From Candidatus Aenigmatarchaeota archaeon (lineage in GTDB: Archaea > Aenigmatarchaeota > Aenigmatarchaeia > CG10238-14 > SCSR01), in NCBI GenBank assembly GCA_018304615.1, contig JAGVVV010000010.1:26000-89999 (forward strand): DNA of 64,000 nucleotides. The letters are read 5' to 3'. This document shows positions 1 to 64,000 of this stretch, piece by piece. The number at the start of each line of letters is the position of its first letter. Position 1 is the stretch's first letter. Below the pieces are notes generated by a model. The model made no database searches. It was not told the origin of the DNA and saw nothing but the letters and a program-made list of their open reading frames with translations. The position numbers were made by a program, and so were the translations under genes.

Positions 1-130
1 CAGTTTTATCGAACATGTGTTCTTTTTTATGTTTTTTAAGAAAGTTGTAATACATTTTGTTGAAATGCCTCATACCACTATCGAACAAAATGTCGCCTGC
101 ATCAAAAATTATTAATTTTATTTTTGCCAT
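1..130 (-). CDS. HAD-superfamily-like hydrolase, N-terminal fragment (gene runs off the window start)
   Basis: Reverse-strand ATG at 128-130 opens a frame reading MAKIKLIIFDAGDILFDSGMRHFNKMYYNFLKKH... The hydrophobic run followed by FDxG-type motif resembles HAD motif I. The ORF is truncated by the window edge. Confidence 0.3.
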   Translation of the reverse strand, partial: MAKIKLIIFDAGDILFDSGMRHFNKMYYNFLKKHKKEHMFDKT

Positions 131-135
131 AACAA

Positions 136-807
136 TTACTTCATCTTACAAACGAAGAAACCATGATCTCTTTCATATGGATCCAAGGTAACAAAATCTA
201 AAATTTCAAAATCTTCTTCCAGCATCTTCTGGGATTCTTTGTAAATCTGTTTTGGATCTTTTATTACGTCAATACTTCGTGATTTGATCGCAATCATTCC
301 ATATCCTTTTGGTTTCAAGAATTTCTTACAGTTCCTTATGAAAATCTTGACTTCTTCAGGATCGGCAACATCAGCATACACCAAATCCACTTTTTCTAAA
401 ACATTATTTTCATAATCTTCAGGTTTTCTCGAATCTGCAAGAATTGGGATTATATTCCCACGTTTTTCTGCATGCGAAATCAAATCCCTCAAAACCCTTT
501 CAGAAATATCAATTCCATAAATGATTCCATCAGGACCGATGATGTCGGAAAAGTGTGATGCTGTAGTCCCACTTGCGACTCCTAGATATAGAACTTTCAT
601 TCCTTCCTTCAAAGGAAATTCTTTCAGGCCTTTCTTAATTGCGGCTGCGGGTTTACTTCTGAAATGATCCCAAGACCTGTATTGAATTTTTTTATCATTA
701 ATTAATTGCTCGCCATAAACTTTTTCTCCAGGAACCAAATTCACAGTTGCAAGATTTTTATCTGCGTAGAAGACGCCAGAAAATTTTTTGTGAGGTTCTA
801 TCTTCAT
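136..807 (-). CDS. flpA: Fibrillarin (C/D box sRNP rRNA/tRNA 2'-O-methyltransferase)
   Basis: 223-aa ORF colinear with archaeal fibrillarin. SAM-binding 'VLYLGVASGTTASHFSDI', 'SRKPEDY', 'VYADVADPEE'. 4-nt overlap with upstream nop5, the classic nop5-flpA pair. Confidence 0.95.
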   Translation of the reverse strand: MKIEPHKKFSGVFYADKNLATVNLVPGEKVYGEQLINDKKIQYRSWDHFRSKPAAAIKKGLKEFPLKEGMKVLYLGVASGTTASHFSDIIGPDGIIYGIDISERVLRDLISHAEKRGNIIPILADSRKPEDYENNVLEKVDLVYADVADPEEVKIFIRNCKKFLKPKGYGMIAIKSRSIDVIKDPKQIYKESQKMLEEDFEILDFVTLDPYERDHGFFVCKMK

Positions 808-1877
808 GAGCGCTTCACTATTTCTTTGATTCTTTCTTCAAGTTGTTTCTTCAATTCATCAGCCTTGTATACTTTGGAATAGAAATCCATCTTCGCGGCA
901 ATCGAGAGTTTGGAAGCGAGTGTTCTTGCGATTTTCCCTTTCTGGTCTTTGGAGGCGTTCTGAATCAATGGATGATTGAATAGTATTCCAAACTTTGGAG
1001 AGCGGCCTCTCCCATGAAGAAATCTGAATAGAGCTTTCTCTGCACCCAGAAGTTGGACTGTCGAAGAAGGCGATCTTGCCAATTTCTCGAGGCCGCCTGC
1101 CTTTGAGATAAGTTTTGCTGCAAGGAGAGGACCTGCAAGTTCTCTGATATTCGGAGCGACCTCCTTTAGAGTAATATCAAGATATTTAGAGACTTTCTCC
1201 CTCATTTTGTAAAGGGAATTTATTTCCGAAGCAAAACCTTGAATAATTTTGAAATCTTCGTCCTTCAAGTCCATTCCCATGCTCTTCTCTGTGAATTGTT
1301 TTAATTCTTCGTCATCTATTTTTTCCCTCTGCCCGAACTTTTCAACAAGAGTCGCATATTTCTCATGACTGTCTACAATTCTGTTCATCTCAGGGAAATG
1401 AAGTCCGTACCACTCCCTCAACCTTTCCATAAGAACATTTATGGATCTGTCAAGTTCTTCCAGAGCTCCGTTTGCCTGAACTACCAGACCGTCTCTGCCC
1501 ATGGCCTTTTTGATTTTCACCTTTGTGAGTTCCAAGTTGATCTTTGTAAGAAGATTGTTGAATTCTGCCTGGTCTCTGACAAACTGCCTCTCGACAGCCA
1601 GTCTCCTCAGATTATCTTTGATGAAAGCCTCTTGATCAGTTCCAGTTTCTATGTGCCTTGCCCCATTTTTCCTGAAAGGAAAGATGAATTCCCTGAAACC
1701 TTTCTTCCCAAGTTCATACATCATTTTCTTCTCGTCTTCGGTAACCTCAAACTCAGAAGTTTTGTATTTCTCCGCAATCATTGACGGATCCTTAGGATAA
1801 GGTTTAAATGAGACTATCTTCTTGTTCTCATCCACTGCAAATGTTCCTATGAAAGTTGCAAGAATGTAAACGCGCAT
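804..1877 (-). CDS. nop5: Nop5 (Nop56/58-like) C/D box sRNP core protein
   Basis: 357 aa. NOSIC/Nop domain signature 'LLGAEKALFRFLHGRGRSPKFGILFNHPLIQ'. Directly upstream of fibrillarin. Confidence 0.95.
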   Translation of the reverse strand: MRVYILATFIGTFAVDENKKIVSFKPYPKDPSMIAEKYKTSEFEVTEDEKKMMYELGKKGFREFIFPFRKNGARHIETGTDQEAFIKDNLRRLAVERQFVRDQAEFNNLLTKINLELTKVKIKKAMGRDGLVVQANGALEELDRSINVLMERLREWYGLHFPEMNRIVDSHEKYATLVEKFGQREKIDDEELKQFTEKSMGMDLKDEDFKIIQGFASEINSLYKMREKVSKYLDITLKEVAPNIRELAGPLLAAKLISKAGGLEKLARSPSSTVQLLGAEKALFRFLHGRGRSPKFGILFNHPLIQNASKDQKGKIARTLASKLSIAAKMDFYSKVYKADELKKQLEERIKEIVKRS

Positions 1878-1946
1878 AGTTTTTATATTATTTAGACAAG
1901 CTTAAAAATGGAAAAGGGTAAAAGCTAGACTGCGGAGTATAGTAAT

Positions 1947-2696
1947 ATGAAAAAGGGAAGCTTGGTTCTGCTTGTGAGAAACGACAGATCTTATCTTGTC
2001 GAAGCTGGCAAAGGGAACTTGAATCTTAAAGAGGGGAATGTAGATTTAAAACAATTGTTGAAGAAGAAATTTGGGGATGAGATAAAGACGCATATCGGTA
2101 AAAGACTATCGATAGTAGAGCCGAATTTGAAAGATGTTTTAGAAAAAAAAGTCAAAAGACTTCCGCAGATTATAACTCCAAAGGATGTAGCTCTGATTTT
2201 GGCTTATACAGGGATTGGGCAGGGAGACAAAGTGGTTGACGCAGGAACTGGCTCAGGATTCCTATCGATAATCATTGCTAGCTATATTAAACCTGGAAAA
2301 GTTTACACGTACGAGAAGAACAGGCAGTTCTACAACCTAGCTAAAAAAAATCTTAAGATGGCGGGAGTTGAAAAATTCGTCGAATTGAAGAGGGCAGATG
2401 CGACTAGGGGAATAAAACAAAGGAATGTTGATTTAGTAACATTAGATTTAAAGAATCCTGAGAAAATGATTCAGCATGCCTACAAGTCTCTGAAGCCAGG
2501 AGGATGGTTGGTTGTATATTCTCCGTATGTAGAACAGATGAGCAAAGTTTCAAAGGAGATTAAAAAGAAAAACTTTTCTAGTATCAAAATTGTAGAGAAT
2601 ATTGTCAGGGAGTGGCAGGTTGAGGAGTTCACAAGGCCAAGGACGGTTGGATTGATGCACACTGGATTTTTGACATTCGCGAGGAAGATGGGATGA
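1947..2696 (+). CDS. trmI: tRNA (adenine-N1-)-methyltransferase TrmI (GCD14 family)
   Basis: 249 aa. 'RLPQIITPKDVALILAYTGIGQGDKVVDAGTGSGFLS' (SAM motif I) and 'DLVTLDLKNPEKMIQHAYKSLKPGGWLVVYSPYVEQ' are typical of m1A57/58 methyltransferases. Confidence 0.85.
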   Translation: MKKGSLVLLVRNDRSYLVEAGKGNLNLKEGNVDLKQLLKKKFGDEIKTHIGKRLSIVEPNLKDVLEKKVKRLPQIITPKDVALILAYTGIGQGDKVVDAGTGSGFLSIIIASYIKPGKVYTYEKNRQFYNLAKKNLKMAGVEKFVELKRADATRGIKQRNVDLVTLDLKNPEKMIQHAYKSLKPGGWLVVYSPYVEQMSKVSKEIKKKNFSSIKIVENIVREWQVEEFTRPRTVGLMHTGFLTFARKMG

Positions 2697-2992
2697 CAGA
2701 ATTTTATCTCGCCGCAAGTCAGAACTGGATTTATTTGTTTTTGTATCCAGCTGTTTTGTGGATTATACTGTTAGTTTACAGAAAAAGTTATAAAAAGGTC
2801 GGTGAAATAAAGAAGCAGATGGTTTTTGGAATTGTAAGTGTTCTACTAGGATCGATGGGTGATTTCATAGGGACGAATCTCAATTTATGGCATTTCCCTG
2901 ACGGGGACCTGCCGGCAATAATTGTTATCGTTTATTTCTTTGTTGGGATGGGTGCCTACAATATAGTGAAGTTGATAGACGAAAAGATATGA
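2693..2992 (+). CDS. Small integral membrane protein (about 3 TM), unknown function
   Basis: 99-aa hydrophobic ORF. ATGA overlap with the trmI stop and with the next gene, so it looks operonic. Confidence 0.5.
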   Translation: MTEFYLAASQNWIYLFLYPAVLWIILLVYRKSYKKVGEIKKQMVFGIVSVLLGSMGDFIGTNLNLWHFPDGDLPAIIVIVYFFVGMGAYNIVKLIDEKI

Positions 2993-3573
2993 TAACAAAA
3001 ATGGCAAGACATGAATTCGAACCGACTCCAGAAATAACTCCACAAATGATCAGAGAGATGTTCAAGGTCCTTGACGAGAAAGGAATGATTTACTATACGA
3101 CAGAGGGGGCATATGTCCCGACTGAAAGTGGATGGAAAAAATTGGTTTCCACTAAAAATGTCAAGGAAGAGATCGTTGCTTACGGCCATCCGAATATTAC
3201 TGCGACTCATACAACTACATTTGAGATAACAAAATCTCCAGAATTGGGCAAAGAAGGAAGTTGTGTCATAGCTGTGAGGGCAAATAAAGCTTGCGCTGAT
3301 CTCAGTGACGAGTTCAGGAATGCTCTGAAGGAAGCGAGAAAATTAGAAATAACTCTTGAAGCTGGAGGCGTGGAAGACAAAATTGTCGCTTATGGCTCTC
3401 CAGCTTTGAGACTAAGCCATCCTGAGGACATTGTGATAAGGACTAGTGACTTCATAGATGGGAGAACATTAGCTATCTTGTCAAGCAAGTCGGCAAATGA
3501 GATTAGCCAAGATTTGATAGAACAGTTGCGAAAACCAGAGACAAAACTAAAAATAACTCTTGAGTTAAAGTGA
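2989..3573 (+). CDS. DUF371-domain protein with about 60-aa N-terminal extension
   Basis: 'IVAYGHPNITATHTTTFEITKSPELGKEGSCVIAVRANKACADL ... DIVIRTSDFIDGRTLAILSSKSA' matches my recollection of the archaeal DUF371 family pattern (YGHxNIxATHxTTxExTK ... GDCIIGV). Confidence 0.65.
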   Translation: MITKMARHEFEPTPEITPQMIREMFKVLDEKGMIYYTTEGAYVPTESGWKKLVSTKNVKEEIVAYGHPNITATHTTTFEITKSPELGKEGSCVIAVRANKACADLSDEFRNALKEARKLEITLEAGGVEDKIVAYGSPALRLSHPEDIVIRTSDFIDGRTLAILSSKSANEISQDLIEQLRKPETKLKITLELK

Positions 3574-3577
3574 ATTT

Positions 3578-4351
3578 ATGAATGTTTGGCATAAGCTGCT
3601 GGGAATTGTTGGTCTTGCTATCTCTGTCATAAGTGTTTTCTTTTCAGTCACATATTCGTTCCATTACTGGTACAGTTTTTTTATTGTCGGAAGTTTTTTG
3701 TTTTTTGATTATTTGGATTTAAAAATTAGGAAAGATTCAACGCTAATGCATCCCAAAAGGTTTCTGAAAATATATCTTTTGTTTTCATTGGTAGGAGGAG
3801 TATTTGATGTGATTCTGGCCAGAAGGATTGCAAACCTTTGGGTGTACCCATACCTAGGCGGGATTTTGAATGTTGCAGTTCCAACATTCGTCTACAATCC
3901 GTTCGGTGGCTTTTCTATTTATGAGATGTACCAGGTAGCAAACCAGAAGCTAAGGAAGCTGAGCAAAAAAATTATTGATTTCGGAGTGATAGAAAAAATA
4001 GGCAAATTTAGATTGTCTGTCACTATGCTGATAACAACATATTTTATTCTATATTCATTATGGCCGGGAAAATTAAGCCTGTTCATTTTCAGCCCTATTT
4101 TGGTTATTGCCGTTCTTATTTTAATCGCGAGGGCAACAAACAGAAAGGCAAGTTCAATTTTTTCCTTGCTGCTAACATCATGGAGTGCTGGGTTTTTGCA
4201 TGAACTACCAAATATTTTTTCCCAAGAATGGATTTATTTCCCGACTATTGGCCAATCAATACTGGGCATACCTGTTCTCGTATATATAATATTTGCCGGG
4301 TGGCCGCTTTTGTTGTCTGCAACAATAGTGATTTATCAAAAAATAAAATAG
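3578..4351 (+). CDS. Polytopic membrane protein, unknown function
   Basis: 257-aa ORF with several hydrophobic spans. Its stop codon TAG (4349-4351) shares its last G with the first base of the tRNA. Confidence 0.55.
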   Translation: MNVWHKLLGIVGLAISVISVFFSVTYSFHYWYSFFIVGSFLFFDYLDLKIRKDSTLMHPKRFLKIYLLFSLVGGVFDVILARRIANLWVYPYLGGILNVAVPTFVYNPFGGFSIYEMYQVANQKLRKLSKKIIDFGVIEKIGKFRLSVTMLITTYFILYSLWPGKLSLFIFSPILVIAVLILIARATNRKASSIFSLLLTSWSAGFLHELPNIFSQEWIYFPTIGQSILGIPVLVYIIFAGWPLLLSATIVIYQKIK

Positions 4352-4425
4352 GGGTCGTAGTCGAACTTGGTTAAGACGCCAGCCTCGGGCGCTGGAAATT
4401 CTGGGTTCAAATCCCAGCGATCCCA
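4351..4425 (+). tRNA. tRNA-Pro (anticodon CGG)
   Basis: Cloverleaf folded by hand. Acceptor GGGGTCG/CGATCCC (one G-U). D-arm GTC..GAC. Anticodon stem CCAGC/GCTGG with loop CT-CGG-GC (G37). 5-nt variable loop. T-arm CTGGG-TTCAAAT-CCCAG. Discriminator A. No encoded CCA. Confidence 0.9.
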
Positions 4426-6594
4426 CTAGTATTTCTTTAGAGTTGCCTGCTTCTCGTCTTTACTCTCTTTACCTTCCAGCTGGTTCTTCACAGATTCGGC
4501 GACTTTTCTTCCGACGATTACAGACAGGCTTTCTATCGGAACCTTCCTAAGATCCTCAAGAGATTTCAGTCCTGAATTGAAAAGCTTCCTTGCCCTAGCT
4601 CTACCTATGTTCTTCAATTTTACAAGTGGGAGTAGTTCTTCTCTCACACCGTACATGAGGCGAACTCTTACTTTCCTAACTTCCTTCAGAGTACCTTTCA
4701 TGCCGAGAAGCAGTGCGAGTTCATTGATCGAATACAAGAGCCAATCAGCATTTTTCAACCTATTCCTCAGTTCGCCTGGAGCAACTCTGAACTTCGCCAA
4801 AATCTCGTCTTCACTTGCCTCGTTGAGCCACTCTTCAAACATCATAGCAGTCTTGATGCTTTTCAAAAAGTCATCGAATTCCAAATCCCATTCTTCTGGG
4901 ATTTTTTCTAAGATGTGCCTCTGTTCTTTAGTTATGAATGAATAGATGTCTGTAGTCTCAGAAGTTCTTACATTTAGAAAAGGTTTCATCTCATCAGTAT
5001 GGCAGATTGTCTGAAGGAAGCTGAGATGATTAATATCTTTTTTGGCAGACTCATGAAGACATTCGATAAACTTGTGTGCTGTCATTGGATCTACGTAAAG
5101 TTCTGAAACTCTCTTTCCGATTTTGGTGGTAGCCAATTTATTATTTTTCGAGATTATGAAACCCCATTCGATCAAATTGTCAAGAATGTTCTGTATCTGC
5201 TCTTCTATCATAGACATCTCTCCGTACTGGAAGGCGTAGAAAGTCTTTGCGAAAAATTCCAAGAGAGTTTTCTCTGATTTTACAAACTCGCTTGAGATTA
5301 GTGAAAGAGTGTGCATGCGAAGGGCTGACTCCATCGCTAGTTTGGAGCGAATGTCTTCAGGCTCGCCCATGATGAAATGATCTGTGAGATCTTGAGCATC
5401 TTCTTCAGATCTTGCAATAAGAATTGATTCACCGAATTCGTCGTACTGCGGTCTACCTGCCCTTCCAACAAACTGCTTGTATTCGAGCACTGGGATGTAC
5501 ATTGCACCAATGCCAGAATAGAACCTCTTCACATCTTTGATTACGACCCTGAAAGCTGGGAGATTCACACCGAGAGCAAGTGTTGGCGTGGCTACGATAA
5601 CTTTAACCAATCCTTTCCTGAACTCGTCTTCAATCAATCTTCTCTGTTTCCCTAATAGACCTGCATGATGGAACGCAGTCCCATTTTTCAGACATGCGGC
5701 GAGTTTCTTGCATTGCCTTGTAGGATTATCTAATGTGTACAATGCCTGGTCTGAAATAGTCTCCAATTCAAAGCTCTGACTCCTTGGAAGTTTTAGTCTG
5801 ACCAACTTTGTCAAATCCTCGGCAAGTTTCTCAGCGCTTCTTCTAGTTGAAACGAAAATCAAAACTTGCTTGTTCATGTTAAGGGTGTTCTCAACTATTG
5901 CGGCATCAGTCTCCAATTTAGAGAGCTCATATCCGTTCTTTCCGTAAAAGAAAATTTTGGAATCGAAAGCCACTCCTTCGTACAGTTTCACAGGCCTATA
6001 ATCGCTTATTACTAAAGAAGCGTTCAACCACTTTGCAAGCTCATGTGAATTTTTTATAGTGGCAGACAAACCTAAAATTTGCGTTCTAGGGATTATCTCC
6101 TTCAAATTGGTAATAAGTATTTCGAGAGTGGGCCCTCTCGAAGTGTCATTCAACAAATGTATCTCGTCTACTACAATCAGTCCTGTTTCTTTCAACCACG
6201 GAACCGAGTGCCTTATCAGGCTGTCAAGTTTCTCTGTGGTCGCGACGATGATGTCATAGTTAGCCAGCCATGGATCTGCAGAATCCAAATCGCCAACAGA
6301 TATTGCGACTTTGAAGCCTAATTTTTCATATTTCTCTTTGAAGGTTTGGTACTTTTCATTTGCCAGAGATACAAGAGGGACTATGTATATGGATTTCTTT
6401 TTCTGCAGAATAGTTTTCAAGATAAGGAAGTCAGCACAAAGGGTTTTTCCGCTAGCTGTCGGTGCAGAAATCACAACATTTCGTTCGAAAAAATCTCCCT
6501 TGGTTGCAAGCTTCTGCATTGGATTCAAGTCTTTCAAATCATAGACATCGAGGATTTTCTGAATGATCTCCTTCTCAGGCATGTTTCTCACCAA
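4426..6594 (-). CDS. hel308: Hel308/Hjm-type Ski2-like superfamily-2 DNA helicase
   Basis: 722 aa. Walker A 'APTASGKT', 'VDEIHLL' (DEIH box), 'SAT', 'VATPTLALGVNLPA', 'QFVGRAGRPQYD', and a C-terminal HhH-like 'IGRARARKLFNSGLKSLEDL'. Confidence 0.9.
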   Translation of the reverse strand: MVRNMPEKEIIQKILDVYDLKDLNPMQKLATKGDFFERNVVISAPTASGKTLCADFLILKTILQKKKSIYIVPLVSLANEKYQTFKEKYEKLGFKVAISVGDLDSADPWLANYDIIVATTEKLDSLIRHSVPWLKETGLIVVDEIHLLNDTSRGPTLEILITNLKEIIPRTQILGLSATIKNSHELAKWLNASLVISDYRPVKLYEGVAFDSKIFFYGKNGYELSKLETDAAIVENTLNMNKQVLIFVSTRRSAEKLAEDLTKLVRLKLPRSQSFELETISDQALYTLDNPTRQCKKLAACLKNGTAFHHAGLLGKQRRLIEDEFRKGLVKVIVATPTLALGVNLPAFRVVIKDVKRFYSGIGAMYIPVLEYKQFVGRAGRPQYDEFGESILIARSEEDAQDLTDHFIMGEPEDIRSKLAMESALRMHTLSLISSEFVKSEKTLLEFFAKTFYAFQYGEMSMIEEQIQNILDNLIEWGFIISKNNKLATTKIGKRVSELYVDPMTAHKFIECLHESAKKDINHLSFLQTICHTDEMKPFLNVRTSETTDIYSFITKEQRHILEKIPEEWDLEFDDFLKSIKTAMMFEEWLNEASEDEILAKFRVAPGELRNRLKNADWLLYSINELALLLGMKGTLKEVRKVRVRLMYGVREELLPLVKLKNIGRARARKLFNSGLKSLEDLRKVPIESLSVIVGRKVAESVKNQLEGKESKDEKQATLKKY

Positions 6595-6690
6595 ACCACT
6601 ATCCGTTAATTTAAGGTAACAAGAATAAAAATAAACAAAGGTCGATTTCCTATTAATAATTTAAAAATTAGAAGAGCGAAAGTTACTGAT

Positions 6691-7122
6691 TTGAAGGTAT
6701 TACAGATCTTAAATCAAAGTCTCATCCAGTCTGACAAAAAAAGTGATAAACTGCTCAATGAAAAATGGTCTTACAATGAAGGGAGAAGATTCCTTAAGAA
6801 AAGGATTGCGAGTAAAAACTCTATTTGTTTGGTAGCAGAATTTGGAAATGAAATCGTAGGCTACTTAGTTGGGTCGGTAAAAAAAATGGAATCTTGGAGA
6901 CCTGTGAGGAGAACTGAAATAGAGGAGATGTTCGTCAAGGAAAATTTTAGAAGTAAGGGCGTCGGGAGTAGATTGGTCAGACATTTTCTCAAATGGAGCA
7001 AGGAATCCAAAACGCAAAGAGTTTTGGTTTTCGTATACGACTCGAACAGTAAAGGCATCAAATTTTATAAAAAGATGGGGTTCAAAAAAGACAGATTGGC
7101 TATGGAGATGGAAGTAAGATAA
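6691..7122 (+). CDS. GNAT-family N-acetyltransferase
   Basis: 143 aa, TTG start. Acetyl-CoA motif A 'VKENFRSKGVGSRLVRHFLKWSK'. C-terminal 'KFYKKMGFK'. Confidence 0.8.
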   Translation: MKVLQILNQSLIQSDKKSDKLLNEKWSYNEGRRFLKKRIASKNSICLVAEFGNEIVGYLVGSVKKMESWRPVRRTEIEEMFVKENFRSKGVGSRLVRHFLKWSKESKTQRVLVFVYDSNSKGIKFYKKMGFKKDRLAMEMEVR

Positions 7123-7153
7123 ATCTCGACTCTAAACTTAAGATGTGGTAAAA

Positions 7154-8140
7154 ATGATTTCGCTTGGTATCGAATGCACGGCTCACACATTCGGTGTTGG
7201 GATTGTAGATTCTGATGGGAAAATTCTTGCGAATGAGAGGGATATGTACAGGCCAGCACTAGGGAAAGGAATTATCCCAACCGAAGCTGGCGAGCACCAT
7301 AGAAAAGTAAGCAAACAGTTATTTGAAAGAGCTTTGGAGAAGGCCGGGATAAAAATTGAAGATGTGGATGTGATAGCTTATTCGGCAGGCCCGGGCCTCC
7401 CGCCGGCTTTGCTCGCAGGTTTTGAATTCGCAGAATCCATTTCTAAAAAATATAAGAAAAAACTCATGCCTGTTAATCATCCTGTTGCGCATCTTGAAAT
7501 AGGAAAGTTGACAACGAACACGAAAGATCCTGTGTATGTATATCTCTCAGGAGGAAACACGCAGATAATCGCATTCGCAGAAGGCAGATATAGGATTTTC
7601 GGGGAGACGGAGGACATCACAATCGGGAATTGTTTTGATGTTTTTGCCAGGGAAGTTGGTTTGCCGATGCCTGGGGGTCCGGAAATTGAGAAGATTGCCA
7701 AACATGGAAAGTATATAGAGCTTCCATATGTAGTGAAGGGGATGGACCTTTCTTTTTCTGGAATCTTGACGAAATCTCGGAGATTGTACGAAGGTGGGGC
7801 GAGAAAAGAAGATTTGGCTTTCAGCATGCAGGAAGTCTGTTTCTCCATGCTTGCCGAGGTAACTGAAAGGGCCGTTGCTCACATGGACAAGAAGGAAGTC
7901 CTTCTCGTTGGAGGAGTAGTCGCTAACAAGAGGCTCCAGGAAATCATGGGGAGGATGAGTGAAGACAGGGGAGCTAAGATGTATGTGGTCCCGGAAGAAT
8001 ACTCAGGCGACCAGGGAGCCATGATAGCCTGGGTCGGAATTCTGGCCTATAAATCTGGTTGGAAAGATGGTGTAATTTCAAAGGAAAAAATAGATGGAAA
8101 ATGGCGCATTGATGAAGTCGAAATCACGTGGAAAGAATAA
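7154..8140 (+). CDS. kae1: Kae1, tRNA N6-adenosine threonylcarbamoyltransferase (KEOPS catalytic subunit)
   Basis: 'MISLGIECTAHTFGVGIV', metal-binding 'VNHPVAHLE', 'YLSGGNTQ', 'LVGGVVANKRLQE'. The ORF opens at GTG 7145, but ATG 7154 gives the canonical N-terminus. Stand-alone, not fused to Bud32. Confidence 0.93.
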   Translation: MISLGIECTAHTFGVGIVDSDGKILANERDMYRPALGKGIIPTEAGEHHRKVSKQLFERALEKAGIKIEDVDVIAYSAGPGLPPALLAGFEFAESISKKYKKKLMPVNHPVAHLEIGKLTTNTKDPVYVYLSGGNTQIIAFAEGRYRIFGETEDITIGNCFDVFAREVGLPMPGGPEIEKIAKHGKYIELPYVVKGMDLSFSGILTKSRRLYEGGARKEDLAFSMQEVCFSMLAEVTERAVAHMDKKEVLLVGGVVANKRLQEIMGRMSEDRGAKMYVVPEEYSGDQGAMIAWVGILAYKSGWKDGVISKEKIDGKWRIDEVEITWKE

Positions 8141-8216
8141 AAAATATGGAAAGTTCAAAGACTTCTAAACAAATCACAAAATATAGTAACTGGTTTAAAG
8201 AGCCTTCTGATTGATC

Positions 8217-8480
8217 TTACACGAGTTCGTTCTCGCTGATAATCACGAAGTCGCCTATGGACTTGACAGCGCTGAAAGGAATCAGGTTCCTTCCCTTTTC
8301 ATCAGATTTGAGATTGAGATCGCTCAAGTGCTTGGTAGGCTGCTCAACTACGATGTTAAGGAGCTCACCGCTCTCTGTGATGAAGTCAATATTACTGACG
8401 ACGCCAAATTTCCTGCCTGTTTCTTCGCTGATTACGGATTTGCCGACTATGTCAGCCGCTCTTACTTTTGTCTCTGGCAT
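8217..8480 (-). CDS. PRC-barrel domain protein
   Basis: 87 aa. 'DIVGKSVISEETGRKFGVVSNIDFITESGELLNIVV ... IPFSAVKSIGDFVII' is the typical PRC-barrel pattern. Confidence 0.7.
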   Translation of the reverse strand: MPETKVRAADIVGKSVISEETGRKFGVVSNIDFITESGELLNIVVEQPTKHLSDLNLKSDEKGRNLIPFSAVKSIGDFVIISENELV

Positions 8481-8540
8481 TAAATCACTATAATTTATTG
8501 GTTTTTAACATTTTTAACCCTTTTCAGGCATACTTAATTT

Positions 8541-9074
8541 ATGGTAAGGGTTTTTGTCGGAATTCTTCTTCCAGACAGTTTGAAAGATATTGTGGCTGGA
8601 TTGCAGGGAACCCTAGGAAACCTTCCTATGAAATGTAAATTTACAGAAAGGGAAAACTTGCATATAAGTTTAGATTTTATTGGTGAGATCGAACAAGGAA
8701 ATTTGGAATCGATTAAAAACAAAATTTCTGACATAGCCAAGCGTACGAATAAATTCCAAATAGAATTTGTAGAGATGAAGCTCATCCCGAACGAAAGATT
8801 GGTAAGAGTTATAGGGCTGGAGGTGAAATCGCCAGAACTCGAAGCCCTCGGAAGGGAGATGAAAGAAAAAATAGGCGGTGACGTGAAACCCCCACATCTG
8901 ACTCTATGCAGAGTAAAAAACATTTTGCCGAGAAATGGATTTATTGAGATGTTTCAAAAAATAAAAAAAGAGAGAATTCCTTCATTCGAAGTGAAATCAA
9001 TACAACTAATAGAGAGCCGACTCAGTAGTAAAGGACCTGCCTATTCAGTGGTTTCTGACTTTTCGCTTGCCTGA
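8541..9074 (+). CDS. thpR: RNA 2',3'-cyclic phosphodiesterase (2H family, ThpR/LigT-like)
   Basis: 177 aa with the two H-x-[ST]-x motifs of 2H phosphoesterases ('LHISLDF', 'PHLTLCRV'). Confidence 0.85.
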   Translation: MVRVFVGILLPDSLKDIVAGLQGTLGNLPMKCKFTERENLHISLDFIGEIEQGNLESIKNKISDIAKRTNKFQIEFVEMKLIPNERLVRVIGLEVKSPELEALGREMKEKIGGDVKPPHLTLCRVKNILPRNGFIEMFQKIKKERIPSFEVKSIQLIESRLSSKGPAYSVVSDFSLA

Positions 9075-9949
9075 GGAGCAGCGTTTCTTCGTATGAATTC
9101 CTTAAGTTCTTTTGTTTTTACTTCTGTTTTCAACAACTGGGCATCTATTTTTTCTCTGAGCGCTTTGAAGATTTCTTTCTTAGTGAGATCCTCGACTTCT
9201 TTCTCTGTTGGGGCCCTCACTATGTAGTCGATGTCGCACAGCTGCAAGGCCTCCTTTATTATCAAGTCACCGCCACGATCTCCATCAACAAATAGGGTTG
9301 TGATTTTTTCTTTAGAAAGATTAACCACAGCTCCGGGAATTGTTGTCCCACCAATGGCAATTGCATTGTTGATCCCGTTCTTCAAAAGATTCAAGACGTC
9401 TGCCCTACCTTCAACTAGAATTACTTCGTCAGAAGTCTGGACGTCTGGGCCTGAAGGCAATCCCATGAAATCCAAAATCTGTGCTGTCCTGACGTCTTCC
9501 TTAATCTGTTCGGTGATTGCAGTTGCTGATGGTTGCTCTACCCCGATGAGATTTTGCAGGATGTCCTTTGCCCTGCCAATCATAAAGTCTCTTTTCATCA
9601 CCCGCACGTCTTTCACGACAGAAACTTTTACCTTCGCATTTGACGGACCTATCCTCTCTATCGTTTCAAACGCTGCGGCAACCAGCGCGGTTTCAGAACT
9701 GTCTAGGCTGGAAGGTACATAGAACTTGCCGGAAGTTTTTCCTTCGATTGCTTCTACTTCGACGTCTATTCTACCTATTCTTCCTGTTCTCTGCAATTCT
9801 CTCAGATCTAAATCCTGGCCAAGCAGTCCTTCTGTCTGACCGAATATAGCTCCGATGACGTCAGGTTTTTCGACGGTTGCGTCTGTTGTGAATTCTACTT
9901 CTATCAAATATTTTGTTGTTGATTGGGCCAATTTCCCCGTAGTAATCAT
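9041..9949 (-). CDS. dnaG: Archaeal DnaG (Toprim primase-like protein)
   Basis: 302 aa. Archaeal DnaG N-terminus 'KYLIEVEF..VEKPDVIGAIFGQTEGLLGQDLDLRELQRTGRIGRI'. Toprim 'ILVEGRADVLNLLKNGINNAIAIGGT' and 'FVDGDRGGDLI'. Confidence 0.9.
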   Translation of the reverse strand: MITTGKLAQSTTKYLIEVEFTTDATVEKPDVIGAIFGQTEGLLGQDLDLRELQRTGRIGRIDVEVEAIEGKTSGKFYVPSSLDSSETALVAAAFETIERIGPSNAKVKVSVVKDVRVMKRDFMIGRAKDILQNLIGVEQPSATAITEQIKEDVRTAQILDFMGLPSGPDVQTSDEVILVEGRADVLNLLKNGINNAIAIGGTTIPGAVVNLSKEKITTLFVDGDRGGDLIIKEALQLCDIDYIVRAPTEKEVEDLTKKEIFKALREKIDAQLLKTEVKTKELKEFIRRNAAPQASEKSETTE

Positions 9950-10286
9950 CCTCCGTGAATTTTGTAAGAGATTTCATTTCTTCGATCTTGTGAATTTTGA
10001 ATGAGTTCTTGAATTTTCTCCTCAGAGATTTATCGACAATTATGTCTGAACTCTCGAGGAGTTTTATGAGACGTGAATTCTTTGATTCGCCTTCAGCATC
10101 GAAATCGGTTAATACTGTAACAGATTTCTTGCCGAGGGTTTCTATGAAATCCGTGAATTTGTGAAGTGAATTTCCTGAGATATCAAAAACATTTTCAAAA
10201 CCGAAATTAGTCAAAGCAATCTTGTCGTTTTTACCTTCTACGATAATAGGGACGCCGGAGAATTTTCTGATTAAATCAAATTTCAC
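9861..10286 (-). CDS. Small Toprim-domain protein (RNase M5 / small primase-like)
   Basis: 141 aa. 'PIIVEGKNDKIAL' (Toprim Glu) and 'VTVLTDFDAEGE' (DxD). Its 3' end overlaps the dnaG start by 89 nt in another frame. Confidence 0.75.
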   Translation of the reverse strand: MKFDLIRKFSGVPIIVEGKNDKIALTNFGFENVFDISGNSLHKFTDFIETLGKKSVTVLTDFDAEGESKNSRLIKLLESSDIIVDKSLRRKFKNSFKIHKIEEMKSLTKFTEDDYYGEIGPINNKIFDRSRIHNRRNRRKT

Positions 10287-11098
10287 ACGATAACCTCCAG
10301 AATGTCTCTCTCTGTGATGAAACCTTCTAAAATTCCGTTCCCGTCTGTGACAGGAAGCCCGCCGATGTTTTTTTTCTTCATGGTTTTTATCGATTCGGAT
10401 ACATCTTGGTTTTTATCGGCTGACAAGACATCATCTATAACAATATCCTTCAACGGATTTTGCAGACTAACGAAATTATAATCATTTTCTTTTATGTATT
10501 CCAAAATATCAAACGCGGTCACTATCCCTACCAATTTCCTCTCTGCAACGAGTGGGAGTCTTCTGTATCTTGTGTTCACCATGCTCTTCAAACAGTCTAA
10601 AATGGAAATGTGTGAATGGACGAAAAACGGTTTCTTCGTCATCACTTCGCCGACAGAAAACCCGAAATTACTTTTGTCGAAGTGTTTTACAATGTCTCTC
10701 TCGCTTACCATACCTTCCAGTTTGTTCTTGTATGTGACTGGGAATCCACCTCTTCTTGAAATCTTGAACTTCTGCAAGAGGAGGCCAATACTGTCATCAG
10801 AATCTACATGCTGAACATCCCGAATCATGATGGAAGAGATTTTTTCTTTGAGATCCTGTTTCCTCAAATATGCGTCAAGAAAATCCATGAGGGTTATAAT
10901 TCCGACTAGAGAATTCGATTTGTTGACGATTGGAAGTCTCCTGTGACCGCTGTCGAGCATCTTCTTGATGATGTGTTGCATGTCCTCGTTTTCAAAAGAA
11001 AAAACTGGCTGCAATTTTGTGATGGTGTTGATCTTGTTGAATCTATCCAATCCGGATTTCTCTAGTTCTATTCCTATGACTCCAATTCTTCCTTGCAA
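10283..11098 (-). CDS. CBS-domain protein (tandem CBS pairs)
   Basis: 271 aa. Repeated CBS signatures ('HRRLPIVNKSNSLVGIITLMD', 'GGFPVTYKNKLEGMVSERDI', 'YRRLPLVAERKLVGIVTAFDI', 'GGLPVTDGNGILEGFITERDI'). Confidence 0.85.
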   Translation of the reverse strand: MQGRIGVIGIELEKSGLDRFNKINTITKLQPVFSFENEDMQHIIKKMLDSGHRRLPIVNKSNSLVGIITLMDFLDAYLRKQDLKEKISSIMIRDVQHVDSDDSIGLLLQKFKISRRGGFPVTYKNKLEGMVSERDIVKHFDKSNFGFSVGEVMTKKPFFVHSHISILDCLKSMVNTRYRRLPLVAERKLVGIVTAFDILEYIKENDYNFVSLQNPLKDIVIDDVLSADKNQDVSESIKTMKKKNIGGLPVTDGNGILEGFITERDILEVIV

Positions 11099-11628
11099 TC
11101 TTCACACAACCATTGGCCGTTCACGTTCTGAAGGCTGTCTGCATAAGTGCCGCAGTTCTCGCATATCCCTGATGTCTCTTTCTCCATGATTTCAAGCGGA
11201 CTTTCGAGAGGAGTTTCTTTCGATTTCAGTCTGGATTCTAGCAAGTCGAGCATCTCAGGTGAAGTGACTGCAATGTCAATCGCAGAGATTATCCCGACTA
11301 TGGATCCTTCTGTAACCACCGGAAGCCTCTTCACATTGTTCCTTTTTAATTTTCTGGCAGCCTCGACCAGTGGATCTCCTGGTTTCACAGTAATCAATGG
11401 AGAAGCCATGATTGATTTAACTTTGATAGAGGAAGGCTTTTTGTTAGAGCTGACTACTTTGTTTATTATGTCTGTGTCGGTTACTATCCCGACGGCGTTG
11501 TTCTTCCTCAAAACAATGAGCGCACCCTTCCTGTGTTTCTTCAAAAGCGCCGCGGCATCTTTGACGCTCTTGTTCTCATCTATGGCGATGACCTTCTTCG
11601 TCATCACATCTCTGACAGTTACTGGCAA
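11074..11628 (-). CDS. CBS-pair protein with C-terminal Cys4 zinc ribbon
   Basis: 184 aa. 'VRDVMTKKVIAI...GALIVLRKNNAVGIVTDTDI' plus 'VKRLPVVTEGSIVGIISAIDI'. C-terminal 'CENCG-x15-CEDC'. Confidence 0.8.
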   Translation of the reverse strand: MPVTVRDVMTKKVIAIDENKSVKDAAALLKKHRKGALIVLRKNNAVGIVTDTDIINKVVSSNKKPSSIKVKSIMASPLITVKPGDPLVEAARKLKRNNVKRLPVVTEGSIVGIISAIDIAVTSPEMLDLLESRLKSKETPLESPLEIMEKETSGICENCGTYADSLQNVNGQWLCEDCKEELES

Positions 11629-11639
11629 ACAACCACCTA

Positions 11640-11987
11640 CTAATTATTGGTGGGTAGTAGATAAATTTTTACAAATGAGTTGAGGTCCTGTCCATCATCT
11701 GTTTTAACTTTTTTCTGTGGTTTTAGAGCTCTGATTTTACCATAGCCGAAGTCGACAATTAGAAAGAAAGGGAAACCTGCAAGAGAAGATTTCATGTAAC
11801 CGTCATAGTAAAGAGTCTTTTTCTTGGTTGATTTTACCTGCAGGAGAATGCACTGCCCTTCTTTAAGACAGATTAGATCAGCCTCTCCAAGGCTCGCCCC
11901 AGCCCTCACGACATCCCATCCTCTGTTCTCGAAAAAGATCCTGATTTTCCTTTCTACCATATACCCCTTTCGCTTCATAAATGGCAT
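11640..11987 (-). CDS. hjc: Holliday junction resolvase Hjc-like (catalytic Glu replaced by Gln)
   Basis: 115 aa colinear with Hjc: 'RKGYMVERKIRIFFENRGWDVVRAGAS..EADLICLKEGQCILLQVKSTKK'. E12 and D37 are present, but the ExK motif reads QVK (Q50). Confidence 0.7.
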   Translation of the reverse strand: MPFMKRKGYMVERKIRIFFENRGWDVVRAGASLGEADLICLKEGQCILLQVKSTKKKTLYYDGYMKSSLAGFPFFLIVDFGYGKIRALKPQKKVKTDDGQDLNSFVKIYLLPTNN

Positions 11988-12049
11988 TTAATTAAATGTA
12001 GTGACAAATAACAAATATCTTCGCAGACAATTAGTACATGGTGTTTTGA

Positions 12050-12724
12050 TTGAACGTTCTGACTATTGGGGACATACACAACGATGTTGAGAATATCATA
12101 AATTATGCTGACAAGCTTTCTATGCTGGATTTTGATGTAATAGTCTGCCCTGGAGATTTCACTGATGTTCCTCCTAGAGGATTCACTTCTGTCGAGATTG
12201 CAAAATTAATCATAGAAGAGCTGAGAACTTTCAAAAAACCTATTCTGGCTGTTCCAGGGAATTGGGACGATAAAGTGTTAGAATATTTGGAAAAGGAAGA
12301 TATGAGCATCCATGGAAGAGGAAAGGTTGTAGGTGATGTTGGCTTCTACGGATTCGGAGGTGCGAAGACTCCATTCAACACACCGCTCGAACCTAGCGAG
12401 GAAGAGATAGAACAGGGGTTGAAAAAAGGATTTTCTAAAGTAAGTAACGCGAGATATAAAATTCAGGTCACACACATCCCTCCTGCGCGAACGAAAATTG
12501 ATACGACTTACTCTGGGGCGCATATAGGATCTGAAGCTGTAAGAACTTTTATCGCAGAAAATCAGCCTGATGTTGCGGTGTGCGCGCACGTTCATGAAGG
12601 AAAAGGCACTGATGAAATCGGAAAGACAAAATTATTGAATGCCGGAAGATTCCCAGAAGGATATTTGGGTATGATTTCGTTGAAACCGCAGGAAGTTTCT
12701 GTGAAAATTGTCAACTTAATCTGA
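12050..12724 (+). CDS. Calcineurin-like metallophosphoesterase
   Basis: 224 aa, TTG start. Motifs 'GDIHND', 'PGDFTD', 'PGNWD', 'THIPP', 'CAHVHEG'. Confidence 0.85.
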   Translation: MNVLTIGDIHNDVENIINYADKLSMLDFDVIVCPGDFTDVPPRGFTSVEIAKLIIEELRTFKKPILAVPGNWDDKVLEYLEKEDMSIHGRGKVVGDVGFYGFGGAKTPFNTPLEPSEEEIEQGLKKGFSKVSNARYKIQVTHIPPARTKIDTTYSGAHIGSEAVRTFIAENQPDVAVCAHVHEGKGTDEIGKTKLLNAGRFPEGYLGMISLKPQEVSVKIVNLI

Positions 12725-12780
12725 CTTCTTTGCAACCAAAAAGCTTTATTATGCCCAGAATGAAATTATTAAATCCTAAG

Positions 12781-12844
12781 CCCACGGAAACGGAAAGGTA
12801 AATTTAATCAGCTTAGTGTAACCACGGAAAAGGAAAAGGAAAGG
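12781..12844 (+). repeat. Two purine-rich direct repeats with core CCACGGAAA, 40 nt apart
   Basis: cCCACGGAAAcGGAAAGG at 12781-12798 and aCCACGGAAAaGGAAAAGGAAAGG at 12821-12844, immediately upstream of the ATG at 12850. Confidence 0.5.
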
Positions 12845-12849
12845 TAGAA

Positions 12850-13227
12850 ATGACTAGGTTAGATTCAGTTATAAACATTTCTATAGAGCAAGATATAGAA
12901 AAGACTGTAAACGAATTTGCCGAAAGGTTGGACTTTTTGGATGTGCAGCTGTTGAGGAAATTCTATGTCACTAATTCTCCTTTCCCTTATGATACGCAAC
13001 CATACTGTTTCCCCCTTCTTTACAAGGAGATGAGGGATGTCCATAAGATCAAAATCGGCAGCGAAGCCTTGAGGAAGAGGCTTGATAACCTAGTCAAAAT
13101 TGGTCTTCTAGAAAAGATTAGGAACTCCAACCCTGCCAACTATTCGCCGGTTAGGGGTAGGGAGAATTTTGTCCGCGCAACTGTTATGAAATTCTTCATG
13201 CTCAGTGGGTTACAGAAATATTTATGA
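12850..13227 (+). CDS. Hypothetical winged-helix DNA-binding protein
   Basis: 125 aa. 'LDFLDVQLLRKFY' and 'GSEALRKRLDNLVKIGLLEKI' resemble the HTH and recognition helix of Lrp/MarR-like wHTH proteins. No closer family recognised. Confidence 0.45.
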   Translation: MTRLDSVINISIEQDIEKTVNEFAERLDFLDVQLLRKFYVTNSPFPYDTQPYCFPLLYKEMRDVHKIKIGSEALRKRLDNLVKIGLLEKIRNSNPANYSPVRGRENFVRATVMKFFMLSGLQKYL

Positions 13228-13330
13228 AGTTTCTCTTATGAGTTTTTGTAAGTGTTCAAATTACAATTAAACTTGTATAGTAGGATTTAATTTTTTATGA
13301 AGGTTCACTAAAGGGAAATAACAATTACTG

Positions 13331-13340
13331 TGAACGTTCA
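13331..13340. promoter_or_regulatory. Perfect 10-bp palindrome TGAACGTTCA within a cluster of GTTCA half-sites
   Basis: TGAACGTTCA at 13331-13340. Extra GTTCA(C/A) half-sites at 13253-13257 and 13303-13308. Lies in the 207-nt spacer between two wHTH genes. Confidence 0.3.
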
Positions 13341-13364
13341 AAGGAAAAAATGCGAACAGTTAGA

Positions 13365-13434
13365 ATTTTAATATGATAATATAACATATAATAACTATCA
13401 TAATAATATATAATATAACAAACAATATTTTATA
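13365..13434. other. Extremely AT-rich tract with ATAATATAAC direct repeats (strong promoter region or candidate DNA-unwinding element)
   Basis: About 70 nt, almost entirely A/T. ATAATATAAC at 13376-13385 and 13410-13419. Abuts the ATG at 13435. Confidence 0.3.
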
Positions 13435-14073
13435 ATGAAAGAAGCCACACTACGAGTTCTTTTTGAAAAACACCTTGCCAACAACAACACAAAATTTACG
13501 AGCGACCTTAAAACAAATGCCGGACTTGTCGACTATGTAATAGAGTCTGACGGGCAATTACACGCCATTGAAGTAAGGGGATCGCGGGCAAACACCAGCA
13601 ACACAATAGGACATTTGGTCAACATCCATAGAGCCTTTTCACACGTATACCTCTTAGCGCCCCCAACACTCATAGAAAAGGTCGATAAAATCCTTAAAGG
13701 GGCCAGGGTTCTGCCGACACTTGGTATTATTACTGTGGGCAAAGAAGGCCCGGTCTATATTAAAAAACCAAGCCCAGACAGGTATTATTTCAACAAACCA
13801 GAAGAGGTTAAAACAAAAAGTATTTACAAGGCACATCATCTAATCCTAAACGCCACCGACAAAGAAATATTGCAACATTTTAAAGAAATCCCTCTGACCG
13901 TTGCAGAAGTGTCGAAAACTCTTGGCACCACAATGCCAAACGCCTACCGAAGAATCTTGAGATTGAAAAGAGCGAAACTTATCGAAGAGCTTACAGACGG
14001 CTCTGTTTACCCAAAAACCTATAAAATTGTGCCAAATCTGAAAATAGACGAGATAATTTCGCTGGACGTCTAA
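13435..14073 (+). CDS. Hypothetical fusion protein: N-terminal NucS/RecB-like (PD-(D/E)xK) nuclease-fold domain + C-terminal winged helix
   Basis: 212 aa. 'NAGLVDYVIESDGQLHAIEVRGS' fits the GxxDxxxxDxxGxxxxxE-x-K motif with R in place of K. C-terminal 'LTVAEVSKTLGTTMPNAYRRILRLKRAKLIEEL' is wHTH-like. Confidence 0.45.
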   Translation: MKEATLRVLFEKHLANNNTKFTSDLKTNAGLVDYVIESDGQLHAIEVRGSRANTSNTIGHLVNIHRAFSHVYLLAPPTLIEKVDKILKGARVLPTLGIITVGKEGPVYIKKPSPDRYYFNKPEEVKTKSIYKAHHLILNATDKEILQHFKEIPLTVAEVSKTLGTTMPNAYRRILRLKRAKLIEELTDGSVYPKTYKIVPNLKIDEIISLDV

Positions 14074-14218
14074 ACCAACCATTTTCAGAATCATTTCAAA
14101 AAATCGGAAGTTTTGCCGAATAAAACCCAATTCTCGCCTATTCCCCCAACAGAAGCCACTTATTCAACAAAACCAAGTCGGATTAAAGAATAAATATGAC
14201 AAATCATAAAAATTCTGT

Positions 14219-14476
14219 ATGAAACGTGGAAGGCCAGCAATCCGCAACCTCATGCACGACACTATCCTTTCAGTTCTTACCGAAACACAGGTCCCTTTAA
14301 CAGTCTCAAACCTCGCCAGATTCGCATCTGAAAAGACAGGGAGAGTCCTGAGTTGGAACACGGCTCAGAAATATGTCCAAGAATTAGTAGAAGTCAACAA
14401 GGTCCAGCCAATCACACTACCGCATTCTAAAGAACCAGGTAAAGAAGGCCTGACAGTTTATACTCTGAAAAAGTAA
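14219..14476 (+). CDS. Small winged-helix protein with N-terminal AT-hook-like motif
   Basis: 85 aa. 'MKRGRPAIRN' contains the R-G-R-P AT-hook core. 'LTVSNLARFASEKTGRVLSWNTAQKYVQELVEVNKV' is wHTH-like. Ends 12 nt before the DP1-like gene. Confidence 0.45.
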   Translation: MKRGRPAIRNLMHDTILSVLTETQVPLTVSNLARFASEKTGRVLSWNTAQKYVQELVEVNKVQPITLPHSKEPGKEGLTVYTLKK

Positions 14477-14488
14477 CTTGGTGGTCGC

Positions 14489-15601
14489 GTGGAGAGAAAT
14501 GAAATAGTCAAAATTTTCCTCGACAAAGGGTATATGATAGATACAACCAGCCTTGATTTTTTTTCTGAAAACCAAACAATGGTGCAGCCATTTCTAGATT
14601 ATTATTCTGACCTGGAAGACAAGACCGGTTCCATCGACATCAATTTAGTCCAAGAGATTTTGAAAATAAAAATTTCAAGTCTGCAAATTATAAAGACAGC
14701 AAACAAAAAACAAAAAATATCGGTATCAGACCAATCGACGTTTCTTAACAAAAGATTCGACGCAATTAAAAAAATAATGAATAACCGGCTAGATTTGATA
14801 AATCTTGTATCGATAAACAAAATCTCGCAGAAAAGTAAAAAATTCTCCCTGATAGGCATCGTCAAAAATAAAAATGATGAGACTAAATCTCTTATCCTCG
14901 AAGACACCACAGGTGAGGTAGAGCTATTTTTTTCAGAAAATTTCTTTTCTGATTACGATTCGATTCTTCACGATGACATTCTAGGGTTCATTTGTTCTAA
15001 CGAGTTTGGGCGGTACTATTACATAAAAACAGTTTGGCCTGACATCCCTCTGACTCGCGAAGTCAAAAAAACAAAAGAAAATTACAAATGCATCTTCGCA
15101 TGCATTTCCGACTTGAACGAAGTACTTACAGATTGGTTAAACAAATCTGCAGACGAAGAATCGGCAATTTTCATTTTCCCAGTTGGAGACAACAAGAACG
15201 TAAAAAAAATATTTGAAAAACTACCCCATTCATCAGTGAAATATTTGGTTGATGGCACTTCTATCATTTCTCTTTCCGGATTAACGTTTTTCCTTTCAAA
15301 CAACCAGATCTACAAAAAATACCAGGAATTTTTTAAAACGACCCCTGAAGCAACTTTGACGAATCTGGTAAAAAGGAGAAATATGAACCCAAGTCTTGAC
15401 TTTGATAAATCAGTTTACGATGATGACCCATTCATTCTAGATCAAGTTCCGGACGTAATAGTTGTCAGCACCCTCGACGAACAATCTGTTTCCAACTACA
15501 AAGGCACCAACGTCCTCACTATAAAGGACTTCGCACTAGGAAATTCTGTTCTTGTTCTCGACACGAAGACGCGAGAGGTTATAAAGATTGGAATATTATA
15601 G
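14489..15601 (+). CDS. DNA polymerase B-subunit / PolD small subunit (DP1)-like protein with degenerate phosphodiesterase motifs
   Basis: 370 aa, GTG start. N-terminal 'EIVKIFLDKGYMIDTTSLDFF'. OB-like 'FSLIGIVKNK..LILEDTTGEVELFF..VWPDIP'. PDE-like region with 'ISDLN', 'VGDNKN', 'KRRNMNP', 'PDVIVVSTLD' where DP1 has its metal-binding His/Asp motifs. Confidence 0.6.
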   Translation: MERNEIVKIFLDKGYMIDTTSLDFFSENQTMVQPFLDYYSDLEDKTGSIDINLVQEILKIKISSLQIIKTANKKQKISVSDQSTFLNKRFDAIKKIMNNRLDLINLVSINKISQKSKKFSLIGIVKNKNDETKSLILEDTTGEVELFFSENFFSDYDSILHDDILGFICSNEFGRYYYIKTVWPDIPLTREVKKTKENYKCIFACISDLNEVLTDWLNKSADEESAIFIFPVGDNKNVKKIFEKLPHSSVKYLVDGTSIISLSGLTFFLSNNQIYKKYQEFFKTTPEATLTNLVKRRNMNPSLDFDKSVYDDDPFILDQVPDVIVVSTLDEQSVSNYKGTNVLTIKDFALGNSVLVLDTKTREVIKIGIL

Positions 15602-15608
15602 ATAAGAT

Positions 15609-18302
15609 ATGGAACTGGTTTTTCAGGTAATAGACTGTGATTACACAGAACTGAACAACTCGCCTCTTGTCAGATTATTTGGCAAAACAGAGGACGGGAA
15701 GACAGTCTGCGCTTTCTTTGAGAATTTCATGCCTTATTTTTATGTCAAAGTTTCCAACGAAGAAGAACTCATGGTGTTTCTTAATAAAAATTTTAATTCT
15801 CTGGTCAGTAATGTTGAAAGTGTGAAAAAATTTCTTCCACTTGGCTATCAAGAAGAAAAAACTGATTTGCTCAAGATTGTGCTCAAAGATCCTGCCCAGA
15901 CTCCAGTAATCAGGGACGAACTGAAAAGGCACAAATTCGTAGAAGAAATTTACGAAGCTGACATACTTTTCAAATACAGATTCATGGCAGACAGGGGGGT
16001 CTTTGGGATGAGGTGGGTTAAGGTTGAAGGTTCTCCAAGTTCAACTGTCACAGTCAGAACCGACAAATTTATTTCTGCCAAGAGTGTCACTACAATCGAA
16101 AATAATTCAAACGTCCCGCTAAGACACATGGGTCTCGACATAGAGGTAGTCCCAAGCACCGAGGTAGTTCCAAATGCTGTAAAGGATCCGATTGCCATAG
16201 TCAGCCTCTCATTCCTCCCCTCCTTTTCTAACGAAAACACGCTAGTACTTGTCGCCAAACCTTCCACGAAAAAAGAAGATGGTTCTCTTTTTTTCAAGAA
16301 CGAGAAGGAAATGCTCGAGAAATTAGTGGAAATCATCGGCGATTACGATCCTGACGCGATTGTAGGTTACAACATAAACAATTTTGACATGCCGTATCTT
16401 CTCGAGAGATTAAAGCAGAACAAACTATCAAGAGTTCTCGGTCGTGACAGCGAGAAAATCGTGATGAGCAAAAAATTCGGGAACAAGACAAGGAACAACA
16501 TTCTAGGAAGATTTGTCATCGATGTTTATGAATTGATAAAAGAATCTGCAGGCAAAGGCCTGCTGAGATTAAAAAGATACGGGCTCGGGGACGTTTCCAG
16601 AGAACTCATAGGTGAAGACAAGGTAGACATCGCGCACAGTGAAATTTCAAAGCATTGGAATGGAGACCTAAACATGCTGTCCAAATTGATTACCTATTCT
16701 AGAAAAGATGCAGAGTTAGTTCTAAAACTTCTGATACAGAAAGACATGATAGAAAAATTCATAGAGCTCTCCAAAGTCAGCGGCCTTTTGCTTCAGGATG
16801 TTTTAGATGGAGGCGAAGCAAACAGAGTCGAGAACGTTCTTTTGAGAGAGTTCAATCGACAAGAATTCGTCGTCCCGAACAAACCCGAAGGAAGCGTGAT
16901 GGCTAAGAGAGATCAAGAAAGGGAATCCAAAGGACTGAAAGGTGCGCTCGTCCTTGATCCGGAAATCGGCCTTCACACAAAACCTGTCATTTATCTTGAC
17001 TTCAGATCCATGTACCCTTCAATCTATGTCGCGTACAACATTTGCCCCACAACACTTCTTACAAAAGACTTACCATTAGATTCTTACAAAACATCGTTCG
17101 GGTCGAAATTCGTCACTCCCAAAATCAGAGAAGGAATAATCCCAAAAATTGTCAAGCAACTAATAACAGACAGAGATGAGATCAAAAAACAAATGAGAAA
17201 GGCAAAAAACGAAAAAGAAAGGAAGATGCTTGAGGCTAAACAGATTGCGATAAAATATGTCACAAATTCCTTTTACGGATACACTGGGTACGTCCGTGCT
17301 AGATTTTACGTACTCGACGTTGCCAGCGCAATCACCAGTTGTGGTCGTGAACTTATCCAGAAGACGAAGAATAAAGTCGAAGAGGACAAGAACTTCAAGG
17401 TGATTTACGGGGATACAGATTCTATAATGGTCAGGACACCAGCCTCTAATATTGACGATGCAATGAAGGTCGGTCTAGAGATAGAACAGAAGATAAATAA
17501 GGAGCTTGAAGGTGTAGTCCAGATGAAAATCGAAGGCATCTTCAAGAGCATTTTGATATTGGCCAAGAAAAGGTATGCCGGCCTTAGCAACGAGAAAGTA
17601 GACGGCGAGTGGCAAGAAAAGTTAGTCATGAAAGGAATCGAGACCGTGAGGAGAGATTGGTGTGACTTGGTCTCGAAAACACTTTACGACGTATTAGAAA
17701 TAATTTTGAAAGAGCAGGATCCGAAGAAGGCTTTCAAGTATGTGAAAGGAATTTTAAGCAAACTTGAGAAGAACGAGATTCCACTCGAACAGCTTTTGAT
17801 AACAAAAAGCATCTCCAAATCTTTGGGCGAATACAAAGGCATGCAGCCCCACATTGAACTTCTCAAGAAGATGAGGAAGAGAAGCCCTGCGACTGCTCCA
17901 GGTATAGGCGACAGGATAGGTTTTGTGATAGTAAAAGGTTTGCAGTTGATGTCAGACAGGGCTGAGGACCCGGAATATGTGAAGCAGAATCATCTTCACA
18001 TAGACTCTAAATATTATGCAGAGAGCCAGATACTTCCGCCACTGGAGAGAGTCTTCGAGGCCATAGGAATAGATAAAACTGAGTTGCTTGGCCTCGGTAG
18101 GCAGACTCTTTTGAGAGACATGTTCAAGAACAGCATCAAAAAAGCACCTGAACCTGAGAGCCTCACAGATTATTCAGGTCTAATCTGCGGAAAATGTAAC
18201 AAGACATATAGACGATCTCCTTTGGTTGGCAAGTGCTTCGATTGTGGTGGCGAACTGATGTTCTACTCAGGCGAAACAAAATCGAGGTTTGTCTCAGCAT
18301 GA
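15609..18302 (+). CDS. polB: Family-B DNA polymerase with C-terminal Cys4 zinc ribbon
   Basis: 897 aa. ExoI 'LDIEV', ExoII 'YNINNFDMPYL', ExoIII 'YSRKDAEL', motif A 'DFRSMYPSI', motif B 'KYVTNSFYGY', motif C 'YGDTDS'. Extra tail 'CGKC-x13-CFDC' (nt 18186-18245). Confidence 0.95.
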   Translation: MELVFQVIDCDYTELNNSPLVRLFGKTEDGKTVCAFFENFMPYFYVKVSNEEELMVFLNKNFNSLVSNVESVKKFLPLGYQEEKTDLLKIVLKDPAQTPVIRDELKRHKFVEEIYEADILFKYRFMADRGVFGMRWVKVEGSPSSTVTVRTDKFISAKSVTTIENNSNVPLRHMGLDIEVVPSTEVVPNAVKDPIAIVSLSFLPSFSNENTLVLVAKPSTKKEDGSLFFKNEKEMLEKLVEIIGDYDPDAIVGYNINNFDMPYLLERLKQNKLSRVLGRDSEKIVMSKKFGNKTRNNILGRFVIDVYELIKESAGKGLLRLKRYGLGDVSRELIGEDKVDIAHSEISKHWNGDLNMLSKLITYSRKDAELVLKLLIQKDMIEKFIELSKVSGLLLQDVLDGGEANRVENVLLREFNRQEFVVPNKPEGSVMAKRDQERESKGLKGALVLDPEIGLHTKPVIYLDFRSMYPSIYVAYNICPTTLLTKDLPLDSYKTSFGSKFVTPKIREGIIPKIVKQLITDRDEIKKQMRKAKNEKERKMLEAKQIAIKYVTNSFYGYTGYVRARFYVLDVASAITSCGRELIQKTKNKVEEDKNFKVIYGDTDSIMVRTPASNIDDAMKVGLEIEQKINKELEGVVQMKIEGIFKSILILAKKRYAGLSNEKVDGEWQEKLVMKGIETVRRDWCDLVSKTLYDVLEIILKEQDPKKAFKYVKGILSKLEKNEIPLEQLLITKSISKSLGEYKGMQPHIELLKKMRKRSPATAPGIGDRIGFVIVKGLQLMSDRAEDPEYVKQNHLHIDSKYYAESQILPPLERVFEAIGIDKTELLGLGRQTLLRDMFKNSIKKAPEPESLTDYSGLICGKCNKTYRRSPLVGKCFDCGGELMFYSGETKSRFVSA

Positions 18303-18832
18303 ATTTTTTTGACATCGACTTAGAAATCCTGAAATTCATTAATCAACCATTCGTGCCTACCTTCAACTTCGCTTTCATTTTAACAATTTTTTCAGTTTAC
18401 GGGTATCTTGCCTTTCTTCTTTTTTATTTTTTCAGAACGAAACAGAAAGACAAGATGTTCAGGATCCTAATAATTTCAGTCGTCGGGATACTTCTTGTGA
18501 ACGCAATCAAATTTTCTGTGAACAGGCCAAGACCGTCCGCAGCCATAGAAGGCGTCAATCAAATCCTAATAAAATCTGATCCGTCATTTCCATCATCCCA
18601 CACATTCATCGCCATCCTGTGTGCCTTCTTCACTCCAAAATCATTCTCGCGCTTCCTACGGATCCTTCTCAACTTCTATCTAGTAATCCTAATACCAATT
18701 GGTCTAGTTTACATAGGAGTACACTACCCATCAGATGTCCTAGTAGGAGGGCTTCTTGCTTTTCTCATTGTCAAATTCTTCAATGAGAAAAGGGCAAACT
18801 CTATCAAGTCTTCCCTGAAGTTAAAGTTTTGA
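18299..18832 (+). CDS. PAP2-family lipid (poly)prenyl-pyrophosphate phosphatase
   Basis: 'KFSVNRPRP', 'PSFPSSHT', 'GVHYPSDVLVG' are the three PAP2 motifs. ATG 18299 overlaps the polB stop (ATGA). The ORF-track start at 18233 lies inside polB. Confidence 0.85.
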   Translation: MNFFDIDLEILKFINQPFVPTFNFAFILTIFSVYGYLAFLLFYFFRTKQKDKMFRILIISVVGILLVNAIKFSVNRPRPSAAIEGVNQILIKSDPSFPSSHTFIAILCAFFTPKSFSRFLRILLNFYLVILIPIGLVYIGVHYPSDVLVGGLLAFLIVKFFNEKRANSIKSSLKLKF

Positions 18833-20426
18833 AAAGCTGTTTCATTAACAACTCGTCTAAAAAGAATCCGGCAAGAAGGACGAATGCCATCCCTCTATAT
18901 CCGATTATCCCAACCAATATGCTTCCTAGCATCACTATCCTAAAGAAATTCATCAAGCTCATTATCTTCTTGTAACCTACAACAATATGCTTGTGCTTTC
19001 CTTCCAACCCTTCGAAGTACACAAACAATGTCAGAGCAGAATATATTGACAGGAAACTTATTCCGATTAAAACAGGGTAGTCAATCAACAGCGTTATATT
19101 CAAATATTTTGTCATCGCGACTAGAAGTCCGACGCTGATTAGAATTTCTAACATAGCCATCACAAACATCAAAGAAACCACCTTGATCTTCTTCGTTTTT
19201 GAATACGTGTAACCTAGAACAATAAGAGTTGATAAAAATCCAACTCCCAAAGTTCCGTACAAGACAGTTTTATTTACAGTAGGTTCAGAGATGGTCTGCG
19301 ATTCAAGTTTCAAATCTGCAGGCAGCGACCCAAACCTTAGCGAGGAATAAACCAACCTTCCTACTTTATACGCATCTTCGGATGTCTGTTGGATGCCGCT
19401 GATTGCAGTGATCTCATTCCCAATCAGTTCTACAGGAATTGCAAGCGAGCTCACTTCTTCGTCATCGATATAATAATTCAACCTTGCATTAAGAACCGTC
19501 CCACCACCAGGAACAAGAGTGCTTTCGGCCTTCCTAATCACTTTCGTGAGTCTTTCATTCACATCAGGAGCCACACTAATCTGAACGTAATAAAAGTATA
19601 AACCGCTTTTAGTGTCTTTCCTGACTATCACCTGCGAACTAGGATTAGTGACTGTATCTTCTCCTCCGTGCAAATCTGCTTCCACGTTAAGAGTCGGTCC
19701 AATCGTGTCCACAAAATGGAAAGTCACATTTGACAATTGGAATGGCTTGTCTGCTTTGAAATCTGTTCCATTTATCGAAATAGTTTCGTTCCCAGGTTTT
19801 ACTATGTAGGCAATGTTGCCGACAATTATTTTTGCCGCACCCTGCTCAAGAGTGAAGCTCTCTATAACAGTTCCACGGAGCTTGCTTTGCCTGACAATGG
19901 AATTAATCTCATCTTCGAATGGCGTAGATATTTTTATATTACTTCCTGTTATCTCGACTCTTGTCTGGGGCAAATCATAGAAGTTTATCCTGTCTTGTAT
20001 CACTTTTTTTATCTTCGCTAGCGTGGTCGAGTTTGAGTTATTTGCAGAATACACGAAACTCTTAGATTCTGATATGTCTGGTCCGAACATCAGTCCTCCT
20101 GAAGAAGATTCCTTTACTGTGAACCCCAAATTCCCATCGGATAAAGCTCTGCAACTGCCAGGTCCTCCGTTGACTACCATCGCAACATAATCCCCTGTTT
20201 TGACAGCCGATTCAGCAGATGAGAAGTCAGAACTGCTTCTTATGATTCTAGATTCAACACTTACTATTCTGTCCCCTATTTTCAGAGGCCCACAATCAGA
20301 GCTGCTATCGATTGAACCGACTGTAACAGATGAACTTCTTGTCAAGTACGAGCCGGCCAATGAATATCCGCTCAAAACTAAAAGCAAAATTAGAACAGAT
20401 ATCAGCGAGTAAGTTACAACTTTCAT
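18804..20426 (-). CDS. Large membrane protein: N-terminal anchor, extracytoplasmic domain, C-terminal multi-TM bundle. Weak SecD/SecF-like resemblance.
   Basis: 540 aa. N-terminal hydrophobic segment, Ser-rich region, then about 6 TM at the C-terminus whose layout is reminiscent of SecD/F. The function call is tentative. Confidence 0.45.
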   Translation of the reverse strand: MKVVTYSLISVLILLLVLSGYSLAGSYLTRSSSVTVGSIDSSSDCGPLKIGDRIVSVESRIIRSSSDFSSAESAVKTGDYVAMVVNGGPGSCRALSDGNLGFTVKESSSGGLMFGPDISESKSFVYSANNSNSTTLAKIKKVIQDRINFYDLPQTRVEITGSNIKISTPFEDEINSIVRQSKLRGTVIESFTLEQGAAKIIVGNIAYIVKPGNETISINGTDFKADKPFQLSNVTFHFVDTIGPTLNVEADLHGGEDTVTNPSSQVIVRKDTKSGLYFYYVQISVAPDVNERLTKVIRKAESTLVPGGGTVLNARLNYYIDDEEVSSLAIPVELIGNEITAISGIQQTSEDAYKVGRLVYSSLRFGSLPADLKLESQTISEPTVNKTVLYGTLGVGFLSTLIVLGYTYSKTKKIKVVSLMFVMAMLEILISVGLLVAMTKYLNITLLIDYPVLIGISFLSIYSALTLFVYFEGLEGKHKHIVVGYKKIMSLMNFFRIVMLGSILVGIIGYRGMAFVLLAGFFLDELLMKQLFKTLTSGKT

Positions 20427-20474
20427 TTCGACACCGTTTTAATAAATATGCTTGAGGTTTTAGTTTAAATATAT

Positions 20475-21143
20475 ATGAAAGATGTCTCTGTGATAATCCC
20501 AATAAAGAACGAACCCTTCATCTCTACACTCGTAGGTCAGATTCACAGAACTCTTGTGTCTTACGATCACGAAGTCATTGTCGTCGATGAGAGTTCTCAG
20601 CCAGTTACGCTAAAAAATGCCAAAGTCATCAGACAAAAATCTCATGGTCTCGGCAATGCTTTCCTTGAAGGGCTTCGCGAATCAAAAGGCAGGTACATAG
20701 TCTTGATGGATGGAGATGGGCAGCATAGACCTCAGGACATTCCAAAACTGTTGTCCGCCCTTTCGTCTTACGATTTTGTCTTTGGCTCTAAATTGGTTGA
20801 AGGAGGGCGGGCGTTTTATTCTGAAGAACGTTTTTTTATTACAAAATTCTTAAGTAAGTTCGCCTCTCTCGTTCTGGATTTACCAATTAAAGACAACATG
20901 TCAGGTTTTTCAGCAATGAAAAGGCAAGCAATCTCCAGAATCCGTCTAAACCCACTCGGATATAAGATAAATTTAGAGGCGGCATACAAGTTGAAACAAA
21001 AAGGGTTCAAATTGGGAGAAGTGCCGATAGTTTTTTTGAGAAGGCAAAAAGGCAGGGCAAAAATCGGTTTTAACCTCGAAGGTATTTCAGAGATGTTCAG
21101 AATCTTCAGGTTGATAATTGAATTGAAGCTTGGTTTGAGATAA
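20475..21143 (+). CDS. GT2 glycosyltransferase, dolichyl-phosphate sugar synthase (Dpm1-like)
   Basis: 222 aa. 'VSVIIPIKNE', 'VLMDGDGQHRPQDIP', 'GFSAMKR'. Confidence 0.85.
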   Translation: MKDVSVIIPIKNEPFISTLVGQIHRTLVSYDHEVIVVDESSQPVTLKNAKVIRQKSHGLGNAFLEGLRESKGRYIVLMDGDGQHRPQDIPKLLSALSSYDFVFGSKLVEGGRAFYSEERFFITKFLSKFASLVLDLPIKDNMSGFSAMKRQAISRIRLNPLGYKINLEAAYKLKQKGFKLGEVPIVFLRRQKGRAKIGFNLEGISEMFRIFRLIIELKLGLR

Positions 21144-22045
21144 TGAAAGTTTCCATATTAGGAATGGGAAGAGTAGGCAGTAGTCTAGGTTATCTGCTTG
21201 CTGGAGAGAAAAACATAGACGAATTAGTTTTTGTCGACGAAATCAAAGGACTTTCAGAAGGAATTTCTCGCGACATATCAAATGCCTATCCTGAAGCCAG
21301 CCTGAAAATAGTCTCTGGTGACATTTCTTCTGCAAATAACTCAGACATCCTTGTGATCGCTGCCAGCGCCCCTACCGACCCCAAGATAACAATCAGGATG
21401 GAATTGCTCGGTGCGAACAAGCCTGTCATCGAAAAAATCTTTTCGAATGTGAGGCTGAAAAAATCTACAGTCGTAATCATGGTTACAAATCCTGTAGAAC
21501 CTTTAGTTTACCACTCTTTGAAAATTTCAAGGATTGACCCAGAAAAGATTATAGGATTTGGCAATTCCTTAGACACTGCCAGACTCAAGTCGATCCTGTC
21601 TAAAAAAACTCGAGTTCCATCAAATAGGATTGACATTACAGTTTTAGGCGAACACGGAGAGAACATGCTCCCTGTTTTCAGTTCAGCTAGAATAGACGGA
21701 AAACCATTTGAATTGTTCAACCTAAATGCAGAGAAACTTACTGATTCCTTGAAGGAAGAAGGTCGAAAGATTAGGCATCTCACTGGAGGTGTAAGGTTCG
21801 GCGCTGCCAGACACCTTTCCAATCTTATTCAATCCATAATCAAAGACAGGAATAAAATAATTCCAGTCTCTTCCTATGTAAAAAGTAACGATTACTATGG
21901 CGTTGACGATGTTTGCATCAGCCTCCCGTCTAAAATTTCGTCATCCGGTATTTCCGAAATAGTTGAAATTCCTATTAGCGATGAAGAAAAACAAAAAATA
22001 TCCTCCATTTCTAAATCTTTAAAGGAAATACAGAAAAACTTGTGA
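21143..22045 (+). CDS. L-lactate/malate dehydrogenase family oxidoreductase
   Basis: 300 aa. Rossmann 'KVSILGMGRVGSSLGYLL', 'VTNPVEPL', 'GNSLDTARL', catalytic-His region 'VLGEHGENMLPV'. 1-nt overlap (TAATG) with the GT2 gene. Confidence 0.8.
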   Translation: MKVSILGMGRVGSSLGYLLAGEKNIDELVFVDEIKGLSEGISRDISNAYPEASLKIVSGDISSANNSDILVIAASAPTDPKITIRMELLGANKPVIEKIFSNVRLKKSTVVIMVTNPVEPLVYHSLKISRIDPEKIIGFGNSLDTARLKSILSKKTRVPSNRIDITVLGEHGENMLPVFSSARIDGKPFELFNLNAEKLTDSLKEEGRKIRHLTGGVRFGAARHLSNLIQSIIKDRNKIIPVSSYVKSNDYYGVDDVCISLPSKISSSGISEIVEIPISDEEKQKISSISKSLKEIQKNL

Positions 22046-22732
22046 TCATTTTACTATTTTCATTATTTCAAATACTTTATCTATAATCCTATCTGGGTTT
22101 TCATTTTTCAGTAATTTTTTTCCTGTCACTCCAGATGTTACTGCAACTGTATGTATGCCAGTCTGTTTTCCACCTCTTATGTCAGCAACCGCATCACCAA
22201 CAATCACACATTCATTAGGTTTGAACCCATGTTTTCCAATAAATTTTTCTATCAACTTCTTCTTCATCAAATCGTGGTCCTTTCCTGCAGGGCTCTCTTT
22301 TATCACAAAAACATCATCGACATATTTATCCAATCCGAACATCTCAAGTTGCTTCAACAGGAAACTTTCAGATTTTCTTAATGAAGTTATGAAAACCATT
22401 TTTCTATTCTGTTTTAATTTTGTCAATGTGGATTTTGCCTTTTTGAACGGTTTGTCCAGATTCCTGTATTTTAACGTCTCTCTGAACTCCCTCCTTTTCT
22501 TCTCTACAAGGGGGAGCTTCTTGTGCGACCCCAAAACACTTTGCAGTATCTTGAAAGCGTTAATTCCGTTTCTTCTTAGTTTCCATATTCTTTCTTCGTC
22601 AATCTTATTGAACCCATAAAAATCTAATGCATCATTGATGCCCTTACAATACCCTTCTCTGATATCCAGCAAAGTTCCATCAACGTCGAAAAGAACTGCC
22701 TTGATGTTTTTTAATGATTTTACATATCCCAT
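22046..22732 (-). CDS. HAD-superfamily phosphatase
   Basis: 228 aa. Motif I 'AVLFDVDGTLLD', motif III/IV 'VIVGDAVADIRGG'. Confidence 0.8.
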   Translation of the reverse strand: MGYVKSLKNIKAVLFDVDGTLLDIREGYCKGINDALDFYGFNKIDEERIWKLRRNGINAFKILQSVLGSHKKLPLVEKKRREFRETLKYRNLDKPFKKAKSTLTKLKQNRKMVFITSLRKSESFLLKQLEMFGLDKYVDDVFVIKESPAGKDHDLMKKKLIEKFIGKHGFKPNECVIVGDAVADIRGGKQTGIHTVAVTSGVTGKKLLKNENPDRIIDKVFEIMKIVK

Positions 22733-22762
22733 ATGATTCTCTTATTTTCTCAAATAAAGTAA

Positions 22763-23851
22763 CTAATTTTTATAACTCTTTATCGCGTTCTTTATTATTT
22801 CATCAACCTGCCTATAATAAACGTCGATGTCGAATTCTCTGGATCTTTTTATGCACGCTTCCTTCATTCGAATAGCTTTTTCTGGCGTCATTGACTTCAC
22901 CGCTTTTATCAATTCAGCTTCATTTGGCGGGATTATCAAACCAGTTTTTTTGTTTACCACAGTCTCTATCACACCACCTTCGTTTACTCCTATTACAGGT
23001 TTGCCTGCTGCCATGGCCTCTACAGGCACAATTCCATAGTCCTCCATTTTCGACATAAAGACGAAGGCTGTACATCTTGCATACAGCTCGATCAACTCTT
23101 TTCCGTAAATCGGACCTTTGAATTCAATGTTTTTGTTATTTTTCGCCAGTTCTTCGAGATATTTTCTTTGCGTTCCATCCCCGACAACAACCAATTTTTT
23201 GTCTGGCATTTTCATGAAAGCCTTTACTATCAACTCCACCCTCTTGAGAGGTTCTAGTCTGGAAACTGTAAGATAGAAATCTTCTGGATGCCTGTAGTAG
23301 AACTTTTTCGTCTCCGCGGGAGGGTAAACCACAAATAAATTTTTCTTCCTTTTATAAAGTTTTTCTATATTTTCCTTTTGAAATTTGCTGACCGCCAATA
23401 TGAAATCCAGATCATTTTTTGTAGCATTTTGATTCTTTTTTAGAAACAGTTTTCTGAATAGTTTTAAACCCCATTTCCTTTTCAGGCTTCCAGGTGAATC
23501 ATAGTATTCCTTTAAATAAAGATTTTTTGGCGGTGCTCCTGCGACCCAGACATTTGGATGTAAATGTTTTCCTGCCAGTATCGAATACCACCCATACATA
23601 AGATAGACATCATAATCTTTCTTAGGTTTCAAAGTTTCAAAAAATCTTGCAGCACCGACCTGTTTTAAAAAATTAGTTTTTATTTTCAAATTAGAAGTGT
23701 AGACCCTGAAATTTTTTATTTCGTCGAACGTTTTTGTCTTGTCCCAAAAATATGTGTAAATATCTGCATCATATCTTTTAGCGAGAGCAATCACTACTTT
23801 TTCCCCACCCCCAACACTTGTAAAAAAATCATGGAGAATTGCAACTTTCAT
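22763..23851 (-). CDS. GT4 (GT-B fold) glycosyltransferase
   Basis: 362 aa. 'MEDYGIVPVEAMAAGKPVIGVNEGGVIETV' is the E-x7-E type motif. Confidence 0.85.
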   Translation of the reverse strand: MKVAILHDFFTSVGGGEKVVIALAKRYDADIYTYFWDKTKTFDEIKNFRVYTSNLKIKTNFLKQVGAARFFETLKPKKDYDVYLMYGWYSILAGKHLHPNVWVAGAPPKNLYLKEYYDSPGSLKRKWGLKLFRKLFLKKNQNATKNDLDFILAVSKFQKENIEKLYKRKKNLFVVYPPAETKKFYYRHPEDFYLTVSRLEPLKRVELIVKAFMKMPDKKLVVVGDGTQRKYLEELAKNNKNIEFKGPIYGKELIELYARCTAFVFMSKMEDYGIVPVEAMAAGKPVIGVNEGGVIETVVNKKTGLIIPPNEAELIKAVKSMTPEKAIRMKEACIKRSREFDIDVYYRQVDEIIKNAIKSYKN

Positions 23852-23854
23852 CTA

Positions 23855-24946
23855 TCAAATCACGTCTTTCAATATCTTAACTATCTTCTCGCTCGTCTTT
23901 CCGTCTCCGTATGGATTTTCTATCTGCTGAATCTTCTTTTTGAGCTCTGTATTCAAAACCATCTTTATATGATAATCAATAAGTTGAGACTCTGTCCCGA
24001 CAAGGAAATTGGCTCCTGCAGAAATTGTTTCCCACCTTTCAGTTGTTTCTCTGAGTGTCAGGCAAGGAACTTTCAAAGTAATCGCTTCTTCTTGTACCCC
24101 ACCTGAATCTGTAATCACCAATGACGCGTTCTTCAAAAGTTTCAGCATATCTAAGTAGCCGACAGGATCTATCACTTTTATGCTATCAGGTATTTTGAAT
24201 CCAAACTCCATGACCCTCTTCTTGACTCTAGGATGAATGGGTAAAATAATCTCCCTTCCGTTCGCAGCAAGAGCTCTTAGTATCCTCATGAGCTTTTCTG
24301 GTTTATCGACATTTTCTGCACGGTGAATCGTGACCAATATATATTCGTCTTTTTTTATCTTCAGTTCGTCGAGTATCTTGCTTGTCTTCTCCGCTTCTCC
24401 CAGATATTTCAAAGTAGCATCTACTACAGAATTTCCAACAATGTATTTGCTTTCTTTTATTCCCTCTTTATCAAGAAAGGAGGAAGTTAATTCTGTAGGT
24501 GTAAATAGAATGTCACTGTTGTGATCTACAAGCACTCTAACTAATTCTTCTGCCATCCTCTTGTCATAACTTCTTAATCCAGCTTCTATATGGATTATCT
24601 TCTTTCCATACTGCAAGCCTGCAAGGGTAGCTGCCAGCGTGGAATTCGTATCCCCATAAACAATTACATATTCCGCTTTCGAATTTTTCAGTTCTTTTGC
24701 TATTGACGGTATTAGTACTGAGTAATCAGACCCAACTATAGCAGCTGTTTCAGCTGCATGTGGCGTTAAAATAGAATCAGGTTTCCTCAGCTTGAGTTGG
24801 TCAAAGAATATTTCGACCATTTCCCTTGAAAAATGTTGGCCTGTGAAAACAAACCGGTGATCGAAATTCTTATCCAATAGAGGAATCATTTGAGACATTT
24901 TTATTATTTCAGGCCTAGTTCCAAAGAGCGTAATTACTTCTGTCAT
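23855..24946 (-). CDS. wecB: UDP-N-acetylglucosamine 2-epimerase
   Basis: 363 aa. 'FGTRPEIIKMSQMI', 'YGDTNSTLAA', 'HIEAGLRS', 'ITDSGGVQEEA'. Confidence 0.9.
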   Translation of the reverse strand: MTEVITLFGTRPEIIKMSQMIPLLDKNFDHRFVFTGQHFSREMVEIFFDQLKLRKPDSILTPHAAETAAIVGSDYSVLIPSIAKELKNSKAEYVIVYGDTNSTLAATLAGLQYGKKIIHIEAGLRSYDKRMAEELVRVLVDHNSDILFTPTELTSSFLDKEGIKESKYIVGNSVVDATLKYLGEAEKTSKILDELKIKKDEYILVTIHRAENVDKPEKLMRILRALAANGREIILPIHPRVKKRVMEFGFKIPDSIKVIDPVGYLDMLKLLKNASLVITDSGGVQEEAITLKVPCLTLRETTERWETISAGANFLVGTESQLIDYHIKMVLNTELKKKIQQIENPYGDGKTSEKIVKILKDVI

Positions 24947-25145
24947 ATCAATAATTAAGACTGAAAGAAAGCTTAAATTCTTTAGTGTATTCTTGTTTTC
25001 TATGGACCCGATTAAAGCTGGTGAAATACAGTTCAGTGGTTTAGAATCAGTAGAAATTGCCGAATTTTATAACAGGTAATGGAAACCTCCAGATTACATA
25101 GAGGAACAAGTAAGGGTAAATTGGGATAAAGCAATCTTAGCCTCC

Positions 25146-25877
25146 TTGCTAAAAAGAGATGCATCTTTATACCAACAATTCTTAGGAATTGTAGAAAGCA
25201 ATGCCTATGATAAAAGGTCTGAAATTTTACCTAGTGTCGAAAAGGCAGCTGGATTATTTAATGGCCCTCTTATTCGTGCTAGGCACATGCGTCAAGACGG
25301 AATGGCTTTGAAAATAGATGCAGAGTTATCTGACTATATGCATCATGTTGCAACAAGGTCAAATGAAAATGTCGATCAAAGAGCAAATCCTCTTTATGCA
25401 GCAGCTGTTGTCTTTACTGCCGATGGGCAACTTTTGTTTGGAGTGAGTGGAACATCCACTGAAGCTATATATACTGGGCGAAGAAATATTCCAGCAGGTC
25501 TTGTTCATCCTGTATTAGATGCTGTTGATGGTAAGCCTTATGTTGCGATGTCTCTTCAAAGAGAACTTTTAGAAGAAGCAGGCCTAGTTTTTGAAAACTT
25601 CGAAAAACTACACCCGTTTTTTGTAGTGAGAGAAGACGAAATGCGCCATCCTAGTGTTATTTATGAAGGTCGCCTCTCTATAGACGAAGAGAGAACTTTG
25701 AGACGATTCGAAGCACAGAAACAAAGAGATTTATTTTTGGGTGAAAGGCCAGAATTCGATCAGTTAGTATTTGTCAAATTCGATAGAAACAGCTTACAAA
25801 ATGAAATAGAAAACAATAGAAGTTTGTATCATAATAGGGTTCTGATTATTCTTAAACATCTTTTGTCATCGCTTTAA
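25146..25877 (+). CDS. Nudix-fold protein (non-canonical Nudix box). Possibly a 5'-disrupted gene.
   Basis: 243 aa from TTG 25146. 'SLQRELLEEAGL' matches the REUxEExGU part of the Nudix box. The same frame is open back to 25080, and a 25-codon ATG-initiated ORF (25002-25076) precedes a single in-frame TAA (25077-25079). Confidence 0.55.
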   Translation: MLKRDASLYQQFLGIVESNAYDKRSEILPSVEKAAGLFNGPLIRARHMRQDGMALKIDAELSDYMHHVATRSNENVDQRANPLYAAAVVFTADGQLLFGVSGTSTEAIYTGRRNIPAGLVHPVLDAVDGKPYVAMSLQRELLEEAGLVFENFEKLHPFFVVREDEMRHPSVIYEGRLSIDEERTLRRFEAQKQRDLFLGERPEFDQLVFVKFDRNSLQNEIENNRSLYHNRVLIILKHLLSSL

Positions 25878-26662
25878 TTCCTTGAAGCATAGATAATTCC
25901 CATGCCAATTTTCGAAGGTTTAGTAGCTTCTACTTTGAAACCATTTTCACCCAAGAATTTTATCATGTCTTTGTAATTTCTTCCTTTTATTCTATGGTAT
26001 TCCATTCCGATTCTTTTTATTTTTGCCAGCATATTCTTCGTTATTTTAAAAAGAATGTCATACTCAGCCCCTTCACAATCCAACTTCAGGAAATCGCACT
26101 TTTCTATTCTTTTTCCTCTTAAAATATCTGTCAAAGTTGTGATTCTAACATTCTGTTTAGATTCAAGCTTAGGAGAAGGGAAAATACTATGCCCTCCAAC
26201 ATTTTCCTTCGAAATGAAGAGAGAAGTCAAGCCACTTTTTCCTCCTACAGCCAAATTAAATGGATGTATTTTTTCCTTACCATGATTCAATGAAATATTT
26301 TTATTCAATAATTTGAAATTCTCTTTCTCAGGTTCATAGCTGTAAACAACGGCTCCCTTTGAGGCAGCATAAATCGAAAATGCTCCGATGTTCGCCCCTA
26401 TATCAATTACAGTGAACCCGTTCTGTATTGGAGAAAATTTGTCATACGATTTTCTGGCAAAAATATCATTGATTATCGAGTGGTCTGTTGTAGCCTTCCT
26501 GAATATCAATCTGATTCCATCTCTCGTCTGGCATTCAGCCATTCCAGTTCCTAGAAAGCCATATCTCGCCAAAAGCATTTCATACCAATTCTCATAAATG
26601 AGAATCATTTTGATTAAGGTTTTTACTTTATCGAGAATCATACAAAAGAATTTGATTCCCAA
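25874..26662 (-). CDS. FkbM-family SAM-dependent methyltransferase
   Basis: 262 aa. 'FTVIDIGANIGAFSIYAA', 'CDFLKLDCEGAEYDIL'. Confidence 0.8.
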   Translation of the reverse strand: MGIKFFCMILDKVKTLIKMILIYENWYEMLLARYGFLGTGMAECQTRDGIRLIFRKATTDHSIINDIFARKSYDKFSPIQNGFTVIDIGANIGAFSIYAASKGAVVYSYEPEKENFKLLNKNISLNHGKEKIHPFNLAVGGKSGLTSLFISKENVGGHSIFPSPKLESKQNVRITTLTDILRGKRIEKCDFLKLDCEGAEYDILFKITKNMLAKIKRIGMEYHRIKGRNYKDMIKFLGENGFKVEATKPSKIGMGIIYASRN

Positions 26663-26711
26663 TTATAAGTATTATTTTTAATCTATATTCTTCCATCAAT
26701 TAATTATCTTT

Positions 26712-27158
26712 ATGAAAATCTGCATAGCATGCAGCGCCGGTGGGCATCTGATGGAAGCTTTGCAACTGATGCCAGCATTGCAAAAGAATGAAATCTTCTT
26801 CATCACAGTCGATAGGTCTCAGTCAAGAGCAGTTCTGAAAGGGAAAAAATCTTACTTCATCGAAGACACAGAAAGGAAACCAGTAAAACTTTTCAAGAAC
26901 TTCACTCATGTCTTGTCAATCATTTCAAAAGAAAAACCAGATGTCATAATTTCAACAGGGGCTGCAGCAGCCATCCCAGCTCTTTATGCCGGAAAACTCA
27001 TCGGTTCGAAGATAATCTTCATAGAATCAATGGCTGCGATAGGCAAACCTTCATCGTCAGGAAAAGTCGCCTACCATATTTCAGATCTCTTCATAGTCCA
27101 ATGGAAATCCATGCTAAGATACTACAAAAAAGGAGTCTACGGTGAGCAGTTGATATGA
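26712..27158 (+). CDS. Alg14-like / PssD-Cps14F-like glycosyltransferase accessory subunit
   Basis: 148 aa. 'MKICIACSAGGHLMEALQL', 'PDVIISTGAAAAIPALYAGKLIGSKIIFIES'. Confidence 0.8.
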   Translation: MKICIACSAGGHLMEALQLMPALQKNEIFFITVDRSQSRAVLKGKKSYFIEDTERKPVKLFKNFTHVLSIISKEKPDVIISTGAAAAIPALYAGKLIGSKIIFIESMAAIGKPSSSGKVAYHISDLFIVQWKSMLRYYKKGVYGEQLI

Positions 27159-27634
27159 TCTTTCTGACAGTCGGCACTCATTCACAACAATTCAACAGGT
27201 TGCTAAGAAAAATCGACGAATTGATAGAAAACAAGGCCATAAAGGCTAAGGTGGTCGCCCAGATAGGAAATTCAGATTACAGACCTAAAAATTACACCTG
27301 GTACAAATTTGTTGGCGAAAGAAAGATGCAAAATCTTTACAAGAATTCAAGGCTTGTGATAATGCATGCAGGCGTAGGGAGCATAATTACGTCGCTTGGG
27401 TATAAAAAACCCACAATAGTCGTCCCACGCCTTGAGAAGTTTGGCGAGCACATCAACGATCACCAACTTCAAATAGCTAAAGTATTCGAGCACCAGCATA
27501 AAGTTCTTGCCTGCTACGACATAAACGATCTGTCCATTGCCATCAAAAAAGGATTCAAGTTCAAACCAAAAACATCAAAGAAACAGCCAAAGATGATAAA
27601 GATAATACAAAGGTTTCTTCTCGACTTGCAATGA
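27155..27634 (+). CDS. Alg13-like / PssE-Cps14G-like GT28 C-terminal-domain glycosyltransferase catalytic subunit
   Basis: 159 aa. 'MIFLTVGTHSQQFNRLL', 'VIMHAGVGSIITSLGYKKPTIVVPR', 'HINDHQLQIA'. 4-nt overlap with the Alg14-like gene. Confidence 0.8.
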   Translation: MIFLTVGTHSQQFNRLLRKIDELIENKAIKAKVVAQIGNSDYRPKNYTWYKFVGERKMQNLYKNSRLVIMHAGVGSIITSLGYKKPTIVVPRLEKFGEHINDHQLQIAKVFEHQHKVLACYDINDLSIAIKKGFKFKPKTSKKQPKMIKIIQRFLLDLQ

Positions 27635-27670
27635 CTACCTTTTATAACCTTTTCTTCTTGTAATAAGATT

Positions 27671-28792
27671 ATGAAAATTTTGCAGGTCGGCAAGTTCTTC
27701 CACCCAATCGAGGGCGGCATAGAAGACTATTATTACGAGCTTTCAAAGGAGCTTGTCAAAAGAGGAAACATCGTCTCTGCATTTGTCAGCAACACAGGAA
27801 AAAACGATTCGCATGAAACTGTAGATGGAATCCATGTTTACAGATTCGGCATTACCAGCAAAATTTTCAATGCTCCAATTTCACGCCCATATTTCCATTT
27901 GATACGCAGAATTAATCCTGACATAATCCATTTGCATTGCCCAAACCCATTAGCAGAAATCAACATCTTATTGTACAAACTACTAGGAGGTAAAGCCAAG
28001 GTAATCGTCACCTATCACTCAGACGTCATCCCTTACACGATAATTTTGAGAACCTTAAACTTCATACGTTCTCTTTACCTGCTCCCCCTTTTGAAACTTT
28101 TCTCTTCGAAAGTAATCGCCACATCAAAAAACTATATATCCAAATCCGCAATCCTGCAGCTCGTGGAAGATAACGTTTCTGTGGTTCCACTCTTCGTGGA
28201 TACTGATATCTTCAAACCAAGGACTAAAAGGAAATCTAGAAAAACCACCCTCCTTTTTGCAGGAAGGCTCGTTCCATATAAGGGATTGCAGTATTTGCTC
28301 GATGCCATCAAAAAAGTCTCTCGGAGAAGGCCTGATATTTTTCTATGCATAGCAGGAGATGGGATTCTCAGAAAAGAACTCGTTGCCTTGGCAAAAAATC
28401 TTGGAATCTCCAATTCTGTGAAATTCTTAGGAAAAGTCCCAACCAAAAGATTATTAGATCTTTATGACAAATGCGACATCTTCATCCTTCCTTCAATTTT
28501 CAGATCCGAAGCCTTCGGCCTCGCGCAACTTCAGGCAATGTCCTTTGGGAAGCCAGTGATATCAACTGACATTCCTGGGAGCGGTGTCCCTTTTGTTAAC
28601 AAGAACGGAGAAACTGGCCTTGTAGTGAAACCAAGAAACTCTCTTGCCCTATCCGAGGTCATTATTTATCTTCTAGACAATCAAAATATTAGAAAAACAT
28701 TCGGAGTTAATGCAAGAAAGAGAGCAACAAAATTTTTCAGCAAGAAAACCATAGTTAACCAGATATTGTCTATATACAAAAATTCAAGGTGA
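27671..28792 (+). CDS. GT4 glycosyltransferase
   Basis: 373 aa. 'KILQVGKFFHPIEGGIE', 'SEAFGLAQLQAMSFGKPVISTDIPGSG'. Confidence 0.85.
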   Translation: MKILQVGKFFHPIEGGIEDYYYELSKELVKRGNIVSAFVSNTGKNDSHETVDGIHVYRFGITSKIFNAPISRPYFHLIRRINPDIIHLHCPNPLAEINILLYKLLGGKAKVIVTYHSDVIPYTIILRTLNFIRSLYLLPLLKLFSSKVIATSKNYISKSAILQLVEDNVSVVPLFVDTDIFKPRTKRKSRKTTLLFAGRLVPYKGLQYLLDAIKKVSRRRPDIFLCIAGDGILRKELVALAKNLGISNSVKFLGKVPTKRLLDLYDKCDIFILPSIFRSEAFGLAQLQAMSFGKPVISTDIPGSGVPFVNKNGETGLVVKPRNSLALSEVIIYLLDNQNIRKTFGVNARKRATKFFSKKTIVNQILSIYKNSR

Positions 28793-28796
28793 TTTA

Positions 28797-30314
28797 ATGG
28801 ATGCAAGAAAAAAAGTATTTTCTAACGTCGCTTACCTTTCCTTTGACTGGGGATTTGTGGCCCTGATATCCCTCGTTTTTTCCTTCGTCCTATGGAAGAC
28901 TCTTTTACCCAACCAATACGGAATTATAGCAACAACAATCAATTTTACCACTATAGTTTCCACATTCTCTCTTCTTGGATTTTCGAGTGCTCTCCCGAAG
29001 TTGATATCAGAATATCTCCAGAAAAAAAACTTCAAAACAGTCAATGAGCTCATCAGATTTTCTATAAAAATAATCCTCGTTGCCGCTATTTTGCTTTCTG
29101 CCTCCATACTTCTTACTCTAGATTTCGTCTCGAATTTTACCAATTTGCCTAAAGATGCCCTATTAATTGGAGCTGTGTCAGTTTTTGTCTTCACAGTCTA
29201 CAGTCTCTTTGCATCTATCCTCTCTGGTTTTCAGAACATGCGTTTGATTTTCGTAACAGATGTCGTCGGCTATTCTGTCAGAATTGTCTTGCTGCTCCTG
29301 TTGATTTTCATCGGCATGCAATACATGGGAGCCTTGATAGCAGTCCTAGTTTCATTCGCAATCATTTCTATCCTGCGGTTTAAAACAAGCTGGCTTCGAG
29401 GAGAGAAGAACCACATTGACAAAAAAACCATCCTATTCGATTATGCGTTCTCAGGTTTCGTCTCCTCCATCGCTCTTCTGGTTTTCTTCAATTCACAAAC
29501 AATCATCCTCTCTGTTTTGAAAAATCTTACAGAGGCTGGACTTTTCGGTACTGCCTTTACAATGGCCGTTCCAATTTATTCAATACCAAACATTCTTTCC
29601 GGTGGTCTTTTTCCCGTCACCTCCCAACTGTCAGCTAACAAAAAGGGAGGAAAGCAACAGAGCCAGCTGGTAAACTTGGTTTTGAAGTATTCACTTTTCA
29701 TAGTCGTTCCATTGATTGTTATTCTAGTCTTCTTTTCCAAACCGATAATCCTTCTTTTCTCTAGACCAGAGTACCTTGGCGCTTCCCAGCTTCTTCCGAT
29801 TGTCGCATTAGCTTCATTGGCAAACGGTATAGGCTCACTTTTCCTAAGCTCCCTGTACGCAATCAAAAGGCCAATCTTGTACAGGAACATAATAATTTTC
29901 AGTTCTCTAGTCTTCATCCTATTGGCGATAACCATGACAATACTCTGGTCATCTTACGGATTGTCCGTAGCTTACCTTGCATCGACTCTGCTGATGGCTG
30001 GCATCACTTTCATTTTTCTGAAAAAACATCTGTCAATGAAATTTCCATTTTCAGACATTGGAAAAATTATCCTTGCCTCTATTGCATTGTATGTAACTCT
30101 TTTTTTGATTGATTTCCTTTCGGTATCTACCACATTTAAATTAATTCTGGCTTCCATAGGCGGGCTGATTTATTTAATCTCGTTAATTCCTCTGAGATTC
30201 TATGGAGAGAACGAAGTCCAAATTCTGAAATACGCGTCTGACAAAATGCCAAGGATGAAGAAGTATTTCAACTTTATAATCAGGATTATTTCAAACAAAG
30301 TTCCCCAGGATTAA
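28797..30314 (+). CDS. Wzx/MOP-family oligosaccharide flippase (polysaccharide biosynthesis protein)
   Basis: 505 aa, about 12-14 hydrophobic spans, position within the glycan cluster. Confidence 0.75.
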   Translation: MDARKKVFSNVAYLSFDWGFVALISLVFSFVLWKTLLPNQYGIIATTINFTTIVSTFSLLGFSSALPKLISEYLQKKNFKTVNELIRFSIKIILVAAILLSASILLTLDFVSNFTNLPKDALLIGAVSVFVFTVYSLFASILSGFQNMRLIFVTDVVGYSVRIVLLLLLIFIGMQYMGALIAVLVSFAIISILRFKTSWLRGEKNHIDKKTILFDYAFSGFVSSIALLVFFNSQTIILSVLKNLTEAGLFGTAFTMAVPIYSIPNILSGGLFPVTSQLSANKKGGKQQSQLVNLVLKYSLFIVVPLIVILVFFSKPIILLFSRPEYLGASQLLPIVALASLANGIGSLFLSSLYAIKRPILYRNIIIFSSLVFILLAITMTILWSSYGLSVAYLASTLLMAGITFIFLKKHLSMKFPFSDIGKIILASIALYVTLFLIDFLSVSTTFKLILASIGGLIYLISLIPLRFYGENEVQILKYASDKMPRMKKYFNFIIRIISNKVPQD

Positions 30315-31316
30315 AACAAACATCAATCCCGAGGCAACAATCTGGACAAGCATCATGACCATCGTCACACTTTCTTCTTTCATCGGCCTTATGTTAAGAA
30401 GAAGGTGAGTCCAAGAATAGATTTTCTTTCCGTATGGCGGATCTAATTTCCCATCAGATCTCAATTTACCAAAACATTCGGCCTTGAATTTCGATCTCGC
30501 TTTCAAGAAGAATTCAATCACAAATGGAATCAGCACCAGTGCCGCAGCCTTTTCAAAGTTTCCGATTATCGCTGAGACTATTAAAACTATACCAATCATG
30601 TGGGTGAGAGAATCTCCAGGCCATATTTTCGCCGGATACCAGTTGAATGATAAAAATGCAAACAGGCTTGCTGCAAAAGAGAGGAGCAAAGTAGCTACCA
30701 GATAGTTCCCACGCAAGAGCGCGAATATACCCAAGGAAATCGCCCCGATAGTTCCCATCCCTGCCTCCAAACCGTTAAACCCACCAAGTAAATTGACCGA
30801 TTCGGAAGCGAAGACTACCATAAGAGGAACAGCAACCAATGGGTAGAGTATTCCGAAATTCACTGGTCCGAAAAGAGGGATGTTTACAATCGTCGATCCA
30901 GCACTTACGGCCATTAAAGGCAGTGCTGCTGGTAATATCAAAAGTGGCCTCACCCACTGCTTGAATCCTATCCTCTTGAATTTTTTAACTCTATCCTTTA
31001 TCAAAACAGTTAGGTCGTCAAATATTCCAATCAAAAGCACTATAGTTATCGAGAACAGGGCAGCAAAAACACTAACTAACAAATTAGGACTAACATGTAT
31101 TGAAAAAACATAGAATCCTATCGTCAAGAACATGGCCGCGATTATTCCTATGAATACAGGCGGTCCTCCCATCTCCGGTATGTAAACGTCTTTCTTGTGC
31201 GCGTCCTTACCAAAAACATTAATGTTTCGTAGGAATCTGATGAATATCCTTGTAGAAAAATGGGTAATGAGAAACGCCAGGACAACAGAAACAATCAATA
31301 CCAATATTTCTATCAT
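30291..31316 (-). CDS. UDP-GlcNAc:dolichyl-phosphate GlcNAc-1-phosphate transferase-like (AglH/Alg7/MraY superfamily)
   Basis: 'KDVYIPEMGGPPVFIG', 'IGIFDDLT', 'NLLGGFNGLEAGMG', polytopic. Start set at ATG 31316 ('MIEILVL'). The ORF-track extension to 31493 overlaps the divergent gene and lacks similarity. Confidence 0.8.
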   Translation of the reverse strand: MIEILVLIVSVVLAFLITHFSTRIFIRFLRNINVFGKDAHKKDVYIPEMGGPPVFIGIIAAMFLTIGFYVFSIHVSPNLLVSVFAALFSITIVLLIGIFDDLTVLIKDRVKKFKRIGFKQWVRPLLILPAALPLMAVSAGSTIVNIPLFGPVNFGILYPLVAVPLMVVFASESVNLLGGFNGLEAGMGTIGAISLGIFALLRGNYLVATLLLSFAASLFAFLSFNWYPAKIWPGDSLTHMIGIVLIVSAIIGNFEKAAALVLIPFVIEFFLKARSKFKAECFGKLRSDGKLDPPYGKKIYSWTHLLLNIRPMKEESVTMVMMLVQIVASGLMFVLILGNFV

Positions 31317-31386
31317 AAACAATAATTGAAGCCTCGAGCTTAATAGATTTATTTTTAATATTGGTATCAATTGGTAGAGTGGTATT

Positions 31387-32265
31387 GTGAAGAAACTATT
31401 GGTATCGGGAGCGTCAGGATTCATAGGCAGTAACCTCTCCCGCCTGCTGAAAGACAAATATAATGTGATTGGTTTAGTGAGAGACGCAAGCAAAATTGAA
31501 AATGAAATAGGTTCTTTTCAAATAGATTTGACAAAACAGATTGAAAATTTACCGAATGCAGATTATTTAGTCCATCTCGCAGCGCTCATAAGGCTGGAAC
31601 CTCCTCAAACTGACGAAGATCTTTACAAGGTAAATGCAATCGGAACTTTCAACTTGTTGTCTGCAGCAAAAAAATCTGGAATAGACAAAATCATCTACAT
31701 ATCAACAGTCGGTATTTACGGGAACAGAGAGTTCAATTCAAAAGAAGAAGACAAACCAAATCCCAGCAACACATACAGCTCTACCAAACTCATCGGAGAG
31801 GAGATCTGCAAGATTTTCGCTGAAAATTTTAATTTCAAGGTCATAGTTCTAAGGTTTAGCGGTGTTTATGGGGGAGGTAGAACTAGAGGAGTAATCTACA
31901 ACTCGCTCTCGCAGGCAATGAAAAACGAGGACATAGTAATCGAAAACACTGAGAACAGCACTTGGGATCCCGTCTATGTAAAGGATGTCGTTAAATCCAT
32001 ATCAAAATCCCTAGATTATCTAGATGAAATGGATGGTAATTTCATGATTTTCAACATAGGTCTTGGGCACCCAATCACCATAAAAAAAATAACCGATGAA
32101 ATCGTTTCTATCACCAATTCGAAATCCAAAGTCAGTTTTCTTGGCAGAGCTCCAGACGAACATTTTTCGATGGACATAACCAGAGCAAGGGCACTTTTGG
32201 AATTTGAACCAATGTCGATTGAGGAATCATTGAGAGATTTTTACGAGGAGCTGAAGCATGACTGA
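31387..32265 (+). CDS. NAD-dependent sugar-nucleotide epimerase/dehydratase (extended SDR)
   Basis: 292 aa, GTG start. 'LVSGASGFIGSNL', catalytic 'YSSTKLIGE'. Confidence 0.85.
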   Translation: MKKLLVSGASGFIGSNLSRLLKDKYNVIGLVRDASKIENEIGSFQIDLTKQIENLPNADYLVHLAALIRLEPPQTDEDLYKVNAIGTFNLLSAAKKSGIDKIIYISTVGIYGNREFNSKEEDKPNPSNTYSSTKLIGEEICKIFAENFNFKVIVLRFSGVYGGGRTRGVIYNSLSQAMKNEDIVIENTENSTWDPVYVKDVVKSISKSLDYLDEMDGNFMIFNIGLGHPITIKKITDEIVSITNSKSKVSFLGRAPDEHFSMDITRARALLEFEPMSIEESLRDFYEELKHD

Positions 32266-32938
32266 AGTAATAGTTTCCATTCACCAGCCAAATTACTTGC
32301 CATATTTAGGATTTTTTGACAAGATAAAACAGTCTGACGTCTTTGTGCTTCTCGATAACGTCCAGTTTCTAAGAGCTGATACAAAACATGGATTTTATCA
32401 CAGGAACAGGATAAGGACACCTCAAGGTTGGATGTGGTTGACTCTTCCTATAAAACGAGAGTTTAAAGTTAACATACACCAAGCAAAACTTGCCGACGAC
32501 AAATGGAAGGAAAAACATTGGAAGGCAATTAAATTCAATTATGAGAATTCTCCTTTCTGGTCAAAATACTCGCCTTTTCTTCAAGACTATTATCAAAAAG
32601 AACATAAGATTCTCAGTCAGGCAACAATACCTGTGATAAAGTGGATGGCTGAGCAACTAGGAATAAAGTGTAAAATACTAATCGCCTCTGAAATGGACCT
32701 GGATGAATCTTTACACGCTACTGATCGTTTGATAGAGATTATTAAAAAACTCGGTGGGACTACATACATAGCAGGGAAACTAGGAAAAGATTACATGGAA
32801 GTAGACAAATTCCCACAGAATGGAATAAAATTGGTCTTTCAGGATTACAAACATCCGGAATATAAACAAAATTTCTCTGGCTTCGTTCCATATTTATCTG
32901 CAATTGATTATCTATTTAACACTGGTGGGACTCTGTGA
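32258..32938 (+). CDS. WbqC-like family protein
   Basis: 226 aa. 'VSIHQPNYLPYLGFFDKI' and 'DYKHPEYKQ' are typical of the WbqC-like family found next to DegT aminotransferases. Confidence 0.7.
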   Translation: MTEVIVSIHQPNYLPYLGFFDKIKQSDVFVLLDNVQFLRADTKHGFYHRNRIRTPQGWMWLTLPIKREFKVNIHQAKLADDKWKEKHWKAIKFNYENSPFWSKYSPFLQDYYQKEHKILSQATIPVIKWMAEQLGIKCKILIASEMDLDESLHATDRLIEIIKKLGGTTYIAGKLGKDYMEVDKFPQNGIKLVFQDYKHPEYKQNFSGFVPYLSAIDYLFNTGGTL

Positions 32939-34041
32939 AAATACCTGGTGCAAGACCTTCCTTCAGCAAAGAAGACATAAATGAGATAGTCTCTCAAGTA
33001 ACAAAATCACTTGAAAGCGGGATACTCTCTTCAAGTACAAACGTGAAGGAGTTCGAAAAGCAATTCTCCAATTATGTCGGGCAAAAATATCCAATCGCTA
33101 CAAATTCTGGGACTTCAGCACTAGAGGCTTCTGTCAGAGCTCTTGACATCAAGAACAGTGAAATAATCGTTCCGACAAACACCTTCATAGCTTCTCCTAA
33201 CTCTATAATCAACTCCGGAAACATACCAGTTTTCGCGGACATGGAAGAGGACAGTTTTGCGATTAATCTTGGCAGTGTGAGGGAAAAAATAACGAAAAAC
33301 ACAAAAGCGGTGATGGTCGTACACATAGCAGGGCTTGTCCACCCTAAGATTGAAGAATTGAAGGAATTTTGCAAGGAGAAAGGACTGTATTTGATTGAAG
33401 ATTGCTCACATGTAGAAGGTGCAGAGTTGGGCAATAAAAAGGCTGGAACATTTGGAGACGTCAGCTGTTTTTCTTTCTATGCGACAAAGGTCATGACTTC
33501 AGGTGAAGGAGGAATTGTCCTTACCAACAATGAAGAAATCTACAACCGAGGTAGGATGTTCATCTCCCATGGAAGAAACTTTCAAAGCGATCAAGAGGAG
33601 TACATAGAAGTCGGTACTAACTTGAGGATGTCAGAACTCAATGCCATAGTCGGACTACAGCAGCTCAAACACCTCGAGGAATTCATCAAAAAAAGAAATG
33701 AGATAGTGAAAACTCTGAAAGAAAAACTCCAAGGCCTCCTTACATTCCAGGTTCATCCATCAAATGCAAAGCATTCTTACTACAAACTTCTAGGCGTTCA
33801 TCAAAAAGAAACTTTGGATTTAATAAAAACGATGAGGTCGAAATATGAAATAGAAGTCGCTTCACTTTATTATCCGCCTTGCCACCTACAACCTGTCTAC
33901 AGAAAACTAGGTCATAAAGAAGGCGAATGTCCTGTCGCAGAAAATGTTCTTAAGAGGCTGATAGCACTTCCTATTTTTGTTGACATGACAGAAGAGCAGA
34001 TGGATTTCTTGTCGTCTTCTATAAAAAAAGAACTTGCCTAA
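32935..34041 (+). CDS. DegT/DnrJ/EryC1-family PLP-dependent sugar aminotransferase
   Basis: 368 aa. 'ATNSGTSALEASV', PLP-Lys region 'FSFYATKVMTSGEGGIVLTN'. Confidence 0.9.
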   Translation: MKIPGARPSFSKEDINEIVSQVTKSLESGILSSSTNVKEFEKQFSNYVGQKYPIATNSGTSALEASVRALDIKNSEIIVPTNTFIASPNSIINSGNIPVFADMEEDSFAINLGSVREKITKNTKAVMVVHIAGLVHPKIEELKEFCKEKGLYLIEDCSHVEGAELGNKKAGTFGDVSCFSFYATKVMTSGEGGIVLTNNEEIYNRGRMFISHGRNFQSDQEEYIEVGTNLRMSELNAIVGLQQLKHLEEFIKKRNEIVKTLKEKLQGLLTFQVHPSNAKHSYYKLLGVHQKETLDLIKTMRSKYEIEVASLYYPPCHLQPVYRKLGHKEGECPVAENVLKRLIALPIFVDMTEEQMDFLSSSIKKELA

Positions 34042-34766
34042 ACGAGAATCCTGTGCACTTGGAAAGCTTCTGCGGCCTTTACCCCTACATCTATTCCTCT
34101 CATCTTCGCCAGAGTTCTAACTGCTTCTTCACTTATGTACTGTGGAAATGGCCTTAGCTGTGACTTGTAAAATGACAAAGCCTGACATTTGAAATCAATG
34201 AAATTTTCTATGTTCAAATAAAAATTAGGTTTGAACCCATCGCTACTAGCCCATTGGTTCTGGCCATATTCGTATGAAAGGACAATAGACTGAAAAGGTT
34301 TCAGTTCAGCTGGTCTTGGTCTGCATGCTCTCAGTGCAGCCTGATAGACAACCACATGATCCTGATGTGCGCTAGGAAAAGGAATTGCAACGATGTCTGG
34401 CTTTATTTTGTTCAATGCAAGCTTACTGTCCCGTTCTATTATGTCCATGAGTTTTAGTTGATTTAGAGTATCCAGTTTATTGTTGAATTCAGGCCCTAGG
34501 TTTATTTCGTAATCATCAATATTCATGAACTTCATCGCGTCTGCAGTCTCTTTCAAGAAGCCTTCAAGATTGTAAGTGCTTCCATAAAGAGGAGACACAC
34601 CAGCTGTCATTATCAGGACATAAACTTTCCCGCCTTCCTTCTTGACTTTGCCTATCAGCCCACCGCAACCCAAAACTTCGTCGTCTGGGTGCGGAGCTAC
34701 TACAAGCAACATTTTGTTTTTAAAAATTTCTTCCATATCATCGTCTCGTTTTAATGAATCTTTCAA
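34038..34766 (-). CDS. PIG-L/LmbE-family N-acetylglucosaminyl deacetylase
   Basis: 'VVAPHPDDEVLGCGG', 'HQDH'. Alternative start at ATG 34736 ('MEEIF') would remove the 29-nt overlap with the upstream gene. Confidence 0.85.
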   Translation of the reverse strand: MKDSLKRDDDMEEIFKNKMLLVVAPHPDDEVLGCGGLIGKVKKEGGKVYVLIMTAGVSPLYGSTYNLEGFLKETADAMKFMNIDDYEINLGPEFNNKLDTLNQLKLMDIIERDSKLALNKIKPDIVAIPFPSAHQDHVVVYQAALRACRPRPAELKPFQSIVLSYEYGQNQWASSDGFKPNFYLNIENFIDFKCQALSFYKSQLRPFPQYISEEAVRTLAKMRGIDVGVKAAEAFQVHRILV

Positions 34767-36045
34767 ACGTATCTATTATAAAGTTTATTCTTTCGTCGTC
34801 AATTCCAGGGTGTACTCCAAGGAACAACCCATCACGCAGTATCTTGTCCGAATTTTTCATCTCCCCGGCAACTCTAAATCCATTCTCGAACTCTTTTGCC
34901 GCTTTGTGTTTTAAAATGTTTCCTGCAAGTATGGGTCTTGGTTCTATCTTGTGCTTTTCCAACCATTCAATCAATTCCAATCTACTGAACGGTGTTCCGT
35001 CCTTTATTATGAAAGGAAAACCGAACCAGTTCACATCTGAATTTTCTGGCCCAGAGCAAAAAATGAAATAATCTCCTAGAGAAGAAATTCCATTTACAAG
35101 TTTTTCAAAATTGTCTTTTCTTCTTTTGGTAAAATCAGGGAGCTTCCTCATCTGCACAAGTCCCATAGCTGCTTGGAATTCCATCGGCCTCACCTTGTAG
35201 CCGAATGTGTGAAAGGAAAAGTTCCTGTGAGTGTCTTCAGGCATTCCTTCATAAATTGAAAGAAGTTTGTGTGGGCAACTTCTCGTATCTACAAAATCAT
35301 TACACTTGTCGCACCACTGCCAAACTCCACCGTCCCTCATTGCTCTCGCATGTTTCATAATTTCTAGTTCATTCGTCACCAAAGCCCCTCCCTCCCCCAT
35401 TGTTATGTGATGAGGGACGTAGAATGAAAAAGTGCTGACATCTCCAAAAGATCCCACGTTTTTCCCATCGTACTTGCTTCCTAGAGCATCGCAACAATCT
35501 TCCATCACAACCAAATTCTTTTCTTCAGCAATATCCATAATCAGTTTCATATTGTTAGGGATTCCCATGGTATGCTGTGCAAGAATCATTTTTGTCTTGT
35601 CTCCTACAGAGTCTTTTAACTTTTCCTCATCAAAATTCAACGTCTTCAAATCCACATCCACAAAAACAGGTTTTATGCCATTATTCACCAACGGCCTGAA
35701 TGTCGTCGGAAATGTTATTGGGTTTACAATTACTTCATCCCCGTCTGTTATTTTTCCTGTCTTTATCAGAGATTCGATTGCCAGCAGATTTGCCGACGAA
35801 CCAGAATTTGTCAAAGCGCAATATTTCTGTCCGATGAAATTTGAAAGATTTGATTCGAACTCCTTCCCGTATTTTCCCATCGCAAACCAGCCATCCAGTA
35901 TGGCCTTGAACATCGCGTTTATCTCCTCATTATCGTAAGTGGCTTCTCCAATCTTTATCACAGTCTCTCCAGGCACAAATTTAGAATCCGCCTGTCGCTT
36001 CATCCACAACTCATTTACTAATTCATATATCCTATCTTCTTCCAT
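34738..36045 (-). CDS. RfbH/E1-like PMP-dependent sugar 3-dehydrase (DegT superfamily, His in place of PLP-Lys)
   Basis: 435 aa. 'FSFYVPHHITMGEGGALVTN' (HH instead of K), 'HTFGYKVRPMEFQAAMGLVQ', Cys cluster 'CDKCNDFVDTRSCPH'. Confidence 0.75.
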   Translation of the reverse strand: MEEDRIYELVNELWMKRQADSKFVPGETVIKIGEATYDNEEINAMFKAILDGWFAMGKYGKEFESNLSNFIGQKYCALTNSGSSANLLAIESLIKTGKITDGDEVIVNPITFPTTFRPLVNNGIKPVFVDVDLKTLNFDEEKLKDSVGDKTKMILAQHTMGIPNNMKLIMDIAEEKNLVVMEDCCDALGSKYDGKNVGSFGDVSTFSFYVPHHITMGEGGALVTNELEIMKHARAMRDGGVWQWCDKCNDFVDTRSCPHKLLSIYEGMPEDTHRNFSFHTFGYKVRPMEFQAAMGLVQMRKLPDFTKRRKDNFEKLVNGISSLGDYFIFCSGPENSDVNWFGFPFIIKDGTPFSRLELIEWLEKHKIEPRPILAGNILKHKAAKEFENGFRVAGEMKNSDKILRDGLFLGVHPGIDDERINFIIDTFERFIKTRR

Positions 36046-36065
36046 CTATGAATCACATACTTATT

Positions 36066-36773
36066 TTAAAATTTATTCGTGAGATTCTTCTTGAACATAA
36101 ACTTAACGGCACACCAAGAGTAACTTAGCGCAACTTGACGTTTGAGATAAGAAGGTCTATCTGTCATGATGCAATTAGAAGGAATCTCTTCGATCCTCAT
36201 CCCCTTGCTCACCAAATCGCTAATCATGTCAGTTTCCACTAAAAATCTGTTAGACCATTTCTCTGGTTCCAACTTCTTCAGCGCCGCTTTTGTAATCGCA
36301 TGATAACCTGTCAAGAAATCTGTCAAATCATATCCGGTTGCCATCCTCCAAAGAAATGAAATCATTTTATTTCCCACACTCCTTCCAAATGTCATGGACT
36401 TCTGGTCACCCTTGAACCTCGAACCCAAAACATAATCTGCCTTGTCTTCAACCAACGGTTTTATCATAAGAGGAATCTCTGCTGGATCATGTTGCCCATC
36501 CCCATGTATTATGACTGCGATATCGCAATCACTTTTCATAAACTCCTTGTAGCCAGTTTTTATCGCTCCTCCAAGGCCTTTGTTTACCTTATGCTTTACA
36601 ACCTTGACCCCCATTTTTTTTACTACATTTATAGTTTGATCTTTTGAGCCGTCATCTACGACAACTATTTCATCGACATATTTTTTTATTTTTTTTAGCG
36701 CTTTCTCAATCCTAGGCTCTTCATTATACGCTGGAACCAATGCAAAAACTTTATGACTCATTATCCCACTCAC
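36066..36773 (-). CDS. GT2 glycosyltransferase (dolichyl-phosphate sugar synthase-like)
   Basis: 235 aa. 'FALVPAYNEE', 'VVDDGSKD', 'VIIHGDGQHDP'. Confidence 0.85.
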   Translation of the reverse strand: MSGIMSHKVFALVPAYNEEPRIEKALKKIKKYVDEIVVVDDGSKDQTINVVKKMGVKVVKHKVNKGLGGAIKTGYKEFMKSDCDIAVIIHGDGQHDPAEIPLMIKPLVEDKADYVLGSRFKGDQKSMTFGRSVGNKMISFLWRMATGYDLTDFLTGYHAITKAALKKLEPEKWSNRFLVETDMISDLVSKGMRIEEIPSNCIMTDRPSYLKRQVALSYSWCAVKFMFKKNLTNKF

Positions 36774-37672
36774 AGCAAATCTTTTTCTATCGCATCCGCC
36801 ACTCTAATTTTCGGTTCATACCCAAGAATTTTTTCTGCCTTTTCAAAACTAATCTTGTAGTTCTTATCTGTCATGTCTCCAGCTCTAGCTTCTTTTTGAA
36901 TAATCTCGACATTGTATCGTCTCTTGACAATCTCAGCCAATTCCATTATTGTTATGCTTTCAGGCCCGCTTACATTAAATGCTTCCCCAATTGATTTTTT
37001 GTTCTCAATTGACAGCATCGTCGCATTAGCTCCGTCGCTTGCATGAGTGAAAGTTCTAGGTTGCGACCCTCCTTCTACGACTAGCGGCTTGCCTTCCTTC
37101 CCATTGTTTACAAAAAGATTGATTATTCCATATCCATGTGGTCCATACATGTTCGAGAATCTAAGAATCGTCACTGGAATACCAAAGCTGTTGCTGTACG
37201 AGATAGCATATTTTTCCTGGGCAACCTTCGTAGCCCCGTACAAGGTGGTAGGATTGAGTGGATGATTTTCATCAATAGGATTGTATAACCCATTTCCGTA
37301 GACATGATTACTGCTTCCGACTATCAGTCTTCCTATGTTGTTTTTCCTTATCGCTTCCAGCGTATGGAGAAACCATTCTACATTCACATTATGAAACAAG
37401 AAAGGATTTGTGATTGAGTTTGCAACATCTATCAGGGCAAGGGCGTTGATTGCAACATCAGAATCTTTCAAAACAAAATCAAGACTTTCATTCGAAGAAA
37501 TCTTGTCATGTTTAAACTCTGCATTATTCTTTCTGTAAAGATCAGCAGCTTCATTTGGGTATTTGTCCGCCCCGTCGATTATCATTCCTTTAACTTCAAA
37601 ACCCCTTTCCATGAAAAATTTACTCAGGTTGATGCCTGAGAAACTCCCAGCACTCAGGATCGATATTTTCAT
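36770..37672 (-). CDS. Extended-SDR sugar-nucleotide epimerase/reductase-like
   Basis: 300 aa. Degenerate Rossmann 'ILSAGSFSGINL', catalytic 'YGATKVAQE'. Confidence 0.75.
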   Translation of the reverse strand: MKISILSAGSFSGINLSKFFMERGFEVKGMIIDGADKYPNEAADLYRKNNAEFKHDKISSNESLDFVLKDSDVAINALALIDVANSITNPFLFHNVNVEWFLHTLEAIRKNNIGRLIVGSSNHVYGNGLYNPIDENHPLNPTTLYGATKVAQEKYAISYSNSFGIPVTILRFSNMYGPHGYGIINLFVNNGKEGKPLVVEGGSQPRTFTHASDGANATMLSIENKKSIGEAFNVSGPESITIMELAEIVKRRYNVEIIQKEARAGDMTDKNYKISFEKAEKILGYEPKIRVADAIEKDLL

Positions 37673-38671
37673 CTATACATTCTCCTTTTCTCCTATCGGA
37701 CCCTTCGTGTAAAGCGCTTCTTGCATCTCCTTCTTCTTGAAAAGATACTTGTAATTGCTATACTTGGAAGATTTCCAATTCCTTATTGCACCGCTCTTGA
37801 AAAGATGAGTCATCTCATCCCACGTGTCTTTGAGCTCTTTCTTCGTCGCGAATCCGATAGAATTCATTTTTTCAGTTGATGCAGTATAATTTCTTTCATC
37901 AACAACCTTGTCAGAAACTTCATATTCCAAATCAGGCGCATGTCTTTTTATTTCCTCTACGAGGTCTTTTATCCTCATGTTTCTCCATGAGATGTTATAA
38001 ACTCCGTTGAGATTGTTGTCTAGCACAAATGCGAATGCGGCTGCTGCATCTTCAACGTTTATCCATGGCCTGCACTGTTCCGATCCGTACAAGGTTATTT
38101 TTTCCTTGTGGAATGCCTTTGCCATGAAAAGATTAACGGCCAGATCGAACCTCATTCTAGGCGACACACCGAAAGCCGTTCCTAATCTAAGTATTGCAAA
38201 ATTTTTCAGGTTGTTAGTTATCGCCGATTCAGACATGAGCTTAGTCTTTGCATAAAGGCTCAACGGGGTGTTTTGAGTAATCACATCATCCTCCTTCATG
38301 TCTTTCCCAGGATTATTCCCGTAGACAGAAGTTGTAGATGCAAAAATCATCTTCTTTCCGTAAATGTTACACAAATGGGCAATAGAGTTTGTTGACAAGA
38401 AGTTTATCCCGATTGTCGCATCCTGATTCAAGTCTGAAACTTCGTCTCCGACGATGCTAGCCAGATGAATCACCACGTCTGTGTTCTTGATTTCGTTCAG
38501 GAGCAGTTTCAAATCCCTTACATCCCCCTCAACGATTTTTACCTCTTCTGGCAGGGCCGTTTTATTACCGTATAGAAAATTATCCAAGACAGTCACTTCG
38601 TGTGAGTTTGCCAACTGCCTGCTAAGCAATTGACCTATGAAACCTGCTCCACCTGTGATGAGAACTTCCAT
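37673..38671 (-). CDS. NAD-dependent sugar-nucleotide epimerase/dehydratase (extended SDR)
   Basis: 332 aa. 'LITGGAGFIGQLL', catalytic 'YAKTKLMSE'. Confidence 0.85.
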   Translation of the reverse strand: MEVLITGGAGFIGQLLSRQLANSHEVTVLDNFLYGNKTALPEEVKIVEGDVRDLKLLLNEIKNTDVVIHLASIVGDEVSDLNQDATIGINFLSTNSIAHLCNIYGKKMIFASTTSVYGNNPGKDMKEDDVITQNTPLSLYAKTKLMSESAITNNLKNFAILRLGTAFGVSPRMRFDLAVNLFMAKAFHKEKITLYGSEQCRPWINVEDAAAAFAFVLDNNLNGVYNISWRNMRIKDLVEEIKRHAPDLEYEVSDKVVDERNYTASTEKMNSIGFATKKELKDTWDEMTHLFKSGAIRNWKSSKYSNYKYLFKKKEMQEALYTKGPIGEKENV

Positions 38672-38703
38672 TTTTTCTACTCCGAAAATTCAAGCAATAA
38701 TTA

Positions 38704-40146
38704 TTATGAGTTATTAACTTTATTAATTATCGAGACATCGTCCTGATAAACTACTGTGCAGGAATAATTTTTGGGGCATGAGGATAAACTATAAATGTCC
38801 TTTTTCCAGCCATATGTGTAAACATTTTTATATTCGCCAAAGAATTTGTCGCTGAAGCTGGCAGATGTCTTCTTTCCTGAGAACATGGAAACCTCAGACC
38901 CCCTTATCGAGACTATCACCGACTGGTCATCAACATTATTTTTAATCCAATCATAGCTAGGGAAGAAATTCCTCTCATTTTTATACCCTGTATACAGTCT
39001 GAATCCTACGAAAGCGAAAAACATCAAAGAAGTCAGGACTAGGAACACAAAAACTAGCTTATATTTCAAAAGCTTGTTCGCTCCTACTGCGAAAAGATAG
39101 CAGAACATGGGAATTGCGAACGTCGTTACTCTAGGAACATATCCAATCCCCCAGTTGCTTGTCAGGAATACAATTGAAAATCCGGCATATGCTAGCAGCC
39201 AAATTATCATTAACTTTCCTTCATTGGTCTTGTTGAAGCCTAAAGCGAAAAACAAGAAGTAAACAGATGACAGGGCTAAATAACCGAGTAAAATCTCGTT
39301 GACATAAGGCAATGAGATTGAAATCCCCTTCTGCTGGATGAAGCTTTCTGATTGGACAGTATCCCAGAATCTCACAAAATATTGCTGTGGATTTGTTCTA
39401 AGCGCATCGATTACAACTTGTGTCGGAGACTTTTCTGTCGGTTCCCCTTTGTTGAAATAGAGAGGATTCCCGGAGTAGGCATAATTTCTAAGATACCATG
39501 GTGAAGCTATCAACAAGCCCATGGCAAGGACCGCGATGAATTTTAAAATTTGTCCTCTTTTTATCGACAGCTTCCACAAGAAGAAAATTCCTAGTATCAC
39601 GAATCCTGTGAACTTCGAAAGCAAAAGCAGTCCCAAAACTCCGGCAAGGAGCAGAGCATATTTGTTTTTTCTGGTCTTTTCCCAGAGAACAAACGCATAT
39701 AGAGAAAGGAAAGTGAAGAACACAGACGTTGCATCAGTCATTATCGTAGTGCTCAATCTGAAATGCAGAGGATAGATGGCAAGAAAGAAAGCAGCCAAAA
39801 GCCCCACCTTTTCATTGGCCATTTTCTTAAAAGTCAGATATGCTAGAGGGAGAGTCATGATCCCGAATATTGCCGAGATGATCTGAAGGATTTGTATATT
39901 TGGAAGAATGCTGTAAAAGAACGCACCCAAGAAATGATACGCAGGAGGATACCAGATGAAAACTCCTATCTGCAAGGTATCATTAACAGGTATCTGGTTA
40001 GTAGCCACGATTTCCTTTGTCAGTAGAGCGTGATTCGTCGAATCTGTCTCCCATCCGTCTATAGGGGTTATAGGGACGTAAGCAAGTCTGAGAATTGCCC
40101 CTATAATGATGATTGCGACAAGAATTTTTTCATTTGTTATTTTCAT
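38704..40146 (-). CDS. GT-C fold membrane glycosyltransferase (PMT/ArnT, GT39/GT83-like)
   Basis: 480 aa polytopic. N-terminal loop 'DGWETDSTNHAL', 'IWYPPAYHFLGAFF', 'LLSKFTG' pattern as in the PMT_2 family. Confidence 0.65.
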   Translation of the reverse strand: MKITNEKILVAIIIIGAILRLAYVPITPIDGWETDSTNHALLTKEIVATNQIPVNDTLQIGVFIWYPPAYHFLGAFFYSILPNIQILQIISAIFGIMTLPLAYLTFKKMANEKVGLLAAFFLAIYPLHFRLSTTIMTDATSVFFTFLSLYAFVLWEKTRKNKYALLLAGVLGLLLLSKFTGFVILGIFFLWKLSIKRGQILKFIAVLAMGLLIASPWYLRNYAYSGNPLYFNKGEPTEKSPTQVVIDALRTNPQQYFVRFWDTVQSESFIQQKGISISLPYVNEILLGYLALSSVYFLFFALGFNKTNEGKLMIIWLLAYAGFSIVFLTSNWGIGYVPRVTTFAIPMFCYLFAVGANKLLKYKLVFVFLVLTSLMFFAFVGFRLYTGYKNERNFFPSYDWIKNNVDDQSVIVSIRGSEVSMFSGKKTSASFSDKFFGEYKNVYTYGWKKDIYSLSSCPKNYSCTVVYQDDVSIINKVNNS

Positions 40147-40176
40147 TTATAAACAAAATAGTCAATCAATTATAAA

Positions 40177-41799
40177 TTAGAAAACAATCTTGTAAATGGC
40201 AGCCCCGTCACATCCTCCTGACCTTATACAAGTGTTCCAATCGTCGCCACTCTCATAGATTTTTACAAAATTTTTAGGGTTGTTCTCCAAAATTTGTATG
40301 AAATTCACATTGTAACTCTCGGAGAGATATTGATCGCTCAAGCTGAACTTCTGGACAAAAATAAAATCTATTCCATTCACTCTTGCTGTATCCAGAATAT
40401 GGCCAACATCCGAACTCACAGATACGTCTGCCATATTTCCAACAGTGTTCCTCTGGCAGTTGAATGTTGTGTGGTGCACCCACACTGTTATTATCGTCGA
40501 ATTTACTGGAACCTGATTAGGATTGCTCTTCACCCAGTCGCATGCCTGGAAGAATGCTGGAGAGAACTGCTTGACTGTTTTCATGGCACTTATCTTAGCA
40601 TTGAAATTTAGATATGCCATAACAATTACAAAAACGAAAACTATCAATGCCAAATATTTTTGATATTTTTTAATAAAGTCGAAAACTTCGCTGAAATATC
40701 TCCCCGCGATTAATGCAACAATAGGCGCCCATCCGAGCGTGTATCTGGCGGTGTCTTCTATCCTGACAGTTGACTGGTAGAAAACCAACAGGAGCATGAG
40801 CAGACTTACTATAATCACTAAATCGGCCTTCTTCTTCTGATATATCGACAGCAAGAGTCCTGCAAAAAATCCCAGACCTATGAACCATACGTTTCCGTAT
40901 GCAAAATCGAAATAGTTTTGCAGTCCTACCTGAAGCAATCCCTGCTCCGATCCTGTCTGCTGTGTCCTCCCTTCGAACTGCAACGTTTCTTTGAAATTAT
41001 TCATGTGGCAACGATCTGCACCGAAAATTTTATCGACAGGAGACAAGTAGCAGAAAGGATTTTTATAGTACCTATACAACCTCAGAGAGAAAGGACCGAC
41101 TATGAGTAAGGCTATCACAAATATCGGCAGGTATAGCTTCACCAGATACATCAATTTCTTTTTCTCTTTCAGGAGACTGTACAACAACAAGATAACAACC
41201 ATGGGATAGACCACAACACCAGGAGACTTTGTCATGAAGGAAAATGCAGCAAAAACTCCTGACAGGATTGCATATTTCTTGCTTTCTGTTTCAAATGTTA
41301 AGATCAAAGTCAAGACAAAAGCTACGAAGTAAAAGGTAAACATAGTGTCCGTATAGAAAAGGACTGCGTATGTGACCACTGATGGAATAGTCACTGCAAT
41401 TATAGCAGCCATCAATCCCATGTTAGCATTGTAGATCTTTTTCACAAGAACGAAAACCAAAAATCCTGTCAGTATCGTGGCAATGAAAGGAGTTAAGAAC
41501 TTCACAATTCCTGTGTTGAAACCGAACAGATAGTAGAAACTTCCTTCTAGGATGTTCCAAGCTGGAGGCCTCCAGAACCCTTCTCTTATCAACTTAGTTC
41601 CTTCGAATGGAACCCAGACAGGATAATCTGTGGTCTGAGCGAAGTATTGGGCCATCCTCGTGTGGTAGCCCTCATCACCGAAAGCAATAGGGCTGCTTAT
41701 TGAAACCTGGAATTCTAGATAGAAAATTGCTATCAAGAAAGCAGTAAGGACAATCAATTCAGGCCTTTTTATCTCAAGTACAACCTCTTTTTCTGCCAA
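40177..41799 (-). CDS. GT-C fold membrane glycosyltransferase (PMT/ArnT, GT39/GT83-like)
   Basis: 540 aa polytopic. First-loop acidic motif 'FGDEGYHTRMAQYF', 'FWRPPAWNILEGSFY', 'MTKSPG'. Confidence 0.7.
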   Translation of the reverse strand: MAEKEVVLEIKRPELIVLTAFLIAIFYLEFQVSISSPIAFGDEGYHTRMAQYFAQTTDYPVWVPFEGTKLIREGFWRPPAWNILEGSFYYLFGFNTGIVKFLTPFIATILTGFLVFVLVKKIYNANMGLMAAIIAVTIPSVVTYAVLFYTDTMFTFYFVAFVLTLILTFETESKKYAILSGVFAAFSFMTKSPGVVVYPMVVILLLYSLLKEKKKLMYLVKLYLPIFVIALLIVGPFSLRLYRYYKNPFCYLSPVDKIFGADRCHMNNFKETLQFEGRTQQTGSEQGLLQVGLQNYFDFAYGNVWFIGLGFFAGLLLSIYQKKKADLVIIVSLLMLLLVFYQSTVRIEDTARYTLGWAPIVALIAGRYFSEVFDFIKKYQKYLALIVFVFVIVMAYLNFNAKISAMKTVKQFSPAFFQACDWVKSNPNQVPVNSTIITVWVHHTTFNCQRNTVGNMADVSVSSDVGHILDTARVNGIDFIFVQKFSLSDQYLSESYNVNFIQILENNPKNFVKIYESGDDWNTCIRSGGCDGAAIYKIVF

Positions 41800-41917
41800 A
41801 CAATCACAGCTCTTATTTTGAGTATGTTCCCAGGTCTTATATATTCCAAACAGGCTGGTTCTCAGTATAAAATAGCTTCTTCAACTGAACCTTTTAAATA
41901 GTTCAACATCATCGATA

Positions 41918-41934
41918 TTATAACACCGTTATAA
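41918..41934. promoter_or_regulatory. Perfect 7-3-7 palindrome TTATAAC-acc-GTTATAA abutting a TATA-like element upstream of the radical SAM gene
   Basis: TTATAAC (41918-41924) and GTTATAA (41928-41934) are exact reverse complements. Followed by TTTAAAAA (41936-41943) about 32 nt before ATG 41975. Confidence 0.3.
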
Positions 41935-41974
41935 CTTTAAAAACGCGCAAGTCAAAAATAATATAAGTGAAATC

Positions 41975-43483
41975 ATGAAAGTAATGCTCTTGAACCCACC
42001 AGCCCAGGTCAAAGTCTCTAAGGATAGCCGTTGGCCTGAGTATACCAAATCAGGAACTCTATATTATCCTTTCTGGCTGGCTTATGCAACCTCAGTTCTC
42101 ATGGAAGATAAGAGGCATAAACCGCTTCTCCTCGATTCAATAGCAAAAGAGATAGATTTCGAAGAGACGATAAAGATGGCAAAGAAATTCGGTCCTGATT
42201 TGCTTGTTGTAGACACTTCAACTCCTACAATCTACAAAGACGTCGAATTCGTTGAGATGCTGAAAAAAGAGATTCCTGATGTGAAAGTCATGCTAGCGGG
42301 CAGGCATGTGACTGCTCTTCCTACAGAATCCTTGAAAATGTCCCCGGCAATTGACATGGTCGCAAGGCAGGAATTTGATTATACTGTTTTAGATGTGGCT
42401 AACACTCTTGAGAACGGCGGTCATCTCAAAGACGTTACAGGGATTTCATTCAAAGAGAACGGTGAAGTAATTCACAACGCTCCACGGATGCTGGAGCAAA
42501 ACCTAGACAAAATCCCATTTGTTTCCAAAGCTTACAAGGAATTCTTGGATGTCAAAGATTACCGTTATGCCCTTGCAAAATATCCCATGTTACAAATTTG
42601 GAGCAGCAGGGGTTGCCCGGCTCACTGCACTTTCTGCGACTATCCTCAGGTTTTTACCATGCATACCTTCAGGATGAGAAGTCCGAAGAATGTTGTAGAT
42701 GAAATGCAGTGGATACACGAAAATCTTCCAAACGTCAAGGAGATTTTCCTAGAAGATGACACGTTCACAATCAACAGGGAAAGAGTTCTGGAAATCTGCA
42801 AGTTAATCAAAGAAAGAGGACTTGAATTAACCTGGTCATGTAATGCCAGAGCTAATCTTGATTACGAATTATTGAAGGTCATGCACGACGCTGGTGCAAG
42901 GATAATGATTGTCGGTTATGAGAGTGGGAATCAAAACGTCTTGAACAAGATCAAGAAAGGAATTTTGATTTCACAAGCAGGGAAATTCACTCGTGCAGCT
43001 CAAAAGGCAGGGTTGAAAATATTCGGCTGTTTCATGATTGGGCTCCCAGGAGATACTGAAGAAAGCGTGTGGGAAACTTTCCAGCATGCAAGAAGAATGA
43101 ATCCAGACATGGTATTTTTCCAGCAAGCTGTGCCATTCCCAGGAACAGAGTTCTACGCTTGGGCAAAAGCTAACGGATATCTCATCACAGAGGATTACAG
43201 GCAGTGGCTGGATGAAAACGGAAGATTGAGATGTTTGGTCAATTATCCTTGGCTTCCTGCAGAAAAGATAGACCAGCTAAGAGAAACTCTGATGGTGAAA
43301 TACTACTTCAATCCAAAACATATGTTTTATACTTTGATGAGAAATTTACATCCACATGAATTCATCAGAGTAGTGAGGTATGCAAGAGACTATCTGACTT
43401 ACTTGCTGACTAAGAAGTTTTCTGGCGGATCTGTATCTGTGGAAGCGCCAGCACTTCAGGACGTAAAAGGTCAGTTTCTTTAA
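41975..43483 (+). CDS. Cobalamin(B12)-binding-domain radical SAM enzyme (class B)
   Basis: 502 aa. N-terminal B12-binding-like Rossmann 'MKVMLLNPP...DLLVVDTSTPT...VKVMLAGRHVTALP'. Radical SAM 'SSRGCPAHCTFCDYP' (CxxxCxxC). Confidence 0.85.
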   Translation: MKVMLLNPPAQVKVSKDSRWPEYTKSGTLYYPFWLAYATSVLMEDKRHKPLLLDSIAKEIDFEETIKMAKKFGPDLLVVDTSTPTIYKDVEFVEMLKKEIPDVKVMLAGRHVTALPTESLKMSPAIDMVARQEFDYTVLDVANTLENGGHLKDVTGISFKENGEVIHNAPRMLEQNLDKIPFVSKAYKEFLDVKDYRYALAKYPMLQIWSSRGCPAHCTFCDYPQVFTMHTFRMRSPKNVVDEMQWIHENLPNVKEIFLEDDTFTINRERVLEICKLIKERGLELTWSCNARANLDYELLKVMHDAGARIMIVGYESGNQNVLNKIKKGILISQAGKFTRAAQKAGLKIFGCFMIGLPGDTEESVWETFQHARRMNPDMVFFQQAVPFPGTEFYAWAKANGYLITEDYRQWLDENGRLRCLVNYPWLPAEKIDQLRETLMVKYYFNPKHMFYTLMRNLHPHEFIRVVRYARDYLTYLLTKKFSGGSVSVEAPALQDVKGQFL

Positions 43484-43513
43484 ATTAATTCTCTTACTTT
43501 AATTAGTGGTTTA

Positions 43514-44458
43514 ATGGCATTTCCATCTGTTACCGTTCATGTTACTGTAAAGAATTCTGCAAAGACCATCAAAGCCTGTATAGACTCATTGCTCAAATTG
43601 AATTATCCTAACAAGAAAATAGTAGTCACTGACGCATTCTCCACAGACGGCACATACGAAATTCTAAAAAAATATGGGAACAAAATAACCTTAGAGCAAG
43701 TCAGAGGCGTTGCTCCCCGCGCACATAATCATATTCTTCAAAAAGTCAACACAGAGTTTTATGCGATGACTGATTCTGATTGTGTAGTTGATAGGAATTG
43801 GTTGAAGAATCTCATCTCTGCATTCAAATCAAAACAAGTCGTAGCGGCAGGAGGACTAGTGAAAACTCCCAAGAACGTCAACAGGTTGCAGAGCCTTATC
43901 GGTCGTGAATTAGAGAACAGATACAATCATTTTCCAAAAAATGTCTCCAGATTCCCGACGATGAACATGATTGTCAGGTCTTCAGTAGCAAAGAAAGTAA
44001 AAATGAATGAAAATCTCAGGGTTGCTTTCGAGACAGACTGGGGGTTCAGATTGGAAAAATTCGGCCAGCTTGTTTACATTCCAAATGCAGTAGTTTGGCA
44101 CTACCACAGAGGAAATTTGATTTCATTTTTCAAACAGCAGATGAACTATGCCAGATTTGTTCTACCAGTTTATCGAAAGCATCAGTCGAAGATCAAAGGC
44201 GATTATATTTCAACTACATCAATGCTACTCCAAGAAATTTTATTTTCATTTACATTTCTATTTGCGTTTGCATCAATTTTCTCTAGAAACTTTGAGACAC
44301 CTCTTTTGATCTCTTCGTTCATCTTACTTATTTCTTATCTAGTTTCTGCGTACCCAATTTCTAAAAAACGTGGAGATGTTACTTTGTACGTCCTTCTATT
44401 TCTCATAAGAAACATAGCATGGTCAGTTGGCTTAGCAAGGTCAGTGTTTGAAAGATGA
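43514..44458 (+). CDS. GT2 glycosyltransferase with C-terminal TM segments
   Basis: 314 aa. 'VTVHVTVKNSAKTIKACIDSLLKLNYP', 'TDAFSTDGT', 'MTDSDCVVD'. Confidence 0.85.
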   Translation: MAFPSVTVHVTVKNSAKTIKACIDSLLKLNYPNKKIVVTDAFSTDGTYEILKKYGNKITLEQVRGVAPRAHNHILQKVNTEFYAMTDSDCVVDRNWLKNLISAFKSKQVVAAGGLVKTPKNVNRLQSLIGRELENRYNHFPKNVSRFPTMNMIVRSSVAKKVKMNENLRVAFETDWGFRLEKFGQLVYIPNAVVWHYHRGNLISFFKQQMNYARFVLPVYRKHQSKIKGDYISTTSMLLQEILFSFTFLFAFASIFSRNFETPLLISSFILLISYLVSAYPISKKRGDVTLYVLLFLIRNIAWSVGLARSVFER

Positions 44459-45513
44459 AAAAATTAAAAATTCTTCTAGTTCAAGAATTCTTTCCTCCTG
44501 ATGTAATCGGTGGTGGAGAGAGGCTTTTCCTTAAACTCGCCACACTTTTGAAAGAACAGGGTCACGAAGTAAAAGTTTTATGTACCGGAAATCCTTCTGA
44601 AAAATCTTATGCAGGGATAAAAACAATAAGGATTCCTTTGAACAGATACCTGATGAATTTGTTTTTTCCTTTGATAGTCTGGCACGCTTCTGACGTTGAC
44701 TTGATACAAACTGCTAGTGGCAACATGACATTCCCTTCTTGGATGGCAGGAAAAATTTTGCGAAAGCCTGTTGTCTGCTATATCCATCATATAGCTGGGA
44801 AGAACTGGAAATACATTCGGGGCCCTCTTCTCGGACCAATCTTTAAGTTCATGGAAAAATTATTTTTAGCCAGAAGCTACGATGCTATAATATTCCAGAA
44901 CAAACATTCAGAATCCATTGGAAGATCTATTGGAATCGAAACTTCTAGAATGAGAATGGTAACACCCGGAATAGATTATAAAGAATTTGATTCTAACACA
45001 AAAAAAGAAAATTTCGTACTTTTCGTCGGCAGTTTAATGATGAACAAGTCTCTTGCCAATGTCAAAGGCCTCAACTATCTTCTCGATGCCGCAAAGAAAT
45101 TACAAAAAATAAAATTTGTGATTGTCGGTGGTGGCGAATACTTGGAAGAACTCAAACAGAAATCCCCAAATAATGTAGAATTCACAGGACCTCTTATAGG
45201 CAAACCTCTCAGAAATCTTTTCAAAAAAGCCTCCATCTTCTGCCTACCTTCACTTGCAGAGGGATTCGGTTTGACAATCCTTGAAGCAATGGCATCAGGT
45301 TGCGCCATAGTTTCTACTATAGACGTTGGTCAGAAAGGATATCTGATTAAACCAGAGGATACAGAAGAAATCGTCAGAGGGATCAATTACTATTTCAATA
45401 ATCCAAAAATAGCATCATCTCACGGAAAAAAAAACAAAGAACTGGCAAAAAGTTTTACATGGCATAGATTTATTAATAGCTTCAGTCGAATTTATGAAGT
45501 ATTAACTAAATAG
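44455..45513 (+). CDS. GT4 glycosyltransferase
   Basis: 352 aa. 'AEGFGLTILEAMASGCAIVST'. 4-nt overlap with the upstream GT2. Confidence 0.85.
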   Translation: MKKLKILLVQEFFPPDVIGGGERLFLKLATLLKEQGHEVKVLCTGNPSEKSYAGIKTIRIPLNRYLMNLFFPLIVWHASDVDLIQTASGNMTFPSWMAGKILRKPVVCYIHHIAGKNWKYIRGPLLGPIFKFMEKLFLARSYDAIIFQNKHSESIGRSIGIETSRMRMVTPGIDYKEFDSNTKKENFVLFVGSLMMNKSLANVKGLNYLLDAAKKLQKIKFVIVGGGEYLEELKQKSPNNVEFTGPLIGKPLRNLFKKASIFCLPSLAEGFGLTILEAMASGCAIVSTIDVGQKGYLIKPEDTEEIVRGINYYFNNPKIASSHGKKNKELAKSFTWHRFINSFSRIYEVLTK

Positions 45514-45529
45514 TAAAGCGAGTGTTTCG

Positions 45530-47581
45530 ATGAATTTGCGTCTAACAAATCAGAAATCCAATCTTTTGGTTCTGTTGTTCTTTCTTGGAATAATTGGCCT
45601 AGCAGTTTATGTTAGATGGAGTACTATCGATGCTAAAACAATCCTTGACTATGACCCTTGGTGGTATTACAGGCATGCGCAGGAGATAATGGACAATGGG
45701 CTTGTTCCTCCAAAGTGGGACATTCTCTCATATTATCCGCCAGGAAGACCATTCGACAAGCAGCTTGGCTGGGAATACATAATCATTCTCTTCTACAAGA
45801 TTGCGAGCATCATCAAGCCAGAAATTACATTCTTCGAACTTTCGAAGTTGGCTCCATTAATTATCGTTTCTCTAGGAACTATTCCAGCCTTCTTAATAGG
45901 GAAAATATTATCTAACAAGTGGGGTGGTTTGATAACTGCACTGTTCGCAGTTCTTGCCCCCACGTTCATCGGAGTTTCACTTGCCGGATATCTGGACAAC
46001 GATCCTGTAGTCATGTTCTACATGTATTCTTCGGTTCTTTCAATGATCCTTGCCATATCCAAAAAATCTGAAAAATTATTTTCAATGAAATCAATGATTT
46101 ACATCCTCTTCGCCATTCTTGTCAATTCACTCTTTGTTTTCACCTGGGGTGGTGGGTGGCTAGTCTTACTCCTTTTCACTGCGTTCATCCCTACGCTTTT
46201 CATCTTCAGAATAATCGAAAGTATGATTCACTCAAGAAGTTTGAAAATAAGTCTTCCCATTAAAGAAATCAAACATTATATAATTCTGATTGCGATTATC
46301 ATCGCTGCTGTTAACGCCTTCGCCTTTCTGAGTGGTTTGGACAACATGTTAAAATCGGTCTCAGTACTTTTGGGATTCGTCAACCCTGGGCAAGGTCTTT
46401 TAGTGAATATCTCGGTTGCTGAACTCCAGCCAATCAACATCTTCTCGAGCGATGGATTCTCATCTGTCGCAGGCAGAGTTGGAATAGGTTCGTTCTTCCT
46501 TGCCATAATAGGCCTTCCTATTCTAGTCTTGTACAAACTCTGGAGGAAGACCCCAATAAACTTTTTCGAAGTCTTCATGTTCCTCTGGATATTTGCAACT
46601 TTCTACATGATCCTCCATGGTGTCAGATTTGCACTACTTTTCGTAACAGCCTCTGCTGTAGCTTCCGGATATGTCATCGGTAATGCCGCTCAACTTTTCA
46701 AAAGAGATGTCATAGGGGTGAGCTTCTTCGGTATAATCTTGGTTTTGGTTCTCATGTTTATTTCAGATGCAATGGTTATCGGCGCCCAATCTGGAGGCGG
46801 TTTCGAAATCAGCCAGAATTGGGTGGATGCCTTGACATGGCTGAAACAGAATGCAGACAAGAATGCACTGATTTCGACATGGTGGGACCCAGGGCATATA
46901 ATCACTGGCTTTACTGGATTGAAGGTTCATGCTGACGGTGCTCACTGCGGTCCTGATGAATGTTTCCCATATAACCACAATGTCAGAATTCAAGACATGG
47001 GTAGAATCTTCTCTACTTCAAGTGAAAACGAGTCAGTTTCTATTTTGAAAAAGTATACTTTCTTGACAACACAGCAATGCCAAGAAGTCAAGAACATGTT
47101 CGGTTCTGCGGTTCCGTCAAATGCATGCAATCCTGTAACTGAAGAATATCTCATCGCAAGCAACGATTTGATTGGAAAGTACCATTGGATGAGCTTCTTC
47201 GGTGGAGGCACTGCTCAAGACTACATCCAGCTTCCTCTTAACAATGTAGATCAGCAGAACGGAATCTTATCATATTTGAACGGAGAGATAACTCTCGTGA
47301 GAAGGAACGACACGTGGGTTCCAGTTTACAACAACAAGCTCATAATCAAGGAGGTAGTCTACTTCGACAACAACCAAATGAAATATGAAAAAAGCAATTC
47401 GACTGATGCGATAGATGGATTGGTTTGGGTGCAGCCAGACTATAGATCTATAATTTTCATGCAGCCCGAGGTCAGAAACTCAATCTTCACAAAACTCTAT
47501 TTCTTCAATGGCCAAGGGCTCAGCCACTTCAAACTTGTTTATGCCAATGATGAGTTGAAGATATTCAAAGTTATTTTCTAG
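45530..47581 (+). CDS. aglB: Oligosaccharyltransferase AglB (STT3 family)
   Basis: 683 aa. N-terminal loop 'LDYDPWWYYRH', about 13 TM, catalytic motif 'STWWDPGH' (WWDxG variant, nt 46880-46897), soluble C-terminal domain. Confidence 0.9.
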   Translation: MNLRLTNQKSNLLVLLFFLGIIGLAVYVRWSTIDAKTILDYDPWWYYRHAQEIMDNGLVPPKWDILSYYPPGRPFDKQLGWEYIIILFYKIASIIKPEITFFELSKLAPLIIVSLGTIPAFLIGKILSNKWGGLITALFAVLAPTFIGVSLAGYLDNDPVVMFYMYSSVLSMILAISKKSEKLFSMKSMIYILFAILVNSLFVFTWGGGWLVLLLFTAFIPTLFIFRIIESMIHSRSLKISLPIKEIKHYIILIAIIIAAVNAFAFLSGLDNMLKSVSVLLGFVNPGQGLLVNISVAELQPINIFSSDGFSSVAGRVGIGSFFLAIIGLPILVLYKLWRKTPINFFEVFMFLWIFATFYMILHGVRFALLFVTASAVASGYVIGNAAQLFKRDVIGVSFFGIILVLVLMFISDAMVIGAQSGGGFEISQNWVDALTWLKQNADKNALISTWWDPGHIITGFTGLKVHADGAHCGPDECFPYNHNVRIQDMGRIFSTSSENESVSILKKYTFLTTQQCQEVKNMFGSAVPSNACNPVTEEYLIASNDLIGKYHWMSFFGGGTAQDYIQLPLNNVDQQNGILSYLNGEITLVRRNDTWVPVYNNKLIIKEVVYFDNNQMKYEKSNSTDAIDGLVWVQPDYRSIIFMQPEVRNSIFTKLYFFNGQGLSHFKLVYANDELKIFKVIF

Positions 47582-47588
47582 GTTCAAG

Positions 47589-47595
47589 TTTATAT
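47589..47595 (+). promoter_or_regulatory. TATA-box-like element of the histone gene (leaderless transcript likely)
   Basis: TTTATAT ends 25 nt before the GTG start at 47621, the spacing expected for an archaeal TATA to TSS when the mRNA is leaderless. Confidence 0.35.
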
Positions 47596-47620
47596 CCGAA
47601 ACATTCAAAATAAAAACTAG

Positions 47621-47839
47621 GTGGGAACCATAGGACTTCCAAGAGCAGCGTTTGAAAGAATTCTGAAGAAGGCAGGAGCGAAGAGAGTGTCACATGAAGC
47701 GATGGAAGAATTCGCCAGAGTGATGGAAGACAAGATGCTCAGGATTGCGATGGAAGCCGGCATGCTGGCCAAACACGCTGGAAGGAAAACCATAATTGAT
47801 GAAGATGTCCGTCAAGCAAGAAGGAAACTAGGATTTTAG
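47621..47839 (+). CDS. Archaeal histone (HMf/histone-fold)
   Basis: 72 aa, GTG start. 'LPRAAFERILKKAGAKRVS', 'AKHAGRKTIIDEDVRQA'. Confidence 0.9.
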   Translation: MGTIGLPRAAFERILKKAGAKRVSHEAMEEFARVMEDKMLRIAMEAGMLAKHAGRKTIIDEDVRQARRKLGF

Positions 47840-47863
47840 TTTAAAATATTAGAAGTTGAAGAA

Positions 47864-48247
47864 ATGAAAACAAAAATAGAAACTCCAAATGCTCCTAAAG
47901 CTACTGGTCCATTTTCACAAGGAATAATAAGTGGAGGTATGATATTTACTTCAGGACAAGTGTATCTTACCGCGAATGGAAAACTTCTCGAAGGTTCGAT
48001 TGAAGAACAGACTCATCAAGTAATGAAAAATTTAAAAGCTATCCTTGAATCTGGCGGTGTTACCTTTAATGACGTTGTTAAGACTACCATCTACGTCACC
48101 GATATGTCTTTGTATGGGAAAATTAACGAGATTTATGGAAGCTATTTTTCCGAACCATTTCCTGCTCGTGAAACAGTATGTGTAAAAGAACTTCCATTAG
48201 GGACTAAACTTGAAATAAGTATGGTCGCTATCAAGTCTAAGATTTAA
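47864..48247 (+). CDS. ridA: RidA/YjgF-family reactive intermediate deaminase
   Basis: 127 aa. 'APKATGPFSQGI', 'TTIYVTDMSLYGKINEIY', 'PARETVCVKELPLGTKLEI'. Confidence 0.9.
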   Translation: MKTKIETPNAPKATGPFSQGIISGGMIFTSGQVYLTANGKLLEGSIEEQTHQVMKNLKAILESGGVTFNDVVKTTIYVTDMSLYGKINEIYGSYFSEPFPARETVCVKELPLGTKLEISMVAIKSKI

Positions 48248-48330
48248 TTAGTAAATATTCAAAAGGGACTATTTCACCAAAACTGGTTATCTCTATATAT
48301 TTCTAAATTCTCTATAATAGTTCGGTAATC

Positions 48331-49365
48331 GTGGAATCTGACGAAGAAGTTCTGAATAATCTGCAAAAGTTGACTAATGTTCCAAAAGAATTGCTTGTTG
48401 AAAAAATAGAAAACAAGAGGAAGGAGATGAGAGGGCTTCTTTCGTTCGAAGGTGCAGCCCATCTTGTAGCAAAGGAGTATGGAATAAATCTTTTCAACAA
48501 GCCCGAAAAAAACTTGCAGATTAAAGATCTTGTAAGCGGGATGAAGAATTGCAATTTTGTCGGAAGAATCTTCAAAATCAGCAACACCAATGAGTTCAAA
48601 AGGAAAGACAACTCCTTGGGTAGAGTGGTCAATCTTTTCATCGGCGATACTTCAGGATTCGTCAAACTCGCCCTTTGGGACAAACAGGTGACTCTTGTGG
48701 AAGACGGAACAATAAAAATAGGAAGCCAGATAGAAATTGTGAATGCGATCGTCAAAGAAAACACATTCGGAGATTTGGAAATTTCCGTCGGAAAGTACGG
48801 CGCAATCAAAATGGCAGAAAATGTCCATCTTCCTAGTTTTGAAGAAATGAATGAAAGATTTCTTTCAGGAAAAGTCTCCCGTGTCAAGTTGAAAGATCTT
48901 TTCCCAGGATCAGTCGAGATAGCAGGGACTGTTGTCGACGTCTTCAGAGGTAATTTTATTTTCAATACATGCTCCATTTGCGGGACTAAAATGACAGATC
49001 AAGAAGGGAAACTAGTCTGCCCTTCTCACGGAGCAGTTGAATCAAACCCAGCCCTTGTTCTCAGTTTCCTAATTGATGACGGGACCGAAAATATAAGAGC
49101 TGTTTCGTTCAAACAGTCGGCTGAAAAACTTCTAGGAATAACTGCAGGCGAGCTGAAGGAGCAGGAAATCGAAGACCGAAATAAATTTATAAGCGAAAGG
49201 TTAATTGGTAAGCAGTTACTTTTAAAGGGACGTGCTAAGAGGAACAAAATTTTCGATAGAATAGAAATAATTGCCGACGAGATTTCAGAAATTAATCCTT
49301 TAGAAGAGAGTAAGAGTTTATTGGCAGAGGTGGAGGCCAAGTTAACCACCGGAGTGAGTGGCTAA
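48331..49365 (+). CDS. Replication protein A-like ssDNA-binding protein (OB folds + zinc ribbon)
   Basis: 344 aa, GTG start. N-terminal 'LLSFEGAAHLVAKEYGINL'. OB fold 'NFVGRIFKISN...VVNLFIGDTSGFVKLALWD'. Second OB with 'CSICG-x12-CPSHG'. Confidence 0.8.
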   Translation: MESDEEVLNNLQKLTNVPKELLVEKIENKRKEMRGLLSFEGAAHLVAKEYGINLFNKPEKNLQIKDLVSGMKNCNFVGRIFKISNTNEFKRKDNSLGRVVNLFIGDTSGFVKLALWDKQVTLVEDGTIKIGSQIEIVNAIVKENTFGDLEISVGKYGAIKMAENVHLPSFEEMNERFLSGKVSRVKLKDLFPGSVEIAGTVVDVFRGNFIFNTCSICGTKMTDQEGKLVCPSHGAVESNPALVLSFLIDDGTENIRAVSFKQSAEKLLGITAGELKEQEIEDRNKFISERLIGKQLLLKGRAKRNKIFDRIEIIADEISEINPLEESKSLLAEVEAKLTTGVSG

Positions 49366-49398
49366 ACGAAATCAATAGGATAAAACAAAAGTGATTTG

Positions 49399-50346
49399 AT
49401 GGTTAAGAAAGAAATTCAGCTTGAAGACATCCCTGGGGTAGGGGAGAAGACTGCCGAGAAACTCAGAGGAGTTGGCATGTCAGATCCCATGGCTCTTGCC
49501 GTGAGTTCTCCTGGAGAGCTTGCTGCCATTGCAGAAATCGGAGTCGACACAGCTGCAAAGATCATTCATGAAGTAAGAGGGATGCTTGAGATTGGATTTG
49601 AGACTGCTGACAAGATCGCTGAACGAAGAGCGAATGTCTCCAAGATCACAACAAAATCCAAGAATCTCGACCAACTATTAGGTGGTGGAGTTGAGACTCA
49701 GGCGATCACAGAAAGTTATGGTGCTTTTGGTTCAGGGAAGACACAGATAGGTTTTCAGTTGGCTGTCAGCGTCCAGTTGGCTGCTGATAAAGGTGGTTTG
49801 GGCGGGAATTGCCTTTGGGTCGATACTGAGAACACTTTCAGGCCTGAAAGGATAATCCAAATTTCAAAGGCGATGGGCCTTGATCCAGATCAAACTTTGA
49901 AAAATATTTTTGTCGCCAGAGCTTTCAACTCAGAACATCAGATGTTTCTTGTTGACAAAGCAACCGACATGATCGAACAAAACAATATCAAACTGATTGT
50001 TGTCGATTCTCTCACCTCTCATTTCAGAGCTGATTTTGTTGGTAGAGGAGAATTAGCATCTAGACAGCAGAAGATGAACAAACATCTCCATGCACTTCAG
50101 AGATTGGCAGATGCGCACAATCTCGCTATCTATATCACCAATCAAGTCATGTCAGATCCGGCGATGTTATTTGGAGATCCTACGAGGCCAGTTGGTGGAC
50201 ATGTGTTAGCTCACCAAGCTACTTATCGTATGTATCTAAGAAGAGGGAGAGAGAACACCAGAATTGCGAGACTGGTTGACTCGCCAGGTCTTCCTGAAGG
50301 TGAGGCAGTCTTCAAGGTTTCTGAAGGCGGAGTCATAGATCCTTAA
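49399..50346 (+). CDS. radA: DNA repair and recombination protein RadA
   Basis: HhH '[15 protein letters not shown]', Walker A 'GAFGSGKTQ', '[12 protein letters not shown]', 'ITNQV'. ATG 49399 preferred over TTG 49396. Confidence 0.95.
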
Positions 50347-50351
50347 TTCAG

Positions 50352-50365
50352 TTAAATCTTAAATA
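50352..50365 (+). repeat. Direct repeat copy 1: TTAAATCTTAAATA
   Basis: Exact 14-mer starting 6 nt after the radA stop. A partial third copy, TTAAATCTT, lies at 50382-50390. Confidence 0.8.
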
Positions 50366-50424
50366 ATTAGTTGAAAATTCATTAAATCTTTTCATTAATA
50401 AACTTTGATTATAATAATAAAATT

Positions 50425-50871
50425 ATGCAAAAAACTTTATCCAAGATAGAAGTTTACGTACAACATTGCAGACCATCTGTAAGTGATACTGTTTATATAG
50501 TGGCTCAAGAATTAGGTTATGTTTTCATGATACATACAATGAATGACGGTCAAAAGTATTCGCAAGTCACGCCACTTAAAATTGACAATTCCGCTGGTAT
50601 AGATACGCTACGTTGGGCTAGAAAAGGAAGTCCAGGACACTATTGGTTCTTACCAACAGTTGGAAATATGTTGAACAGTAGATTGTTTACCAAACATAAA
50701 AAAGTTGAGGTGCCACCTGAATTATTGGATAAGTTTTTAGAGAATTTCGATTTACCACATCTAATTAAAGATGATGGAAATCCTGGAAACAACTTGGTAA
50801 TCACTGGTATAGATGTTTATGATACAACTCGTGATTTTGTTGAGGAATTAAGACAGCATGATTTGTTCTAA
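50425..50871 (+). CDS. Hypothetical protein (orphan, no recognisable motif)
   Basis: 148-aa ATG-initiated ORF. Soluble-looking composition. No family recognised. Confidence 0.4.
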   Translation: MQKTLSKIEVYVQHCRPSVSDTVYIVAQELGYVFMIHTMNDGQKYSQVTPLKIDNSAGIDTLRWARKGSPGHYWFLPTVGNMLNSRLFTKHKKVEVPPELLDKFLENFDLPHLIKDDGNPGNNLVITGIDVYDTTRDFVEELRQHDLF

Positions 50872-50977
50872 AATTATTGACTGAATATTCAAAGTTTATT
50901 AACCTATTAATAGGAAAAACTTTTAATTATTTTTTGTAATAAAATATTGCTTAATCAAAATTTTAATGGAATTCCAA

Positions 50978-50991
50978 TTAAATCTTAAATA
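50978..50991 (+). repeat. Direct repeat copy 2: TTAAATCTTAAATA
   Basis: Exact 14-mer ending 9 nt before the stop codon (51001-51003) of the reverse-strand membrane gene. Confidence 0.8.
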
Positions 50992-51000
50992 TTTAATATC

Positions 51001-51543
51001 TCAACTTGCAAATTTCAGGATGCTCGTTCCCAAATAAAGAAACAATGAAACATTGAACATCCCATTTACAATTGCATACGGAAGATATTTGAAAAAATAA
51101 GCATTATTGAAAATGAACGTCAGGACTATGTTTATTCCAACAATTGCAACAGACAAATATATTCCCAGATTCACAAATCCTACCGCCTTCATTGTCCCAG
51201 CCAAGAATCCTATGGCAATATATTCAGGTATAGTCCAAACCAGATATGTTGACATCCCATATCTTCCTATCAGTAGATGAAGAATCAAAAGAATCAGTCC
51301 GACTGTCATTCCAGTTCCAGGTCCCCAAACAAATCCAACTAAAATTGTCGTGAAAGTAACAAGTTCTATTCCTATATGCTTCAGCGGTGGCATGAAAAGT
51401 ATTGCAAAAGCAAGTCCTATAGTCGCAATCATCATGAAGAAAACAAACACAGCTTTGGAGAATATAAGTCCAATCACGAGAAAAGGAATTATCACAAGCA
51501 GAAGCTGGAATACCCTCGACCTGTTCAATTTCTTAAGTTCCAT
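51001..51543 (-). CDS. Polytopic membrane protein (about 5-6 TM), unknown function
   Basis: 180-aa highly hydrophobic ORF. Divergent from bud32 with a 15-nt spacer. Confidence 0.5.
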   Translation of the reverse strand: MELKKLNRSRVFQLLLVIIPFLVIGLIFSKAVFVFFMMIATIGLAFAILFMPPLKHIGIELVTFTTILVGFVWGPGTGMTVGLILLILHLLIGRYGMSTYLVWTIPEYIAIGFLAGTMKAVGFVNLGIYLSVAIVGINIVLTFIFNNAYFFKYLPYAIVNGMFNVSLFLYLGTSILKFAS

Positions 51544-51558
51544 ACAGAATAATTATTT

Positions 51559-52194
51559 ATGCAAATTATATATCGAGGTGCAGAGGCAGTCATTTATCTT
51601 GACAATTACGACAACCAGAAAGTCCTGGTCAAGGAAAGGATTAAAAAAAATTACAGATTGGACGAGATTGACACAAAAATAAGGAAATTCAGGCTGAGGA
51701 AAGAGGTCAGACTCCTCACAGAGGCGAGAAAGAACGGAGTCCCAACCCCGAAGATATTTGAGACTGATGAAGTTTCGAACAAAATAATCATGGAATATGT
51801 CGAAGGAACTAGAATAAAGGATTTACTGAATTCCGCTGACGAGAAGACAGTAACAAACATTTGTAATCAGATAGGCAGACTGATCGGAAAACTACATTCA
51901 GCCGGAATCATCCACGGGGACCTCACAACTTCAAACATGATCCTGAAAGACAATGATATATACTTTATAGACTTCGGCCTAGGAGAATTTTCCAGAAGAA
52001 TAGAAGACCAAGGTGTTGATATGAATCTTTTGAAGGAGGCCATCCAATCCACACATTTCAATATTTTAAAGACATGTTGGAATAATCTTCTTAAAGGTTA
52101 CAGGCAAGAATATAAGAACTCCGAACAAGTAATTAAGAAGGTTGATGAGATTGAAAATAGGGCTAGGTATGTTAAAAGGAAAGAGCAGGTATGA
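51559..52194 (+). CDS. bud32: Bud32/PRPK atypical kinase (KEOPS subunit)
   Basis: 211 aa. 'IYRGAEAVIY', 'VKERIKKNYR', catalytic loop 'IIHGDLTTSNMIL', 'YFIDFGLG'. Confidence 0.85.
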   Translation: MQIIYRGAEAVIYLDNYDNQKVLVKERIKKNYRLDEIDTKIRKFRLRKEVRLLTEARKNGVPTPKIFETDEVSNKIIMEYVEGTRIKDLLNSADEKTVTNICNQIGRLIGKLHSAGIIHGDLTTSNMILKDNDIYFIDFGLGEFSRRIEDQGVDMNLLKEAIQSTHFNILKTCWNNLLKGYRQEYKNSEQVIKKVDEIENRARYVKRKEQV

Positions 52195-52384
52195 GACTCT
52201 TGAGAACTATCTAATCTCTTTGATAGTCCTGGGTGCTGTTCTTTTCGGTGCTGGCATAGGCTTGTCAGCTATCAACTCCACAGGTATCTCTACAATCACG
52301 GCCATGCTCGGTATTTTCGTCAGTTTCATCTTCACAGTAGCTTTGGTATTCGTCTGGGTCGCCAAAGACATATTCGGACATTGA
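52145..52384 (+). CDS. Small two-TM membrane protein (start uncertain: 52142 TTG, 52145 ATG or 52169 ATG)
   Basis: The ORF overlaps the bud32 3' end. Two clear hydrophobic helices ('LISLIVLGAVLFGAGIGL', 'MLGIFVSFIFTVALVFVWV'). Confidence 0.35.
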   Translation: MRLKIGLGMLKGKSRYETLENYLISLIVLGAVLFGAGIGLSAINSTGISTITAMLGIFVSFIFTVALVFVWVAKDIFGH

Positions 52385-52393
52385 GGTCTTTGC

Positions 52394-52855
52394 ATGGCTC
52401 GAATTTACAGTCGTAAAAAAGGAAAGAGCGGGAGTCACAGACCTCCTGTCAAAATCGTTCCAAGATGGATGAGATTCAAGAAGAATGACGTCGAAGAACT
52501 TGTGGTTAATCTAGCAAAAGAAAAGCACAATTCTGCAGTTATCGGAACAATTCTTAGAGACCAGTACGGAATCCCTGACGTCAAACTGGTCACTGGCAGG
52601 GGCGTCACAAAAATAATGAGAGAAAACAAACTCTACCCGCACATGCCCGAAGACATGCTTAACATGCTCAGGCAGGCAGTCGAGCTCCGCGCACACTTGG
52701 GAAGAAACAAGGGAGATACAAATTCAATCAAGGCCCTTTCGCATTTGGAATCAAAGATAAGAAGAGTCGGGAAATACTACTCTCGCGAGGGAGTAATCGA
52801 AAAAGAGTGGAAGTACGATCCTGAGAAGGCCAAGCTCATAATCCAACAGAAGTGA
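52394..52855 (+). CDS. rps15: 30S ribosomal protein uS15 (S15P/S13e)
   Basis: 153 aa. 'MARIYSRKKGKSGSHRP', 'LRDQYGIPDVK', 'LESKIRRVGKYY'. Confidence 0.95.
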   Translation: MARIYSRKKGKSGSHRPPVKIVPRWMRFKKNDVEELVVNLAKEKHNSAVIGTILRDQYGIPDVKLVTGRGVTKIMRENKLYPHMPEDMLNMLRQAVELRAHLGRNKGDTNSIKALSHLESKIRRVGKYYSREGVIEKEWKYDPEKAKLIIQQK

Positions 52856-52859
52856 TCCC

Positions 52860-53420
52860 ATGCCTGCAAAAAAAGCAAAAGCAAAAGAATGGTATTCAAT
52901 CATCGCTCCAAAAATGTTTGACGAGAGAGAAATAGGAAAGACGATGGTTTCAGATCCTGACAATCTTGTCGGCAGAAAGGTCAACCTCAGTATGTTGGAA
53001 TTGACGAACGATTTTTCTAAATACTACATGAAGATCAGTTTCCAGATAGACAAGGTCGACGAGAAGAAAGCTTACACCACTTTTACCGGAACAGAGGTCA
53101 TGCGAGATTACATTTCTAGACTGATCTTGAGGAGGGTAAGAAGGATTGACAACGTTGAAAATGTCACAACCAAAGACGGTTCCAAAGTGATTGTGAAGAC
53201 CGTCGCTGTTGCTCCAAGAAGAATCAAGTCAAGCATACAAAAGGTCATCAGGGTAGAAATAAAATCGATGATAAAGGATGAAGTAGAAAAACTTTCCTTG
53301 GAAGAGTTCGTCCAAGACATTCTCTCTGACATATTAAAAAATAAAATACTCAGACACATCAGAAGGATTTATCCGGTCAGAGCATTTGAAATCAGAAAAG
53401 TCGAAGCCGTTAAGAAATAA
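52860..53420 (+). CDS. rps3ae: 30S ribosomal protein eS1 (S3Ae)
   Basis: 186 aa. 'KEWYSIIAPKMFDEREIGKT', 'VGRKVNLSMLELTNDFSKYYMKISFQI'. Confidence 0.95.
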   Translation: MPAKKAKAKEWYSIIAPKMFDEREIGKTMVSDPDNLVGRKVNLSMLELTNDFSKYYMKISFQIDKVDEKKAYTTFTGTEVMRDYISRLILRRVRRIDNVENVTTKDGSKVIVKTVAVAPRRIKSSIQKVIRVEIKSMIKDEVEKLSLEEFVQDILSDILKNKILRHIRRIYPVRAFEIRKVEAVKK

Positions 53421-54564
53421 AGAACGGAACGACAATATTCACCAGGAATATCCCAACTGCTATCATGGTTATCAAAACTGTTATCGCCATCGCATATTTC
53501 TTGCTCACTTTGTCCGCAAGAGCTCTTACCATCAAACCACCATCCAGAGGATATATCGGAGCCAGATTGACTATGGCAATGGTGTAGTTCAAAATCCACA
53601 TCCATGTCAGCAAGTTCAGGAGGTCATACAAGACCTGCTTGTTTCCGTTTACAACAGGCTCGTAAGTTATCCCTAAATAAGCTCTTGAAGTGTTTGTAGG
53701 ACTTGCAGCCGTCTTTACACTAAACGACTGGGTATCAGTCTGCAATGTCACAGTGTCTCCCGGTTTCAACTCTTCAAAATATTTTGCAAGATAACGCTGC
53801 TTTGACAGGTATTCTGAATATGAAACCTTCACAGGCGTTTGGTCTATTTTACTTATCACCATCCCGTTCGCAAGTCCTGCCAATGCTGCCGGACTGGTAG
53901 AATTCACGTCAGTCAGAACGACACCGCCAGGAACAAATGCCGGCCATATGACATCTGAGACAAGAGTCAGAATCAACAAGTATACAACGAAATTTGAAAA
54001 CCCTCCAGCTGCAAAAATCCTCAACTTGGCAAGAAGGCCAATTTTTTTCAACTGTTTCTCGTCAGGCTCTACGAATGCCCCAGGGAAAATAGCAAAAAGA
54101 GCAAGCCCCATAGACTTGACCCTAATTTTTTCCACTCTGGCGAGAATCCCATGCATGAACTCATGCGGAATAATCACCGAAGCGATAATTATTATCCAAG
54201 ACCAGAAAGGAATGAGGATGAATCCCGATCCAGACACTTGCTGCGATGTCGGTGATGGGAAAACGAAATTCAGGCCAGGCTGCTTGACTATTCCTGTGAG
54301 AATGAGCTTCCCATATTCAGTGAGGACATACATCCCACTTATCATGAGATAGAACGCCACTAGTATCCCAATCGTTCCTGCGACTTTCCAGAATAGTCTC
54401 GGCGACGCGACCTTGTCTAGAATCTTCAATCCTCTCTTCGTTTTCCTCAAAAAGAATATGTAGGCCTTCACTTCCACGTTCTTCCTGTCCCTATAAAGCG
54501 CGACAGCAATAAGGCCGAAGAAAACCAAAACCGATACTGTATAAACATCAACCAATAAAATCAC
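53410..54564 (-). CDS. Site-2 protease (M50 family intramembrane metalloprotease) with PDZ domain
   Basis: 384 aa, GTG start. 'HEFMHGILA' (HExxH), PDZ-like 'AGLANGMVISKIDQTPV', 'NLAPIYPLDGG'. Confidence 0.85.
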   Translation of the reverse strand: MILLVDVYTVSVLVFFGLIAVALYRDRKNVEVKAYIFFLRKTKRGLKILDKVASPRLFWKVAGTIGILVAFYLMISGMYVLTEYGKLILTGIVKQPGLNFVFPSPTSQQVSGSGFILIPFWSWIIIIASVIIPHEFMHGILARVEKIRVKSMGLALFAIFPGAFVEPDEKQLKKIGLLAKLRIFAAGGFSNFVVYLLILTLVSDVIWPAFVPGGVVLTDVNSTSPAALAGLANGMVISKIDQTPVKVSYSEYLSKQRYLAKYFEELKPGDTVTLQTDTQSFSVKTAASPTNTSRAYLGITYEPVVNGNKQVLYDLLNLLTWMWILNYTIAIVNLAPIYPLDGGLMVRALADKVSKKYAMAITVLITMIAVGIFLVNIVVPFFIS

Positions 54565-54784
54565 TTTTTATCATTTATGTTTATCAACCATTTAAATGTA
54601 ACCACAGCCATTTCATTAATACTACTTTTTGCTCAAATAAAATCATCGTAACCATGCAGTAGTCCTTCTCAAACGATATATATTTTCTACCACAGAAAAG
54701 GAGTATTATAAAGTTATACTAAAATTTCTTTCTACTGCATAGCAATCGAGTGTGGTTTGGAGCTGAAATTGATGGATTTATCTT

Positions 54785-57700
54785 TTGTCTATAGAATATA
54801 GAAGGAGGATTTTTCTGGCTGACGAAATAAAAAACGATTCCCTCGCTGAAGAGCTGCTGAAAGAGACAAGAGGATTGAAGATTCCTAGATTTTTCACGAA
54901 ACCGGGAGTAAATCCACTAGATCAAATAGAATATGAACTTCGGTCATCTGTCATCAGAAACACAGACGGGTCAATAGTCTTTCAAATGAACAACGTGGAA
55001 GTTCCTAAATTCTGGTCGCAAGTAGCCACAGACATCCTCGCGCAAAAATATTTGAGGAAAGCAGGCGTCCCTCAACTTGATTCTTATGGGAGACCGATAA
55101 TCGACATGAACGGGAATCATGTTCTAGGTTCCGAAACCAGCGTGAAGCAAGCAGTTCACAGGCTCGGAGGCTGCTGGACTTTTTGGGGGAAAAAAGCAAA
55201 AATGTTTGCCACTGAAGAAGACGCACAGTCTTTCTATGACGAATTGGTTTTCATGCTTGTTAATCAGTTCGCATCTCCGAACTCTCCACAGTGGTTCAAT
55301 ACAGGCCTGAACTTCGCTTATGGAATCACTGGCCCCCCTCAAGGGCATTGGTATGTTGATTTTGAAACAGGAGAGCTCTTGAAATCCAAAGACGCTTATT
55401 CCCACCCACAAGTCCACGCTTGCTACATTCAACCAATCAAGGACGATCTCGTGAATGAAGGAGGGATAATGGACCTTTGGTTGAGGGAAGCCAGAATTTT
55501 CAAATATGGTTCAGGAACTGGCACTAATTTCTCAAACCTCAGAGGAAAGGGAGAACCTCTATCAGGAGGTGGAAAATCTTCAGGGCTGATGTCCTTCCTG
55601 AAAATCGGAGACAGGGCTGCCGGCGCAATAAAATCCGGCGGGACAACGAGAAGGGCGGCGAAGATGGTTCTTTTGAACATAGATCATCCAGACATTGAAG
55701 AATTCATAAACTGGAAAGTCGAGGAAGAGAAAAAAGTCGCGGCTATGATTGCAGCCGGCTACCCTTCTGATTACGAGGGAGACGCTTACCTGACCGTCTC
55801 AGGCCAGAATTCGAACAATTCGGCGAGGGTTCCTAACAGATTCATGAAAGCTCTTCTGGAAGACGGGACTTGGGACTTGCATTGGAGGACTGACGGTAGA
55901 ATTAGCAAGACCTTGAAAGCAAAAGATTTGTGGAATCAGATTTGCAACGCAGCCTGGGCATGCGCAGATCCAGGCCTCCAGTTCGACACTACGATAAACG
56001 AATGGCACACATGCCCCGAATCAGGAAGAATTAACGCGAGCAACCCATGCAGCGAATACATGTTCTTGGACAGCACAGCATGCAACCTTGCTTCGTTGAA
56101 TCTGATAAAATTCTTCGACAAAGAGACGTCAACATTCGACGTTGAGGCATTCAAACATGCAGTAAGACTTTGGACAATTGTTTTGGAGATCAGTGTGGTA
56201 ATGGCGCAGCAACCTTCTAAAGAAATTGCCGATCTCACTTATCAGTTTAGGACTCTCGGCCTCGGTTACACCAACTTAGGATCCATACTTATGATATCAG
56301 GAATTCCTTACGACAGCAACGAAGCACGTGCAATCGGAGCTGCAATCACTGCTATCATGACAGGCGAATCTTATGCAACTTCTGCCGAGATGGCAAATAA
56401 TTTCGGCCCATTTCCCCAATTCCAGAAAAACAGGGAGCACATGCTCAGAGTCATCAGAAATCACAGAAGAGCTGCATACAATGCAAAACCAGAGGAGTAT
56501 GAGAACATTGAGGTCATTCCAGTCGGGATTGATTCGAAAGTCTGTCCGCAATATTTATTGAATGCAGCAGTCGAATGCTGGGACAGGGCTCTTGCTTTTG
56601 GGGAAAAATTCGGTTATAGAAATGCCCAGGCAACGCTGATTGCCCCGACAGGCACAATCGCATTGCTTATGGATTGCGACACGACCGGAATTGAACCAGA
56701 TTTTGCTCTGGTCAAGTTCAAGAAACTTGCAGGAGGCGGCTATTTCAAAATTGTCAACCAATCTGTGACATATTCGCTGAAGAACCTTGGCTACACTGAG
56801 GATGAGATTAGAGATATCATCAAGTACATGAGCGGTTCGAACACTCTCAGAGGAGCTCCGCACGTCAACATGATGTCATTGAAAGAAAAGGGATTCACAG
56901 ACGAAGACCTGAGAAAGATCGAGAAAATCTTACCAAGCGTGTTTGAGATAAATTCTGCTTTCAACGTTTGGACTCTTGGAAAAGAGAGCATGGAGGCCCT
57001 CGGCTTCAAACCAGAAGAATACAATTCTCCGAATTTCAATTTACTCAGATCTCTAGGTTTCAAAGAGAATGAAATTGAAGAGGCTAACGACTACATCTGC
57101 GGAACTATGATAATTGAGGATGCACCACACTTGAAAGAACAACATTATTCTATTTTTGACTGCGCAAACAAGTGCGGAAAGAAAGGCAAGAGATTCATCC
57201 ATCACATGGCGCATGTAAAAATAATGGCGGTCGTGCAGCCTTTCTTGAGCGGGTCTATCAGCAAGACAATAAACATGCCAAACGAGATTACTGTGGAAGA
57301 AATAAATCAGGCATATTTAGAGAGTTGGAAGCTGGCCCTGAAATCAATCGCACTCTACAGAGACGGTTCGAAATTATCACAGCCGCTTGCTGCAAGAACT
57401 CTGGAGAAAGCGAAAGAAGTGGCGGTAGAATACAAACCGATGAGAAGAAAACTTCCAGACGAGAGAAAAGCAATCACCCACAAGTTCCAGATTGCAAACC
57501 AGGAAGGCTACATCACAGTCGGGCTTTATGACGACGGTTCGCCTGGGGAACTCTTTATCGTAATGAACAAGGAAGGAAGCATTGTCTCTGGAACAATGGA
57601 TTCTTTTGCAACAGCAGTTTCTATCGGTCTCCAGTACGGAGTCCCGTTGAGAGTATTGGTTGACAAGTTCACACACACAAGGTTCGAGCCTTCAGGAGTG

Positions 57701-58042
57701 ACAAACAACCCTGAGATAAGAATGGCAAGATCCATCATGGACTACATCTTCCGCTGGCTTGCAATGAAATTCCTGCCAGAGGAAGATTTGGAAACACTTG
57801 GAATCAAAAATTCTTCTAACGGCAATGGCCATTCTCTACCAAGAGAACTTCCCAAGCAACAGCCCGACCAGACAACTTTTACAATCGCCAAATTCATAGA
57901 GCCTAAAAAAGAATCCAAGTCATCTTTTGGTTTTGATATCCAAGCAGATGCGCCGCCATGCCACATTTGCGGTTCCCTGATGATAAGAAGCGGTTCCTGC
58001 TACGTGTGCCTAAACTGCGGAGCTAACAGTGGTTGCGCCTAA
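54785..58042 (+). CDS. nrdJ: Class II (adenosylcobalamin-dependent) ribonucleotide reductase NrdJ
   Basis: 1085 aa. 'IPRFFTKPGVNPLDQIEYE', 'VEVPKFWSQVATDILAQKY', 'HACYIQ', active-site 'ASNPCSEY', C-terminal 'CHICGS...CYVCLNCG'. Start uncertain: TTG 54785 is the first candidate, and no ATG precedes the conserved N-terminal motif. Confidence 0.88.
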   Translation: MSIEYRRRIFLADEIKNDSLAEELLKETRGLKIPRFFTKPGVNPLDQIEYELRSSVIRNTDGSIVFQMNNVEVPKFWSQVATDILAQKYLRKAGVPQLDSYGRPIIDMNGNHVLGSETSVKQAVHRLGGCWTFWGKKAKMFATEEDAQSFYDELVFMLVNQFASPNSPQWFNTGLNFAYGITGPPQGHWYVDFETGELLKSKDAYSHPQVHACYIQPIKDDLVNEGGIMDLWLREARIFKYGSGTGTNFSNLRGKGEPLSGGGKSSGLMSFLKIGDRAAGAIKSGGTTRRAAKMVLLNIDHPDIEEFINWKVEEEKKVAAMIAAGYPSDYEGDAYLTVSGQNSNNSARVPNRFMKALLEDGTWDLHWRTDGRISKTLKAKDLWNQICNAAWACADPGLQFDTTINEWHTCPESGRINASNPCSEYMFLDSTACNLASLNLIKFFDKETSTFDVEAFKHAVRLWTIVLEISVVMAQQPSKEIADLTYQFRTLGLGYTNLGSILMISGIPYDSNEARAIGAAITAIMTGESYATSAEMANNFGPFPQFQKNREHMLRVIRNHRRAAYNAKPEEYENIEVIPVGIDSKVCPQYLLNAAVECWDRALAFGEKFGYRNAQATLIAPTGTIALLMDCDTTGIEPDFALVKFKKLAGGGYFKIVNQSVTYSLKNLGYTEDEIRDIIKYMSGSNTLRGAPHVNMMSLKEKGFTDEDLRKIEKILPSVFEINSAFNVWTLGKESMEALGFKPEEYNSPNFNLLRSLGFKENEIEEANDYICGTMIIEDAPHLKEQHYSIFDCANKCGKKGKRFIHHMAHVKIMAVVQPFLSGSISKTINMPNEITVEEINQAYLESWKLALKSIALYRDGSKLSQPLAARTLEKAKEVAVEYKPMRRKLPDERKAITHKFQIANQEGYITVGLYDDGSPGELFIVMNKEGSIVSGTMDSFATAVSIGLQYGVPLRVLVDKFTHTRFEPSGVTNNPEIRMARSIMDYIFRWLAMKFLPEEDLETLGIKNSSNGNGHSLPRELPKQQPDQTTFTIAKFIEPKKESKSSFGFDIQADAPPCHICGSLMIRSGSCYVCLNCGANSGCA

Positions 58043-58338
58043 ACATGGAACAGCCATCTGATGAATGTGTAGATTCCCTTTCCTATGAATATCCATCCAA
58101 TGGTTGGGAAGAAAACAAAAGATATTTTAAAACTGATTAGAAGAAGAACTATTCCACCTATTAGATCTATCGCGCCCATCCAATCGAAGAAATATCCCGA
58201 GAACAGACTTCCAAAAAGAGAGAAACCGCCTTTTATCATATGCGCATAGGCAAGATAAGCAACAAGAACTGCAAAATTCTTGTCGAGAACAGCAAGTCCG
58301 CCAAGTATGTCCATGAGAGCGAAAAAGAGAATTATCAT
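58039..58338 (-). CDS. Small membrane protein (3 TM), unknown function
   Basis: 99-aa hydrophobic ORF downstream of the suf/ferredoxin genes. Convergent stop overlap with nrdJ. Confidence 0.45.
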   Translation of the reverse strand: MIILFFALMDILGGLAVLDKNFAVLVAYLAYAHMIKGGFSLFGSLFSGYFFDWMGAIDLIGGIVLLLISFKISFVFFPTIGWIFIGKGIYTFIRWLFHV

Positions 58339-58373
58339 GTTCTGTATCTTGAAATCAATCTATTTATGATTAA

Positions 58374-58640
58374 TCAGACCAGTTCTTTTCCAGTCTCAAT
58401 ATCTATTATGTGAATCACATTAACTGGACAAACTTGTGCTGCTTCCATGTTTATCTGCAAATCTTTCTCTTCAATTATCCTTTCGAACTTCCCGGTCTCC
58501 TCATTGAAATTTCCATTAAGAAGCTTCGCCTTGTTGAACTCGTCCATGTCCCATGCTTCTGGGTTTACAGCAACGCATGCAGTCACGCCTATGCATCCTT
58601 CTCTTTCGTAAATTATTTTATACTCTTTCATCTTTCTCAC
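58374..58640 (-). CDS. Single-cluster ferredoxin ([3Fe-4S]/[4Fe-4S] type)
   Basis: 88 aa. 'CIGVTAC' (C-x5-C) plus distal 'CP' ('AAQVCPVNVI'). Confidence 0.6.
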   Translation of the reverse strand: MRKMKEYKIIYEREGCIGVTACVAVNPEAWDMDEFNKAKLLNGNFNEETGKFERIIEEKDLQINMEAAQVCPVNVIHIIDIETGKELV

Positions 58641-58654
58641 TCAAGCTAGAAACT

Positions 58655-59080
58655 TCATTCCATTTTGTCCCATTCTTTTTCGAATTCTTTTATCTCTTTT
58701 TGATTTCCAAGATAACTGTAAACTGCAACTTTGACCACTTTCAGCGGAAGCATCGCGCATTTCAATCTCGGAGGGCTTATAGTTATTCCAAGATTCTTCA
58801 AGACATTTTTCCTTCCCAAATTTTTTATCTCCCGTATATTCTTTCCTTTGACAGTTTCTGTCAATATAGATGCCGAGGCTTTGCTTATCGCGCATCCGTT
58901 CCCATGAAATTTAACATCGACTATCTTCCCATTCTTGTCGATTTTGAACTGGAACTCATATTCGTCGCCACAAAGAGGGTTCACATCATGAAACTTTATG
59001 TCCGGATTCTCGATAGTCCCGTAGTTCCTAGGATTGTTGTAGTGATCCAAAATGTTTTCCTGATACATTTCGAAACTCAT
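58655..59080 (-). CDS. sufU: SufU/IscU-type Fe-S cluster scaffold / sulfur acceptor
   Basis: 141 aa. 'NPLCGDEYEF', 'GNGCAISKASAS', 'RLKCAMLPL'. Confidence 0.9.
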   Translation of the reverse strand: MSFEMYQENILDHYNNPRNYGTIENPDIKFHDVNPLCGDEYEFQFKIDKNGKIVDVKFHGNGCAISKASASILTETVKGKNIREIKNLGRKNVLKNLGITISPPRLKCAMLPLKVVKVAVYSYLGNQKEIKEFEKEWDKME

Positions 59081-60294
59081 ATTCCGAAAACCTTTCTTGC
59101 CTTGTTCAGGGCATTCACCAACTCATCAACATCTTCCTTCGTGTTGTATATAGAGAAGCTTGCCCTTGCCGTGGCGCTCACCCCAAGCTTGCTGTGAAGT
59201 GGCATGGTGCAGTGATGGCCAGATCTTATCGCCACCCCCTGCTCATCCAAGATTGTCGCCAAATCATGAGCATGAATGTCTCCAAGATTAAAAGCAATAA
59301 CTCCCCCCCTGTTTTCTGCATTCTTCGGTCCGTAAATTTTTATCCCAGGAACTTTTGAAAGCTTCTCTAATGCATATCTGGTCAACGTCTTTTCATGCTC
59401 CTTCATCTTCTTCATCCCAATTTTTTCCAGATAGTCGACTGCATAACCAAGTGCGATAGCTCCTGATATGTCAGGAGTTCCAGCCTCGTATTTATGAGGA
59501 GGGTCTTTCCATGTCGCGTTCGTGAGGAAAACTTCCTTGATCATCTCTCCTCCACCCATGAAAGGTTCCATCTCTCGATAGACTTCCTCTTTCACATACA
59601 AAACTCCTATTCCAGTCGGTCCGAACATCTTGTGTCCTGAAAAAGCCATGAAGTCGCAATCAAGCTCTTGAACATCCACTGGCATGTGTGGAACAGACTG
59701 CGCAGAATCAAACAATATCCTCGCCCCGTTCTCGTGAGCAAGTTTTGCAATTTGCTTTACCGGGTTAATCGTCCCTAAGACATTAGAAACATGAGAGACT
59801 GCAATCAACTTCGTCTTCGGAGTTATCAACTTTTTGAATTCCTCCATTCTAAGAGTTCCATCGTCGTTAATCTCCACAAACTTCAAGTCAATTCCTTTTT
59901 TCTTCAGCATAAGCCAAGGGACAATGTTAGAGTGATGTTCCATTACAGTACTGATAATTTCATCCTCAGGTCTTAGTTTCTCAGCCCATGCGAACCTAAC
60001 AAGATTTATTGCTTCTGTAGCCCCTCTTACAAATATAATCTCCTTTTCGCTCTTTGCGTTTATGAATTTTGCAATCTTTTTCCTAGCCTCCTCATATTCT
60101 TCTGTCGCTTCCGCAGCAATTTTGTAAATTCCCCGGTGAACGTTTGAATTGTAATTCTCATAATATTTTTCTATCTCTTTTATCACCTGTTTCGGTTTCT
60201 GAGAAGTGGCGGCGCTGTCCAGATAAACCATCCTCTTTCCATTGATTTTTCTTTTCAGAATCGGAAAATCATTCCTTATCTTTTTCAGTTCCAT
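59077..60294 (-). CDS. sufS: Cysteine desulfurase SufS (class II)
   Basis: 'YLDSAATSQKP', PLP-Lys 'FSGHKMFGPTGIGVLY', catalytic Cys 'RSGHHCTMPL'. Start set at ATG 60294 ('MELKKIRNDFPIL'), 4 nt after the sufD stop. Confidence 0.93.
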   Translation of the reverse strand: MELKKIRNDFPILKRKINGKRMVYLDSAATSQKPKQVIKEIEKYYENYNSNVHRGIYKIAAEATEEYEEARKKIAKFINAKSEKEIIFVRGATEAINLVRFAWAEKLRPEDEIISTVMEHHSNIVPWLMLKKKGIDLKFVEINDDGTLRMEEFKKLITPKTKLIAVSHVSNVLGTINPVKQIAKLAHENGARILFDSAQSVPHMPVDVQELDCDFMAFSGHKMFGPTGIGVLYVKEEVYREMEPFMGGGEMIKEVFLTNATWKDPPHKYEAGTPDISGAIALGYAVDYLEKIGMKKMKEHEKTLTRYALEKLSKVPGIKIYGPKNAENRGGVIAFNLGDIHAHDLATILDEQGVAIRSGHHCTMPLHSKLGVSATARASFSIYNTKEDVDELVNALNKARKVFGI

Positions 60295-60298
60295 TGCT

Positions 60299-61642
60299 TC
60301 ACCTGTACTTGTAGTGGGTGCCGAAAATATCAGACTCAATCTTCCTCTCTGACTGCTTTCTAACGTCGAATATCTTCTTCGACAACTCAGAGCTGATTTC
60401 TTTGTTCATCCACTTCAACTCAATTACATCCTGCAATTTAATCTTCATCTCTTCAGAATTAACCCTTTCTATCACTGGTGCAAAAAACCCGAAAACAATC
60501 TGTTTTTTAGCTTCGTCCATGCTCAATCCTCTTGACATGATGTAGAAGATTTTCTCCTCATCCAACGGTGCTACAGATGCTGAATGAGTGGCCTTCACCT
60601 CATTAGTCTTTATTTCTAAACCTGGGATCGCATCAGCTTTTGCATCCTGACTTAACAACAGCGAGTGTTCACTCAGAATTGAGTTTGCGTTCTTTGCATC
60701 TTCATCAATCTTTATCATTCCCTTCAACAATCCCATCGACTTGTCTTTGAATATACCCTTGCTCAAAACCTTTCCTATAGTAAACTTCCCAATGTGGTTA
60801 AGGCTCGAATAAATGTCAAAATTCTGTCTTTGGTTACCGAATCCTACTTCCAAATCCTCTGCCGAAGATCCATCACCAATCAAAAAACTGTTAACTCGTG
60901 ATCTTATCTTGCTCCCTCCAAAATTTCCCATGTTCAAGAAAATCTTACTTTCCTTGCCACAATATACATTATAATTTCCAATCGACAGTACATTCTGATT
61001 TAGCATCTGCAAGTTCGAAAGAGTAACCTGAGAATCATCTTTGATCATCACTTCAAAGTTTTCTGAGACAACACTCTCGTCCTGTGTTTCAGAATAATCT
61101 TCTTTTATTATGTCGACCATACTCTTCTCGTCTACTAAAATCAGGTTCTTTGCCACCTGAACTTTCGTCTTGTTCAGATTGAGAATGAACAAAGGGATTT
61201 CTAGTTCAACATTCTTCGGCACATAAAAAAAGAATCCTGAATTGAAAAACGCATCGTTGAACATAGTCATCTTGTCAATTTCACGATTCTTGTTGGTGAA
61301 AAATTCTTTTACCAGATTTTCATCTTCTTTTATTGCATCGTTTATATTCTTCAGGATGACTCCTTTCTTTTTCAAATCATCTGAAAGATGTAATACGGTC
61401 GTAAAACCAGATTGAATTACATAAGCTTCCAGATCAAGTTTCTTATCTACAGTACTCTTCCCGTTCACAAGATCTTCAGCACGAATTTTATCCAATCCGA
61501 AAGTAAAGAAAAAAGTGTTCTTTTTGAATATCTGGCTGTTCTCAATAGGCATTGTGGAAAACTTTTCAAAAGCTTTAGTCCTAAATTCTTTCATCCATGC
61601 CGAATCCTTAGAAAGGCTATCTATTGCTTCTGTGTACTGCAA
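60299..61642 (-). CDS. sufD: Fe-S cluster assembly protein SufD
   Basis: 447 aa. Beta-helix-type repeats and C-terminal 'ATHSASVAPLDEEKIFYIMSRGLSMDEAKKQIVFGFF'. Confidence 0.85.
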   Translation of the reverse strand: MQYTEAIDSLSKDSAWMKEFRTKAFEKFSTMPIENSQIFKKNTFFFTFGLDKIRAEDLVNGKSTVDKKLDLEAYVIQSGFTTVLHLSDDLKKKGVILKNINDAIKEDENLVKEFFTNKNREIDKMTMFNDAFFNSGFFFYVPKNVELEIPLFILNLNKTKVQVAKNLILVDEKSMVDIIKEDYSETQDESVVSENFEVMIKDDSQVTLSNLQMLNQNVLSIGNYNVYCGKESKIFLNMGNFGGSKIRSRVNSFLIGDGSSAEDLEVGFGNQRQNFDIYSSLNHIGKFTIGKVLSKGIFKDKSMGLLKGMIKIDEDAKNANSILSEHSLLLSQDAKADAIPGLEIKTNEVKATHSASVAPLDEEKIFYIMSRGLSMDEAKKQIVFGFFAPVIERVNSEEMKIKLQDVIELKWMNKEISSELSKKIFDVRKQSERKIESDIFGTHYKYR

Positions 61643-61650
61643 GAAATCCC

Positions 61651-63063
61651 CTACCCTACAGACCCAGTCATTTCCAACTGGATCAGTTTGTTGAATTCGA
61701 TTGCATATTCCAGAGGAATCTCTTTCGCGAAAGCTTCGAAGAACCCAACCACAACCATGTTCAATGCCTGCTCTTCTGTCAATCCTCTAGACATCAGATA
61801 GAATAACTGGTCATCACCTATCTTCCCGACAGTAGCTTCATGTGTAATAGTTGCAGTCTCATTGTTGATTTGATTGTATGGATAAGTGTCTGTTTTTGAA
61901 ATTTCATCGAGCAGCAGAGCATCGCATCTCACGCTAGATTTAACATTCGTTGCATTTTTGGCTACGAACAGCAACCCTCTGTAGCTTGTTCTCCCGCCAT
62001 CTTTACTCACAGACTTTGAAGTTATTCTCGAAGTAGTGTCAGGGGCGAGATGATAAACCTTCCCTCCTGCGTCTTGATGCTGGCCATCTCCTGCGAAAGC
62101 AACAGACAGGATGTCAGCTCTAGCATTTCTACCTTTGAGATAAACAGAAGGATATTTCATCGTGAGGCAACTTCCAATATTCGCATCTACCCATTCAACA
62201 ATTGCTCCTTCGAATGCATGAGCCCTTTTCGTGACAAGATTAAAAACATTCTTTGACCAGTTTTGCAAAGTCGTATATCTTATATGCGCTCCAGGCAGTG
62301 CGACAATCTCTACAACAGCCGAATGAAGAGATGATTTTGAATAAACAGGTGCAGTACACCCTTCAATATAGTGAACCTTGCTTCCTTCGTCCGCGATAAT
62401 GAGAGTTCTCTCAAACTGTCCTATTCCCTCCGCATTTATTCTGAAGTAAGCTTGCAGCGGCATGTCGACATGCACACCCTTCGGAATGTATATGAAACTC
62501 CCGCCTGAGAACACGGCAGAGTTCAATGAAGCGAACTTGTTATCATCTGATGGAACAACCGTTCCGAAATATTTTTTGAAAATATGTGGATATTTTTGAA
62601 GTCCAGTGTCCGGATCAACAAAAATAACTCCCTGCTTCTCCAACTTCTCTTTCAGTTTGTGATAAACTACTTCTGAATCGAATTGAGCTCCTACTCCTGA
62701 CAAGAATTTTTTCTCTGCTTCAGGAATTCCCAACCTGTCGAATGTGTTCTTTACTTCAGGTGGGACATCATTCCAATCTTCCCTCATCTTAGTTCCAGGC
62801 TTTATGTAATAAATGATATCATCAAAATTTATTTTGGACAGATCTCCACCCCATGCGGGCATCGGTCTTGCAAAAAAATGCTCGAGAGCCTTCAATCTGA
62901 ACTGATGGATCCATTCATACTCGCCCTTCTCTCCTTTGAAATCAGAAATCTCGTCCACAGTTCTCGTGCTGAGACCTAATTTAGTCTCTGCCACCCTACT
63001 GTCTTTTACTTTGAAGCCATATTTCTCTTCATATTCTTTGTTAATGTCAAGAGTTTGTTTCAT
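61651..63063 (-). CDS. sufB: Fe-S cluster assembly protein SufB
   Basis: 470 aa. 'HEATVGKIGDDQLFYLMSRGLTEEQALNMVVVGFF', 'IEGCTAPVY'. Confidence 0.95.
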   Translation of the reverse strand: MKQTLDINKEYEEKYGFKVKDSRVAETKLGLSTRTVDEISDFKGEKGEYEWIHQFRLKALEHFFARPMPAWGGDLSKINFDDIIYYIKPGTKMREDWNDVPPEVKNTFDRLGIPEAEKKFLSGVGAQFDSEVVYHKLKEKLEKQGVIFVDPDTGLQKYPHIFKKYFGTVVPSDDNKFASLNSAVFSGGSFIYIPKGVHVDMPLQAYFRINAEGIGQFERTLIIADEGSKVHYIEGCTAPVYSKSSLHSAVVEIVALPGAHIRYTTLQNWSKNVFNLVTKRAHAFEGAIVEWVDANIGSCLTMKYPSVYLKGRNARADILSVAFAGDGQHQDAGGKVYHLAPDTTSRITSKSVSKDGGRTSYRGLLFVAKNATNVKSSVRCDALLLDEISKTDTYPYNQINNETATITHEATVGKIGDDQLFYLMSRGLTEEQALNMVVVGFFEAFAKEIPLEYAIEFNKLIQLEMTGSVG

Positions 63064-63821
63064 TCAATTCCCTCTTTTATCCAATCATAACCTTTCTGCT
63101 CAAGCTGTTCTGCAAGATCTTCTCCCCCAGACTTGACAATTTTTCCATTTATCATTACATGAACATAGTCAGGTTTTATGTACTTGAGAATTCTCTGGTA
63201 GTGAGTTATCAATAAAACACCCATGTCAGTTCCTTTCAAATCATTCACACCGTTAGCAACTATTTTGACAGAGTCAATATCTAATCCTGAATCAGTTTCA
63301 TCAAGGATTGCAATCTTCGGATTGAGCACAGCAAGTTGCAGAATCTCAACTCTCTTCTTCTCTCCTCCAGAAAATCCTTCATTCAAGTGCCTGTAGATGA
63401 AAGACTCGTCCATCTGCAAAAGTTTAACTTTTTCTTTCAAAAGTTTCTGAAAATCAAGAACTGAAATCACTTCTTTCTCTATGTTTTTTGCATGCCCATT
63501 GTTTATGGAGTTGTACGCAGCTCTCAAGAAATTAAAAAGACTTACTCCTGCAACCTCAACAGGGTATTGGAAAGCAAGGAACATCCCCGCCTTAGCTCTC
63601 TGATCCGGAGTCATCACAAGTACATTCTTTCCGTCAAAGGTGATACTCCCCTTTTCTACTTTGTATTTAGGATGGCCCATCAAAACATTTGCAAGTGTGG
63701 ATTTTCCTGATCCATTCGGCCCCATTATCGCGTGAATCTTTCCCTTTTCAACTTTCAGATTCACACCTTTGATTATTTCCTTTCCATCAATTGAAACATG
63801 CAAATCTTTAATCTCGAGCAT
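63060..63821 (-). CDS. sufC: Fe-S cluster assembly ATPase SufC
   Basis: 253 aa. Walker A 'GPNGSGKST', signature 'FSGGEKKR', Walker B 'AILDETDSGLD'. Confidence 0.95.
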   Translation of the reverse strand: MLEIKDLHVSIDGKEIIKGVNLKVEKGKIHAIMGPNGSGKSTLANVLMGHPKYKVEKGSITFDGKNVLVMTPDQRAKAGMFLAFQYPVEVAGVSLFNFLRAAYNSINNGHAKNIEKEVISVLDFQKLLKEKVKLLQMDESFIYRHLNEGFSGGEKKRVEILQLAVLNPKIAILDETDSGLDIDSVKIVANGVNDLKGTDMGVLLITHYQRILKYIKPDYVHVMINGKIVKSGGEDLAEQLEQKGYDWIKEGIE

Positions 63822-63824
63822 TTC

Positions 63825-64000
63825 CTACATCTCCTTCAATCTATCTAAAACTTCTTTGCTGTGTCCATCCGGTTTGACATCATTGAAAATATATTTCACC
63901 TTTCCATCTTTTCCTATTAAAAATGTCGTCCTTTTTGCCGAGCCTGTAAATTTCAACACCCCATACTTCTTAGTTATCTCTTTCTTCTTATCTGATACAA
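63825..64000 (-). CDS. bcp: Peroxiredoxin (Bcp/AhpC-TSA family), C-terminal fragment (gene runs off the window end)
   Basis: Reverse translation by hand gives ...VSDKKKEITKKYGVLKFTGSAKRTTFLIGKDGKVKYIFNDVKPDGHSKEVLDRLKEM*, the typical Bcp C-terminal pattern (YGV...R.TF.I..DG.I). Confidence 0.65.
   Translation of the reverse strand, partial: VSDKKKEITKKYGVLKFTGSAKRTTFLIGKDGKVKYIFNDVKPDGHSKEVLDRLKEM

Follow-up and report, generated by a model that had tools for sequence, protein, structure and literature searches.

A family-B DNA polymerase with a DP2-like zinc module and an adjacent degenerate DP1-like protein in Aenigmatarchaeota

Described systems and the place of the window pair

In Aenigmarchaeota, a group of family-B DNA polymerases (PolBs) termed B6-aenigma1 carry a DP2-like Zn motif and occur with an inactive DP1 and without DP2, as stated in the relevant passages of Kazlauskas et al. 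(2020, NAR, PMC7544198). In the corresponding passages of a later study (2025, Nat Ecol Evol, PMC12680538), AlphaFold3 and yeast two-hybrid results are reported in which Aenigmatarchaeota DP1 binds the PolB with a DP2-derived C-terminal domain (CTD), but not canonical PolBs. In these passages, the CTD of Aenigmatarchaeota is called 'degenerate' and its predicted structure different, and Baldrarchaeia PolB3, which carries a full-length DP2 CTD, is favored as more closely related to the eukaryotic polymerases, whose direct ancestry is debated. The same portions of both papers report DP2 as absent from Aenigmatarchaeota.

Here we analyze a 64-kb stretch of Aenigmatarchaeota DNA (hereafter, the window) in which a DP1-like gene is followed by a PolB gene. 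The pair is a member of the B6-aenigma1 system and differs from it in nothing essential: the two have in common the phylum, a single C-terminal DP2 Zn-III-like motif, an inactivated phosphodiesterase (PDE) domain of DP1, and the lack of DP2. That this is a real and already known system is well supported. A sequence-only reading of this DNA had left open whether the arrangement was on record; going by the cited passages, it was described in 2020 and gained yeast two-hybrid support in 2025. A term search of the 2020 main text found no mention of gene adjacency or an operon, and the cited passages of the two papers do not mention a Cdc6-DP1-DP2 slot, graded PDE decay, a PIP-like box, or orf85.

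The gene pair and its locus

All features given here lie on the plus strand. Both open reading frames were recovered where the sequence-only reading had placed them, the DP1-like gene at 14489-15601 (GTG start, 370 aa) and the PolB gene at 15609-18302 (897 aa), with a 7-nt spacer between them (15602..15608). The GTG start is supported because all homologues begin with ME[KRQ]xEI. Both products are labelled 'hypothetical protein' in NCBI: J4452_03035 (Candidatus Aenigmarchaeota), which is 100% identical to the DP1-like protein, and MBS3055438.1 (J4452_03040), the PolB. The operon is headed by orf85 (14219..14476), located directly 5' of the DP1-like gene and encoding an 85-aa winged-helix protein; 3' of PolB lies a gene for a PAP2-family membrane phosphatase (18299..18832), the start codon of which overlaps the PolB stop codon as ATGA. 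PAP2 Pfam matches were obtained for the orthologous genes of loci L001 and L004, and a PAP2 gene is not universal at this position among the loci. The DP1-like protein and PolB would be co-translated from one operon.

The 47 homologues of orf85 are almost all 84-97 aa long, and in 32 loci the gene is located directly 5' of the DP1-like gene. An invariant MKRGR motif marks the N-terminus, and P6 is near-invariant. The AF2 model (pLDDT 84) has an H-H-H-beta-beta topology, with PadR-like/TA0346 regulators as the top Foldseek matches (E 6e-4). Comparison with Cdc6 by hhalign showed no relationship (probability 0.1%).

Among loci found via DP1, the DP1-like gene and PolB are adjacent in 7/7 metagenome loci and in 32/36 GTDB species (39 loci), and all 34 complete PolBs in DP1-ascertained loci have the Cys4 tail. 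Where the two genes are adjacent, most DP1-ascertained loci have gaps of 1-10 nt and the others of up to ~140 nt, with the exception of L024, where the extracted DP1-like ORF is a 224-aa fragment ending 486 nt before PolB. When complete Zn-tailed PolBs were collected via PolB, a DP1-like gene was found directly upstream in 38 of the 60 and within ~4 kb in 11 more; none of the four tail-less relatives has one. Against the two-subunit enzyme proposed below, 8 Zn-tailed PolBs have no DP1 gene in the flanks available.

The gene order is Cdc6-DP1-DP2-..-TctA in L008 and Cdc6-DP1like-PolB-..-TctA in L006, L007, L032, L036, and L039, so that PolB occupies the slot of DP2. Housekeeping genes are found all along the window, and the pair belongs to a phylum-wide chromosomal block (LigT, Toprim, CBS, Hjc, metallophosphatase, ..., PolB, PAP2, glycosyltransferases). 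This context argues against the pair being part of an integrated virus or mobile element rather than of the host replisome, as does the lack of any Zn-tailed PolB or DP1-like gene on the viral contigs surveyed. A mobile element would fit the nearest tail-less PolB relative (L125, 36% identity), which comes from an IMG/VR contig with a virus-like replication module that holds a helicase (phrog_2488, E 6e-60), thymidylate synthase, and a homing endonuclease, and also the viral provenance of B6 PolBs proposed in the cited passages of Kazlauskas et al. (PMC7544198). We consider present-day membership in such an element highly improbable; that the PolB core once came from a mobile element, in the distant past, would also agree with the explanation that we prefer, a host two-subunit enzyme.

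Homology and fold of the DP1-like protein

The 370-aa product is a DP1/B-subunit homologue, as the sequence-only reading had proposed. It matches the PDB DP1 chains 6hmf, 5ihe, and 6t8h (phmmer, E 1.6e-10 to 4e-10), and a canonical DP1 query finds the gene by tblastn (E 9e-12); the profile search was less clear-cut, with Pfam DNA_pol_E_B remaining sub-threshold (E 0.013). The AF2 model (pLDDT 90.1, pTM 0.80) includes all three of the expected regions, namely, four N-terminal helices, a five-stranded OB barrel, and a reduced PDE sandwich. In Foldseek searches, this model matched DP1 (E 2.7e-22), human Pol delta p50 (E 7.7e-17), and the Pol epsilon and alpha B-subunits (E 1e-13 to 1e-10).

The DP1N-like helical domain (14489..14668, residues 1-60) consists of helices 3-12, 19-27, 29-40, and 51-58 and aligns with canonical DP1 from residue 6 on. 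At F10, G14, and L22, a single residue makes up at least 80% across 91 sequences; at L11, it makes up at least 90% in the smaller alignments. At the sequence level, phmmer found no match for this domain in PDB, including the solved DP1N structures. The OB fold (14840..15043, residues 118-185; five strands and one helix) contains a near-invariant acidic pair, E138-D139, and gave a sub-threshold match to the Pfam tRNA_anti-codon OB profile (E 0.008).

Loss of the phosphodiesterase ligands

The degenerate calcineurin-like PDE domain spans 15044..15598 (residues 186-370). The replacement of its metal ligands, initially claimed for four motifs, is borne out for three of them: in the HMMER alignment to Pyrococcus abyssi DP1, ISDLN (15104-15118) aligns with ISDIH, KRRNMNP (15371-15391) with KMRHLAP, and PDVIVVSTLD (15449-15478) with PDLVQMGHVH. 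Aligning the family with canonical DP1 references shows that the window protein has lost motifs I, III, IV, and V. The assignment of VGDNKN (15182-15199) to motif II is less secure: it follows strand E225-231 of the AF2 model, at the place expected for motif II between motifs I and V, but its placement is inconsistent between alignments. Not even the five closest relatives conserve its GD (LGNGQ, SGESP, PTESD, QLEDP, and SNLDI), so that VGDNKN is not a constrained ligand.

Across lineages, PDE decay is graded. A large clade (e.g. L002, L003, L010, L011, L013-L023) keeps SDxH, GD, the motif IV His, and GHxH, and the proteins of L039 and L080 keep nearly all PDE motifs, the former being labelled a metallophosphoesterase in NCBI. 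Such proteins might be taken to indicate that the DP1-like subunit keeps a catalytic or metal-binding role, for example, as a second nuclease. The window protein is not of this kind: its motif I His and its motifs III, IV, and V are all replaced. Every PolB-associated member, moreover, is without the motif III His, which is the residue altered in the P. abyssi DP1 H451 variant, termed 'proof-reading deficient' in the title of PDB 6hmf. The odds on retained catalysis are, in our judgment, very long.

The loss of all nuclease ligands could also mean that the DP1-like gene is a functionless relic decaying after the loss of PolD, with PolB working alone. In line with this, conservation across the family is lowest, and gaps are most frequent, in residues 186-270 and in the PDE half with motifs I-IV, some lineages are down to ~300 aa, and the DP1-like protein evolves much faster than PolB (34% vs 62% identity for L002). 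However, the ORF is intact in ~90 independent loci, which range from 20 to 74% identity, and near-invariant residues cluster in the OB fold and in the segment that ends the PDE domain (321-370, the best conserved of the family); the fold is confidently predicted, coupling to PolB is tight, the DP1-docking loop is retained in the PolB tail (see below), and a yeast two-hybrid interaction is reported for the phylum in the cited passages of PMC12680538. Conservation largely refutes the relic, and we hold it to be very unlikely.

PolB and its C-terminal tail

Every catalytic motif of PolB is present, as the sequence-only reading had it. The exonuclease domain (about 15945-16586; Pfam DNA_pol_B_exo1, E 2e-33) has intact ExoI (LDIE 176), ExoII (NINNFD 255), and ExoIII (YSRKD 363), and the polymerase domain (about 16791-18065; DNA_pol_B, E 5e-118) has intact motifs A (DFRSMYPS 464), B (KYVTNSFYG 549), and C (YGDTDS 600) as well as KKRY 653. 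The end of the thumb has its closest match among solved structures in Pol zeta/delta.

A PIP-like box, QTLLRDMF (18102..18125, residues 832-839), separates the thumb from the Zn module. G830, Q832, and L835 do not vary among 6 diverse PolBs, and the pattern G[KR]Qxx[LI]xxhh is found in 34; positions 7-8 are hydrophobic, not aromatic, in most family members. The tail-less PolB relatives end at a PIP-like motif in the same position. By its sequence, the box may be a PCNA contact.

The additional tail, estimated earlier at about 55 aa, measures 58 aa when counted from the PIP-like box. It contains a Cys4 zinc module with an RRxP docking loop, CGKC-NKTYRRSPLVGK-CFDC, located at 18186..18245 as reported before, although with a spacing of x12 rather than x13. 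This module is homologous to Zn-III of DP2: it is the only part of the window matched by a real DP2 (tblastn, 52% identity over 29 aa, E 3.7e-5), and in PDB searches with phmmer it matched residues 1130-1156 of Thermococcus kodakarensis DP2 (6knb_B, E 5e-4) and P. abyssi DP2 (E 0.02). The loop has 12 residues in 90/94 tails, with the consensus NKTYRR[IVP]PLxGK. In PolD, the KxRRxP loop of DP2 Zn-III docks on a groove of DP1, and a 20-aa peptide binds with nanomolar affinity (PMC6355029). A helical bundle, which makes a further contact to DP1 in PolD and in eukaryotic CTDs, is missing from the tail. In L101 and L121, the CTD is longer, with the Zn module followed by ~60 aa ending in QMTLAEFL; these CTDs may be of the Baldrarchaeia type.

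Search for DP2

By tblastn with a real DP2, no DP2 core was detected in the window, nor was one found in the 122 searched PolB-ascertained loci (L045-L166); in the DP1-ascertained loci, nothing matched beyond the Zn-finger region. Of each searched locus, ~10-13 kb was covered, several of these coming from 0.8-Mb contigs. The DP1-like protein could still serve a PolD, with DP2 encoded elsewhere and the adjacency to PolB incidental, given that the visible genome is 64 kb and that the genes for archaeal DP1 and DP2 can lie apart (in Methanocorpusculum, the two loci with a canonical DP1, L040 and L043, have no DP2 match within ~6 kb downstream). Besides the search results and the reported absence of DP2 from the phylum, this explanation is opposed by the DP2 docking module now being carried by PolB, by the position of PolB in the syntenic slot of DP2, and by the fact that a PolD with a dead DP1 would be without proofreading. 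It is accordingly given very little weight.

Comparison with related polymerases

Archaeal PolD (P. abyssi, PDB 6T8H/6HMS) resembles the window pair in having a small subunit with N-terminal helices, OB, and PDE folds, a homologous Zn-III and RRxP docking module on the catalytic subunit and, in some lineages, the same genomic slot beside Cdc6/Orc1. The catalytic subunit, however, is the double-psi beta-barrel DP2 in PolD and a family-B polymerase in the window pair; the DP2 CTD has a helical bundle and a C-terminal PIP, both lacking in the CTD of the window PolB, and the window small subunit is ~140 aa shorter. Because its nuclease ligands are lost, proofreading must come from the PolB exonuclease domain.

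With the eukaryotic Pol delta, alpha, and epsilon (human p125-p50, PDB 6TNY), the pair shares a family-B catalytic subunit that has a Cys-rich metal module at its C-terminus, a B-subunit of OB and PDE folds whose nuclease site is dead (fold match E 1e-17 to 1e-10) and, with Pol delta, the order of thumb, PIP-like box, and Cys module. The eukaryotic enzymes have CysA and CysB, whereas the window tail has one Cys4 (the Zn-III/CysB equivalent) and a CTD without the helical part, and there is no sign of third or fourth subunits for the window pair. In Baldrarchaeia, as presented in the cited passages of PMC12680538, PolB3 is likewise fused to a DP2-derived CTD, DP2 is lost, DP1 is kept, and the two interact in yeast two-hybrid assays, but the CTD is full length, like those of DP2 and eukaryotes, whereas that of Aenigmatarchaeota is shorter.

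The proposed two-subunit replicase

We consider it highly probable that PolB and the inactivated DP1-like subunit form a two-subunit enzyme with PolB in place of DP2. The eukaryote-like PolB holoenzyme of the sequence-only reading is supported by the sequence, structure, and context tests and by the cited passages of PMC7544198 and PMC12680538. In this enzyme, a proofreading family-B polymerase would replace DP2, the catalytic subunit of archaeal PolD, while retaining its own 3'-5' exonuclease and polymerase sites, and its thumb would be followed by the PIP-like box and the ~58-aa tail with the DP2 Zn-III-derived module. The basic YRRxP loop of this module is predicted to dock in an acidic OB/PDE groove of the DP1-like protein. 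The latter, with the metal ligands of its Mre11-like nuclease site lost, would act purely as a scaffold in the manner of eukaryotic B-subunits. The polymerase would be held by the PDE/OB body, and the helical domain at the N-terminus probably links the enzyme to GINS of the CMG-like helicase, a putative contact like that of DP1N with Gins51C (PMC9023282).

To the known system, the present analysis adds the adjacency counts of the pair (39 DP1-ascertained loci and 38/60 PolB-ascertained Zn-tailed loci), the DP2-slot synteny, the graded PDE decay, the PIP-like box, and the conserved orf85; these are increments and not a new system. As an alternative, the sequence-only reading put forward the capture of a decaying DP1 by a PolB, which reverses the direction: synteny with the Cdc6-DP1-DP2 locus implies that DP1 stayed put and that DP2 was replaced by a PolB with an acquired Zn-III module. 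The PolB/DP1-like pair would be the main replicase.

Organization of the DP1-like and PolB genes

The gene for the DP1-like protein (14489-15601, + strand; GTG start, 370 aa) is followed after 7 nt by the PolB gene (15609-18302, + strand; 897 aa). The positions of both open reading frames and the length of the spacer agree with the sequence-only reading of this region. The products are 100% identical to J4452_03035 and J4452_03040 (MBS3055438.1), respectively, of a Candidatus Aenigmarchaeota MAG, and both genes are labeled 'hypothetical protein' by NCBI. Upstream, the DP1-like gene is separated by 12 nt from orf85 (14219-14476, + strand), which encodes an 85-aa protein; downstream, the PolB stop codon and the ATG of a gene for a PAP2-family membrane phosphatase (18299-18832, + strand) overlap in the sequence ATGA, an arrangement suggestive of translational coupling between the phosphatase gene and the replicase operon. 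Among the comparison loci from metagenomes and GTDB (L-numbers), the ATGA arrangement recurs in L001, L004 has a PAP2 gene 45 nt behind PolB, and L002 and L003 have none at that position.

No Cdc6 gene was detected in the 64-kb window, and a search of the region upstream of the operon (12700-14520) for origin-like repeats (ORB/mini-ORB) yielded only short two-copy matches, none of them convincing. In the window, the Rfam and tRNA scans turned up a single tRNA-Pro, irrelevant to the gene pair. Elsewhere in the window, a class II (B12-dependent) ribonucleotide reductase (54785-58042, + strand; 1085 aa) with a C-terminal TSCPD domain is encoded; its barrel domain was matched in two stretches, and this split may reflect an insertion such as an intein.

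Homology and fold of the DP1-like protein

When the DP1-like protein was compared with all PDB sequences using phmmer, the only significant matches were PolD small subunits (P. abyssi 6hmf/5ihe/6t8h and T. kodakarensis 6knb; E 1.6e-10 to 3.8e-9). A canonical 511-aa metagenome DP1 also matched the window in a tblastn search (E 9e-12), with the alignment starting at its residue 6. The Pfam models for DNA_pol_E_B (PF04042; 15.4 bits vs the gathering score of 29.1) and for the OB fold remained below threshold. The AlphaFold2 model, built with 28 family members (pLDDT 90.1, pTM 0.80), consists of four N-terminal helices, a long helix, a five-stranded OB barrel and a compact alpha/beta sandwich, that is, an OB fold followed by a calcineurin-like phosphodiesterase (PDE) fold. 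In a Foldseek search of the PDB with this model, P. abyssi DP1 ranked first (E 2.7e-22), followed by human Pol delta p50 (7.7e-17) and chains from the Pol epsilon, Pol alpha and Pol zeta complexes (1e-15 to 1e-7). The best 49 matches are all PolD or eukaryotic replicative-polymerase chains, including Pol delta p50 entries 6tny_B and 3e0j (E 2.7e-22 to 1.2e-7), and the first match outside polymerase entries appears at rank 50. The N-terminal domain, with its four predicted helices, aligns with the N-termini of canonical DP1s; residues 1-68 gave no phmmer match in the PDB to solved DP1N structures at the sequence level. The assignment of the 370-aa product to the DP1/B-subunit family, originally made from sequence motifs, is thus borne out by the PDB, tblastn and Foldseek comparisons, with the DP1 chains significant in phmmer and the Pfam family below its threshold.

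Graded loss of the nuclease site

Active DP1 carries the five PDE motifs DxH, GDxxD, GNHD, H and GHxH, which supply Asp, His and Asn metal ligands. When the family was aligned with canonical DP1s as anchors, four of these motifs proved to be affected in the DP1-like protein of the window: motif I reads SDLN and has lost its His, motif III (GNHD) is missing, SNN stands where motif IV has its His, and STLD replaces the GHxH of motif V. With no conserved GD either, the protein does not have the ligand set of a catalytically active DP1. HMMER alignment to P. abyssi DP1 pairs ISDLN with ISDIH, KRRNMNP with KMRHLAP, and PDVIVVSTLD with PDLVQMGHVH, as in the earlier alignment by eye, which was essentially correct. 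As for its fourth motif, VGDNKN, this segment follows model strand E225-231 between motifs I and V, its placement differs among alignments, and the GD is not a constrained ligand, because it is not kept even in the five closest relatives. We consider it very unlikely that a protein with such a site acts as a residual nuclease.

Conservation in the family is highest in the OB fold and the C-terminal PDE segment and lowest, with the most gaps, in the half containing motifs I-IV; this is the pattern expected of a subunit retained for binding and not for catalysis. Near-invariant acidic residues are E138/D139 in the OB fold, D185 and D322. The alternative that the DP1-like gene is a functionless relic accords poorly with this pattern and can be given hardly any weight.

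The extent of motif loss differs among lineages. The DP1-like proteins of L039 (6001-7110) and L080 (6648-7868), whose genes adjoin a Zn-tailed PolB downstream and upstream, respectively, keep SDLH, GDxGD/N, the motif IV His and GHTH, with motif III alone changed (GNID and GERD); these are candidate evolutionary intermediates that may have retained metal binding. In a large clade (for example, L002, L003, L010, L011 and L013-L023), SDxH, GD, H and GHxH are kept and motif III has become GE[IVD]D. In the clade of the window, with L001 and L009, SDxH, GD, H and GHxH are all lost, and other lineages are reduced to about 300 aa. Every PolB-associated member is without the motif III His, which is the residue changed in the H451 variant called 'proof-reading deficient' in the title of PDB 6hmf. 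The only Aenigmatarchaeota DP1 that combines motifs I, II, IV and V (SDLH, GDIGD and GHTH intact) with a His in the motif III region is the short protein of L041 (RIFCSPHIGHO2_02_FULL_36_49; 5995-7083, 362 aa), labeled metallophosphoesterase by NCBI; its gene lies directly behind Cdc6/Orc1, with no PolB, DP2 or other polymerase gene after it.

PolB carries a DP2-like zinc module

The PolB matches the Pfam DNA_pol_B and exonuclease domains (E 5e-118 and 2e-33, respectively), and motifs ExoI-III, A/B/C and KKRY are all intact, as had been noted for ExoI-III and A/B/C. The C-terminal Cys4 motif was likewise located correctly at nt 18186-18245; its spacing is CGKC-x12-CFDC, not x13 as first counted, and about 18 residues follow it. 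When a genuine 1160-aa DP2 (from L008) was searched against the six-frame translated window, the sole significant match was between its C-terminal zinc finger and the PolB tail (52% identity over 29 aa, E 3.7e-5). Among PDB sequences searched with phmmer, the last 120 residues of PolB matched T. kodakarensis DP2 residues 1130-1156 (E 5e-4) and P. abyssi DP2 (E 0.02), and the thumb segment ahead of the tail is closest to Pol zeta and Pol delta. The resemblance to DP2 is confined to the region of this single Cys4 motif. The eukaryotic replicative PolB CTD, in contrast, pairs CysA and CysB, two metal-binding motifs, with a helical bundle; the PolB tail has one Cys4 motif and no such bundle.

According to the cryo-EM study of PolD (PMC6355029), Zn-III docks through its KxRRxP loop in an acidic groove where the OB and PDE domains of DP1 meet, and a Zn-III peptide of 20 residues has nanomolar affinity for DP1. 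The PolB of the window retains this docking loop as KTYRRSP, and a 12-residue loop with the consensus NKTYRR[IVP]PLxGK is present in 90 of 94 tails. The retained RRxP loop and the conserved adjacency of the two genes are consistent with binding of the DP1-like protein to the PolB CTD. A conserved PIP-like box (QTLLRDMF, residues 832-839), a putative PCNA-binding site, separates the thumb from the Zn module. The nearest tail-less PolB relatives end at a PIP-like motif in the same position, so the Zn module appears to have been appended behind an ancestral C-terminal PCNA box.

Conservation of the gene pair and searches for DP2

Among loci ascertained through DP1, the gene immediately behind the DP1-like gene is PolB in 7/7 metagenome loci and 32/36 GTDB species-representative loci, mostly with gaps of 1-10 nt, and all 34 complete PolBs carry the Cys4 tail (29 with CxxC-x12-CxxC and 5 with CxxC-x12-CxC). 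All GTDB relatives with this gene order and a phylum-bearing title are Aenigmatarchaeota/Aenigmarchaeota; many others bear just the title 'uncultured archaeon'. A second set, of 80 metagenome loci, was collected through PolB so as to be free of ascertainment bias. A DP1-like gene lies directly upstream of 38 of the 60 complete Zn-tailed PolBs in this set and within about 4 kb of 11 more (downstream, on the opposite strand beside Cdc6, or one gene apart); 8 have no DP1-like gene within the flanks, and for 3 the flank is too short to tell. No DP1 gene was found near the four closest tail-less PolB relatives (L108, L112, L115 and IMG/VR L125; 33-36% identity), which represent about three distinct elements because L108 and L125 share identical PolB tails and gene order and appear to be the same element.

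The gene for the nearest of these tail-less relatives (L125, IMGVR_UViG_3300025867_000581; 36% identity, ending ...RQHSIFAW) shares a virus-like replication module with genes for a thymidylate synthase, a homing endonuclease and a helicase (phrog_2488, E 6e-60), in keeping with the published proposal of a mobile-element origin for the PolB core. That the gene pair itself is a mobile-element module seems most improbable.

Two PolBs that are 37-38% identical to that of the window have a long CTD (L101:1605-4685 and L121:3986-7033), in which CxxC-x12-CxC is followed by about 60 aa ending in QMTLAEFL or QMTLADYI. It resembles the full DP2 C-terminal region, including the terminal PIP box, and may be a full-length CTD of the Baldrarchaeia type; no DP1 gene was found within +/-4 kb of either. 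Among the PolB genes of L024, L105, L111 and L095, several open reading frames far exceed 900 aa (for example, about 1268 aa in L111 and about 1058 aa in L105) or are interrupted (L095), and in L007 a LAGLIDADG-like open reading frame lies just downstream of PolB; inteins or homing endonucleases in or near PolB are the probable cause.

Searches for DP2 detected no DP2 core in the 64-kb window or in 122 PolB-ascertained loci, and the DP1-ascertained loci gave no DP2 match outside the Zn-finger region. The gene neighborhood of the window thus differs from PolD, which comprises DP1 and DP2. Absence of DP2 from the phylum Aenigmatarchaeota has been reported (PMC7544198, PMC12680538), and there is very little to recommend the alternative that the DP1-like protein partners a DP2 encoded elsewhere.

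Proposed replacement of DP2 in place

In L008, where DP1 is canonical and motif-complete, the gene order is PRC ... Cdc6/Orc1 - DP1 - DP2 - ... - TctA. Cdc6/Orc1 is also located directly upstream of the inactivated DP1-like gene and PolB in six loci (L006, L007, L031, L032, L036 and L039); in five of them, TctA also appears downstream within the stretch covered (Cdc6/Orc1 - DP1-like - PolB - ... - TctA). The Cdc6 of L008 is 51% identical to that of L006, with the same figure for Aenigmatarchaeota L039 and L041; the affinity of L008 to Aenigmatarchaeota is drawn only from this identity and the shared PRC/Cdc6/TctA synteny. Because PolB occupies the Cdc6/DP1/TctA slot that DP2 holds in L008, the synteny supports replacement of DP2 in place by PolB. 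The suggested capture of a decaying DP1 by a PolB runs in the wrong direction.

L044 (DYKN01000092.1, labeled Rikenella microfusus), a contig of 4.5 kb in a Bacteroidota genome bin, encodes a DP1 fragment together with an archaeal Cdc6/Orc1 that shares 51% identity with Aenigmatarchaeota Cdc6; an archaeal contig placed in the wrong bin is the probable explanation.

The upstream gene orf85

The orf85 gene is conserved in 32 loci, with an invariant N-terminal MKRGR, a near-invariant Pro6 and the core SWNT.QKY...LPHSK...GLTVY. It is first in the operon in most lineages, and Cdc6/Orc1 takes its position in the others. The predicted structure is a winged helix (pLDDT 84) closest to PadR-like/TA0346 regulators, and the best Foldseek matches are PadR-, Fur- and MarR-type regulators. 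Derivation of orf85 from the Cdc6 winged helix was rejected, since hmmsearch and hhalign against Cdc6 of the Cdc6-type loci gave no signal (probability 0.1%). A Pol32/p66N-like or Rpa2-WH-like subunit is not supported either, because none of these replisome domains is among the best 50 Foldseek matches. We regard as doubtful the combined proposal that orf85 is a dedicated DNA-binding partner or regulator of the PolB-DP1 replicase (for example, an origin-proximal factor or third subunit) as opposed to an unrelated transcription factor and that, separately, L039, L080 and the L002 clade encode a PolB holoenzyme with a second metal site.

A probable two-subunit replicase and its published context

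The gene pair of the window very likely encodes a two-subunit replicase formed by a Zn-III-tailed PolB and a non-catalytic DP1. PolB would provide synthesis and proofreading, and its Zn-III-derived tail would dock in the OB/PDE groove of DP1. Contacts of the enzyme with GINS/CMG are probably made by the N-terminal domain of DP1, and those with PCNA probably by the PIP-like box; binding of DP1N to Gins51C has been established in Thermococcus (PMC9023282).

Thus, the sequence-only reading of a eukaryote-like two-subunit PolB holoenzyme was right, and such a system is already in the literature (PMC7544198, PMC12680538). Kazlauskas et al. 2020 (PMC7544198) defined PolB group B6, with CTDs containing one ('B6-aenigma1') or two metal-binding motifs, reported that the single motif of B6-aenigma1 is most like DP2 Zn-III, and proposed that, once DP2 was replaced by a B6 PolB, inactivation of DP1 became affordable. 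The PolB of the window shares with B6-aenigma1 the intact exonuclease and polymerase motifs, the single DP2 Zn-III-like Cys4 motif and the Aenigmarchaeota origin. The 2025 paper (PMC12680538) reports, from AlphaFold3 and yeast two-hybrid data, that DP1 binds PolB-DP2CTD and not canonical PolBs, describes the Aenigmatarchaeota CTD as degenerate and reassigns B6-aenigma2 to Baldrarchaeia contamination. A term search of the main text of PMC7544198 found no mention of an operon or of adjacency of the two genes. The present survey adds, incrementally, the conserved operon, the in-situ replacement next to Cdc6, the ordered decay of the nuclease site, the PIP-like box and orf85.

The system is real and already known, and the value of the window is mainly practical: both 'hypothetical' genes can now be named, and the locus context could guide the choice of proteins for biochemistry. 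The importance of the system itself is already in print (2020, 2025); no other living archaeal system shows as clearly the step that gave rise to eukaryotic replicative polymerases, in which a family-B polymerase inherits the subunit-docking module of DP2 and DP1 is kept as a dead scaffold.
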